In this document: piece by piece, positions 1 to 51,086 of the stretch
Numbering within the stretch: the stretch's first letter is position 1
Layout: every line of letters begins with the position of its first letter
Origin: a virus
Taxonomy: Duplodnaviria; Heunggongvirae; Uroviricota; Caudoviricetes
Virus record (IMG/VR): IMGVR_UViG_3300044451_000174
Location: 74,722 to 125,807 of that record
Direction: 5' to 3' (one strand)
Length of the DNA stretch: 51,086 nucleotides
Program-made: the position numbers and the translations under genes
Notes under the pieces: generated by a model
What the model was told of the DNA's origin: nothing
What the model saw: the letters and a program-made list of their open reading frames with translations, nothing else
Database searches by the model: none

Positions 1-1203
1 GTAGACCTACCCAGTGAGATCACAATCACCGGGCCGGAAATCCCCACGGCCATTGTGATCGAAGGCGGCGTAATCCCAACGGTCATCACGGTCGAAGCGG
101 GCGTGATCCCCACGGTGATTACCATAGAAGGCGTTGAGATCCCCACGTCAATTGACGTGTACGACGACATCCCATCGGTGATCGAGGTGACCGATGACGT
201 TCCGTCAGTGATCGAGGTTATTTCAAACATCCCGACTACGATCACCGTGTACCATAACATCCCGACCACAATCGATGTTTACGCGAACATCCCGACAACG
301 ATTAACGTCTACGGATCTTTCCCGACCTCGATCAACGTCTACGGGTCTTTCCCGACCTCGATCTTGGCGTACAACGTTGACATCCCGACTTCGATCTTGG
401 CGTACAACGTCAATATCCCGACTTCGATCTTGGCATACAACGTCAATATCCCGACTTCGATCTTGGGGTACAACATCAACATCCCGACTTCAATCTTCGC
501 ATACAACGCGAACGTCCCCACGGTAATCGACGTGAACTGGAACCCGGTGCCGGTTCTGAGTTGCGTGGTCACGGTCAGTTGCGGAAGTACGTCGGTGACG
601 CCGATGGCGATGATGTCGGGCGGGTTCGAGGAGAGCTTCGTTGACAGCTTCCAGTCGGACCCTCCGCTGGTAACCGCGCAAGACATCGGCATCCCGTCCG
701 AGATCAAGGTCGTGGTGCCGGAAATACCGGACATGAGACTGGTACACGATCTGCCAATGTTCATCGAGGTTCGCGGAACCACGTTGCCGACCTACATCGA
801 AATCAAGGCCGAGACGCCGATTCCGAACGAGATCTCTTTGAAACACAACCTGCCTGAGTTCTTTGAACTGAGGGCGACTAACGTACCGGAATTCATTTTC
901 TTGAAGAACAAGGACGTACCTGAGTTCATCGAATTGCGAATGGCCGAGGACGTGCCGAGGAAGCTGATGATGGAGTTGGTGGGCGTACCTGAATCGATCC
1001 AACTGGTGGGTGCGCCGACCGCGATCCACTTGGTCAGCAACGTCCCGACCGCGATCCACTTGGTCCTGCCAGAGAAGCCGGAAGTGGAAATGGTGTACCG
1101 TGGCGACCCGATCACGCACAAGGTCGAACTCGACATGAGCAAACTACTCAGCGACGACGAGGGCGAGGGCCAGTGCGTCAGATTCGTACCGTGTAGGAGG
1201 TAA
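1..1203 (+). CDS. Repetitive beta-rich protein, putative fiber/shaft-like virion protein (5'-truncated)
   Basis: Frame is open from base 1 (VDLPSEITITGPEIPT...) to TAA at 1201-1203. Repeats of (I/V/F)P(T/S)xIxV in 10-11 aa units run through the N-terminal half, with looser LP/IPxxIxL units after that. Confidence 0.6.
   Translation, partial: VDLPSEITITGPEIPTAIVIEGGVIPTVITVEAGVIPTVITIEGVEIPTSIDVYDDIPSVIEVTDDVPSVIEVISNIPTTITVYHNIPTTIDVYANIPTTINVYGSFPTSINVYGSFPTSILAYNVDIPTSILAYNVNIPTSILAYNVNIPTSILGYNINIPTSIFAYNANVPTVIDVNWNPVPVLSCVVTVSCGSTSVTPMAMMSGGFEESFVDSFQSDPPLVTAQDIGIPSEIKVVVPEIPDMRLVHDLPMFIEVRGTTLPTYIEIKAETPIPNEISLKHNLPEFFELRATNVPEFIFLKNKDVPEFIELRMAEDVPRKLMMELVGVPESIQLVGAPTAIHLVSNVPTAIHLVLPEKPEVEMVYRGDPITHKVELDMSKLLSDDEGEGQCVRFVPCRR
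304..516 (+). repeat. Coding tandem repeats: two 30-bp units (304-363) and five 33-bp units (352-516)
   Basis: AACGTCTACGG(A/G)TCTTTCCCGACCTCGATC twice; CCGAC(C/T)TC(G/A)ATCTT..TACAAC..... five times, encoding PTSILAYNVNI-like units. Confidence 0.9.
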
Positions 1204-1204
1204 G

Positions 1205-2044
1205 GTGTACAGACTGAAAAAACACGCGAACAAGAACCAGTACCTGCACGTCGGAGACGACTTGTGGGTACGGAACCCCGGCGTCAGCGGGGTTCCGTAC
1301 AAAGACATCAACCGACTTTTGTCAACCGCCGACTACCCGCTGATCCTCAAGAACGAGCAGTGGTCGATGCGGGCCAAGTACCCGTGGATCGACACGGAGA
1401 ATTTGAGCGTCAACAAGGCGGTAATCGTTTCGGACGGCTTCGACTTCGAGTCGGGTCACGAGCAAATCGCGGCCTTGCCGAAGGACGTGTTGATCTTCGC
1501 GGTCAACGGGAGTTTGTCCAAATGGAAATCGACAAAAAGAAGTCCCAATTTCTACGTCGTCAACAACCCTTATTCGGAAGCTCAGAGCTATCTACCGAGG
1601 TCAACGACGACCAAGTGTATCGCTTCGACTCGCGCGAACAGCGAGTTCTTGAAGGGCTACACCGGAATGAAGTACAGGTACTGTCCGTCGAGTGACGCAT
1701 GGTACTGCGGGGTCGAGAACAGGGACTGTAAGTACAAGATCGATGACTACCGCAACCCGGTTTGTGCCGCCATCAACCTTCTGCACAAGTTCGGGGTTCA
1801 GAAGCTGGCTCTGGCTTTCTGCGACGAAGCGTTCGATGAGCAGAGGCAGGGCAGCGAGCAGAGTGAGGACGGGAAGTGGTACTATCCACAGCACCTGACC
1901 GCAAACAAACTGATCGACGGCAATCTGTATTGGCTGTCTCAAAACAACGGCTGCAAGACGGTACAGCACTCGGTCGGCCCGAAGTTGAAGGTTGCAACGT
2001 ATATACCCCTGGAGGATTTGAGCCGTTTCTTCCAGGGAAAGTAG
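1205..2044 (+). CDS. MAF_flag10/MptE-like (DUF115-type) protein, putative glycosylation-associated
   Basis: AVIVSDG...LIFAVNGS...PNFYVVNNP and AINLLHKFGVQKLALAFCD resemble the Maf/DUF115 motif order, but the motifs are degenerate. Confidence 0.45.
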   Translation: MYRLKKHANKNQYLHVGDDLWVRNPGVSGVPYKDINRLLSTADYPLILKNEQWSMRAKYPWIDTENLSVNKAVIVSDGFDFESGHEQIAALPKDVLIFAVNGSLSKWKSTKRSPNFYVVNNPYSEAQSYLPRSTTTKCIASTRANSEFLKGYTGMKYRYCPSSDAWYCGVENRDCKYKIDDYRNPVCAAINLLHKFGVQKLALAFCDEAFDEQRQGSEQSEDGKWYYPQHLTANKLIDGNLYWLSQNNGCKTVQHSVGPKLKVATYIPLEDLSRFFQGK

Positions 2045-2048
2045 GAGT

Positions 2049-2324
2049 ATGGAAAAGGGTAAACACCCATTGTCACTTAGCGATTTCAGAAAGTGGATCG
2101 AAGGCCAGGACGCCGGGTCCAAGAACCTCGAAGGCAAGAGAGTGTCTTCGGCGTTGTCGCCCAAGAAGCTGTTACAGGTCGCGGAGTCCGATCAGGGCGA
2201 CCTGTACGAGTCCGTAAGGCAGTTCTACCGCAAGGGCGGAACTGTGATCAGTCAAGACGGGGACCACCTGTTGATCGACGCGGGGGCAGGCACGTTCTAC
2301 ACCAACCGGAAAAGCGTCCGCTAA
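2049..2324 (+). CDS. Hypothetical protein (91 aa)
   Basis: GGAG RBS directly upstream; tight packing with neighbours. Confidence 0.7.
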   Translation: MEKGKHPLSLSDFRKWIEGQDAGSKNLEGKRVSSALSPKKLLQVAESDQGDLYESVRQFYRKGGTVISQDGDHLLIDAGAGTFYTNRKSVR

Positions 2325-2680
2325 GACTTCCTCGTCAACATCGTCTTCTTCTTCGGGTGCTTCTTCAGGTCGGCCTTCGGCGGCAGCAAGAAAGAGGTGC
2401 CGTCGAACAAGGGTTTGCAACTCGGATACAGCCCTTGAAAACCCCTGGCGTGTAGTTTCTTCCTCAACTCTTGGTAGTGTTCGGCCGACTCGATCCACGG
2501 CTCCCAATACATGCGATTGTCGTAAATGATCTTCTCGACACTCGCATGAATCGTCGGGGGCAGTTTCAGAGATTCCAGATCAACGAGTCGGATTGGCGGT
2601 CGCTGCGGGCCGTCCAGCACCGTGACCACTCTGGCCCCCATTTTGTCCCGCCGCGCCAGATACAGGTAACAACGACTCAT
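2321..2680 (-). CDS. Hypothetical protein (119 aa)
   Basis: ATG at 2680 overlaps the TGA of the upstream endonuclease (TGATG coupling); basic C-terminus. Confidence 0.65.
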   Translation of the reverse strand: MSRCYLYLARRDKMGARVVTVLDGPQRPPIRLVDLESLKLPPTIHASVEKIIYDNRMYWEPWIESAEHYQELRKKLHARGFQGLYPSCKPLFDGTSFLLPPKADLKKHPKKKTMLTRKS

Positions 2681-3537
2681 CAAACCTCGCATTCTAGCTT
2701 GTACGACATACAAGCCGGCAGTTTACGTTCTTGTGAAATTGTCTTCCATTTAGACAGCAAGAAGTCTCTGCTTTTGCCAAGCATAACTAACTTGTTCTGA
2801 CCATTTCTGTGTTTGTAATACTTGATGTACATTGATAGATCTAAGTTTTGATTCAAAATGGACACCGCGTTCTCCAAGTCGATACGATCCCATCCTTTGG
2901 CTGATATTGAAGGTTGTGGCGATTTTTTGAGTCCATTGCTAAGACGGCCGGTTCTGGTAGTCCCCAGGTAGCCATCGTCCATGTACCAAATCATCAACCC
3001 GAAAAAATTCAGCTTGGAAATCAAGTCTACTGGAATTATGCTTTTGTCGCAGTTTTTCCTGGCCTTGTAGAATCGATCTCTCAATGAAGTAAATATCGGA
3101 TGACGGGCCGTAGAAATGTGCGTCTTTTTGTTTGAATTCCATCGCGACATGAAAGGCGACAGGATGTTCATTTTCCATTCGAGGTAATCAGTCTGTTTGG
3201 AACCATGTCCTTCGCAGAAGAAGTAGTTTTTGCAGTCGTCGCTTTTGGTCACACAACCATCGCCCAACATACTGCCGATCAGTACCTGAAAAACGCAGTC
3301 GTCAAAATCAGACAAGGAAAGGTTTTGGTCGAGTTTGCAGCCATTGCGAAACCGAGCGGCCTTTTCGCCAGACCTAGAACGACACTCAGCCGTAATAACT
3401 ACGCCGATTCTGTTCCTCATCTTGGCAATGGCAGGTGCAGTATGGCCCGGCAAGCAATCAATTAATTCAGTCGAATGTTTTGACGGCCCAAGCTGACGAA
3501 GTAATTCCAACTCGGATTCAGACCACGGTTTTCCCAT
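2680..3537 (-). mobile_element. Free-standing LAGLIDADG_2-type homing endonuclease with N-terminal Myb/HTH-like segment
   Basis: QVLIGSMLGDGCV, HGSKQTDYLEWK, LMIWYMDDG motifs; N-terminal WSESELELLR...AIAKMRNRIG; locally AT-rich (22/60 GC in 2761-2820). Confidence 0.85.
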
Positions 3538-3739
3538 GAACTATTGTATGCGGCACGACGGGACATTTCTCAACATTCGCATCGCACTTCACCCAAAATC
3601 GATTGTTGTTTTTGTTGCCAGGACGCAGAGCCTCGGCCAGCACCATTTGAATGAGTAATTTCGCATGCGGGTCATCGGCCGCGCCAAAATTACTGAAGAA
3701 ATCGTCCATCGTTTCTTTGATCAGATTGGAGTCCGACAT
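3518..3739 (-). CDS. Hypothetical protein (73 aa; alternative start at MDDFF)
   Basis: ORF overlaps the endonuclease start by 20 nt and fills the gap. Confidence 0.5.
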   Translation of the reverse strand: MSDSNLIKETMDDFFSNFGAADDPHAKLLIQMVLAEALRPGNKNNNRFWVKCDANVEKCPVVPHTIVHGKTVV

Positions 3740-4352
3740 GAATCTTCACCTGCCGCGTTACCGCGAAGTCAAAAACAAATACTGTGTGTGCTACTTCGGG
3801 CCGTGCGACGAATACGTCACACTACTCGATGGCCTTCGGCCACAAGCCGAACAACAACTGCCCGGATTGCAAGTGTATATAGGGTGCAAAGAACACCTGT
3901 GCAACGGAGAACGGTTCGTCTCCGAAAAGGCGGCGTTTCAGATGGTCAGGGAACCGTGGGGGACACAATTCGGACATATCAAAGAGATCCGATGCGACAT
4001 GAAATCACACCCTGTCCAGCAGTTCTTCAATGATTCGGGAATCAAGATCAACCCAACCGGACACAAACCGGACACGGAAAACAGACTCGTCAAGCTGGCG
4101 GCGGAAGGCATATCGCCTACCCGCTCACTTACAGAAGAAGAAAAAACAAAGCTGACCAAGAAGTACGCCAGCCAGGGGTACGTCGTCCGAGAGGACTGTG
4201 ACTGGCGTGACGCGGGCGTCGTTGTAGGGGTCGAATCGGTCGCTGTTTGGTCGGCCGCACTCGAAGGCAAAATGACGCACCTGTGCGACACCGGATTGGG
4301 GACGGGCTTCTTCCGCGTAATCTGTCCGTGGGGTGCGGTGATTTCTATTTGA
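3738..4352 (+). CDS. Hypothetical protein (204 aa)
   Basis: Long ORF. Start set at ATG 3738 (MNLHLPRY) to avoid a long overlap with the divergent gene; C-terminal VVGVESVAVWSAA resembles glycosyltransferase-type ends. Confidence 0.6.
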   Translation: MNLHLPRYREVKNKYCVCYFGPCDEYVTLLDGLRPQAEQQLPGLQVYIGCKEHLCNGERFVSEKAAFQMVREPWGTQFGHIKEIRCDMKSHPVQQFFNDSGIKINPTGHKPDTENRLVKLAAEGISPTRSLTEEEKTKLTKKYASQGYVVREDCDWRDAGVVVGVESVAVWSAALEGKMTHLCDTGLGTGFFRVICPWGAVISI

Positions 4353-4359
4353 GTGCTTC

Positions 4360-4365
4360 TACATA
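4360..4365 (+). promoter_or_regulatory. TANATA late-promoter-like box
   Basis: TACATA in the intergenic gap before the gene at 4407. Confidence 0.45.
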
Positions 4366-4406
4366 TAGACAGAAGACAGGGATTAGGCACCCCATCAAGG
4401 AGAACA

Positions 4407-4985
4407 ATGAGCGTATTTCGTGTAAAGCTGAACAACACTCAGCAGGGCGTATTGGACCTTAACCCGTCCACTGGCGCACAGATGTCGCCGTCGATTCAGC
4501 GGACGATGTGGGTCACCGGCCCGAACAAGACTTACCGTCAACTTTTCGACGGTGAAACCTTCACGGACTGCAACTATTGGAAGCAGTTCGCGTACCCGCA
4601 GACGACTCTGGAAAAGGCGTTCATCGAAGTCGTGACCGACGACGGCAGCATTTACTCCAGTGACCCGGCTGAGAACACCTTCCCTCGTGTTTACGACCTG
4701 ACCATCGCTGGCGGTTCTGTGTACGCATCGAACGTGATCGATGTAACGGGCGACAACGGCGCGGCGGCTGTTTCGGCGAGCATCGAGAACACGAGTGGTC
4801 AGGCGATCCGCGTGAAGATGAACGGTCTTTCGACGGCCATCTTCGACCTCTCGGCGAACGAAACCAAGACCTTCAACATCGGCGATGCCGTCATCAGCCG
4901 CTTGGAGTTCAACAACACCGCTTCCGGCGCGACCACGGCAACCGTGCAGGTCATCCTCACGATCCGCAGCACCCCGACAAGCTGA
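4407..4985 (+). CDS. Putative virion structural protein (beta-rich, 192 aa)
   Basis: AAGGAG RBS at 4397-4402; Thr/Ser/Asn/Gly-rich beta-type sequence; followed by a terminator. Confidence 0.6.
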   Translation: MSVFRVKLNNTQQGVLDLNPSTGAQMSPSIQRTMWVTGPNKTYRQLFDGETFTDCNYWKQFAYPQTTLEKAFIEVVTDDGSIYSSDPAENTFPRVYDLTIAGGSVYASNVIDVTGDNGAAAVSASIENTSGQAIRVKMNGLSTAIFDLSANETKTFNIGDAVISRLEFNNTASGATTATVQVILTIRSTPTS

Positions 4986-5035
4986 GTACCACCCCTCGGT
5001 TTTTGAACCGATGTCTGCCCTTAATGGCCGGACAG

Positions 5036-5063
5036 AAAGCCCGACAGCAATGTCGGGCTTTTT
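5036..5063 (+). terminator. Rho-independent terminator
   Basis: AAAGCCCGACA-GCAA-TGTCGGGCTTT-TT: 11-bp stem, GNRA loop, U-tract. Confidence 0.9.
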
Positions 5064-5088
5064 CGTTTGAAGGCACTAAACTATAGTC

Positions 5089-6066
5089 ATGAAGATCAAG
5101 AGAAAGACACCTTCAAAAGCGCCGGCGTGGGGTCTTAGAGATTACTACGAGCGACGTGATAGGGTGCTGGTCGTTCGCGACGTTGGTGGCCTCGGCGACA
5201 TCCTGATGCAAAGGATGATGTTCGAGAGCTTCAAACGTGTGATGCCCGAATGTCACATCACCTGGGCCGTCCCCCAACAATACTTGGAAGCCGCCGCGAG
5301 ACATCCATTTGTTGACGAAGTGGTTGACTGCCGCACCGTCAACAAAGCCGACTTCACCCTCGTCTACAACATCACCTTCGCGTGCGGCCGGTACGAGAAC
5401 GCCATCGCACCCAGAGCCGACAAGCACCGCAGCGACATCTGGGCCAACCACTGTGGCGTGGTAATTGGCAAGCACGAAATGTATCTCGGCGTAACGGCCG
5501 AAGAGAAGAAAGCCGCCCGTCAACTTCTGCAACGCAGCGTATCGAGTCCGAACGCTCCGATCTTGGCAATGTGTCCCGCGTCGGCTCAGATCGGCAAGGA
5601 CATGTCGCCGGCACTACAGACGGAAGTCGTCACGCGAGTTTGGCAGAAGGGGTGCAACGTCGTTTGTCTGCACAACAAGTCCATGCCACACCTCGATCAG
5701 ATCGGGTGCCGAACCTTGAGCGGCTTGAACACGCGACAGTGGATAACGGCACTGGACGCGGCCGACTACGTCTTGAGCGTTGACACGTCGGCGTTCCACT
5801 GCGCGGGCGGGCTGAAGAAACCGCTGGTGGGAATTTTTACCTACTGCGACGGAAAAGTGTACGGAAAGTATTTCGACTTCGTACTCGTTCAAAAGCACAG
5901 GGACGACAGCAACTGGGATTGCGGCCCGTGCTTCAACTGGTCGATGTGCAAAAAAGAGTGCAAGAAAACGATCAAGCCGTGTGCGAGCGAGATCACGTCC
6001 GACATGGTGATGGACGGTATAGAAAAAATGATGGCGAAGTGGCCGTACAAGCCACAAATCGAATGA
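5089..6066 (+). CDS. GT9-family (ADP-heptose:LPS heptosyltransferase-like) glycosyltransferase
   Basis: VLVVRDVGGLGDILM and DYVLSVDTSAFHCAGGLKKPLVGIF are GT9 hallmark motifs. Confidence 0.85.
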   Translation: MKIKRKTPSKAPAWGLRDYYERRDRVLVVRDVGGLGDILMQRMMFESFKRVMPECHITWAVPQQYLEAAARHPFVDEVVDCRTVNKADFTLVYNITFACGRYENAIAPRADKHRSDIWANHCGVVIGKHEMYLGVTAEEKKAARQLLQRSVSSPNAPILAMCPASAQIGKDMSPALQTEVVTRVWQKGCNVVCLHNKSMPHLDQIGCRTLSGLNTRQWITALDAADYVLSVDTSAFHCAGGLKKPLVGIFTYCDGKVYGKYFDFVLVQKHRDDSNWDCGPCFNWSMCKKECKKTIKPCASEITSDMVMDGIEKMMAKWPYKPQIE

Positions 6067-6098
6067 GAGATACTCGATTAAAATACGCCGGACTTAGG

Positions 6099-6104
6099 TA
6101 AATA
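6099..6104 (+). promoter_or_regulatory. TANATA box 4 nt before ATG (putative leaderless start)
   Basis: TAAATA-GCTC-ATG. Confidence 0.5.
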
Positions 6105-6108
6105 GCTC

Positions 6109-6363
6109 ATGCCTCAAGTTATCAAACCACAGAACGTGAACATCACGACCCGCGACGGAGAGATAACGGTCAGGTTGGTAATCGACCTGAATCTGAATCT
6201 TGGTGGCGGTGTGGTGGGAATGTCTGTGGCGTCGGTAGCGAGTGCGGATCAGGTGCCTGAGCAAAAGCAGATGGCACCGAAGCCCGCAGAGGCAGCAGAG
6301 TGGATGATACCTGAGTTCACACCATCCACCGAAACGATTGAATTCGGAAAGTACGACAAGTGA
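6109..6363 (+). CDS. Hypothetical protein (84 aa), first gene of the actin-like operon
   Basis: ORF behind a TAAATA box; beta-hairpin-like N-terminus with a Pro/Glu tail. Confidence 0.65.
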   Translation: MPQVIKPQNVNITTRDGEITVRLVIDLNLNLGGGVVGMSVASVASADQVPEQKQMAPKPAEAAEWMIPEFTPSTETIEFGKYDK

Positions 6364-6397
6364 GATCGAAAGACCTCAAAACGAAAGGGTGAAAGAC

Positions 6398-7408
6398 ATG
6401 GCAATCGGATTTGACGTTGGCACATACAACCTCGTATGCTCCAAGCGTGACGAAAAGGGAAACTTCGTTCACAAGCGCGAAGTCAACGCATTTATCGAGA
6501 TTCCTCTCGAAAACGACTTCGTCTACAACATGATGAATAACGCTGGTGTCCCGCTGATCAAGAGGGACAAGTTGGCTTACGCCCTCGGCGAGTCGGCGGT
6601 CAAGATGGCCTACGCGATCAACTCGATGGAGTTGAAGCGGCCGATGTCGGACGGGTGCGTGAACCCGAAGGAAAAGGAAGCCTACCAGATCTTGAGCATC
6701 ATGATCCACTCGCTGATCGAGACGGTGAAGGAGGACAAGGAGCCTCTCTACTTCTGCGTCCCGGCCAACGCAATCAACGTCGAAACGGACGCGAACTTCC
6801 ACCGCCTGACGCTCGAAGGCATCTTCAAAGCCTTCAGGAACAAGGACGGAATGCGAGTCGATCCGCACCCGATTAACGAAGCCCTCGCCCTCGTTTACGC
6901 CGAACTGTCGAAGAAGGCGTACACGGGAATCGGGATCAGCTTCGGGGCCGGTATGGTCAACCTGTGTATGGCCATGTTCGGCAACCCCGTCTTCTCTTTC
7001 GCAATCGTCAACAGCGGAGACTGGATCGACAAGCAGGCGGCGCGAGCCACTGCCGAGTCGCCGACCTTCATCAACAAACAGAAGATGAAGATCGATCTCT
7101 CGAAAGCTCCCGGTGACCTCATCGAACGGGCGATCATCAGCCAGTACCGGCTGATGATCGAACACTGCGTATCCGAAATCAAAAACGGCCTGAACAAGAA
7201 CAGCAAAGTCGTAAGGACGGACGACCCGTTCGACATCGTTGTTTCCGGTGGGACCAGTTCGCCGCCCGGTTTCGTGGAAATGTTCAAGACTGTTCTGGAC
7301 GACGCCAAGCTGCCGATCAAGGTGAGCGAAGTGATCCGTCCGCAGGACACCTTGTACAGTGTTGCTCGTGGGTGTCTGCTCGCTGCCGAGGCGTCAACCC
7401 GAAAGTAA
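6398..7408 (+). CDS. Actin-fold ATPase (MreB/volactin/Mad28-like)
   Basis: Phosphate-1 FDVGTYN, YFCVPA, INEALA, phosphate-2 GIGISFGAGMVN, GDWID, adenosine VVSGGTSSPPGF, connect-2 LYSVARG. Start ATG 6398 after a purine-rich RBS. Confidence 0.85.
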   Translation: MAIGFDVGTYNLVCSKRDEKGNFVHKREVNAFIEIPLENDFVYNMMNNAGVPLIKRDKLAYALGESAVKMAYAINSMELKRPMSDGCVNPKEKEAYQILSIMIHSLIETVKEDKEPLYFCVPANAINVETDANFHRLTLEGIFKAFRNKDGMRVDPHPINEALALVYAELSKKAYTGIGISFGAGMVNLCMAMFGNPVFSFAIVNSGDWIDKQAARATAESPTFINKQKMKIDLSKAPGDLIERAIISQYRLMIEHCVSEIKNGLNKNSKVVRTDDPFDIVVSGGTSSPPGFVEMFKTVLDDAKLPIKVSEVIRPQDTLYSVARGCLLAAEASTRK

Positions 7409-7427
7409 CAAAGATAGGAATCCCAAA

Positions 7428-8081
7428 ATGGATGAGACGAAAAACAAACCCAACATCAACGACCTGTTGGATCAGCCCAGGCTCCGCAAGCCGACGCTTG
7501 AGGACATGAAGACCGCAGACGACTTCGCCAAAGAGGACGAAGTCCAGAAGAACATTGACGACTGGAAGGCCGGCAAACGCAAAACAGAACGGGCCAAGTA
7601 CACCAAAACCGAAGCCTACCCGGAACTGCCGAAGGGCAAGCTGCTGTTCCAGTGCGAAGAGTACGAGCAGCCGAAAGAGTACATCACGCTCACGATGAAC
7701 GAGAACAAGGATCTGATCAAAAAGATCATGGACGAGAAGGGGGCGCTCACGGACCACCCGCCGATCCCAGTGGATGAAATCAAGTGGGGCATGGAGAGCC
7801 TTGAGAACATCTACAGTGCCGTTCAAGAAGTTTTCCCAGATCCGAAGAAGGTGGAGGCCAACGACAACCGCATGTTCGAGTTGATCTCCAAATACATGGG
7901 TGGAGGCGTGGTGACATACAACCGCTGGAAGAATAAGTTGTGTGTCAAGGGCATCGAAACCAAGTTCGACATGCGTGAGATAAACGCGGCCGTGACCGCT
8001 CTGTCGGCGATCCTGCCGCCGCGAGAGGCTGAGAAGGTCGTGGCGCGTGAGTTGGGCAAGAAAATCGCAAACGTGCTATGA
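7428..8081 (+). CDS. Hypothetical protein (217 aa), charged N-terminus
   Basis: ATG 7428 lies 19 nt after the actin stop with TAGGA upstream. Confidence 0.7.
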   Translation: MDETKNKPNINDLLDQPRLRKPTLEDMKTADDFAKEDEVQKNIDDWKAGKRKTERAKYTKTEAYPELPKGKLLFQCEEYEQPKEYITLTMNENKDLIKKIMDEKGALTDHPPIPVDEIKWGMESLENIYSAVQEVFPDPKKVEANDNRMFELISKYMGGGVVTYNRWKNKLCVKGIETKFDMREINAAVTALSAILPPREAEKVVARELGKKIANVL

Positions 8082-8089
8082 ACAACAAA

Positions 8090-8115
8090 GAACCGGGGAG
8101 CATGCTCCCCGGTTC
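8090..8115. repeat. Perfect 26-bp palindrome
   Basis: GAACCGGGGAGCA|TGCTCCCCGGTTC; the two halves are exact reverse complements. Confidence 0.95.
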
Positions 8116-8129
8116 AAGAAGGAAGGCAA

Positions 8130-8591
8130 ATGAAAGAAGGAACAAAAGGTATCCCGATGCCGGTGAGCGACCTCGGCGTAGCCGCGTACATGGCCATGAA
8201 GGGTTGCGCATTGTCTGGTCGTCGCGACAAGACGATTTTCTTTTACGTCCCGGCCGAAAAGCTCAAGGAGTTCAAACGGTGGAAGCTGGACTACCTCGTG
8301 AGTGAATTTCACCGCTTCGACCACTGCCTGATGTCTTTGAAAAAGGTGGATGAGTCCGACCCCGATCAAGACTTTTCGTCGTGCAAGTTCCTGACCGATC
8401 TGGGAGCGGCGGCGTATGTGTTGATGCACAACTTCAGGATCATCGGGCGGCGCGGCAAGTCGTTCTACTTCGAGATCAACGACGACGACGAGGCCAAAAA
8501 CTTTGACGAACTCAGGCTCCAGTACGTCACCAGTGAGTTCCACGAGTTCGACTCGTCTCTCATGTCGGTTAAGAAAATCGGAGAGTCTTGA
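8130..8591 (+). CDS. Tandem two-domain protein (DUF5659-like, putative DNA-binding)
   Basis: Residues about 12-75 and 88-153 repeat DLG(V/A)AAY..M.....GRR.K..(F)...SEFH.FD..LMS.KK. Confidence 0.65.
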   Translation: MKEGTKGIPMPVSDLGVAAYMAMKGCALSGRRDKTIFFYVPAEKLKEFKRWKLDYLVSEFHRFDHCLMSLKKVDESDPDQDFSSCKFLTDLGAAAYVLMHNFRIIGRRGKSFYFEINDDDEAKNFDELRLQYVTSEFHEFDSSLMSVKKIGES

Positions 8592-9043
8592 GAAACATCA
8601 CCCTCTTGTTGAAAGAGGCGAAAGCCAAATTCCCAATTGGGACCGATTTGGAATGCAACGGGTACATCTGCACGGTACACGGCTATCAAGCCGTGTGCGT
8701 GTCCAGTATCCTGATGTTCGAGAGCATAATGCTCGTCATCGTGGGACACCCGTTTTTGCAATCCATCAACTTTGAAATTGGTTCAGCCCCTCTAAATAAT
8801 CAGGGGGATTATGCTGAGAACAATCGATTTGTACGAACAACTGAGCTTTTTCGAGGGGAGCAAGGACTTCGCCTCCGAACTAGAAGCTCTTTACCAGCAA
8901 CTGGCTTCCGTCAGAAGAAATCTGGACCAGAAGGTCGTCGGACTCGTCAACGATTTGCAAACGCAGATCATGAACGACAAGCTGCCTTCCAAGCGAGGGT
9001 TCTTTACCCGCGTTCACAACTGGTGGAAGAACCTGTTCGGTAG
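8588..9043 (+). CDS. Possible small phage protein (uncertain; 3' part overlaps the next gene)
   Basis: TTGA coupling to the upstream stop and phage-like LLKEAKAKFPIGT, but a 233-nt overlap with the gene at 8811. Confidence 0.25.
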   Translation: MRNITLLLKEAKAKFPIGTDLECNGYICTVHGYQAVCVSSILMFESIMLVIVGHPFLQSINFEIGSAPLNNQGDYAENNRFVRTTELFRGEQGLRLRTRSSLPATGFRQKKSGPEGRRTRQRFANADHERQAAFQARVLYPRSQLVEEPVR

Positions 9044-10499
9044 CGACCGTCGTTCCAACCCGTACTACTGGCAAAACAAGATCGGCGCACTCGGCCGCAC
9101 CGACCTCGAACCGCCCACCGTCCGCGAATACGCGATGCTCAAAAACCTCGCGGACACCCTGTGGGAAGACGCCTCCGCAGCACCACAACCACTGATCCGA
9201 AAGATCCTAAACAACTGGACCGCCAGACTCCGTCAGACCATCGCGTCCAGTTTGGACGACATGATGAATCGCGTTCGCAGTATGGCAACTCGTGTGGGCA
9301 GTACACCAGCACCCGAAAAGCCTCGTCCGACACCGGAGCCGACGCCGGAACCAAGAACGCCGACTGTGCATGATGACGATTTCGTGCCTGGGTCTGCCGC
9401 CGATGATGAGGGAGACGACGGCAGTACAGCCCCGCTAAAACCGGCCGAAAAACCCGAACTGACTCTCGATAAGCAGGCTGAAAAATTTGGCATATTCAAA
9501 GACACCAGAACCACTTTTGGTATCTTCGGAAAACTCGATGATTCCAAGAAAAGACTTATTATTGGTGCTTGTCGTTCTGGACATTGTCCGAAAAATGACA
9601 CGGCTGAAGACAAATACCCACTGAAAGAAATCCACGCTGCGACTAACAGATACTTGGAGCTTTTCAGGCAGAAGAAAAAGAAGGGTGACGCATGGAGTGG
9701 TCTGAACACCAGAGAACAGGAGATTCTCCGAGCGATACACGAGCCGTGGAACAAACTTGGCAAACGAAAGAATCTGCATAACAATCGCGGAAACAACGGC
9801 AAGCGGATAACTAACCGCAGCCAAAGTGGTCCGTTTACTTTGCCAAAAGTATTGCGAATTGATGATCCGAGGCACGAGATCCTCAGCAAATACTATCCCG
9901 AATTTTTCAATCAGTTGGATCTAGCTGGTCGTGTCGAACGACCGGACGATACCGAAGACAAGGTTACGAAACGAATTGCAAGACTTCTCAGAAAAGACAA
10001 AGAAGAGGGTCATCGTTCGGAAGACGAAAAGCCAGAGGTTGGCGACCGCGCCGAGATTCACAATATGTCCGATGAAAACCCAAAGGACACCGAAAAGCGG
10101 TCGGACTTCGATGACTTGAAAGCACTTTCGTCCCACGATAAAAGCGACAATTTTGAAGACAATCCAGAAACGGCTGCTGTCCAACAACGGCTCTACGAAC
10201 CCCAATACGAAGAGTTCGCCTCCAAAATTGAAAAGGTTGTCAAGACGGATCGTGAACTGGTGAAAAAGCTGATGGACACATGGGATCACATATCCGATAG
10301 CAAGACTTTAAGGAGAAAATTCTTGAAGTTGATTGAGGCCGGTAAGTACAAAGACATCCAAGCAATGTCCAGCGAGAAGAAAAAGAAGAAAACCTATGAA
10401 GACGATGACGAAGAGGTCAAAAAGCACTTCGGCGAAGGTGTGTCGGGTTTCAAACAGAAGATGAGGGCGGTGTCGGAAAGGATCTATCGCGAGTCTTAA
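8811..10499 (+). CDS. Hypothetical protein (562 aa) with Pro-rich linker and charged C-terminus
   Basis: TAAATA box at 8793-8798, GGGGGA RBS; PTPEPTPEP linker. Confidence 0.8.
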   Translation: MLRTIDLYEQLSFFEGSKDFASELEALYQQLASVRRNLDQKVVGLVNDLQTQIMNDKLPSKRGFFTRVHNWWKNLFGSDRRSNPYYWQNKIGALGRTDLEPPTVREYAMLKNLADTLWEDASAAPQPLIRKILNNWTARLRQTIASSLDDMMNRVRSMATRVGSTPAPEKPRPTPEPTPEPRTPTVHDDDFVPGSAADDEGDDGSTAPLKPAEKPELTLDKQAEKFGIFKDTRTTFGIFGKLDDSKKRLIIGACRSGHCPKNDTAEDKYPLKEIHAATNRYLELFRQKKKKGDAWSGLNTREQEILRAIHEPWNKLGKRKNLHNNRGNNGKRITNRSQSGPFTLPKVLRIDDPRHEILSKYYPEFFNQLDLAGRVERPDDTEDKVTKRIARLLRKDKEEGHRSEDEKPEVGDRAEIHNMSDENPKDTEKRSDFDDLKALSSHDKSDNFEDNPETAAVQQRLYEPQYEEFASKIEKVVKTDRELVKKLMDTWDHISDSKTLRRKFLKLIEAGKYKDIQAMSSEKKKKKTYEDDDEEVKKHFGEGVSGFKQKMRAVSERIYRES

Positions 10500-10852
10500 T
10501 GGAGTCCGGCCAGTTTGGACAAGGCATTGACATCGACCAAATTATTCGACGGCGGGGGCGTAGTAGCCATCCGCCGTTTTGCTTCGATTTCGGCAATGAC
10601 CGTGGCGTGTTCGGGATTGGCAGAATCCAGAATCTGTTCTTCGGCGATGCCGACGATCTGGCTGTAGAAATAGTAGTTGCAGCAGCCCGTAATGGGGTGC
10701 TGCGTCATAATTCCCATCGAATCGACCGACTTGACGATCCCGACGAAGTAGTCGCACTTCTGTCGCTCGTCAAAGTCGCGGTTGATGGGTCCGGTGAAGA
10801 TGCTGACGGCCTTGCCGACAAAGTATTTGAGGTTTTCGAGAGCTTCTTTCAT
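10496..10852 (-). CDS. Hypothetical protein, possible Sm/SH3-like fold (118 aa)
   Basis: ATGA coupling with the primase stop; FVGKAVSIFT...FVGIVKSVDSMGIM resembles an Sm1 motif. Confidence 0.6.
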   Translation of the reverse strand: MKEALENLKYFVGKAVSIFTGPINRDFDERQKCDYFVGIVKSVDSMGIMTQHPITGCCNYYFYSQIVGIAEEQILDSANPEHATVIAEIEAKRRMATTPPPSNNLVDVNALSKLAGLH

Positions 10853-11883
10853 TTCAACCTAGCTGAGTAAGCAGCCGCGCCGAACGGCGACTCACTGTCG
10901 AGTGTGGTTTCGGCGCGAAGGACATACTCATAGAGAATCTTCGTGCCGAATTTCTTCAACATGTCGTTCCAGTCGTTGTACCCTTCCGGCGGTTGAACCA
11001 GTCTCAACTTGTCTTTGCCGAACCGCAGACTGATGCTCATGATCTTCTGAGCCATTGCCATCGAACCCTTTTCGCCCGCCTTGTCGCGGTCCAGACAGAT
11101 GACAAGCTTGTAGTCCTTGAGCAGAACGGCCTGCTTCTCGCTCAGGTTTTTGCCGCCCGCCGCCGCCCCGTTGAAACCGCACAGCGACAGGCTCTTGCTG
11201 TTGAACTCGCCTTCGCAGAGGTGAACGGTCGAGCCAAGAGCGGGCCAAACGCCTCCCGGCATGAAGACCACGTCTTCCTTGCCGACGCCGATCTCTTTCT
11301 CCGGGCCGAGATACTTCAACTTGGATTTGCCGATGTGACGACCGTTGAAATAACAGAGATCGCCATCCCGGTCGTAATACGGTAGGATGATCCGTGCCTT
11401 GTACTTGCCGCCGGTGCAGATGTAAAGCCCGTCGTGCGGGATCTTGCGTTCGGCGAGGTACTCACGGGCCTTGTCGCCCCACCAGCCGCGCAACCCGTCG
11501 ATGGCGTAGCACTCGTCCGGCAGGGAGATGCGAACTTTGGGTTTGTTCTCGATGAACGGCCGGTCGGCCGCTTCCATCAGTTCTTCGACCTGACGTTCGA
11601 GTTCGCCGAGGTTGGCTTCCCCCTTCAAAATGGCCGAGGCTTCGTCGTAGGGGATCTTGTCAACCAACATGACGAGCTTGACGAGCGACCCTTTGTTGTC
11701 CGTCTTGAAGCAGTGGAACACGCCGTTCGCGCGTTTCTTTTTACCGCCAGACGGACTGCACCAGAGGTGGTAGTTGTGGTCGGACTCGAAAATGGAGTTG
11801 ATGCGGATCTCTTTCCCCTTGACAATGGCGTCGGGGAAACGGTCCTGCACCCAGTGTTTGAATCGACCGAAATCAATTGCCAT
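10849..11883 (-). CDS. DNA primase (DnaG/T4 gp61-like, TOPRIM)
   Basis: N-terminal FHCFKTDNKGSLVKLV, IILPYYDRDGDLCYFNGR, KYL, TOPRIM LCEGEFN, GGK, ICLDRDKAG, DWND. Confidence 0.85.
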   Translation of the reverse strand: MAIDFGRFKHWVQDRFPDAIVKGKEIRINSIFESDHNYHLWCSPSGGKKKRANGVFHCFKTDNKGSLVKLVMLVDKIPYDEASAILKGEANLGELERQVEELMEAADRPFIENKPKVRISLPDECYAIDGLRGWWGDKAREYLAERKIPHDGLYICTGGKYKARIILPYYDRDGDLCYFNGRHIGKSKLKYLGPEKEIGVGKEDVVFMPGGVWPALGSTVHLCEGEFNSKSLSLCGFNGAAAGGKNLSEKQAVLLKDYKLVICLDRDKAGEKGSMAMAQKIMSISLRFGKDKLRLVQPPEGYNDWNDMLKKFGTKILYEYVLRAETTLDSESPFGAAAYSARLK

Positions 11884-11926
11884 GACTAATCCGAATCAAA
11901 GGGTATAATGCTGGTTGGAGGTACTC

Positions 11927-12730
11927 ATGAATCCCGAAGACGCACCGAAATCCGAATTCCTGACCATCGAACACATGTCGGTGAGCCGCTACGGGGTTTG
12001 GGATCTCTGCAACCAGCAGTACAAGTATAAGTATCACCTCAAGGTGGTATCTGACAAGCCCGAAGCGTGCTACTTCATCTACGGCAAGATCGTCCACCGC
12101 GCCGCCGAGGAGTATGTCCGACGCAAGGGCAAGACCCCCATTCTACACTGTGCCGGCGAAGTTTTCGCGGGAAAACTGCTCCTCGAAGACGACCAGAAGG
12201 TGCCGCCCAAACTGCCGGTCGAGTACAGCAAAGAGCAACTGATTTCACACCTGCGTGCCATCGAATCGCTCCACCAGAGGATCGGATTCAGTGGTGAAAT
12301 CGAATGGCCGTTCCTGTTCGACCTCGACCCGCCGCACAAGCGGTGCGTGAAGGGCTTCATCGACCGGCTGGTGTTCACGAAGGACAAGGAACGGGCGTAC
12401 ATCATCGACTACAAGACCAGCAAGAAGAACAAATGGCGGAAGACGAAGGCGAACGTCAACTACGACCTCCAGTTGCGGACCTACGCGATGGTCGTGAACC
12501 GCACCTTCGGGATCGCCCCGGAGAAAATCCGAGCGGCCTTGTTTTACCTTGAAGGTGCCGAACTGGTTGACGCCACTTTCACCCAAGAGAGCATTGACTC
12601 GGCCGCGACCGAACTGCTAACCTCTTTCAAGCAGATCCAGTCGATGCGACCGGACGAAGTCTGGGGAAGTCCGGGCTACCACTGCGAACGGTGCGATTAC
12701 GCCACGATTTGTCCGTTCTTCGGAGGATAA
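11927..12730 (+). CDS. PD-(D/E)XK RecB/Cas4-like exonuclease with putative 4Fe-4S cluster
   Basis: SVSRY...LC, GKIVH, KGFIDRL, IIDYKTS, QLRTYA, C-terminal CERCDYATIC; GGAGG RBS. Confidence 0.9.
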   Translation: MNPEDAPKSEFLTIEHMSVSRYGVWDLCNQQYKYKYHLKVVSDKPEACYFIYGKIVHRAAEEYVRRKGKTPILHCAGEVFAGKLLLEDDQKVPPKLPVEYSKEQLISHLRAIESLHQRIGFSGEIEWPFLFDLDPPHKRCVKGFIDRLVFTKDKERAYIIDYKTSKKNKWRKTKANVNYDLQLRTYAMVVNRTFGIAPEKIRAALFYLEGAELVDATFTQESIDSAATELLTSFKQIQSMRPDEVWGSPGYHCERCDYATICPFFGG

Positions 12731-12733
12731 GGG

Positions 12734-13249
12734 ATGTTCGAGCAGAAAGAAAAGCTGTTGATCGTCAACCACGTCATCTATCTGACCCCGGAGCAGCGAA
12801 AAACTCTGGTAGAGGAACGCCAGCAAGTTGCGGCTATCGGCATCAGCATCCCGGTGTGGTTCGATGACAACAAGGGATCGGCACCGGCGCGAGAAGTGTT
12901 CTGTCAGTACACGGTCACCAACGAACCGAAGACCCTGATGGTTGCCGTTACGCCGAGCGGCTACAGGATCAACCTGACGCAACCGAAGCCCGACGACGAG
13001 GAAACGCCGGATTACAAGAGACTGGGAAACAAAGAGGGGATGGGCTGGCTCAAGTTCAAACAACTCCAAGTGGTCGAAGCCCCCAACGGCAAAAAGAGCA
13101 AGGTGCTTCACTACGTCGAGATTCGGGACTGGGAGTATTTCTGGGACTCCGTCAACTGGCGGGGCAGTACCGAAGTGACATGCCCATCCGCATGTTCACC
13201 GAGTCCCCAGACTGAACCGTTACCGGATTCGTCAGCTTCGCGCTGCTGA
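12734..13249 (+). CDS. Hypothetical protein (171 aa)
   Basis: Starts 3 nt after the nuclease stop; the C-terminus overlaps the convergent gene by 98 nt. Confidence 0.6.
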   Translation: MFEQKEKLLIVNHVIYLTPEQRKTLVEERQQVAAIGISIPVWFDDNKGSAPAREVFCQYTVTNEPKTLMVAVTPSGYRINLTQPKPDDEETPDYKRLGNKEGMGWLKFKQLQVVEAPNGKKSKVLHYVEIRDWEYFWDSVNWRGSTEVTCPSACSPSPQTEPLPDSSASRC

Positions 13250-13682
13250 TCAATACGCCCGTCGTGTTTGGTTTATCTGACAAGAAGATGTTGCTGCACG
13301 GTCCCCAACTCCCGCCGACCGCCGAGAAGGTCACGATCTGACTCGACACCTGATGCACCCCGCCCGAAACCGTCATCGAGAAGCCGGTCGTAGAATTGAC
13401 CGGCTGACGTGAATACCCGTTGATGAACGGCTCGTTCTGCAAGCTCTCCATCGTATCGCCAATTGCCAGAATCGTCCTGTTGTCCAACCCCAAGTAGTAG
13501 TTGTTGGGGATGTATGTGTTCGGCGCGTTGCCGCCCAGGAACAGGGCGTTCAAAAGGAACTGCTCGCCCAGAAAGTGGAGTGTGTTGAGTACGTTCTCCT
13601 CGCGGTAGATCACGCAGCCGTCGCGGACCTGTTCGAGAGAAAGAATCGTCATGATGCCGGGCCAGGGTTTCTTGGTTTCCAT
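13152..13682 (-). CDS. Putative tail/baseplate structural protein
   Basis: YLGL...GYSRQPV...VTFSAVGGSWG...GVLIS...TVQSGDSV is a pattern common in phage tail-associated proteins; TATATA box 4 nt upstream. Confidence 0.6.
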   Translation of the reverse strand: METKKPWPGIMTILSLEQVRDGCVIYREENVLNTLHFLGEQFLLNALFLGGNAPNTYIPNNYYLGLDNRTILAIGDTMESLQNEPFINGYSRQPVNSTTGFSMTVSGGVHQVSSQIVTFSAVGGSWGPCSNIFLSDKPNTTGVLISSAKLTNPVTVQSGDSVNMRMGMSLRYCPAS

Positions 13683-13733
13683 GCCGTATATAAGTTAGTA
13701 CGAATGACGTTTTGGAGATTTCAGGAGAAACCA

Positions 13734-14003
13734 ATGACCTTCGCCGAGTACGTCAAAATGAGAGAGACGGCGGGCGATTCGTGGGGAACCGCACCCGCGC
13801 CTCCGGTCCAAATCATGTTGGGACCGAACGCACCCATTGCCGGCAACACCAAAGGTGCCAGACCACCCGGCAAAGAAGAACAGTTCGGCAAAGAGAAGAA
13901 ACGCAAAAAGCCGCCGCGAGAGATCACACAACCGAGCTACGACGACCGCGACCTAATAAAACGGAACATGTATAGGGCCAAAGAACTGGGTGTCAACCCG
14001 TGA
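13734..14003 (+). CDS. Small basic protein, possible capsid-internal protein (89 aa)
   Basis: AGGAGA RBS; N-terminus MTFAEYVKMRE. Confidence 0.6.
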   Translation: MTFAEYVKMRETAGDSWGTAPAPPVQIMLGPNAPIAGNTKGARPPGKEEQFGKEKKRKKPPREITQPSYDDRDLIKRNMYRAKELGVNP

Positions 14004-14004
14004 G

Positions 14005-14637
14005 TCACACGAAGCGGAAGACGGACCCGTATTCTTTGTAGAAGAGGATTTCGCCCGGAACGCCCGGCATATCGAGCATGTACTTCTTCCACCTCAACCA
14101 CTTATGCCACAATTCCGGCTGGTTGGTCGGGATCATCGACATGATTTCTCTGAGCCGGTCGAACTCGTCCCGCTCGCTGTAAATCAGAGTGTACATCAAA
14201 GGCAAATAAACCCTGATGAACTCTCGCCAGACCCACGTCTCTTTGATGAAGAGTTGAGATTCCATCGACAGAAGCTTGTCGTAGAACCGAGTGTACTGAT
14301 CGGCCGGCATGGGCTTGTTTCGGAAATTGAGGCCGCTCGGTATGCCGATACCGTTGACCAAATTGAGAAGCCGGTGGTTGGGAATGATCACCGCATCACT
14401 GATAAAAACCTCGCCGCGTGGAATGATCCGTTCCTGAATAGTTGGGAGCGATTGATTGTCTTCGCACTCGGTGAGATTCCATTGCCTGACCGCGATCTGA
14501 TCGGGGTGGCGATAAGCGTCGTTCAAAGTAACAACCTTCCGGTCGCCACGCTCGCTTTCCAGGCAGAAAGAGCAAGGGACCGGAAGGTTGTTACGAAGAT
14601 CTGTACTGCGAATGTAGAACTCCAAAGCCGCGATCAT
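14005..14637 (-). CDS. Hypothetical protein (210 aa)
   Basis: Long ORF 8 nt downstream of the poly-Asp gene on the same strand; contains CSFC. Confidence 0.65.
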   Translation of the reverse strand: MIAALEFYIRSTDLRNNLPVPCSFCLESERGDRKVVTLNDAYRHPDQIAVRQWNLTECEDNQSLPTIQERIIPRGEVFISDAVIIPNHRLLNLVNGIGIPSGLNFRNKPMPADQYTRFYDKLLSMESQLFIKETWVWREFIRVYLPLMYTLIYSERDEFDRLREIMSMIPTNQPELWHKWLRWKKYMLDMPGVPGEILFYKEYGSVFRFV

Positions 14638-14645
14638 TGCGCCTC

Positions 14646-14984
14646 TCAGAAGTTCACGTCATCGTCGTCGTCATCGTCATCGAAGTCGTCGTCGTCGTCA
14701 TCGTCATCGTCATCATCCCAGTCGTCATCGTCGTCTAGGTCGTCATCGTCTTCGTCATCGAAGTCGTCGTCATCATCCCAGTCGTCATCGTCGTCTTCGT
14801 CATCGAAGTCGTCATCGTCATCGTCATCGTCATCGAGATCATCGTCGTCGTCCCAGTCGTCGTCATCGTCGTCTAGGTCGCCGTCGAAGTCATCATCGTC
14901 ATCGACGCCCCCGCCGAATCCGCCGGGAACGCCGGACGACATCGCGTTCCGGTTCTTGTAATCGTCTTCTGGGAAAGCTGCCAT
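14646..14984 (-). CDS. Poly-aspartate mini-protein (112 aa, 71 Asp)
   Basis: AGAGAGGG RBS before ATG 14984; collinear with both flanking minus-strand genes. Confidence 0.7.
   Translation of the reverse strand: MAAFPEDDYKNRNAMSSGVPGGFGGGVDDDDDFDGDLDDDDDDWDDDDDLDDDDDDDDDFDDEDDDDDWDDDDDFDDEDDDDLDDDDDWDDDDDDDDDDDFDDDDDDDDVNF
14658..14903 (-). repeat. GAC/GAT trinucleotide low-complexity tract
   Basis: Mixed GAC/GAT codons punctuated by F, L, W, E codons. Confidence 0.9.
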
Positions 14985-15004
14985 GATAGCCCTCTCTGGG
15001 TTGG

Positions 15005-16666
15005 TTAACACACCTTTTGACGGACGACTTGGCAGCTTCGCACAGTACGAGAGCCGCACACTCGTTCGTTGACGTAGCACCCCAGTTTCGGTGGACGAAC
15101 TGGAGGGTCTACTTTCTTCTTACAACCGGAGCAACACCCCGAATTGTTTTCTGGTTTCCACGGCTTACCAAACTCTGGCGCACCGGGCAAGGTGGCGTTG
15201 TTGAAGTAGCCGTCGTCGGAATTATAGCTGGTCCTCAGCAGCGAGCCTGATTCATCAACCTTGAAAACGTGGTGGTCCTTGACCGGCTCCCCGTGAAGGG
15301 TTACTAGGTCCGACTCCCAAATATAGTCAAGACCAAGTTTAACTTCATCGAGAATTTCCTCGTCTTCTGCGCCGTCTACGAACCCCGCCATGCCGAAGCC
15401 CTGAGCGACCAAAAGTTGCTCGTGCGGGACATCAACCTTACAGAAGTACAGCGGATTGTCAGACTGACCGACAATCATTGTATCCGCCAGTACCATCTGA
15501 GTGCTTTTTTCGCGAATCAAGAAATCCTGATCGCCGATCTTCACAGCCTTGTCGGTCGGCAAAACCTCGACGCTTTCGGTCGAGGCCGCACGAACCGTGG
15601 TCAACCCCCACGTCGCAAAAACGCTCGCAACTTCAGTTGCGTAAGGCCCGGTAGCGAGTTCTGTCAACATGGTACTCGCAATTGAAGCCATGTACCTCGG
15701 AGTCAGCGGGGCGTTTTGTACCGCACGGAACAAAACCGTAGCCATTTCGTCGCGTGCGATGATCAGTGCTTCGCGTGTGCCGATACCGCCCGGTGCCTTC
15801 ACTTTGGCGTAAACGGCCATGATCGCAGCGTAAAACGCACTGCTGAACACGCGGCTGAAACTGTGGACCTCGCTGGACAACTGGTTCTTCGGCGCAGATC
15901 TCGGCAGTGTGGCCGGATCGATGTAGTAGTACGGAACCGAAGCGTCACGCAGCCCGCCGATCACCCCGTTGATCGCATAGCCCAGATCCGGTGCTACGGA
16001 CGACGCAATGGTACTGCTTTGGGCCGCGTCCATCTGCTGTGCAGTATAGGTCAAAACCGGGTCAATCGACATCGCATGCAGGATCGAGCCGCAGTCGGCG
16101 AACGCTTCGTGAAACGCACCCTGTTCAATGAATGGAGTATTGAACAGCACGGGCTTCAAAGAGTCAAGTACCGAGTGAAAGAATTCGTGGGTGACCACGT
16201 CGTTCGACAAACAGGTGTGGACCACCTGCCCGTTCACAGGGTTCCGGCCCGTGAAGAACTGCAACGACTCGCGATTGTAGAAGGCGTTCAACTGGTTCCC
16301 GGCGTTCGGGTAAACGCGAAGAACTTTGACCGCCGCCCACTTCGGGAGCGTGCCGAGGTACTTCTTCAACATCCTTTGGGCCGAGCAGAGCGTAGCCATG
16401 CAGTTGGCCGCGAGCGCCTGTGGTGAGTTCGGATCGGGGGAATAACCCTTGTAGTTCTGAACGGAAAACGGCGGGTCCGGGTTCTCGGTCGGAACCTGAA
16501 CGTTTTGGATGAAGGGGGTGTTTGACTCCTCGTCCATGAAGAAACGGATCTCACCGTCACGGCGGATCACGCTCTCTGAAGGGGTAGGGGTTGGCGGGCG
16601 AGACGGACCATACGGGCGTCTGTTCTGCTGTGTCTGCGTCACTGCTAGGTTTTTCTTGGTTTCCAT
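15005..16666 (-). CDS. Zinc metalloprotease, M4/M36 (thermolysin/fungalysin-like)
   Basis: LNAFY, DVVTHEFFH (HExxH), GAFHEAFAD (third Zn ligand), EVHSFSRVF; GGAGG RBS. Confidence 0.9.
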   Translation of the reverse strand: METKKNLAVTQTQQNRRPYGPSRPPTPTPSESVIRRDGEIRFFMDEESNTPFIQNVQVPTENPDPPFSVQNYKGYSPDPNSPQALAANCMATLCSAQRMLKKYLGTLPKWAAVKVLRVYPNAGNQLNAFYNRESLQFFTGRNPVNGQVVHTCLSNDVVTHEFFHSVLDSLKPVLFNTPFIEQGAFHEAFADCGSILHAMSIDPVLTYTAQQMDAAQSSTIASSVAPDLGYAINGVIGGLRDASVPYYYIDPATLPRSAPKNQLSSEVHSFSRVFSSAFYAAIMAVYAKVKAPGGIGTREALIIARDEMATVLFRAVQNAPLTPRYMASIASTMLTELATGPYATEVASVFATWGLTTVRAASTESVEVLPTDKAVKIGDQDFLIREKSTQMVLADTMIVGQSDNPLYFCKVDVPHEQLLVAQGFGMAGFVDGAEDEEILDEVKLGLDYIWESDLVTLHGEPVKDHHVFKVDESGSLLRTSYNSDDGYFNNATLPGAPEFGKPWKPENNSGCCSGCKKKVDPPVRPPKLGCYVNERVCGSRTVRSCQVVRQKVC

Positions 16667-16679
16667 TGTGCCTCCGAGG

Positions 16680-16685
16680 TATATA
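16680..16685. promoter_or_regulatory. Palindromic TATATA box between divergent genes
   Basis: Sits in the 27-nt gap between the starts at 16666 (-) and 16694 (+). Confidence 0.5.
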
Positions 16686-16693
16686 GTCGCATC

Positions 16694-17236
16694 ATGCGAT
16701 CAAAAGAAGACATCATCCGCGAGCAACGCACCGTCGAGGCGGTACGCAAGGGTCTTATGAGCGGCGAGGGCAAGCTCGCGTGCGTCGCGCGGATGTTGGG
16801 AGACAAGGTTTACGGGCGACACGGCGGCGGCAGGCGTGCCATGTTCCATGAATTCGAGAACATGATGGGCCTCGAACAGAACTTCCTCGAAGAAGACGAA
16901 CTCGAAGAGGGCGAAATCCCCACGGCCGATGCGGGCATGGCCGCGAACGCCTACCTCTTTAACGGCTACAGTCGGGGGCTTCATCTGGAGATCAAGTTTG
17001 ACGGCCCGGAAATTTGGGTGCGGTGGAAGGGCGAGATCGTGTACCATGAGATGAGTGGTGAACTTGGGGCGTTCGCCCCAGGCGACTGGGAAATGGAAAT
17101 CGAAAAACTGGCAGTGGTTGCCCGCAAGAAAGAATACGAATACATCAACCTCGCCGACCAACGCGATGTTGCCATCGGCCAAAGGATGAAGGAACAATTC
17201 CTCGAAGAGATGAAACGAAAATGGGGACTAAAGTAA
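16694..17236 (+). CDS. Hypothetical protein (180 aa)
   Basis: Long ORF, coupled to the next gene. Confidence 0.7.
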   Translation: MRSKEDIIREQRTVEAVRKGLMSGEGKLACVARMLGDKVYGRHGGGRRAMFHEFENMMGLEQNFLEEDELEEGEIPTADAGMAANAYLFNGYSRGLHLEIKFDGPEIWVRWKGEIVYHEMSGELGAFAPGDWEMEIEKLAVVARKKEYEYINLADQRDVAIGQRMKEQFLEEMKRKWGLK

Positions 17237-17541
17237 AACTCTGTTGTGAAACCGGCGTGACCCACATCTGTGGCGGGCCGGGAGCGTGGGATTTCGGCGA
17301 CAACCACCCCGGCATCATCTACTGCCCGTGGTGCGGAACCAAGTTACCGGAAAAGAATATCTGCAAGTTCGAGGTGGTGGTTCGCTACGACCGTGGACTC
17401 GGAGCCGAGTTCAAAACGAAAGAAGTCGAAGCGGACAATATGGCCGACGCCAAAAAAGTTGCTGAGGACGCTGTCGCCGAGGAGCTTCGCGGCTCCAAGT
17501 TCAACGTCCTCGGCAGTCAGGTCAGACCGATCAAGGCGTAA
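17221..17541 (+). CDS. Hypothetical protein with Zn-ribbon-like motif
   Basis: CC...C...YCPWCG. Confidence 0.6.
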   Translation: MGTKVKLCCETGVTHICGGPGAWDFGDNHPGIIYCPWCGTKLPEKNICKFEVVVRYDRGLGAEFKTKEVEADNMADAKKVAEDAVAEELRGSKFNVLGSQVRPIKA

Positions 17542-18340
17542 TCAAATCGCCCGAAGTCAGAATGTATGGCACTTCTGCGGCAGTGAGCCTGTTATTGCTG
17601 CCGTCGTAGGTGTAGGTCGTTTTCTTCGCCAAGTCCCCCACCCTCGCGCCGGCCGGGTAGTAAATCGAAGTCATCAGGTTCGTGCCGGTGTAACTGTTCT
17701 TTGTGAAGTGGAACGCATCGTTACTGCCCGCCAAGAGTTGCCAGTCGGCTTTCGGCGAGGTGTAATCCATTCCCGCGAGCGTAATCACGGCCTGATCATT
17801 GGCGTCGGCCAAGTTCAACTTCAGCAAAATGCCGACCGGCAGTTCCGGGTAGGTAGCAGCTTGTGAAATGGCGAACCGCTCGAAGTAAGAGGGCAGTTCA
17901 ACAACTGCCGCCTTCTTGTTGAACCGCAGAGCATTTTCGGCCGACGTGTTGCTGATGTAGGCGCGGATAGCCGTCTTGTCCCGGCTGCTCCTGATCAGAA
18001 CGGTGTTCAGGCCGTCCACTCTGGAAACGCTGGCGGTGAAAAGGGCCGCGAACACCGCGTTGGCGTTCAGTGCGTTGACAATTTCGTAGGCTTTGGTGGC
18101 GCTCGCCGTCGAACCACTCACGTTGATCGAGAGCGAGGCGAAGTTCGGGCTGGTGAAGTCGAGCGCGTAGTTGATTGTCAGGGTCGTGTTGACCGACAGG
18201 TCATACGGCTCCGGGTTCCACGCGATCATCAACTCGCTGCGATTGACGTTGGCTCTGGCGACAGAGTTGAGAGAATACTGGCGGTCGGCCGAAAGCAGAC
18301 TGCCACGAAATTCTTGATCGAACAGGTTCTGAAAAAACAT
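17531..18340 (-). CDS. Putative virion structural protein (269 aa)
   Basis: CAGGAGG RBS, TAAATA box at 18356-18361 (-); Ala/Asn/Thr/Ser-rich beta-type sequence. Confidence 0.65.
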   Translation of the reverse strand: MFFQNLFDQEFRGSLLSADRQYSLNSVARANVNRSELMIAWNPEPYDLSVNTTLTINYALDFTSPNFASLSINVSGSTASATKAYEIVNALNANAVFAALFTASVSRVDGLNTVLIRSSRDKTAIRAYISNTSAENALRFNKKAAVVELPSYFERFAISQAATYPELPVGILLKLNLADANDQAVITLAGMDYTSPKADWQLLAGSNDAFHFTKNSYTGTNLMTSIYYPAGARVGDLAKKTTYTYDGSNNRLTAAEVPYILTSGDLITP

Positions 18341-18358
18341 GGTCCTCCTGTGTATTAT

Positions 18359-18886
18359 TTAGCTTGTACCGCTTACCTCTGCGAGTAGTTTTTTTGCATA
18401 TCGAGGGTCCGCGAGCAGCTTGCTGCTGAACCGTTCGTCGGTGGCCGGCACCGCGAAGACTAGATTCTCTTTGACGAGTAACGGAACCCGGTCTGGCGTC
18501 ATCTGGCCTTCCGGCATCTCGCACTCTGCCATCGCGAAGTAGGTCTGGTCGCCGTGGTCCTTGAAGAAGTCCACTTCCCACCCCTTGTAGGGGGCAGCAT
18601 ATTTATACCGGACCTTCTCGAACCTGACCAGCGACTGACCCCACAGGTCGTTGTAATCGCGTTCGTCAATGTCCTGTTCGATCTCGATGACGCGGGAGCC
18701 GACGTTGTTCTTATAGGTGAAGACGTAGCTCGAACGGACGCCGTCGCGGATCTTCCTGACCCGAACCGTCATCCCCCGAACCGCACACGGGTAACCCTGC
18801 CAAATGTGCAGCGGCCGGGCGACACCAGAGAACTGGGATTCGGATTCGATCTTGATGACGTATTTCAGTTCGTTTTCCGTGGGCAT
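18359..18886 (-). CDS. CYTH (triphosphate tunnel metalloenzyme) protein
   Basis: ENELKY (ExExK), IWQGY, VRVRK, EIEQDI, EKVRY, WEVDFF, AECE. Confidence 0.9.
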   Translation of the reverse strand: MPTENELKYVIKIESESQFSGVARPLHIWQGYPCAVRGMTVRVRKIRDGVRSSYVFTYKNNVGSRVIEIEQDIDERDYNDLWGQSLVRFEKVRYKYAAPYKGWEVDFFKDHGDQTYFAMAECEMPEGQMTPDRVPLLVKENLVFAVPATDERFSSKLLADPRYAKKLLAEVSGTS

Positions 18887-18893
18887 AGAATCC

Positions 18894-19628
18894 TCACTTG
18901 TTGTGAACGCGGTTCAGAGCTTTGAAATACTCCTCGATCATCGGACGGAACTTCTCAGGCAAATCCCTCGTGATTTCCTGCACAACTTTAGCGCGTTTCT
19001 CTGGCGGGAGCGTTCCCCACTGTTCGGCGACCTCTTTCAACTTCTTGTCATCTACTTTGCCCGACCCGGTGCCGCCCATGACGATTGAATCGGGGGCCGG
19101 ACTGTTGGGCTTGCCGTTACCCGGCCCCTGCTTGTCTTTGCCGGCCTGAGCGTCCTGTTCTGACTTGGACCCCTTGCCGCCGTCTTCTTTTTCTTTGATC
19201 AACTTGTCGAGTTTGGCGACGATGTCCTGCTGGATCTTCTGGGTGTCTTTGCCGGCGCGGGCGAGATCTAGCTTGTCGGCCGACATTCTCATGTCGCGTT
19301 CGATGTCGCCGAGGTCGTCCTTTTTCCAATCCTGAAGGTCACGTTCCATGAACAGTGCCATCGCCAAATGGCGTCTTTCAAGTGGCCGGAAGCTCTCCTT
19401 GAGATTCCAGACCCACTTCTGGGCTTCGATTTTGTTGTTGAGGGCGAAATAGTTGACCGCCATCAAGAAGCAGTATTCGTTGTACTGCTCGTTTGTGGGG
19501 GCGAACCCCTTCAAACGCACGAGTGACGCCTCATAATCTTTCTGGTACGTCAAATCTTTGGCTTGCAGAAGGGGACTGGTCGGTACGGGCTGAAGGGCCA
19601 GCACCAACGCAAGAAACAGTGCAGTCAT
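18894..19628 (-). CDS. Secreted helical protein with Planctomycete-type signature
   Basis: Signal peptide MTALFLALVLALQP; IERDMRMSADKL...TQKIQQDIVAKLDKLI; C-terminal WGTLPPEKR...LPEKFRPMIEEYFKAL. Confidence 0.7.
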   Translation of the reverse strand: MTALFLALVLALQPVPTSPLLQAKDLTYQKDYEASLVRLKGFAPTNEQYNEYCFLMAVNYFALNNKIEAQKWVWNLKESFRPLERRHLAMALFMERDLQDWKKDDLGDIERDMRMSADKLDLARAGKDTQKIQQDIVAKLDKLIKEKEDGGKGSKSEQDAQAGKDKQGPGNGKPNSPAPDSIVMGGTGSGKVDDKKLKEVAEQWGTLPPEKRAKVVQEITRDLPEKFRPMIEEYFKALNRVHNK

Positions 19629-19638
19629 TTTTGTGCCT

Positions 19639-20061
19639 TCAAGAGTGGAGCATTCTGAGGTTATCCGCATCAGTGCGGCTCTGCAAGATCTGTTCTTCGA
19701 GGAAGATTTCGATGACGCGGCCGTTTACGCCGCCGAGTTGTTGCGCCTGTTCGAGCCGCTCGACGTAGTTCGCGACCACTTCGGTTTCCATGTCGTAGGC
19801 GTACTTGACAGCGGTCTTCGGGTCGTCAAAAACGGGCATGCCCTTCGGGATCACGGAGATGTGACCGCCGAGTCCGATGATGAGGTCTTGGAACTGCTGG
19901 ACGTGTTTCATTTCGCTCGCGGCCTCGTCCAAGAACAGTTCCCGAATCTCTTGCCTGTGCAGCCCGATCAGCGTAGCCGAGTTCTGGAGGTAGAACATCA
20001 TGTGACCCATCTCGTTTGCCAAGTCGTTTTGCAAAAGGCCGATCATCGTCTTCAAGTCCAT
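19639..20061 (-). CDS. Bacterioferritin/ferritin-like di-iron protein
   Basis: NEMGH, ASEMKHVQQF..LIIGLGG, AYDMETEV, IFLEEQI; AAGGAGG RBS. Confidence 0.8.
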   Translation of the reverse strand: MDLKTMIGLLQNDLANEMGHMMFYLQNSATLIGLHRQEIRELFLDEAASEMKHVQQFQDLIIGLGGHISVIPKGMPVFDDPKTAVKYAYDMETEVVANYVERLEQAQQLGGVNGRVIEIFLEEQILQSRTDADNLRMLHS

Positions 20062-20156
20062 CGCCGAACCTCCTTCAAATGCGTTGCAGTGCAACTAGAT
20101 AAGCAATCGAGGCAGAAAGATCCTCAATTATAGAGACGTTTCCAAACAGGAGAACC

Positions 20157-22082
20157 ATGCCAACAACTCCCTCCAAGTGGCGGGGTCAGTACAAGTCGCT
20201 CAAGGAATACTACGACAACGTGGTCTACACCAAAGACGATCACGAGGTCGAAGCCCGGCCGGAACTATTGGGGCAGAAGAAGTTCCCGGCCGAATACTTC
20301 GAGTTCGACCGCTTCCAGTACGCAATCGACCCAGACGAGACGATGGAAGAGGTCGATGCTTACTCAAAAGCGAGACAAGACCAAGAAACCATCAAGTGTA
20401 AATACAGCTTTTCCTACTGGTGTCAGAAGTACGTCAAGATTCTTCACCCGATGAAGGGTTTGATCCCCTTCATGCTCTACAAGTACCAGAACAAGGTAAT
20501 CCGCGACTACGAAAACAACCGCTTCAACATCATCTCGAAGTTCCGGCAGGGTGGGCTGACGACGGTGACGCTGATTTGGGGTCTGTGGCGGGCGCTGTTC
20601 CAGACCGACCAGCAGATCATGTTGCTGTCCAAGACAGACCGCGAAGCGACGGACATCGGGATGATCGTGGACCGCGTCGTGGAATACCTGCCGTCGTGGA
20701 TGAAGCCGGACAAGAATGCGGGCAAGTGGAACGACCACTTGAAGCAGATCAAAGAAACCGGCGGCGCTCTCAAATTCTACTCGCCGGAAGCTGCCCGTGG
20801 TAAGTCGGTGACGTTTCTCATCATTGACGAAGCGGCCTTCATCGACAACATGGAGTCGCACTGGAAGGCTATGTGGCCGGTGCTTTCCACAGGTGGTAGC
20901 TGTACGCTCGTGTCAACGGTTAACGGCCTCGGTAACTGGTACGAAGAAACTTTCCACGGGGCCAAAGAGGGTCGAAACAAGTTCCACGTCATCGAGTTGG
21001 ACTACTGGGAACACCCCGATTACAACGATCCGGTTTGGGTTGAAGACCAGAAGGCACAGCTTGGCGAACGCGGTTTCGCCCAGGAAGTTTTGCGTTCGTT
21101 CCTCGGCTCCGGTGAAACGTATATTCCGCCGCACATTCTGGCAGAACTCGACCGCCAGACACGAGATCACACGCCGATCCGCAAGGCGTTCAAACAGTGG
21201 ACGAACAAGGCGACTCGTGCCGAAGACGTTGAAGCAGTCAAGGGACTGGCGCGGAACGAAAAAGAGATGGAGAAGTTGGACAATACGCCGGGGCTGGTGG
21301 CGTTCCAGCGTGGCGCGTTGTGGATCTGGCGAGAAGCCATCGAGGGTCACGAGTACATCGTGTCCGCTGACGTGGCCGAAGGTATGGGCGAGAACGGCGA
21401 CAACTCCAGTTTCCAAGTCATCGACTGTGCGACTCTGGAGCAGGTGGCCGAGTTCTACTCGAACACGGTGCCGCCCTACATCTTCGCCCAGATTCTGAAC
21501 GAGATCTCGTTGTACTACAACACCGCGTTACTCGTGGTCGAAGACATGGGTCCGGGTGTTGCCGTCTTGAGCAACCTTCAGAATGAGTTGTTCTACGAGA
21601 ACATGTACTACGACGAGAAGGGTGCGAAGACCGGCAAGGCCGGCATCAAGATGTCTCGCGTCAACCGGCCGATCATCCTCGAAGCTCTGCAACAGCGAAT
21701 CTTGACAGGCACGGTACAAATCAACTCTCGCCGTCTGGTCCGCGAGTTGAAAACGTTGGAGTATAACCCGACGACGAAACGTGCGGAAGCTCAGAAGGGC
21801 AAGCACGACGACGCGGTCATGGCGTTGGCAATGGCGCTCTACGTCCGCGACCAGATCATGCGGGACATCCCGATGGGTGCCGACGTACCGAGCGAAGTCA
21901 TGGACACCTTCAAGAGTCAGACTTACGAAGACATCAAGAGGGAGATTCTCGAAGGCGCTCCGAAGAACTGGATCGAAGAGGCACCCGACTTCTTGGCGGG
22001 CGAGCGTGGCGGCATATTGCCGGGCATCATCCTGAACCACCGACGCAAATTCGACACACTGCTCAAGGAATTCGGCTGGTAA
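20157..22082 (+). CDS. terL: Terminase large subunit (T4 gp17-like)
   Basis: Walker A ISKFRQGGLTT, Walker B FLIIDEAAF, STVNG, nuclease DVAEG...GDNS, HDDAVMA; CAGGAG RBS. Confidence 0.97.
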   Translation: MPTTPSKWRGQYKSLKEYYDNVVYTKDDHEVEARPELLGQKKFPAEYFEFDRFQYAIDPDETMEEVDAYSKARQDQETIKCKYSFSYWCQKYVKILHPMKGLIPFMLYKYQNKVIRDYENNRFNIISKFRQGGLTTVTLIWGLWRALFQTDQQIMLLSKTDREATDIGMIVDRVVEYLPSWMKPDKNAGKWNDHLKQIKETGGALKFYSPEAARGKSVTFLIIDEAAFIDNMESHWKAMWPVLSTGGSCTLVSTVNGLGNWYEETFHGAKEGRNKFHVIELDYWEHPDYNDPVWVEDQKAQLGERGFAQEVLRSFLGSGETYIPPHILAELDRQTRDHTPIRKAFKQWTNKATRAEDVEAVKGLARNEKEMEKLDNTPGLVAFQRGALWIWREAIEGHEYIVSADVAEGMGENGDNSSFQVIDCATLEQVAEFYSNTVPPYIFAQILNEISLYYNTALLVVEDMGPGVAVLSNLQNELFYENMYYDEKGAKTGKAGIKMSRVNRPIILEALQQRILTGTVQINSRRLVRELKTLEYNPTTKRAEAQKGKHDDAVMALAMALYVRDQIMRDIPMGADVPSEVMDTFKSQTYEDIKREILEGAPKNWIEEAPDFLAGERGGILPGIILNHRRKFDTLLKEFGW

Positions 22083-22112
22083 CTCAGATAACAGAAACGA
22101 ATCCGAGGACGC

Positions 22113-22991
22113 ATGAACTTTTTTGAAGACTACCTCAATCGAAAAGAAGAAACCGAGATCAACGTCGAGATGGGCGAGTACATCCAGGCGGTGTTGTCGC
22201 ACGTCCCGACCCATAAGGAATCCGAAGAGTCTTTGCTGATGCAGATCGAAGACTCTTCGGACAACCTCGCGGCGTTGATCGCGGCGGCGAGCAAAATCCC
22301 TCAAAAGCTCAATCTGGTTCCGAGCGGGCCGGCGGCGGGCAAATTGCGTGTGATCGTGAACGGCGGGGAGAGTCCGCTGACGTGGAACCCACACGGCGTG
22401 ATCAAACAAACGGCCATGAACATGGGCCGGCTCGGACGCCTCGTTCAAATGGCTAAGGACAGTGTCCCCAACTGGGGCGGTTCCAAGATCGTCATCATGC
22501 CGTCGCTCGATGCTTTCCCGGCGAGTGACGGCATCGTTCAACTCAACCGCTGTGGGTGCGGGAAGTCTTTCAAGGCCGGCATCCACAACAAAGGCTTGAA
22601 ACTGGTAGGGCCAGAAGACGACGATGATTCTGATCTGGCCGGTTTGATCGACAAACTGAAAAGCGGCTTCGAGTCGAAACCCAAATTGGTACGTCTGGTA
22701 TTTCACGCCCCGAAGTCGATGCGTGGGAAGCTAAAAAAAGCCGGGCGCGAAATCGCCGTGCTTCGCAAAGCGTTCATCCCGGCGGTGCCGATGAAAAAGC
22801 CGAAGAAGGACAGCAAAAAGAAAGACGAAGGGCTAGATTTGTGGAGGGTCCGCGTTGACGAACGGTTCGTCGGACTTCCCATCAACGAAACGTATTGGCC
22901 CATCGAAAACGAACCGCTCGAAATCCTCAGCCTCGAACTGATTGAAAGCGAACCCCAAAAGGAAGAAAGACATGAAGACCAACACAACTGA
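22113..22991 (+). CDS. Hypothetical protein (292 aa)
   Basis: GAGG RBS; N-terminus MNFFEDYLNRKEE. Confidence 0.7.
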   Translation: MNFFEDYLNRKEETEINVEMGEYIQAVLSHVPTHKESEESLLMQIEDSSDNLAALIAAASKIPQKLNLVPSGPAAGKLRVIVNGGESPLTWNPHGVIKQTAMNMGRLGRLVQMAKDSVPNWGGSKIVIMPSLDAFPASDGIVQLNRCGCGKSFKAGIHNKGLKLVGPEDDDDSDLAGLIDKLKSGFESKPKLVRLVFHAPKSMRGKLKKAGREIAVLRKAFIPAVPMKKPKKDSKKKDEGLDLWRVRVDERFVGLPINETYWPIENEPLEILSLELIESEPQKEERHEDQHN

Positions 22992-23328
22992 CACCAAGCG
23001 TCTGATCCAGCAGGCTCTTGCTACGATGCCGGCCGACAATGCGTTGTCCGAAGCTAGGCACCACTTGCGAGCCGCCCTAAACCACGTTGATCACGTCGAA
23101 CAGAAACGACTGCGGCGTGAGGCGGTTCAAAAGCAAAACCAGATCAACGAGCAGTTCAAGCGAATGGGTAACGTTCAGGGCAACCCGCAAGCACTGAAAG
23201 AAACCATCGCGGCGATTGACGACATGATCAGCAAGGAACAGAAGAAACTGGAAGAGATCGCAAACCGGAAGAAGTCGCGTCAACAGCAACCCGACGACGC
23301 TGACGGCGACGAAATGCTCACCGGGTGA
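22972..23328 (+). CDS. Hypothetical coiled-coil protein (118 aa)
   Basis: ATG 22972 overlaps the end of the previous gene; helical and charged. Confidence 0.65.
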   Translation: MKTNTTDTKRLIQQALATMPADNALSEARHHLRAALNHVDHVEQKRLRREAVQKQNQINEQFKRMGNVQGNPQALKETIAAIDDMISKEQKKLEEIANRKKSRQQQPDDADGDEMLTG

Positions 23329-23926
23329 TCCGTTCGAGTGGCAGACTTTTGAGATAGTACAGGTGACGTTCGTAACAGTCTTCGCACCACGCCTCATCGC
23401 GGCCGAGACTTGTTTTACTTGTCGGCCGCATCGCCTGAAACACTTTCGGATCAAACTCGGCCTCTTCTTTCAGACCGAGAAATTTGGAGAGCGGCGTGAC
23501 GTATTCCCCGCTCTCCAAGTCCTCGTATGTCAAGAGCATACCCGTCCCCACCCTCTTGGCGATTTCGCACATTCTTCTGAGCCGGTAGCAGTAGTACATC
23601 GCCGCTTCATGCGGCCTGTAAACGCCGTTTTGCACCATCAGTCCGATTGACGGTTCCGGCCGTCGCAACACGAACAGGTAGTGGGCGTGCGGGGCAATGT
23701 TCTTGGGGCCGAGTTGGAAATTGTGATTGATCTCCATAGCGTACATCGCCGCGAGCGAGTTCATTTTGTGGGGACTGGACGTGATAGCTTGGAGGTCGGT
23801 GTAGTCTCTTATTGATGTCTGGGTGTTGGCGAACTGGACCCGTGGGTTGTGGTTCAGCAAGCTCAACAGTTGCAGGGAACCAGAACCGAGATGAGATACC
23901 GCCAGGAGAACGCGCTTGACTGCCAT
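23318..23926 (-). CDS. Sulfotransferase-like protein (degenerate PAPS loop)
   Basis: HLGSGSLQLLSLLNHNPRV, FVLRRP, LLTYEDL follow the sulfotransferase motif order. Confidence 0.6.
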   Translation of the reverse strand: MAVKRVLLAVSHLGSGSLQLLSLLNHNPRVQFANTQTSIRDYTDLQAITSSPHKMNSLAAMYAMEINHNFQLGPKNIAPHAHYLFVLRRPEPSIGLMVQNGVYRPHEAAMYYCYRLRRMCEIAKRVGTGMLLTYEDLESGEYVTPLSKFLGLKEEAEFDPKVFQAMRPTSKTSLGRDEAWCEDCYERHLYYLKSLPLERITR

Positions 23927-23954
23927 TTTTAACTCATTTGGGTTTAGGGTGAGC

Positions 23955-23960
23955 TATATA
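23955..23960. promoter_or_regulatory. TATATA box between the sulfotransferase-like gene and the portal
   Basis: Palindromic box in the divergent intergenic region. Confidence 0.45.
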
Positions 23961-24010
23961 CATGAGCGTGAAAACGCTAACTGTATGACAGCACGAGATA
24001 AAGGAATGAA

Positions 24011-26569
24011 ATGACACCAGTTTGGGCAGACTTTTTCAAGATCTTCACCTACCAGTTCGCTCCCGACCCCTACAGCAGACGGGCGAACACACGCGACCTT
24101 TCGGGTGCCGGCGTAACACAGCCGGACGCCATCCCGATGATGGGGCCGGACGGCAGCATGTCCGGCAGCGGCGACTCCCGCCTCGTCAGGTTCCGCGATA
24201 CCAATGAAATGATCGACCTCTCGTCGGTCAGTAACCGCCAATCACGATACAAGGAATACCAAAGACTTTTGGGCGTCCCAGAGATCGACCGCGCGTTGAC
24301 AGTGTTCGCAGACGAAGCCTGTCTCGCGGGGTGGACGAAGGTGCAAACGCCACATGGCGAATTCACAATCGAGCAACTCGCCAAGACGCGGGCCAACGAC
24401 CGCTTCCTCGTCTACTGCTACGACCACAAGGCCGAGGACTACACTCTTGGGTGGGCTTACGCTCCGAGGAAAACCAAGACCGCCAAAACGCTTCAACTGG
24501 TCTTCGACAACGGCAAAATCCTGACGCTCACACACGACCACCGGATCATGACCGGCAAAGGAACATACGTTCAGGCTAGTGATGTGAAGATCGGCGATGA
24601 GATGATGCCGTTCTATCGGCTGCGTCCGAACCCCGAATTGAACAAATTGAAAACCGGGCAACAGCCGAGGATCTACTCGCACCGCAAAGGGTGGATCAAC
24701 GAGCGGCAGTTCGTTGACGATTGGAAATCCGGCAAGACTCAAGAGCGGTACGAGGAGGCCAACAAGATCTCCCGGCTCGCGGCCGGCGGCTTGGTCATGG
24801 AGCAGATCCTGAAACAGATCCCGCATGATTGGAAGACGATCAAATTGCGGCTGGCGCGGACTGGCTTCACATACAAGGAGTTGAAGAAACTCGGCGAGAA
24901 AGAAAAAACCAGACGCATCGTTGACATCCGGCCGGGGCCGGAAATTGATGTGTACGACATGAGCGTGGAGAAGCACGAGAACTTCTGCACAGACAGCATC
25001 GTGGTACACAACTGCCAGAAGGATGAGTTCGGCAACCTGTTTAAGATCGAGTGCAGCAACCGCGAGGTCGTTGAAGAGGCGAAGCACTTCTTCTTCCACC
25101 GTCAAATGTTGAACATGAACCGCAAGGCGTGGGCCGAGTTCAGGAAGCTGTGTTTGTTGGGCGACCTGTTCTGGGAGGCGATCATCAACCCGGAGCGGCC
25201 GGGCGACGGCATCGCGAACTTTGCCAGCTTGCCGGCCGAGTCGATGTACCGCATCGAAACAACGAAGGGCAAGCTGATCGAGTTCCAGCAGGCGCGAGAG
25301 GGGCCGGACTACAACGCCCTGGTCCGTGCGCCGATCATGCAGGCCAATGACGCCGAAATTGCACAAAGCACCGCCATTCGGTTCGCGCCGGAACAGATCG
25401 TTCACATCAGGATCGGCGACAACCGAAAAACGTTCTACCCGTATGGCGTCTCGCTGGTTGAACCCGCTCGCGGTCCAGCACACCAGTTACGTTTGATGGA
25501 AGACGCGATGTTGGTGTACCGGCTTTCGAGAAGCCCGGAGCGGCGTGTATTTTACATTGACGTTGGACAACTCCCACCGTTCAAGGCAGAGGCGTTTGTC
25601 GAGCGTCTGAAGGACCAATTCAGGAAGAAGAAGGTGGCGACCAACAGGTCGCCGTATCAAGGCGCGAACCAAGTGGAAGAAAGGTGGCACGCCCCGGCCG
25701 TGGACGAGGACTACTGGTTGCCGATTCGCGGCGACTCGCAGACCAAGATCGACACGTTGCCGGGAGCGCAGAACCTCGGCGAGATCGATGACGCCGTATA
25801 CTTCCGTAATAAATTGTTCGTAGCATTGAACTTCCCTCCGAACTACCTGAGCAACGAAGACCCGAACGCAACGAGGATCACGTTGTCGGCTCAGGACGTG
25901 AAGTTCGCGAGGATGATCGAACGGTTGCAGGGCCACTTCGAGGACGGCCTGTGGGAAATGTTGGACAGACACCTGCAAATGATCGGGTATCCACCTGATG
26001 TGTACGACGACTTGGTGATCAAGATGACGCCGCCAAGCGATTGGCGTGAACTGAGCCGTGCGGAGACGACGAACAACCGGGTGACGACGGCGAGCAGCCT
26101 GAAGTCGGCCCAGTTGATGTCGGACTACGACGTTCACATTCGGTATCTGCGTCACTCCGAGGAAGAAACCGAGGAAATGATCGCGAGGCTAAAGATTCAG
26201 AAACTTGAGGAACTGAAGCTGCAAATCTTGGCACAGAACCCGCAACTATTGGGCGTGGGTACTCCGGGTACTGAAGGCCAAGACGGGCAGGAAATAGGAT
26301 CTCAGGCCGGTGGTCCGAGTCCGATGTTGGGTGGTGACCCGGCAGCGGGCGGGGCTGGCGGTGCTGCACCGCCTCCGGGTGGTGGACTGGCGGCTGAGGA
26401 ACCGCCGGAAGGTGGTCCTGGGAACGCGACACCGGACGCGCAGAAACCTCAAGGAAAGCCGCTCGCCGATCCTGAAGAAGAGGAGATCATGAAGTACGAT
26501 CTCGAAATTCAGGACTACGACGCTGAACAAGATGTGGAAGACATCGACTACAGCGTAAACAACGAGTGA
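24011..26569 (+). CDS. gp20: Portal protein (T4 gp20-like) with intein
   Basis: EIDRAL..FADEA, LEPARG..HQLRLMEDAMLVYRLSRSPERRVFYIDVGQLPPFKAEAFV, EDYWLPIRG, TKIDTLPG.QNLGEIDD..YFRNKLF.ALN.P. Confidence 0.95.
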   Translation: MTPVWADFFKIFTYQFAPDPYSRRANTRDLSGAGVTQPDAIPMMGPDGSMSGSGDSRLVRFRDTNEMIDLSSVSNRQSRYKEYQRLLGVPEIDRALTVFADEACLAGWTKVQTPHGEFTIEQLAKTRANDRFLVYCYDHKAEDYTLGWAYAPRKTKTAKTLQLVFDNGKILTLTHDHRIMTGKGTYVQASDVKIGDEMMPFYRLRPNPELNKLKTGQQPRIYSHRKGWINERQFVDDWKSGKTQERYEEANKISRLAAGGLVMEQILKQIPHDWKTIKLRLARTGFTYKELKKLGEKEKTRRIVDIRPGPEIDVYDMSVEKHENFCTDSIVVHNCQKDEFGNLFKIECSNREVVEEAKHFFFHRQMLNMNRKAWAEFRKLCLLGDLFWEAIINPERPGDGIANFASLPAESMYRIETTKGKLIEFQQAREGPDYNALVRAPIMQANDAEIAQSTAIRFAPEQIVHIRIGDNRKTFYPYGVSLVEPARGPAHQLRLMEDAMLVYRLSRSPERRVFYIDVGQLPPFKAEAFVERLKDQFRKKKVATNRSPYQGANQVEERWHAPAVDEDYWLPIRGDSQTKIDTLPGAQNLGEIDDAVYFRNKLFVALNFPPNYLSNEDPNATRITLSAQDVKFARMIERLQGHFEDGLWEMLDRHLQMIGYPPDVYDDLVIKMTPPSDWRELSRAETTNNRVTTASSLKSAQLMSDYDVHIRYLRHSEEETEEMIARLKIQKLEELKLQILAQNPQLLGVGTPGTEGQDGQEIGSQAGGPSPMLGGDPAAGGAGGAAPPPGGGLAAEEPPEGGPGNATPDAQKPQGKPLADPEEEEIMKYDLEIQDYDAEQDVEDIDYSVNNE
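24320..25012 (+). mobile_element. Intein (231 aa, Cys104-Asn334) in the portal protein
   Basis: Block A CLAGWTKV, block B LTLTHDHRIM, block F VYDMSVEKHENF, block G VVHN followed by Cys(+1); exteins rejoin as FADEA-CQKDE. Confidence 0.93.
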
Positions 26570-26606
26570 GCCAAACTTAAAAGGCACGCCCGCGATAGAT
26601 AATGTC

Positions 26607-27686
26607 ATGGGCAAACACAACATCCTCGTAATTGACGACCGAGTCCCCGATCCGCACTTCGGGGCCGGCTTTCCGCGTGCCTACAGACTCCTGATGAGCC
26701 TGTACAAGCTCGGCCACAAAATCTGGTTCTATCCCAACATCAAGTCCAGCATCAAGGAGTTGAACGTTGAGAAGCTCAGAGAGTTCAACATCGAAGTCGT
26801 TTCCGACATCGAAACGGTGCCGGAAACGATAGACCTGATCATCGTCTCCCGTCCCCACAATGCCCACTATTACCTCCCGCCGGCGCAGAAGCGACTGCCG
26901 CACGCCAAAACCATCTATGATACAGAAGCCCTGTGGTACAGACGGTACGACTTGCAACTGGCGTTCACGGGTCGTCTGCCGGGGTGGGCGTACCGTTACG
27001 ACGAAATCGGCATGGCCCAAAAAGTTGACCTGTGTTGGGTGGTCAACGACGAAGAGAAACAGATCCTCGAATCACACCAAGTCAAGAAGGTAGTCAAGCT
27101 CGCCCACGCTCTGGACCGCCACTGGGCCGGCGAGGACTTCAACTACCGCAAAGATTACTTGGTGGTCGGCGGGATCTTGGAGAACGATTCGTCCAACGAG
27201 GATGCCCTGTGGAACTACCTGAGCAACGCATGGGAACTCGTCCGAGAACCCGGCATCAAAATGAACGTCACCGGCCAAGCGAGCGCGGACAGGCTGAACA
27301 ATGAAGATTTCAAGAAACGGTTCTTCGATGTGAACCTGATGGGACACGTTCCGAACCTGACCCCGCTCTACGAATCACACCGCGTGTTCGTCGCGGCGAC
27401 ACGATTCGCAACCGGCATCCCGTGGAAGGTACACGAGGCGATGGCAAACGGCATCCCGTGCGTGATCTCTCGACTGTTGGCGGATCAACTGAAGCTGGTG
27501 CCGGATCGGGACGCGATGGTTTGCGACAACCGGGACGATTACTTCGAGAAGAGTCGCGAGCTTTACCACAACCGCAAGATCTGGCAGGACACGAGGCATC
27601 ACGGGTACGAACTGATCAAGCGGGACTGCGACCCGCACAAGTTCATGAACGTGATTCAGGAATCAATTGATTCACTTTACGCCTGA
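26607..27686 (+). CDS. GT-B glycosyltransferase (GT4 / Glyco_trans_1_4-like)
   Basis: VPDPHFGAGFPR, IYDTEALWY.R, VFVAATRFATGIPWKVHEAMANGIPCV; TAGATA box 5 nt upstream. Confidence 0.85.
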   Translation: MGKHNILVIDDRVPDPHFGAGFPRAYRLLMSLYKLGHKIWFYPNIKSSIKELNVEKLREFNIEVVSDIETVPETIDLIIVSRPHNAHYYLPPAQKRLPHAKTIYDTEALWYRRYDLQLAFTGRLPGWAYRYDEIGMAQKVDLCWVVNDEEKQILESHQVKKVVKLAHALDRHWAGEDFNYRKDYLVVGGILENDSSNEDALWNYLSNAWELVREPGIKMNVTGQASADRLNNEDFKKRFFDVNLMGHVPNLTPLYESHRVFVAATRFATGIPWKVHEAMANGIPCVISRLLADQLKLVPDRDAMVCDNRDDYFEKSRELYHNRKIWQDTRHHGYELIKRDCDPHKFMNVIQESIDSLYA

Positions 27687-28668
27687 CGACTTCTAGCAAC
27701 TCGCGGTTGTTAGAAACGAACGAAGCGAAGCCGGCGGATTGCGTGCCGGCTTCGCTTTCTATTTGGTCGAACGCGGAATCAAAATCAACATCAATGTATT
27801 CGCCGCCATCGGAGAAACATTCGGTCAAAACTCCGTGACCGGCCGCTTCGACAAGCTTCCTGACCTTTCGAGTGAACCCGACGCTCATGATCGGCGTGTT
27901 GGCCGACATCGCGAAAACGTGCGAATGGAAACGCTGACAGACGGCGGCGTCCGAATCCGCGAGCAAGTCCACGACCTCTTGTGGTGAGAGCAAGTCGTTC
28001 ACGCAGACCAAATCGTTGTTGACGTAAGACCTCAAGGACAAATGAACACGTCGGTCGTCGGCGTGGGCATCCCCCGAACACGGCACGCAAACCACTTGAT
28101 AGCCGCGTTTCTGGAGGCTGGTGCAAAAGCGACCAAAGCTTTCCAAGAACTTCTGGCTCCGACGCCAGAACGTATCGTCTGACCGCACTCTGGATGGCAT
28201 CATGTAATCCGTCAAGAAGACCGCCACCACCGGCTTGTCTTTTGGTGCGTAACGAGACAGAACGTCTTCCCCACTGGGTTTGATAGCGAAAGCCAAATCA
28301 GGTGTGTACTCGACAACGCAGTTTGTTTTGTTGCGAACCAGATCGACATCTCTTTGGTTCCGTAAGAACCAAGCAGAGAATCCGGCTTGGGCGGCGAGAT
28401 CGCTTTCCGACTCGTAGCCCAAGCCGACGCCGAGGGCAATCTTGACGGGCGAGGCCGAGGCCGTGATGGTGGGTAGGTAGTAGGGGGTGACGACATCGCC
28501 GCCGCCTAGAACGATCACGTCCGGTGTGGGCGGCGGCGATTTGCGGTAAAGATCAATGTTGAAGAACCGCACTTCGTGTGCCTTGAAGAAGTTTGCGATG
28601 GCGGGACGAAAGGCTTCGTCCCCCACGTTCTTCATGTCGTAATACCCGACGACGTGTATCTGCATCAC
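27643..28668 (-). CDS. Polysaccharide pyruvyl transferase family protein
   Basis: GYYDMKNVGDEA, IVLGGGD, GVGLG, LRNQRD, TPDLAF, QRFHSHVFA. Confidence 0.85.
   Translation of the reverse strand: MMQIHVVGYYDMKNVGDEAFRPAIANFFKAHEVRFFNIDLYRKSPPPTPDVIVLGGGDVVTPYYLPTITASASPVKIALGVGLGYESESDLAAQAGFSAWFLRNQRDVDLVRNKTNCVVEYTPDLAFAIKPSGEDVLSRYAPKDKPVVAVFLTDYMMPSRVRSDDTFWRRSQKFLESFGRFCTSLQKRGYQVVCVPCSGDAHADDRRVHLSLRSYVNNDLVCVNDLLSPQEVVDLLADSDAAVCQRFHSHVFAMSANTPIMSVGFTRKVRKLVEAAGHGVLTECFSDGGEYIDVDFDSAFDQIESEAGTQSAGFASFVSNNRELLEVVRRKVNQLIPESRS
27723..27760 (+). terminator. 13-bp hairpin, probable terminator for the portal/GT transcript, embedded in the convergent CDS
   Basis: AAGCGAAGCCGGC-GGATTGCGT-GCCGGCTTCGCTT followed by TCTATTT. 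Confidence 0.55.
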
Positions 28669-29375
28669 TTGGCGTAGAAGTTAGGTGTTGCGGGTGTCTC
28701 TTCTCGTTCCGCCGCGTTCTGGGCGAAGTTGTTGTCGAAGTCGAAATCCTGAGTGCTAGTTTCGACCGGACCCTGAGTCACGCCCATTACAACCCCGGCG
28801 GCGTTCTTGGTGATCACGAGCGACGATGTCTTCTTGATCACTTCGATACCGGAATTGTAGCCATATCCGTTCGGCTTGTAGCGGAAGTCTACGTCGATGG
28901 TGTACGGCATGACGACGGTTTGCGCCGGGTCGATGACCGCGTTGTTGTTGATCTGGGACTGGACGGCGTTGGCGAACCAGCCCGTGTCGATGTTGAGCTT
29001 GTCTTGGTCAACAACAAACCCGGTGCCGGCGATGCCGACCAAGTCGAGTGCGAAATCGCCGTCCTCGGTAACGGTGAGGCCGACGCCGGTGACTTCGCCG
29101 AAGTCCACGTTCAATTTGCAGTGCCGGACGCTCAAGCCTTTGCCGGCGATTCTGGACGAGACCTCACACGGGTTGATGCACAACGCATCTTCTTTGAAGC
29201 CAAGACCGCCGCCGTCGAGCAGCTTGAGAATGAGTCTGCCCCATTCGCTAAATCCGAATCCGGCACCGGCGTCTATGGATAGCTCGCCGTTGCGTCCGCT
29301 CAGGCCGTCTCCAGCGAAGGCGAAGATCGCTTCGGGAGGGAGTATAAGTCTGGTCACTATTCGTCTTGATTCCAT
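28665..29375 (-). CDS. Fiber/shaft-like structural protein
   Basis: Repeated xGxG(L/F) turns: AGDGL, AGAGF, DGGGL, AGKGL, TGVGL, AGTGF; GTGA overlap with the next gene. Confidence 0.55.
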   Translation of the reverse strand: MESRRIVTRLILPPEAIFAFAGDGLSGRNGELSIDAGAGFGFSEWGRLILKLLDGGGLGFKEDALCINPCEVSSRIAGKGLSVRHCKLNVDFGEVTGVGLTVTEDGDFALDLVGIAGTGFVVDQDKLNIDTGWFANAVQSQINNNAVIDPAQTVVMPYTIDVDFRYKPNGYGYNSGIEVIKKTSSLVITKNAAGVVMGVTQGPVETSTQDFDFDNNFAQNAAEREETPATPNFYAK

Positions 29376-29431
29376 TGCATCCTCGTTCACGGTTCAAAGG
29401 CCCAATAATGTAGTTGGGTGATCCGTCACTT

Positions 29432-29800
29432 TCAGTTATCCCCACCTTCGGAATCGCCGCCCATAGAATCGGCCGCGTTCGGAACGACCTCGTCGCGCCC
29501 GTTCATGTCACCCAGACCCTGTTCGGTTCCAAGTGAAGACCCCTTCAGGTTTTTCTTCAAGTCTTCGAGTGCCGACTTGATCTCCGAGTCCTGCTGACCG
29601 ATCCGGTCCAGCAGGCCGATCATAATTTTCGGATGTTTGTGACAGGCGACCTTCGCGATCTGAACCAGTTTCTGTCTGGTGGCTTCGCGGTCGCTCTTGT
29701 CGTTGTCGTTGTCAGTAACCGTTTCAGCGTGTTCGCGGCGACGAACGTATTCCTTGAATGTTCTCACAGGTTCCTTGTTTTTGGCGGCGACTGCATACAT
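29432..29800 (-). CDS. Hypothetical protein (122 aa), possible internal head protein
   Basis: TAGATA box 5 nt upstream; RTFKEYVRRRE. Confidence 0.65.
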   Translation of the reverse strand: MYAVAAKNKEPVRTFKEYVRRREHAETVTDNDNDKSDREATRQKLVQIAKVACHKHPKIMIGLLDRIGQQDSEIKSALEDLKKNLKGSSLGTEQGLGDMNGRDEVVPNAADSMGGDSEGGDN

Positions 29801-29871
29801 ATCGGTATCTAGGACTCGTAATAGCAGATTGATCTAGGCTATTTGCCAAGAGCAAATTCTTAAACGCACTC

Positions 29872-29877
29872 TATATA
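29872..29877 (+). promoter_or_regulatory. TATATA box upstream of the head-assembly operon
   Basis: Lies in the 166-nt divergent intergenic region; a leader of about 89 nt precedes ATG 29967. Confidence 0.5.
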
Positions 29878-29966
29878 CGAGAACGAGTCACACTTGGAAT
29901 TGTGGCAGAGAATACTTCGTGCCGAACAGGTAGGCACAACAAACCCAAGCACCGGAGTAACGAGGT

Positions 29967-31817
29967 ATGAAGAGAAAACTGATCAAGTACGACGCATTCC
30001 GCCACATCGAAAACGATTCGCTGTCGGCGGCTGAGGTCGAACTCGCAGAGGCACAGGAAGTATTGTCAACTGCTCTGGGTGTTGACGGTCTTAACCTACA
30101 CTGCTTCGGTGAAACCGATGTAACATACGAAACCCCAGACGGCGAGTTCGTCCACGCCAGCTATTCATTGAGCAAAGACAACTTGGTGTTCGAGAACATC
30201 GAGCAATTGGTGATCGATGACGAGAGCGAGAGGGGCGAAGCCCGCAAGATCCTGACCGACTTGGTCGAGAGCTTGTTCGAGGAAAACGAAGGCAAGGCCG
30301 CTGGTCTGTTCGACCGCTACATGGCTCTGCCTCACACCCGCAAGAACTTGAAGGAAGCGACGATGAGCGAGGGCAAGTTCGCCTTCGGCAAGTCGAACCC
30401 GTCCGGCAAGAAGGCGTGGAACAAGGGCAAGAAGGAAGATCCGGCGACGACCAAGAAGCGGATCAAGTCCGGCCTGTTCACCAAGAGCCACATGAGCGAC
30501 TCCGAGAAGAAGTCCCACAAGAAGGCTTCCGAAGCATTCAAGAAGGGTACTGGTGGCAACCCACGCGCACGTCTCTACGCCCGCAAGGTGAAAAAGAGCA
30601 AGGTCAACGAGTGGAATACGCTCTCCGAGAACGTGTTGCAGTACGTCAAGTTCCAGCAGTTGGGCGGGGTGCTTCGTGAAACGAAGTTGCGTCACGACGA
30701 GAAGGGCAACGTGGTTGCCGTCGCAGTGCCGACCGCACAGGTTCGGAACGAGGGCAAACTGTTGAGCTTCAACTGGAAGGTTCTCGACCACGAGATCAAG
30801 TACAGCCGCAACGGTGCCAAGAACATTCAGAACGAGGCGGCATTCGCCCGTGCGATTTCGGACCTGAAGCGTTACAACGCGATCTCCGACAACGCCGGTC
30901 TTGAGACGACTTTGGAAAACATTGTCGCAGCTTGGCCGCAGCTTCTGTACCTGACCCACCAAGAGTTGAGCGAGCGTATCGCACAGGCGTTGGATACGGC
31001 CGGCGTTCAGAAGTACGACGACCAGATGTGTGACTTCATGGCAGAGGGCATCCTCCGCATGGCTCACCACGCCTACACCGACCGCGCCGACAAGATCGTG
31101 AAGATCAGCCGGATGAAGGGCGAGGGCGACGACGCCTACTCCGCGTTCCGCAGTGTGGCCGACAAGTTCCTCCCGCAAGTGGACGAAGCCGAGAACGCCC
31201 AGTACCGCGTGTTCGCGGATCTCTACAAGGCGTTGAACGAGTTCTACGAAGTCGTTCAGAAAGAAGGCGACGAGGCCACGAAGCAGGAAGTGTTCGCCTA
31301 CATGAAGGACTGCGAGAGCGTCCTGAACCGTCAGGACGAGCCGGACTTGGATCTGGCCGAGAACATCGCGACGTTCCTCCAGTCGCTGGTCGAGACGAAC
31401 ATCGACGGCGAAGAGTGGAACGTCTCCAACAGCACACACATCAGCATCAACGGCGACCACCCGCGCATGGCTCAACTTGCCAGTTGGGGATACACGCCGT
31501 CGAAGGACTTCTCCGGTGACTGGGGTTCGGAGATGCCGGTTTCGGACGGTAAGAACCCGCGCAACGCGGCCGAAGTCGAGAAGATGAAAAACTCTTGGGC
31601 CAACATCGGTGGTAGCGATACCGCACCGGAGTTGAAGAACCCATACGTCCCGCAACCGTTCGGTGATTACAAGATCAAGGGCGAGAAGTTTGTGGGCGAC
31701 GATGACGCGACCGGCGAATGGGGTAGCAAGGACACATGGCCGGGCCTTCAGAACCCGTATGTACCGGACTCGGTTCGTCCTCCGATGAAGAGTGACAACC
31801 TCGTTCAAGACAAGTGA
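29967..31817 (+). CDS. Putative prohead core/head-assembly protein (616 aa)
   Basis: First gene of the operon leading to protease, scaffold and MCP; acidic with a Lys-rich insert; function assigned from position only. Confidence 0.6.
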   Translation: MKRKLIKYDAFRHIENDSLSAAEVELAEAQEVLSTALGVDGLNLHCFGETDVTYETPDGEFVHASYSLSKDNLVFENIEQLVIDDESERGEARKILTDLVESLFEENEGKAAGLFDRYMALPHTRKNLKEATMSEGKFAFGKSNPSGKKAWNKGKKEDPATTKKRIKSGLFTKSHMSDSEKKSHKKASEAFKKGTGGNPRARLYARKVKKSKVNEWNTLSENVLQYVKFQQLGGVLRETKLRHDEKGNVVAVAVPTAQVRNEGKLLSFNWKVLDHEIKYSRNGAKNIQNEAAFARAISDLKRYNAISDNAGLETTLENIVAAWPQLLYLTHQELSERIAQALDTAGVQKYDDQMCDFMAEGILRMAHHAYTDRADKIVKISRMKGEGDDAYSAFRSVADKFLPQVDEAENAQYRVFADLYKALNEFYEVVQKEGDEATKQEVFAYMKDCESVLNRQDEPDLDLAENIATFLQSLVETNIDGEEWNVSNSTHISINGDHPRMAQLASWGYTPSKDFSGDWGSEMPVSDGKNPRNAAEVEKMKNSWANIGGSDTAPELKNPYVPQPFGDYKIKGEKFVGDDDATGEWGSKDTWPGLQNPYVPDSVRPPMKSDNLVQDK

Positions 31818-31834
31818 CCCACTACAGGAGACTA

Positions 31835-32512
31835 ATGGAAGATCGCTTGCTGATCGACTGCTGCACCAACGGCCATCTCTTCACTCTTAACTTGAACGAG
31901 TCAACCACCCGCACGGGTGGGCTGACTCGCTTCAAGGGTAAGTTTCAGGAAGCCGACGCGGTCAACAAAAACAAAAGGTCGTATCCGTTCAGGGTGCTGG
32001 ACGAGAACGTGAAGAAACTCGTTGAGTGTGTGAAGGCTCGCGGTCTTATTGGTGAGTTGGATCACCCGACCGACAGCATCATTCACTTCGAGAAGGCGTC
32101 CCACGTCATCACGAAGTTGTGGTGGGAAGGTAAAGTCCTCATGGGCGAGGGCGAGATCCTCAACACGCCCCACGGCAACATCCTCAGAAGCCTTATCAGT
32201 GACGGTGTTCGCATCGGCATTAGTAGTCGTGGTGTTGGCAACGGCACGGTAGACGAGAACGGCATCCTCGTTATTGGGGAGTCCTATAAGCTCATCACCT
32301 TCGACGCCGTCGCCGATCCGTCAACTTTTGCAGCCTTCCAAGAGAAGGTCGTCGGCAAAAGTGAGGCTTTTGAATATCAACCCGTGGAAACTGTTACGAA
32401 AAAGACAAGCAGCGGCATACATAACTCTACGATCAACAAAGACGCGCTGATCGCCTGCTTGGGCGGATTCGTCAGGCACCAGACTTCCAAGATTAGAGCG
32501 AGGTTAAACTAA
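31835..32512 (+). CDS. gp21: Prohead protease (T4 gp21-like)
   Basis: NKNKRSYP, GELDHP, ASH, GISSRGVG, ITFDAVADPS; CAGGAG RBS. Confidence 0.95.
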   Translation: MEDRLLIDCCTNGHLFTLNLNESTTRTGGLTRFKGKFQEADAVNKNKRSYPFRVLDENVKKLVECVKARGLIGELDHPTDSIIHFEKASHVITKLWWEGKVLMGEGEILNTPHGNILRSLISDGVRIGISSRGVGNGTVDENGILVIGESYKLITFDAVADPSTFAAFQEKVVGKSEAFEYQPVETVTKKTSSGIHNSTINKDALIACLGGFVRHQTSKIRARLN

Positions 32513-33429
32513 TGGACAGAATTCTTGAAGCACTTCGGAAGCTGCTCCCAGAGGATCAACTCAACGAAGTAGCAGGCGCGATCAAGGCCGAACTCGGAGC
32601 GGCTCGTAAGCAACTTGAGTCCGAATACAACTCGAATTTGGAGAAGGCATACGAAGACCTTTCCGAAGAGTTGCAGACGGCTGAGAAGACGGCGTATGCC
32701 GGCTATCAGGAAGCATACGGCATCATCAACGAGCTTCGCAACCGTCTCGAAACGCAACGCGACGAGTTCAAGACGGCTCTGGACGAGGGCTTCGAGGAAG
32801 CCTACCAGATGTTGCTCGGCGAGCGTGAGAAGAACCGCAATCTCGAAATCGAGATGTACGAGGAATACGACAAGAAGCTCGCGGACGTGAAGGACTACAT
32901 GGTCGAGAAGCTCGATCAGTTCCTCCAGTTCAAGGGCGCGGAGATCTACGAACAAGCCAAGCGTGACGTGTTGAAAGACCCGCGTATGGCAGAACACAAG
33001 GTTGCTCTGGACAAGATCGTTGAGATCGCCAGCAACTACATGTCGGACGAAGAGTACACATTCGCTACTTCCGCCAAGCTGGAAGAAACGCAGAAGTCTC
33101 TTGAGGAAGCACGCGGTCAGCTTCGCATCATGGAAGCCCGCAACATCCGCCTCAGCACCGACAACACGAAACTGACGGAGCAAAACCGCCAAGCAGCTTC
33201 GGCACTGACCGAGAGCCGCAAGGTTGTTACCGAAAGTCGCCGCCGTGAGACGGCAAAGAATGAGAGAACTGAAAGAGTTGAACGTTCACGCAATGCGTCG
33301 GGGAGAGGCCAAACCCATACGGAAGAGGGCGTTGTGATCGCAGAATATGCGAACAACAGTAACTCTTCTGAAATCAACGAACTTCTTGTTCTGAGTGGTG
33401 TAACTCAGGGCGCGAAGAACGGCAAGTAA
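32512..33429 (+). CDS. Prohead scaffold/core protein (gp22-like)
   Basis: TAATG coupling to the protease; long acidic coiled coil; sits between protease and MCP. Confidence 0.8.
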   Translation: MDRILEALRKLLPEDQLNEVAGAIKAELGAARKQLESEYNSNLEKAYEDLSEELQTAEKTAYAGYQEAYGIINELRNRLETQRDEFKTALDEGFEEAYQMLLGEREKNRNLEIEMYEEYDKKLADVKDYMVEKLDQFLQFKGAEIYEQAKRDVLKDPRMAEHKVALDKIVEIASNYMSDEEYTFATSAKLEETQKSLEEARGQLRIMEARNIRLSTDNTKLTEQNRQAASALTESRKVVTESRRRETAKNERTERVERSRNASGRGQTHTEEGVVIAEYANNSNSSEINELLVLSGVTQGAKNGK

Positions 33430-33462
33430 CTTACCAACAACCCACCTGTTAACAGGAGTTAG

Positions 33463-34935
33463 ATGAACGCAAACGCAAAGTTCCTGAACGAAGCGCGGGA
33501 GTTGGAATCTCGTTGGGGTCGCACTGGACTTCTCAATGGCATCGAGGACAGGTACGTCCGCTCTGCCACGGCAGTATTGCTTGAGAACCAAAGACTCATG
33601 AACGAGGTTTCGACCGACACCTCAGACATCGCTCAGTTCAAGAGAATCTCGATTCCGCTGGTACGCAGAATCTACCCGCAACTGATTGCCAACAAGATCG
33701 TGTCCGTGCAGCCGCTGCTCGGCCCGACTGGTCTGGTGTACTACCTCCGCTTCCGCTACTCGTCCAACAAGGGCGCGATCCGTGGTGCGGACAACAACGG
33801 CGGCTTCCCCGGCGACGACGCCAACTCGCTGATGCAGCGGGCTGACGGTACGGCGAACCTCGACATATTTTTCACTCACCAGTTCGTTCAGAACGAGTCT
33901 ACCTCGACTGACGCCGGTGCGGTGACAACTGCGACCTACGCCCCGCTGGAACACACCCCGGTCCTCGCAGGCACCATGACGGGTACGGTCTACGTCGGCT
34001 CGACCGCCGTTCAGACCTACGTCGTGTCCTCGACTGGCGTGTTCACCTTCACGGCAATCGGCTCGCCGACCGTGTTCGCGAACACCACTGGTGGCACGGC
34101 CACTGGTACTGGCGTGGCTGGTACGACCCTGAACGTCACCACGGGTGAAATGACGGTCGTATTCAACTCCGCTCCTTCGAGCAACCACCTCGTATTGTCA
34201 TACGAGTATAACATGGAGTGCAACCAAGACCTCCCTGAGATCAACTTGGTGATCGAGTCGGAAGAGATCGCGGCGAAGACCCGCAAGCTCAAGGCCGTGT
34301 GGAGCTACGAAGCTCAACAAGACCTCCGCTCGCAGCACAACCTCGACGCGGAAGCGGAACTGACGGCGGTTCTGGCGCAAGAAATCAACCTTGAGATTGA
34401 CCGCGAAGTTCTTACTGACCTTCGTAACAACGCTGGTACAATCGCCGCGTGGGACTTCAACACCGCGCTTGGTGAAACGATCAAGGAAAAGTACGAATCT
34501 CTGTACGTCAAGATCGTTGAGATCTCGGCAGTCATCCACAGGAAAACCCTGCGTGGTGGTGCCAACTGGCTCGTGACCTCGCCAGAAGTGGCGTCGATCT
34601 TCGAGACGGCGACGGCAGGTTTCGCACCGGCACCAAGTGAAACATTCACCTCGTCACTGGGTATCCAGTACGTTGGTACGGTCAACAACCGTTGGCGTTT
34701 GTACAAAGATCCGCTCTTTCCGACGAATCAAATTTTGCTTGGGTACAAGGGAGATTCGTACATGGATTCGGGTTACTTCTACTGTCCATATGTACCCTTG
34801 ACGCAGACCCCGGTCGTGTTGGACCCAGAGAGCTTCTGCCCGCGTAAGGGAATCCTCACACGTTATGGCAAGAAATTGCTCCGCGAAGGCTCAAAGTTCT
34901 ACGGACGTATGAGCATCGCAAACTTCGTGATCTGA
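33463..34935 (+). CDS. gp23: Major capsid protein (T4 gp23-like)
   Basis: LLENQ, IPLVRR.YPQLIA, VQPLLGPTGLVY.LR, IAAKTRKLKA.WS.E..QDL..QH.LDAE.EL, EINLEIDRE, GYFYCPYVPL, RYG. Confidence 0.97.
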   Translation: MNANAKFLNEARELESRWGRTGLLNGIEDRYVRSATAVLLENQRLMNEVSTDTSDIAQFKRISIPLVRRIYPQLIANKIVSVQPLLGPTGLVYYLRFRYSSNKGAIRGADNNGGFPGDDANSLMQRADGTANLDIFFTHQFVQNESTSTDAGAVTTATYAPLEHTPVLAGTMTGTVYVGSTAVQTYVVSSTGVFTFTAIGSPTVFANTTGGTATGTGVAGTTLNVTTGEMTVVFNSAPSSNHLVLSYEYNMECNQDLPEINLVIESEEIAAKTRKLKAVWSYEAQQDLRSQHNLDAEAELTAVLAQEINLEIDREVLTDLRNNAGTIAAWDFNTALGETIKEKYESLYVKIVEISAVIHRKTLRGGANWLVTSPEVASIFETATAGFAPAPSETFTSSLGIQYVGTVNNRWRLYKDPLFPTNQILLGYKGDSYMDSGYFYCPYVPLTQTPVVLDPESFCPRKGILTRYGKKLLREGSKFYGRMSIANFVI

Positions 34936-34968
34936 TCACGGGTTCGGCGAACCAACAGCAACAAAAAG

Positions 34969-34996
34969 AAACCCCGGCCAAAAGCCGGGGTTTTCT
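34969..34996 (+). terminator. Rho-independent terminator after the MCP gene
   Basis: AAACCCCGGC-CAAAA-GCCGGGGTTT-TCT. Confidence 0.9.
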
Positions 34997-35019
34997 GCGT
35001 TTTTGCACTCACCTAGATC

Positions 35020-35304
35020 ATGAATAAGCAAGACCGAATGGGAATTGCCGGCGGCATCTGTACGCTACTTTGGCTGTGGAACTGCCGGCAGATCAAAAAA
35101 ATGGAAAACCCGAAGAGGCGTTGGGAGAAGATTTGTGCGTGGTTCTACCGCGACCCGCACGGATGGGTCGCACTCAACCGCCGCGTCGAACAGATCACTT
35201 GTTCTTCCGCACCCACTCGTCCAGAGCTTCCCAGAACTTGTCCGGCTCCTCATAAGCCATCGCGTGCTTCAAGCGGTTGTACTCTTTCCAGTACCTCTTG
35301 TTGA
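35020..35304 (+). CDS. Possible small protein (uncertain)
   Basis: Fills the gap after the terminator; the 3' 110 nt overlap the convergent J-domain gene. Confidence 0.3.
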   Translation: MNKQDRMGIAGGICTLLWLWNCRQIKKMENPKRRWEKICAWFYRDPHGWVALNRRVEQITCSSAPTRPELPRTCPAPHKPSRASSGCTLSSTSC

Positions 35305-35722
35305 ACTTGCTCTCCTTCGTCTCCATGCCTGCCCATAGATCGACTTCTGGCTCGATCTTCGCAATAGGTGCCGGCCGTGGACGCGGCCGAGGCTTGGGTC
35401 GCGGCGGGGGAACGTTAGGGCCAATAGGATTGCCCCAGATGTCGTGCGTGGGCGGCGGGGCGTCTTTGATCCAACTGTCTGGATTGGGCTTTGGAGGGCT
35501 GTAGGTGGGCGTAGGAGCCGCAGATGGCCGGTGGCGGGGCTGGCGGTAGTTCGGGTCGGTCAACGCATCATACGCATCCTGAACCTCACAGAAACGACGT
35601 GCGGCGTCGGCATCGCCTGGATTGCGATCCGGGTGAAACTCCTTTGCCTTCTTGCGGTATGCAGCCTTGATCTGTTCGGGTGTGGCGTTCGTTGCCACAC
35701 CCAGTACGTCATGATGTCCCAT
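35195..35722 (-). CDS. J-domain (DnaJ-like) protein
   Basis: HDVLGV...ATPEQIKAAYRKKAKEFHPDRNPGD...F.EVQDAYDALTDP with an intact HPD; Pro-rich linker. Confidence 0.92.
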   Translation of the reverse strand: MGHHDVLGVATNATPEQIKAAYRKKAKEFHPDRNPGDADAARRFCEVQDAYDALTDPNYRQPRHRPSAAPTPTYSPPKPNPDSWIKDAPPPTHDIWGNPIGPNVPPPRPKPRPRPRPAPIAKIEPEVDLWAGMETKESKFNKRYWKEYNRLKHAMAYEEPDKFWEALDEWVRKNK

Positions 35723-35778
35723 ACGGTATTTACACTGCCTAAAATGATAACCAGAAGAGTAAATAACTCGGAGGTAAC

Positions 35779-35964
35779 ATGAGCAAGAAATCACACAAAG
35801 AGATCGAAAAAGAAGAGGAACGCACCGGCATCGACCTCGACGGCGACGGCGAGAAGGGCGAGTCCAAAGAACACAAAGATAAGATCGAGAAGGCCCGTCT
35901 CAAGAAATTCAAGGAGTGGCTTGTCGAAACGCACCCCGAAGAAGCGGAAAAAGCACAAGCGTAA
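35779..35964 (+). CDS. Small charged protein with a DxDxDG loop
   Basis: GGAGG RBS, TAAATA box at 35760-35765; GIDLDGDGEKGE. Confidence 0.7.
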   Translation: MSKKSHKEIEKEEERTGIDLDGDGEKGESKEHKDKIEKARLKKFKEWLVETHPEEAEKAQA

Positions 35965-36271
35965 GAAGACGAAGTTCCAACTGACTCTCGAATCGCTCGG
36001 CTTCAACACCTACACCGCGTACCTCAGATCCGACCACTGGACGGATTTCAAGAAGAAGTATTTCGACAAGCACGAAAAGGTCTGCTTCTGTTGTGGTGAA
36101 GACGCACGCGACCTTCACCACACGACCTACGAACACCTCGGAAGCGAACTTCAAAAAGACGTGAAGCCCCTCTGTCGGAAGTGCCACAAGAAGGTCCACC
36201 GGATGGTGAAGAGACGCCGCGCCCTGCTCGGCGAAGCTCACGAAGTCCTGAAAGCCACTTCCAAACGCTGA
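35921..36271 (+). CDS. HNH endonuclease-like protein
   Basis: YLRSDHW...CFCC....LHHTTY.HLG.E......LCRKCHKKVH; TTG start with AAGGAG upstream. Confidence 0.8.
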   Translation: MSKRTPKKRKKHKRKKTKFQLTLESLGFNTYTAYLRSDHWTDFKKKYFDKHEKVCFCCGEDARDLHHTTYEHLGSELQKDVKPLCRKCHKKVHRMVKRRRALLGEAHEVLKATSKR

Positions 36272-36318
36272 AATCATCTGTGCTGGATAGATACCCACAA
36301 ACACCTCAGTGGGGAACC

Positions 36319-37086
36319 ATGCACAAAATCAAGCGATACGGTTGGAAACGCGGACTCCCGAAATACGGCGTTCCGAGGTTTGAAGCCCCGATGACCGCCG
36401 GGCCGCTCCCCAAGTACGTTGATCTCACGTCCCAAATGCCCCCGGTCTACGACCAGGGCGAACTCGGCTCATGCACGGCCAACGCCGCTGCCGCCCTCGC
36501 CCAGTTCCTGAACATGAGGGAAGGTTACAAGCCCTACACCCCGTCGCGGCTCGCCATCTACTACTGGGAACGAGTCATCGAGCGGACGGTTCACGAAGAC
36601 GCTGGAGCCTCGCTCACGTCGGCCGCACACGTTCTCGCTACCAACGGCGCACCCAACGAAACACTCTGGCCGTACAAGATCGACAAGTTCGCCGTCGCGC
36701 CGCCTGAGAGCGTGGTAGCGAACGGCAAGCAGCACATCGTCACCAAGCCGCTCAAGGTCAAGCAGAACATGGACGACATCCGGGCGTGTCTCGCGGCCGG
36801 ATACCCAATCATGTTCGGCTTCGTCGTCTACGACTCGTTCGAGAGCGAAGAGGTCGGCAAGACCGGATTGTTGTCAATGCCCAGAGACGGGGAACAACTA
36901 CTGGGTGGTCACGCCGTCGTCGCGGTCGGGTACGATGACACCACCAAACTCATCAAGGTACGCAACTCGTGGGGACCGAAATGGGGATGGAAAGGACACT
37001 TCAAGATGCCCTATTCCTACGTCCAAGACCCCGATCTTACAGACGACCTGTGGACCGCACATTACATCACCGGCTTCAAAGGATGA
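36319..37086 (+). CDS. Papain-like cysteine protease (C1A)
   Basis: DQGELGSCTANA (Gln/Cys), GGHAVVAVGY (His), VRNSWG (Asn). Confidence 0.95.
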   Translation: MHKIKRYGWKRGLPKYGVPRFEAPMTAGPLPKYVDLTSQMPPVYDQGELGSCTANAAAALAQFLNMREGYKPYTPSRLAIYYWERVIERTVHEDAGASLTSAAHVLATNGAPNETLWPYKIDKFAVAPPESVVANGKQHIVTKPLKVKQNMDDIRACLAAGYPIMFGFVVYDSFESEEVGKTGLLSMPRDGEQLLGGHAVVAVGYDDTTKLIKVRNSWGPKWGWKGHFKMPYSYVQDPDLTDDLWTAHYITGFKG

Positions 37087-37104
37087 AACCTACAACGGTG
37101 TAAG

Positions 37105-37132
37105 AAAAACCCGGCAAATCGCCGGGTTTTTT
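37105..37132. terminator. Rho-independent terminator (potentially bidirectional)
   Basis: AAAAACCCGGC-AAATC-GCCGGGTTTTTT. Confidence 0.9.
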
Positions 37133-37214
37133 CGCTTACTCACACTCAGGTAAAAGAAATTGCCGAAACTTGCAAATTTTTGCAAGTTCAAGCCTATATA
37201 AAACAGGAGGATGG

Positions 37215-37958
37215 ATGCCATACGTTTACTTCGCTCAGGAGCCATACGATAAGGCCATCAAGATTGGAATTTCACATAACGTGAGAAAACGAATAGCCCA
37301 ACTTGAGAACAGCATGCCGCACAACTTGCAGATAATAGGAATGATGTCTGGCGATTTTGCCAAAGAGCAAGAGTTGCACATGATGTTCGAGCCGTATCGA
37401 ATCAAAGGAGAATGGTTCAAACCCGACAAAGCAATCTTGGACTATATCGAGAATAATGCCAGGATCACTGAAGTCCCGATGGATCTAAAAGAAGAAGTCA
37501 AGGAGATTGCCAAGAAGTCCAGAAAGCAAACGCCAGCGGTTAAGGAGTGCCGGAAGTTACTGGAGCTTGCGAACTATCGCGCAGAAGAGGCACAAGCCGA
37601 ACGAGTAATGACCATCGATCAGGTGGCACAACTCTTAGGTGTGACGACCGCGACTTTGCGAAACTGGGACAAAAACGGCAAACTCAAAGCTTTGAGAACC
37701 GAGGGCAAACACAGACGATACAAAGAATCGGATGTGACCGCCATCAGGAAGCAGATGATGACGGGAGCGGAGTTCATGATTCAAGGTACGACACCGAGAA
37801 CTTTGAAAGAAGAACTTGAAAAGATGTTGGCACAGTTTCAGCCTGAAGATTCGATCACACTTTCCATTCGCCACGACGCGCTGATGGACAAAGTAAGGAT
37901 CACAATCGATTCGGCCGACAGACTGTCCTCGACAACAAGAAGTTTTGGAATCAGATAA
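37215..37958 (+). CDS. T5orf172/GIY-YIG-like domain fused to a MerR/excisionase-type HTH
   Basis: YVYF...IKIGIS.NV.KRIAQL...EQELH..F...RIKGEWF; MTIDQVAQLLGVTTATLRNWDKNGKL...RTEGKHRRY. Confidence 0.85.
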   Translation: MPYVYFAQEPYDKAIKIGISHNVRKRIAQLENSMPHNLQIIGMMSGDFAKEQELHMMFEPYRIKGEWFKPDKAILDYIENNARITEVPMDLKEEVKEIAKKSRKQTPAVKECRKLLELANYRAEEAQAERVMTIDQVAQLLGVTTATLRNWDKNGKLKALRTEGKHRRYKESDVTAIRKQMMTGAEFMIQGTTPRTLKEELEKMLAQFQPEDSITLSIRHDALMDKVRITIDSADRLSSTTRSFGIR

Positions 37959-37989
37959 CAACCTCGGCGGTTTGCCGAAAGGATGAGAC

Positions 37990-38376
37990 GTGAAAAACAA
38001 CCTGTGGCTCAAGAAGGTGAAGAGGACTACCAAAGTCAGCTTCCGAAATCCCGTAGCCGAAACGACCAGTTCGCTCGAAGTCGAGATCGAGAAGTACAAC
38101 ATGACCCACAACGAAAAGCTCGCGGCGGTCGTCCAGGCCGCGCTCAAGCACTTCGCTGCGGAGATCAACGAACTGTTCCACCCGTCATGCGACATGACCC
38201 AATTGGAACGACGCAAAGCATTGGTCGCAAACGCGGAAGCCAAACAGGGCAAGCCGCTGTCCGAGCCAGTGATCGAAGACAAATTCGTGCGGTTGGCCGT
38301 CGAAGGCACCTGTTGGATTCCGATCCACAGCTACAGCAGCCGCACCGGGATCTGCGAGAAAGTGAGCCTGAAATGA
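37990..38376 (+). CDS. Hypothetical protein (128 aa)
   Basis: GTG start; ATGA coupling to the next gene. Confidence 0.6.
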   Translation: MKNNLWLKKVKRTTKVSFRNPVAETTSSLEVEIEKYNMTHNEKLAAVVQAALKHFAAEINELFHPSCDMTQLERRKALVANAEAKQGKPLSEPVIEDKFVRLAVEGTCWIPIHSYSSRTGICEKVSLK

Positions 38377-38573
38377 AAGAAAGCACTTTGAAAACGCACT
38401 TCAAGGAAAAGAAAACCCTTGAACGAATGATCGAAAGGTTCGGGAAAGCGGAAACAGCCAAGCGGTTGGCTTGGCTGCATGATTGCGATGAACGAAAGGT
38501 TGGGTCGTTAGTAAAGCAATTCTTGGCCGGGGATCAGCCGAAAAGCGGTTTCCAGCCGGCGGGCCAGCGGTAA
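38373..38573 (+). CDS. Hypothetical protein (66 aa)
   Basis: ATGA overlap with the previous gene; MKESTLKTHF... Confidence 0.5.
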   Translation: MKESTLKTHFKEKKTLERMIERFGKAETAKRLAWLHDCDERKVGSLVKQFLAGDQPKSGFQPAGQR

Positions 38574-39241
38574 ATCTTCGCCGCCTTCTTGAGAGCGTCC
38601 ATGTCGATCCGCTTCTTACCCATAACGCGGATTCGTTCGACGTGGTGATCTCGGTCCCAAGTGTTACTGCCGTGGAACGTGCGGCAGTAACACGTCCCGC
38701 CCTCCACAATGTGCAGCATGTTCTGCAACTTCAATTCCTTCTTCAACACCGTGTCCTCACCCTTTGACGCGGGCGGGTAGAACTTGCCGGCGCGACGATC
38801 AAGGAACAACGTCCCCTCGATCCCGTTCGGGTCCGCGACCCACGCCACTTCGTTCGTATCGCAGAAATAGTGCAGTTGTTCCTTCAGGACGACGGCCGGG
38901 TATTCGCCGTCGTGATGGCCCTTGTACTGCTCACTGATCCGCGTCGGCCCGTACCAGTCGTCATCGTCCCACTGGATCGTCAAGTCGCTCGGTGAATACT
39001 CCAGAGCGAGATTCCGAAGTTCTCCGAGTTTCCGTTTCCGGGCCGAGTGAAGCACGGAAACTTCACGGTCGTCACCCATGAGTTTCTTCAAAGCCTCATG
39101 CTCTTTGACATCCCCGTCGTTGACGATGAGCAAATGCTTATTGGGGTAGTCCTGCTTCTTGAAGTATTTGTAGCTCTGCTTGACCAGCGGAATCCTTCCC
39201 GTGGTCACCATCAGAGCGGTGATCATCGGGTAGTGCTTCAT
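38534..39241 (-). CDS. GT2-family glycosyltransferase
   Basis: ITALMVT.GR...QDYPNKHLLIVNDG, RNLAL, WDDDDWY...RISEQ, GED. Confidence 0.88.
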   Translation of the reverse strand: MKHYPMITALMVTTGRIPLVKQSYKYFKKQDYPNKHLLIVNDGDVKEHEALKKLMGDDREVSVLHSARKRKLGELRNLALEYSPSDLTIQWDDDDWYGPTRISEQYKGHHDGEYPAVVLKEQLHYFCDTNEVAWVADPNGIEGTLFLDRRAGKFYPPASKGEDTVLKKELKLQNMLHIVEGGTCYCRTFHGSNTWDRDHHVERIRVMGKKRIDMDALKKAAKIYRWPAGWKPLFG

Positions 39242-40299
39242 GCGACCTCCGTGCTGTCTTCGTTGCGTGAGCGGAAGTAGTCCCGCATTTGATCGCGAAG
39301 GCCAATCGACCTATCGGTCAACTGCCACAGCCCCTGGCTGTCGCGTTTGAGGTCCAAGTTCGGATCGTAGTTGTTGTCGAGCAGAATCTTCGAGCGTTCC
39401 TTGTAGCGGCGGTCCTTCTTCCGACCGTGCCAGTGGTGGAGGATGCTCCCCGGAACGTAACCGATGTTCCGACGAATGTGCCTCTCTGCCCGCTGTTCCC
39501 ACTCCAACATGTAATCGACAAAAGACTTGGACCAACCCGGCCCAATCGTCTCTTTAATCCGGCCGATCAAGCCGTAGGCCATGTACCAGTCGGCCGAACC
39601 GAGAACGGCCCAGTCGATCAACCCGCCGAGGGCGTTAATCGCTTCGCGGCGAGCGGCCCATGCGTAGCCTGGGTGCGCGTAATACGGACGCGGTTGCGGC
39701 TGGAGCTTGAGATTCCGTCCTTCGTAGCAGGACATCGTCAGTTCGCCCGGAGCGTGCTGCGGGAGGTCGAACCCGCCGTTCTTGTACCTGTTGGCGAAGC
39801 CGGTGTGGTTCTTGATTACCGAGAAGTCCGGTCCCAGATCGTGCGTGTGCGAGAACATCTGCACGATGTGGAAGTGTTGCAGTTGGTTCAGAGTCTCGTT
39901 CACCCAGTCCGGTCGCGCGAAGCTGATGTCGGGATCGATCCACGCGACGTACTCCCAGTCGGACGGCAGACGGGAAAACGCAATGTTGATCAGATTCTCT
40001 TTGTGCCAGACCTCGCTCCAAGTCCTTAGCTGGATGTGTCTTGGGTTGTCCTTGTGTGTGACGACGTGCGGACGGTTGCCGAACGCGGCTTCGGCGACCC
40101 AAAGCTGTGCGCCGGCGTCGTTGACCATCTTCTCGAATTTCTCGAAAAGGTGGTAGCGGGTGGCGTAGCGGCATGCGTTCGTGAGGGGAACGATGACGTG
40201 AAGTTTGCTTGGTTCCCAGATGAATGGGGATTCTGGTGTTGTGTGGTACGTCGGGAAGGCCGTCTTGACGTAGGCCGCTGGCTTGTCGTGGATTGGCAT
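39238..40299 (-). CDS. GT-A fold glycosyltransferase-like protein
   Basis: WHKENLINIA, YVAWIDPDI (DxD), IVQMFS, HPGYAWA.RR, GSAD, ILHHWHG; ATGA coupling to the GT2 gene. Confidence 0.75.
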   Translation of the reverse strand: MPIHDKPAAYVKTAFPTYHTTPESPFIWEPSKLHVIVPLTNACRYATRYHLFEKFEKMVNDAGAQLWVAEAAFGNRPHVVTHKDNPRHIQLRTWSEVWHKENLINIAFSRLPSDWEYVAWIDPDISFARPDWVNETLNQLQHFHIVQMFSHTHDLGPDFSVIKNHTGFANRYKNGGFDLPQHAPGELTMSCYEGRNLKLQPQPRPYYAHPGYAWAARREAINALGGLIDWAVLGSADWYMAYGLIGRIKETIGPGWSKSFVDYMLEWEQRAERHIRRNIGYVPGSILHHWHGRKKDRRYKERSKILLDNNYDPNLDLKRDSQGLWQLTDRSIGLRDQMRDYFRSRNEDSTEVA

Positions 40300-40371
40300 T
40301 TGATCCTTTCCTGGGGTCTACTCGAATTATAGCTAGGTAGGGACGCCGGCCTGCCGACTCGCCGTTCTACA

Positions 40372-41151
40372 TCACTTTTTCAAACTCGATCTGTATTCTT
40401 GGGCTTGTGCATCTCGGCCTTCCTTGTCGTCCGCGACGAGTTGCTCAATGATCGGCTGTGCGGCACGGAGCCATTCGGCGTAGAAGTTCTTCCAGGCACG
40501 GATCAAATCCACGAAATCTTCCGGCTGTATGAACTCTTTGACCAACTGTTGTGCGGCTTTGAATCCTTTGTAACACTCTTTGAACCGCATAATGTTGACT
40601 TGGAAGTTGACGACGTGCGGTCGTTTCTTGGCCTGTGGCTTCTCTTGTGGTTTGCTCCACCACCATTCATTCTGATTGTGAAGGAATTGTCTGAAAGTCT
40701 GCCAAAGTTCAAGTAGATTCGAGCAAACTTTTTGCTTGTCGGGATAAAGCTTGGCGACATCGCATATCATGTCCTCGAAATTGTCTTGGTCATAGTGCCA
40801 GTGAGCGTTAAAAGCTCTGGAAGCTTGCTCAGGCGAAGTGTACTTCGGCGTGCCTGAAAAGTTCTCGATACTTTTGCCGTCTTTGCGCCGATTTTTGAGT
40901 GTGGGGTCTACGCCGTTAAGGACGCGGACCATTAGTCCACGAAGATCCCCCTGCCCGACAACGAAATCGTCGTTGTCGTCCTGGCCGTGCATCGTTTTGG
41001 AAACGGTGGGGCTGTTGTCGCTAGACGGCGTTTTTACCATAGCGTGATCTTGCGAACGAGGCGGCACATAATCGACCGTCGCGGCTCCCAAGTCAACCTC
41101 GGATTTTTCCAGCCAGTTTCTGAAGCCTTCTATACGGTTATCTATTGACAC
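40372..41151 (-). CDS. Hypothetical protein (start uncertain: GTG 41151 or ATA 41133)
   Basis: Long ORF; TAGATA box (41139-41144) lies 5 nt before an in-frame ATA giving (M)EGFRNWLE. Confidence 0.65.
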   Translation of the reverse strand: MSIDNRIEGFRNWLEKSEVDLGAATVDYVPPRSQDHAMVKTPSSDNSPTVSKTMHGQDDNDDFVVGQGDLRGLMVRVLNGVDPTLKNRRKDGKSIENFSGTPKYTSPEQASRAFNAHWHYDQDNFEDMICDVAKLYPDKQKVCSNLLELWQTFRQFLHNQNEWWWSKPQEKPQAKKRPHVVNFQVNIMRFKECYKGFKAAQQLVKEFIQPEDFVDLIRAWKNFYAEWLRAAQPIIEQLVADDKEGRDAQAQEYRSSLKK

Positions 41152-41195
41152 CGGCCCCAGAACGGACGATATAAGAGGTAAGAAGGAGGAATGAC

Positions 41196-41693
41196 ATGAG
41201 CAAGACAACCGAAGACATCCGCAAGACGAACAAGACCGAACCGGCCAAAGTGCAGGCCGGTCACCTGATGGCGATCATCTACTACGTCACGGTCGAAAAC
41301 ACCGCCTACAACGGCGAGCGGTTGACCGTGAAGGACGTGGTGGGCGATACCGGAAAGATCGACATCAACGGCAAAAGTCTGATCGAAACCGCACTGTCGG
41401 CCGACCAGTTCCAAGAAACCGTGAAGGTGAACAGGACGCAACTGGCTCAACTCCTGATCGAGTCGCACAACCGGCCGTTCACGGTCGTGTTCGACAAGCA
41501 GGAGAGCAAAGACGGGAAGGACAAAGAGAGGAAATTGCGAGGCCGACTGATCAGCCACGAAGCACTCCTCGGCCGGTCGCTGGTCGAAGATCTGGACATC
41601 GACGCGAAAGATCCGAAGGGCCGCACGCGACTCGTGGACCACCGGACGCTCAAATCACTTATAGTCGATGGTGTCAAGTACGAACTGAAGTAA
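41196..41693 (+). CDS. Hypothetical phage protein (165 aa)
   Basis: AAGGAGG RBS; high-GC3 codon usage. Confidence 0.75.
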   Translation: MSKTTEDIRKTNKTEPAKVQAGHLMAIIYYVTVENTAYNGERLTVKDVVGDTGKIDINGKSLIETALSADQFQETVKVNRTQLAQLLIESHNRPFTVVFDKQESKDGKDKERKLRGRLISHEALLGRSLVEDLDIDAKDPKGRTRLVDHRTLKSLIVDGVKYELK

Positions 41694-41696
41694 ATA

Positions 41697-41810
41697 CCTG
41701 CAAGCACTCCGAGAAAGTGCTGGTGTGGACGCAGGGGAGGGCAGAGTGCCTTCCCCTTGAGAGAAACACGACAGGGAAATGGCCCCCGAAACTTCGGGGG
41801 CTTATTTTTT
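41697..41810 (+). ncRNA. Candidate structured small RNA or long 3' UTR
   Basis: TAAATA box, then two hairpins, then a terminator, with no credible ORF. Confidence 0.3.
41782..41810 (+). terminator. Rho-independent terminator
   Basis: GCCCCCG-AAACTT-CGGGGGC-TTATTTTTT between convergent genes. Confidence 0.85.
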
Positions 41811-42830
41811 GTACTTGGCTGCGTCCTCGGTCAGATCGACCATCCGACCCTTTTTGCCGCAGTGGTGCGGGCTGTAAGCCAACCCCACGTCCAAGTTGAC
41901 GGCGCGGCCGTCGCAGTATTCCATCGGCAGGTGTTCGCCGAACAGACGAGTATGTCCGTGGCAGACCTTCTTCGCCCCGCCGAAATACTCCAGATGGTGC
42001 GGGATGATCTCTTCACCGGAATCCCAGTAGCGGCCCGAAGTCGTCACGCCCCAGAACTTGTAGCCCGGAGAGATCGAAGACGAGAGCAGTCCGAGGGTCA
42101 GGGCGTTGTTCGCCTTCTGGATCGGGTCCGTCTTGTCGCTGTCATCAATGGACTCGAAGAACTTGTACACGCGGTGCGAATCACAGTGTTGAAACAGGAC
42201 GCCGTCCTTGAGGTACATGGCGGGCCAGCCGACCGCCCACATCATCAAGTCGGGCGACTCCATGAACTTGACGAGGTCTTCAAGGTTCATGCCGTTCGCG
42301 AGCATGTCGGCGATCTGATCCTTGAAGACGCGGAGTTCGCCGGCTTCATCGGGGAGATCGGACTCGTCAATACCTTCGGGGGTGTCGGGGTTGGCGGCGT
42401 AGTTCGCGCAGGCGTTCATGACGGCACCCATCCGCCAGTGCTTCTTCTCGCGGTACAGGGTGCCGCCGTCGTTGGACTCCTTGAACGTGTCCTCGCGTGA
42501 GCCGTTGTTGATCTTGGAGATCAACTCCCTGAGCTTCGGTCGCCGGACCAAGAATATGGCGCAGTTGAGGAAGCCGATGTCGTGGTTGCCCATCGTGACA
42601 ACGAGGTCGCCACCGGCGGCTTCGGCCTGCTTGTGGAGGTTGTAGGCTTTCTCGATGGTTTCGTAGCCGTGCGGCCCACGGTCGGTGAGATCGCCGGTGA
42701 GAACGAGTGTGCCGTCCTCGGAAGCCCAGTCGCCGTTGGAGTCAACGACACCCTTGTCTTCGAGGTTGAGCATCATTTCGCCGAGCATGCCGTGGATGTC
42801 GCCGATCCCGAACAATTTTTTTGTCTTCAT
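41802..42830 (-). CDS. Calcineurin-like metallophosphoesterase (PPP/ApaH-like)
   Basis: GDIHG, GDLTDRG, MGNHD, CHGHT, LDVG; ATGA coupling to the upstream endonuclease. Confidence 0.92.
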   Translation of the reverse strand: MKTKKLFGIGDIHGMLGEMMLNLEDKGVVDSNGDWASEDGTLVLTGDLTDRGPHGYETIEKAYNLHKQAEAAGGDLVVTMGNHDIGFLNCAIFLVRRPKLRELISKINNGSREDTFKESNDGGTLYREKKHWRMGAVMNACANYAANPDTPEGIDESDLPDEAGELRVFKDQIADMLANGMNLEDLVKFMESPDLMMWAVGWPAMYLKDGVLFQHCDSHRVYKFFESIDDSDKTDPIQKANNALTLGLLSSSISPGYKFWGVTTSGRYWDSGEEIIPHHLEYFGGAKKVCHGHTRLFGEHLPMEYCDGRAVNLDVGLAYSPHHCGKKGRMVDLTEDAAKYKK

Positions 42831-43441
42831 GCGCACCTTTCTATCTTATACCTCATACACTTAGGCACAAACGGTTCAACTAAAGGAAGGAACTTCTCTA
42901 TCTCTGTCATCGACACCAGTCGGATCGCCTTCTGATTTATCCTGAAGTCGAGATCGAACTTATCCTTAAAAAACCTGATCATGGTCTGACGTTCTGCGTC
43001 CGAGAAACACTGAGTAGATATGGTCAGATGCTTTGTGTCAGAAGTCCAATACAGGTTGCCGTCGTCACAGTACCAGATGGCGATAGCTTCAGGCGTCAGT
43101 GCTGTCAGTAGCTCCATCGTCACTATTTTCTTGTCTTCTTTGCAAAATTGTTCATACAAAGCATTGAAGCCAGGATGCGCCTTCAGACAGGCGGTGAAAG
43201 AGGAGTATGTCTTGCCTGTTCTCTTGTCAAATCGCGACCTCTCAAATGGCGTCCAATCAAGTCCGACCTGTTCTGCCTTCCAAACCGCGTAGTCTTTTTG
43301 TTCAGCACCATGCTCCCACCTGATGGATCTATTTTTTTGTCGAACTGCCATTTTGGGGAAGAACGCATCGCCAAGTAGCGTTCCCATTAACAGATCCGCC
43401 TGTCGGTCGCCTATGGCGTGGAGGCGTTGTTTTTTGTTCAT
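42827..43441 (-). mobile_element. Free-standing LAGLIDADG_2-type homing endonuclease
   Basis: LLMGTLLGDA, HGAEQKDYAVWKA, AIAIWYCDDG, ISTQCFS. Confidence 0.85.
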
Positions 43442-43530
43442 TTTGGTCGCTTTCTGACGTGTCCCTTAATGAGTATACGCCTAGCAAGAAGAAGAATTTC
43501 TGGTATCATACGGTGAAGGGGGAATTTTCC

Positions 43531-44058
43531 ATGAAACTCGAAAAGGTCATCAGCGGCGGGCAGAACGGCGTCGATCAGGCCGCGCTCCGAGCCGCCAAGT
43601 TCCTCGAAATTCCGACCGGCGGCTGGATGCCCAACAGATGGATGACTTTGGACGGACCCCGCCCGGAGTTCGAGGAACTGTACGGGATGAAGGAGTGCTA
43701 CGCCGGGTACAGGGCCAGAACCGAGGCAAACGTCATCGACGGGGACGCCACCCTGATCTTCGCGGCGGATTTCAAGTCCCCCGGAGAAATATGTACGTTC
43801 AGGGCGATCTCCAAGTTTCAAAAACCCTTCTTCAAGGTCCACGTTGACGACAACTTGATCGAGAAACTCGAAGAGGGGTTGGCGTGGCTGTCTTGGACCG
43901 AGGGCAAGACCCTGAACGTGGCCGGCAACAGCGAGAACACCTCGTCGGGCATCGGCGAAAAGGCCGAGCAGTTTCTCACCGAACTATTTAGATGGTATGT
44001 GCGTCGTCCCGACATAAATAAAGCATGCACGAAGACCGAACCTCCGTTGACGCACTGA
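43531..44058 (+). CDS. SLOG-family protein (circularly permuted YpsA / putative molybdenum carrier)
   Basis: KVISGGQNGVDQAALRAA...GGWMP, YRARTEANV.DGDATL, TLNVAGNSE. Confidence 0.88.
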   Translation: MKLEKVISGGQNGVDQAALRAAKFLEIPTGGWMPNRWMTLDGPRPEFEELYGMKECYAGYRARTEANVIDGDATLIFAADFKSPGEICTFRAISKFQKPFFKVHVDDNLIEKLEEGLAWLSWTEGKTLNVAGNSENTSSGIGEKAEQFLTELFRWYVRRPDINKACTKTEPPLTH

Positions 44059-44168
44059 AGGCGAAGCTCGAACGTTACCTCAATGCGTTGGCGCGACTCG
44101 AACAGATGGTTCCCAAACCCGACCCGACCCCCGGACTGTTGGCCGTGCGGGTCAAGGCGGTGTCGTGA
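44025..44168 (+). CDS. Small protein not in the ORF track (47 aa)
   Basis: TAAATA-AAGC-ATG start; MHEDRTSVDALKAKLERYLNALARLEQ...; GTGA coupling to the next gene. Confidence 0.55.
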   Translation: MHEDRTSVDALKAKLERYLNALARLEQMVPKPDPTPGLLAVRVKAVS

Positions 44169-44494
44169 GCGACATCAACATTCGCGGCTGTGCCGCGACC
44201 TCGGCGACCCGCTACTTCTACTACAACTTCTCGGTCGGGTCGGTCGTCTACTTCGTCCCCAAAGCGAAAAAAGGCGTTCTGGAGCCTCACACGGTGAAGG
44301 AAGTCGAACCGTTCATGCGGAACGGGAACTACATGCACTTCAAGTTCCTGTACCGGGACACCTTCAACGCGATCTTCAACGAGGACGAACTATGTTCGGA
44401 GGCCGACGCCATCGAATACGCTAAAACGTACTACGAAACGGCCATCGCGGAACTGATCGAATTGATCAGAATCAAAGAATGCAATAATTCTTAG
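44165..44494 (+). CDS. Hypothetical phage protein (109 aa)
   Basis: YNFSVGSVVYF..., SH3-like N-terminal pattern; GTGA overlap. Confidence 0.65.
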   Translation: MSDINIRGCAATSATRYFYYNFSVGSVVYFVPKAKKGVLEPHTVKEVEPFMRNGNYMHFKFLYRDTFNAIFNEDELCSEADAIEYAKTYYETAIAELIELIRIKECNNS

Positions 44495-44558
44495 CGCAAT
44501 TCCAGAAACTTGTGGTTTGACAGCTTTTAAGGATGTCGCCCCAACCTCTCGGAGTGCA

Positions 44559-45077
44559 ATGAACAAGAATCTACAGGCCGAATTGAACACAATGGGCTAC
44601 GGAGATCACGCCGTAGCAATCAGCACTGAAGCGGATCAGGACTTCCTGATCATGTCCAAGCTGCTCCGTATCACCAAGACCGTCGATTTCGAGCCGGAAG
44701 AACTCGAATACTACACCTGGATGTCCGAGAACATGGACGCCGCCGGCCACTTCGCACGCGGCAAGATACAAACGCCCGACTTCACCCCGGAAGAACTCCG
44801 CGAGTACCAATGGGCTGCCGAACACCCGACCGGCTCTTGTCGCGGCTTCCGTCTGACGGACGAGCCGACCGAAGAAGAGGTCAAGGGCTGGCAAGAGACG
44901 TTGGAATTCTTCAACAAGATGGACTTCGCGGCCGTTCGAGCGAAGATTGAGTTCTACGACCGCGAGGAAGAGAAGCCTTACGACAACGACCCGTGGTTCT
45001 CGGATCGAACCGGGGAGTGGCTGGCCTGTTGTAACCTCGGCCGCGACCCGTACTCTCAGAGCGACGATGCGTGGTGA
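44559..45077 (+). CDS. Hypothetical acidic protein with internal repeats (172 aa)
   Basis: GGAG RBS; DFEPEELEYYTW / DFTPEELREYQW / EPTEEEVKGW. Confidence 0.65.
   Translation: MNKNLQAELNTMGYGDHAVAISTEADQDFLIMSKLLRITKTVDFEPEELEYYTWMSENMDAAGHFARGKIQTPDFTPEELREYQWAAEHPTGSCRGFRLTDEPTEEEVKGWQETLEFFNKMDFAAVRAKIEFYDREEEKPYDNDPWFSDRTGEWLACCNLGRDPYSQSDDAW

Positions 45078-51086: not shown

Follow-up and report, generated by a model that had tools for sequence, protein, structure and literature searches.

Introduction

To our knowledge, cytoskeletons made by phages are known mainly from PhuZ and from a few ParM- and AlpC-type actins of prophages and plasmids. PhuZ forms a tubulin spindle in the nucleus-forming jumbo phages (Chimalliviridae), where it serves in genome and capsid positioning (PMC7950403, PMC8314001), and both the AlpC/AlpA system of Corynebacterium glutamicum prophage CGP3 and the ParM/ParR system of plasmid R1 combine an actin-like filament with a small, adjacently encoded adaptor to move DNA (PMC4446434, PMC5539076). 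Two actin-like proteins encoded by cells also bear on the locus described here. Volactin (VolA, HVO_2015) of Haloferax volcanii, the founding member of its family, forms dynamic and dynamically unstable filaments in vivo and acts in cell shape (PMC10869688). Deep-branching magnetotactic bacteria have Mad28 (42.6 kDa) as their second actin-like protein, encoded beside MamK in magnetosome clusters (PMC12713370); Mad28 has a MamK-like fold, polymerises in vitro, forms filaments in E. coli, and carries Ser in place of the phosphate-2 Asp (xxxSxGxGxx) and xExx in place of xEPx in connect 1 (PMC10653835). Our search of the volactin literature found no paper concerning phages, and a search for volactin-type or other actins in huge, jumbo or mega-phages turned up no relevant work; in the huge-phage genome paper of Al-Shayeb et al. 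2020 (PMC7162821), the main text mentions tubulin homologues and never actin.

Here we analyse a 51,086-nucleotide stretch of viral DNA (the window; positions 74,722 to 125,807 of IMG/VR record IMGVR_UViG_3300044451_000174) in which positions 6398-7408 are an intact gene for a volactin-family actin-fold ATPase. Phage and prophage actins of other families (AlpC, ParM-type) are already known; what appears to be new here is a module built on a volactin-type actin and forming part of the core of a huge-phage lineage. Volactins were recently named as a family and have barely been studied, and here one appears as a core-like gene of a large and environmentally widespread lineage of huge phages. The family is also far broader than the haloarchaea, extending to Planctomycetota, Omnitrophota, Acidobacteriota and Nitrospirota and, among phages, to at least two lineages. 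Judging from these genes, huge T4-like phages may form actin-based filaments inside the cells they infect, by a system not described before. The best explanation that our analysis offers, to which we assign a probability of roughly 55%, is a phage-made cytomotive or scaffolding filament that works with adaptors and positions the genome, procapsids or assembly sites.

The window belongs to a huge T4-like phage

The IMG/VR virus record that holds the window is 125.8 kb long and is rated 25% complete by CheckV, which implies a phage genome of about 0.5 Mb. Profile searches identified in the window a T4-type large terminase (TerL), a gp20 portal, a gp21 prohead protease and a gp23 major capsid protein (MCP), so that the initial annotation was right to call the phage T4-like. 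The same searches found a primase, a PD-(D/E)XK nuclease and several glycosyltransferases. In the portal gene (24011-26569, + strand) an intein interrupts the product, with an Intein_splicing match at residues 154-334 followed by Portal_T4 at residues 360-724 (Pfam).

Several other genes of the window lie outside the subject of this study. A free-standing LAGLIDADG_2 homing endonuclease gene (2680-3537, - strand) lies just upstream of the conserved block that contains the actin module. Further along are a papain-family cysteine protease (Peptidase_C1; 36181-37086, + strand, E 1.8e-13) and a class-III aminotransferase (48860-50161, + strand, E 1.9e-80), and several glycosyl- and pyruvyl-transferases are encoded as well. 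A Planctomycete host had been proposed from the gene at 18894-19670, and we dropped this proposal, the product of that gene having no Pfam match.

The phage actin is a member of the volactin family

The actin gene runs on the + strand from an ATG at 6398 to a stop codon ending at 7408 and encodes 336 amino acids, with a Shine-Dalgarno-like AAGGGTGA lying 6-7 nucleotides 5' of the start. A longer reading frame beginning at TTG 6338 was considered and rejected, as it would run into the upstream gene and the homologues all start M-A/P-I-G-F-D. The claim that all actin ATPase motifs are present held up on inspection, every motif quoted in its support being located in the product: phosphate 1 is GFDVGT (residues 4-9), connect 1 is INEAL and includes E161, phosphate 2 is GIGISFGAGMVN (residues 177-188) with S181 replacing the Asp, GDWID occupies residues 207-211, the adenosine motif is VSGGTSSPPGF (residues 281-291) and connect 2 is LYSVARG (residues 319-325).

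Pfam Volactin (PF25216) matches the protein with E 4.6e-69 and 233.8 bits, its cut-off being 35 bits, pairing residues 1-330 with profile positions 1-321 of 321, and the match was also recovered by a six-frame search of the record. Other actin models, in contrast, fall below their thresholds: Pfam MreB_Mbl reaches 23.4 bits (cut-off 27) and Pfam Actin 18.3 bits, under its cut-off, each over residues 55-132 only, while NCBIfam MamK scores 25.4 bits against a cut-off of 400 and NCBIfam MreB 19.2 against 293. Models for ParM/StbA, FtsA and Hsp70 gave no match at E <= 1. These results agree with the earlier view that the protein is volactin-like rather than an MreB or a ParM. PHROGs holds no family for the actin or for its partners, and a PDB search by sequence returned matches at E > 0.2 only.

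An AlphaFold2 model built on 104 homologues has a pLDDT of 95.4 and a pTM of 0.92. Its top structural matches in the PDB are filament-forming actins without exception, MamK being the best, and ParM ranks low. The predicted fold is close to that of filament formers, a resemblance that bears on polymerisation only indirectly. The same comparisons also bring up proteins of another kind, with EutJ at Foldseek rank 40 and Hsp70 homologues leading the matches in a viral structure library. Together with the loss of the canonical phosphate-2 Asp to Ser, they are what could be said for a non-polymerising ASKHA ATPase, whether chaperone-, kinase- or EutJ-like, that resembles cytoskeletal actin. We give this reading little credence.

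With respect to conservation, phosphate 2 carries Ser throughout the volactin family, as opposed to Asp in actin, MreB, ParM and Hsp70. S181, E161, G183, G185, D208 and D211 do not vary across an alignment of 161 members from phages, bacteria and archaea, and S181 is thus a hallmark of the family and not a decayed site. The window protein has every volactin hallmark, namely S-x-G-x-G in phosphate 2, N-E without Pro in connect 1, and G-D-W-I-D. A LAGLIDADG intein of about 372 amino acids interrupts one related phage actin (L008:5369-7504, contig RXKI01000042.1, binned as Neisseriaceae) exactly after the hallmark Ser (GIGIS | C...HN | CGAG), and several actin representatives of about 700 amino acids, recovered in a global search, are split near the same position. 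Inteins home to critical, highly conserved sites, and the insertion point directly after S181 is therefore consistent with a functional nucleotide-binding loop.

Our tree was rooted on Hsp70 nucleotide-binding domains and included authentic MreBs taken from bacteria with volactin homologues of their own. The volactin family forms a branch with 100% SH-aLRT support and a length of 2.96, apart from MreB, other actin-like proteins and Hsp70; true MreBs form a separate clade. The rooted tree thus places the phage actin inside the volactin family (100%) and not among the ASKHA kinases or chaperones, the position that the initial annotation had named as contrary to its reading. Within the family, the phage clade is monophyletic with 100% support and nested among bacterial members, and the haloarchaeal pair is basal. 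Identity is 31-41% to the bacterial members and about 33% to the haloarchaeal pair. Kinship with haloarchaeal volactin, as first suggested, stands as family membership, with the qualification that the phage clade sits with the bacterial members.

Set against the described actins, the phage protein shares with volactin a full-length match to the same Pfam family, the same hallmark residues and the same clade of the rooted tree; it differs in that volactin is encoded by a cell and has a role in cell shape, whereas the phage actin is only about 33% identical to haloarchaeal members and is accompanied by partner genes confined to phages. MamK and MreB are set apart by Asp in phosphate 2, by E-P in connect 1, by their separate clades and by models that stay below cut-off for the phage actin. 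As for Mad28, the Ser in phosphate 2 and the xExx form of connect 1 match the published description (PMC10653835); the initial annotation had already likened the Ser signature to Mad28-like proteins. The segments that fit the described Mad28 motifs are GIGISFGAG and INEAL. Mad28 is longer and lies with MamK in a magnetosome cluster, while the phage actin belongs to a T4-like phage without magnetosome genes.

As a check of Mad28 membership by context, we examined three volactin-family genes of a Ca. Magnetobacteriaceae genome; none is in a recognisable magnetosome cluster, and they lie among housekeeping genes. Two are tandem paralogues with N-terminal extensions of 85-107 amino acids (L250:9649-12348, contig 74) and adjoin genes for caspase-domain and DnaJ-domain proteins, and the third copy is beside a MinD/ParA-type ATPase and a LysM protein.

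The actin behaves as a core gene of a huge-phage lineage

Homologues in cellular and viral contigs were found by alignment-based scans; scans with the single protein found none. Relatives of the phage actin occur on at least 568 IMG/VR contigs. We retrieved 147 distinct viral loci, on contigs of up to 572 kb, whose actins are 55-70% identical to the window protein, and proteins 65-90% identical to it are also found on contigs of 673, 586 and 428 kb.

Five large phage genomes or records of 323-595 kb were searched, four of them from the lineage of the window, including one of 533 kb that is rated 100% complete (IMGVR_UViG_3300049215_000771), with LR745208 as the fifth. The actin is single-copy in all five, and no tubulin-family gene (PF00091) was detected in any of these volactin-carrying genomes. 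Between the window and the genomes of its own lineage, identity is 60-69% for the actin, 55-65% for TerL and 81-90% for the MCP; being about as conserved as the large terminase, the actin behaves like a core gene. In LR756511.1, a metagenomic phage of 595 kb and the nearest GenBank record, the actin is 59.6% and the MCP 83% identical. LR745208.1 (485 kb) is far more distant, with no detectable similarity to the window in MCP or TerL. Its actin (337426-338391) is 32.6% identical, groups with a Planctomycetota/Omnitrophota set at 99% support, and has neither the upstream nor the downstream partner beside it in HMM searches. This separate position in the tree and the missing partners suggest that a second phage lineage acquired a volactin independently. 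Both GenBank records were, we presume, deposited by Al-Shayeb et al. 2020.

The 533-kb genome shows an additional peculiarity in its capsid genes. Besides a full MCP gene, it contains, in other places, seven short stretches that match fragments of the window MCP (34-79% identity; one is interrupted by a TGA), and LR756511.1 shows this less markedly. These may be scattered fragments of MCP genes or a shared short domain.

Among bacterial assemblies, the four best matches in metagenome-assembled genomes (MAGs; 56-68% identical; L004, L005, L006 and L008) are assigned to Chloracidobacterium, Acidimicrobiaceae, Bacteriovoracaceae and Neisseriaceae. Such bins, and the 'provirus' label that IMG/VR gives to two large related records, could be taken to mean that the contig was mis-assembled or mis-classified and the actin gene is cellular, or that the gene came recently from a host as a passenger. 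All four contigs share the phage neighbours of the window, however, and one is 546 kb long; given these neighbours and the mutually conflicting taxa, they are probably huge-phage DNA that was mis-binned. In the window as in related genomes, some 13-27 kb also separate the actin gene from TerL, portal and MCP, and the monophyletic clade to which it belongs is old and roughly equals TerL in conservation. An origin outside the phage is, in our judgement, scarcely credible.

The genuine cellular homologues show 31-41% identity and are found on contigs as long as 6.2 Mb; they belong to Planctomycetota, Omnitrophota, Acidobacteriota, Nitrospirota, Elusimicrobiota, Patescibacteria and Halobacteriales. 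No neighbour of these genes is conserved across phyla. In each of the four bacterial genomes checked, the volactin homologue coexists with an MreB, which points to a role for the family distinct from that of MreB.

The actin gene lies in a conserved module confined to phages

Directly upstream of the actin, on the same strand, is a gene for an 84-aa protein (6109-6363) that has no match in Pfam, PHROGs or NCBIfam. Its homologues align as a conserved, beta-rich N-terminal module of about 33 amino acids, joined by a variable linker (about 25 amino acids) to a likewise conserved C-terminal peptide of the form W-x-I-P-D/E-F-(4-5 aa)-K-x-x-F-G-K. The downstream partner (153 aa; 8130-8591, + strand) consists of two tandem repeats of about 70 amino acids with a beta-alpha-beta-beta-alpha-alpha pattern and a conserved SDLGAAAY...HRFD.C.MSLKKIGEY; its mean column identity of 74% is above the conservation of the actin itself. 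A 'DUF5659-like' label suggested by a weak Atlas lead (0.78) was discarded, as the protein has no Pfam match at E <= 5 and the record no PF18903 match at E <= 10.

Between the actin and the downstream partner, the window carries a fourth gene (7431-8081, + strand) for a 216-aa protein whose N-terminal part varies and whose C-terminal domain, about 90 amino acids long, is conserved; the protein has no Pfam family of its own. Extra DNA occupies this slot in 44 of 153 loci, and the C-terminal domain recurs there in at least 32 of the 153, roughly a fifth; an HMM made from same-slot reading frames of related loci matches the window protein at E 3.6e-15. From these sequences, the gene seems to be a facultative fourth component and not a random insert. 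In two loci (L188:5536-7359 and L221:7051-8676) the slot gene encodes 541-607 amino acids, and a TerL-like ATPase N-domain (Terminase_6N, E 8e-12) precedes the same C-terminal domain as that of the window protein.

In the first 80 viral loci, tblastn placed the upstream partner immediately 5' of the actin in 76 and recovered the downstream partner in 79, and HMM searches recovered both in two divergent loci that tblastn had missed. A second sample contained both partners in 62 of 67 loci, with misses mostly at contig ends. The reciprocal search, started from the downstream partner, found the actin in 71 of 72 loci, the sole exception being cut at a contig end. By HMM, neither partner stands beside a cellular actin homologue (0 of 75 loci). 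Gene order in the module is kept despite insertions, among them a GIY-YIG/NUMOD3 homing endonuclease between upstream partner and actin in nine loci (e.g. L188:3674-4435). The usual next gene after the module encodes a large, charged, low-complexity protein without a family match (562 aa; 8811-10499, + strand); proteins of this type follow the module in 51 of 80 viral loci and are weakly conserved (23-34% identity). Together with orf233, orf210 and GT9, the 562-aa gene is likewise conserved around the module. Since these loci represent one monophyletic and broadly syntenic lineage in which outer genes are conserved too, the adjacency of the partners is suggestive of functional coupling and not proof of it, and is weaker evidence than co-occurrence across unrelated contexts would be.

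A proposed filament for positioning phage cargo, and its alternatives

If the module works as we propose, the phage actin would, like its relatives volactin and Mad28, bind ATP and polymerise in the infected cell. The 84-aa upstream protein would dock on the filament or on its cargo through the conserved C-terminal peptide, and the tandem-domain 153-aa protein would be a second adaptor or a regulator. Actin and partners together would then set where in the host cell the replicating genome, procapsids or assembly sites lie, a role that we model on PhuZ in nucleus-forming jumbo phages and on AlpC/AlpA in prophage CGP3. The resemblance to PhuZ is that of a phage-encoded cytoskeletal protein kept across a huge-phage lineage, and it is a functional analogy; the folds are different (tubulin in one case, actin in the other), as are the lineages, ours being unrelated to that of PhuZ and having a T4-type gp23/gp20 structural module. 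AlpC/AlpA and ParM/ParR, in which the gene for an actin-like ATPase also stands beside a small gene, are the closest precedent for this mechanism, and differ from it in that their actins belong to other families and are carried by a prophage and a plasmid, whereas the phage here is a virulent-type, T4-like huge phage.

A more specific version, tentative and in our estimate somewhat short of even odds, is that this half-megabase T4-like lineage builds an actin cytoskeleton of its own, comprising a volactin filament, an FtsZ-tail-like docking adaptor, a tandem-domain regulator and a facultative fourth subunit, and that it thereby organises genome replication or capsid assembly instead of using a tubulin spindle. 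Were this true, viruses of bacteria would have arrived independently at an actin-based way of organising themselves inside the cell. Should the module form filaments at all, it would offer a second and independent way to organise a giant viral genome inside a bacterium, along with many natural variants and candidate partners for a family with almost no known biochemistry.

The I-P-x-F tail of the upstream partner resembles the C-terminal peptide by which FtsZ docks on FtsA and other divisome proteins. Such a peptide would also fit interference with division, and the phage actin might accordingly override or replace the host cytoskeleton, altering cell shape or size or blocking division, as might be needed to accommodate very large capsids, and transport no cargo. 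That volactin itself is a determinant of cell shape in Haloferax volcanii (PMC10869688) speaks for this remodelling of the host and against the positioning of cargo, and the coexistence of volactin homologues with MreB in the four bacterial genomes mentioned above favours it too. Against it stands the long divergence of the phage clade from every cellular group, at 31-41% identity, and the rooted tree contains no host-like volactin that is specifically close to the phage clade. Deep divergence combined with phage-only partners argues for a dedicated phage machine rather than for mimicry of the host, and we consider remodelling unlikely, if the most serious competitor to the positioning filament.

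A third possibility is a partition system of the ParMRC or AlpAC type, in which the actin would push or pull phage genome copies by way of an adaptor that binds DNA at a centromere-like site, perhaps in a plasmid-like carrier state. The actin is flanked by small co-oriented genes, as in parM-parR and alpC-alpA (PMC4446434, PMC5539076), and the dynamic instability of volactin filaments is ParM-like (PMC10869688). We found no recognisable DNA-binding fold in the upstream or the downstream partner, however, and no centromere-like repeat array in 5800-9000. With no such fold recognised in the partners and no repeat array near the module, ParMRC-type segregation is left without direct support, and we regard it as improbable, though centromere-like sites may lie elsewhere in the genome. 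The region 5800-9000 does contain a single perfect palindrome of 26 bp (8090-8115; 13+13 with no loop, GAACCGGGGAGCA/TGCTCCCCGGTTC), located in the spacer that precedes the downstream partner. The window has no second copy of it, 100 shuffles never reached its length, and it may be an RNA hairpin or a candidate protein-binding site.
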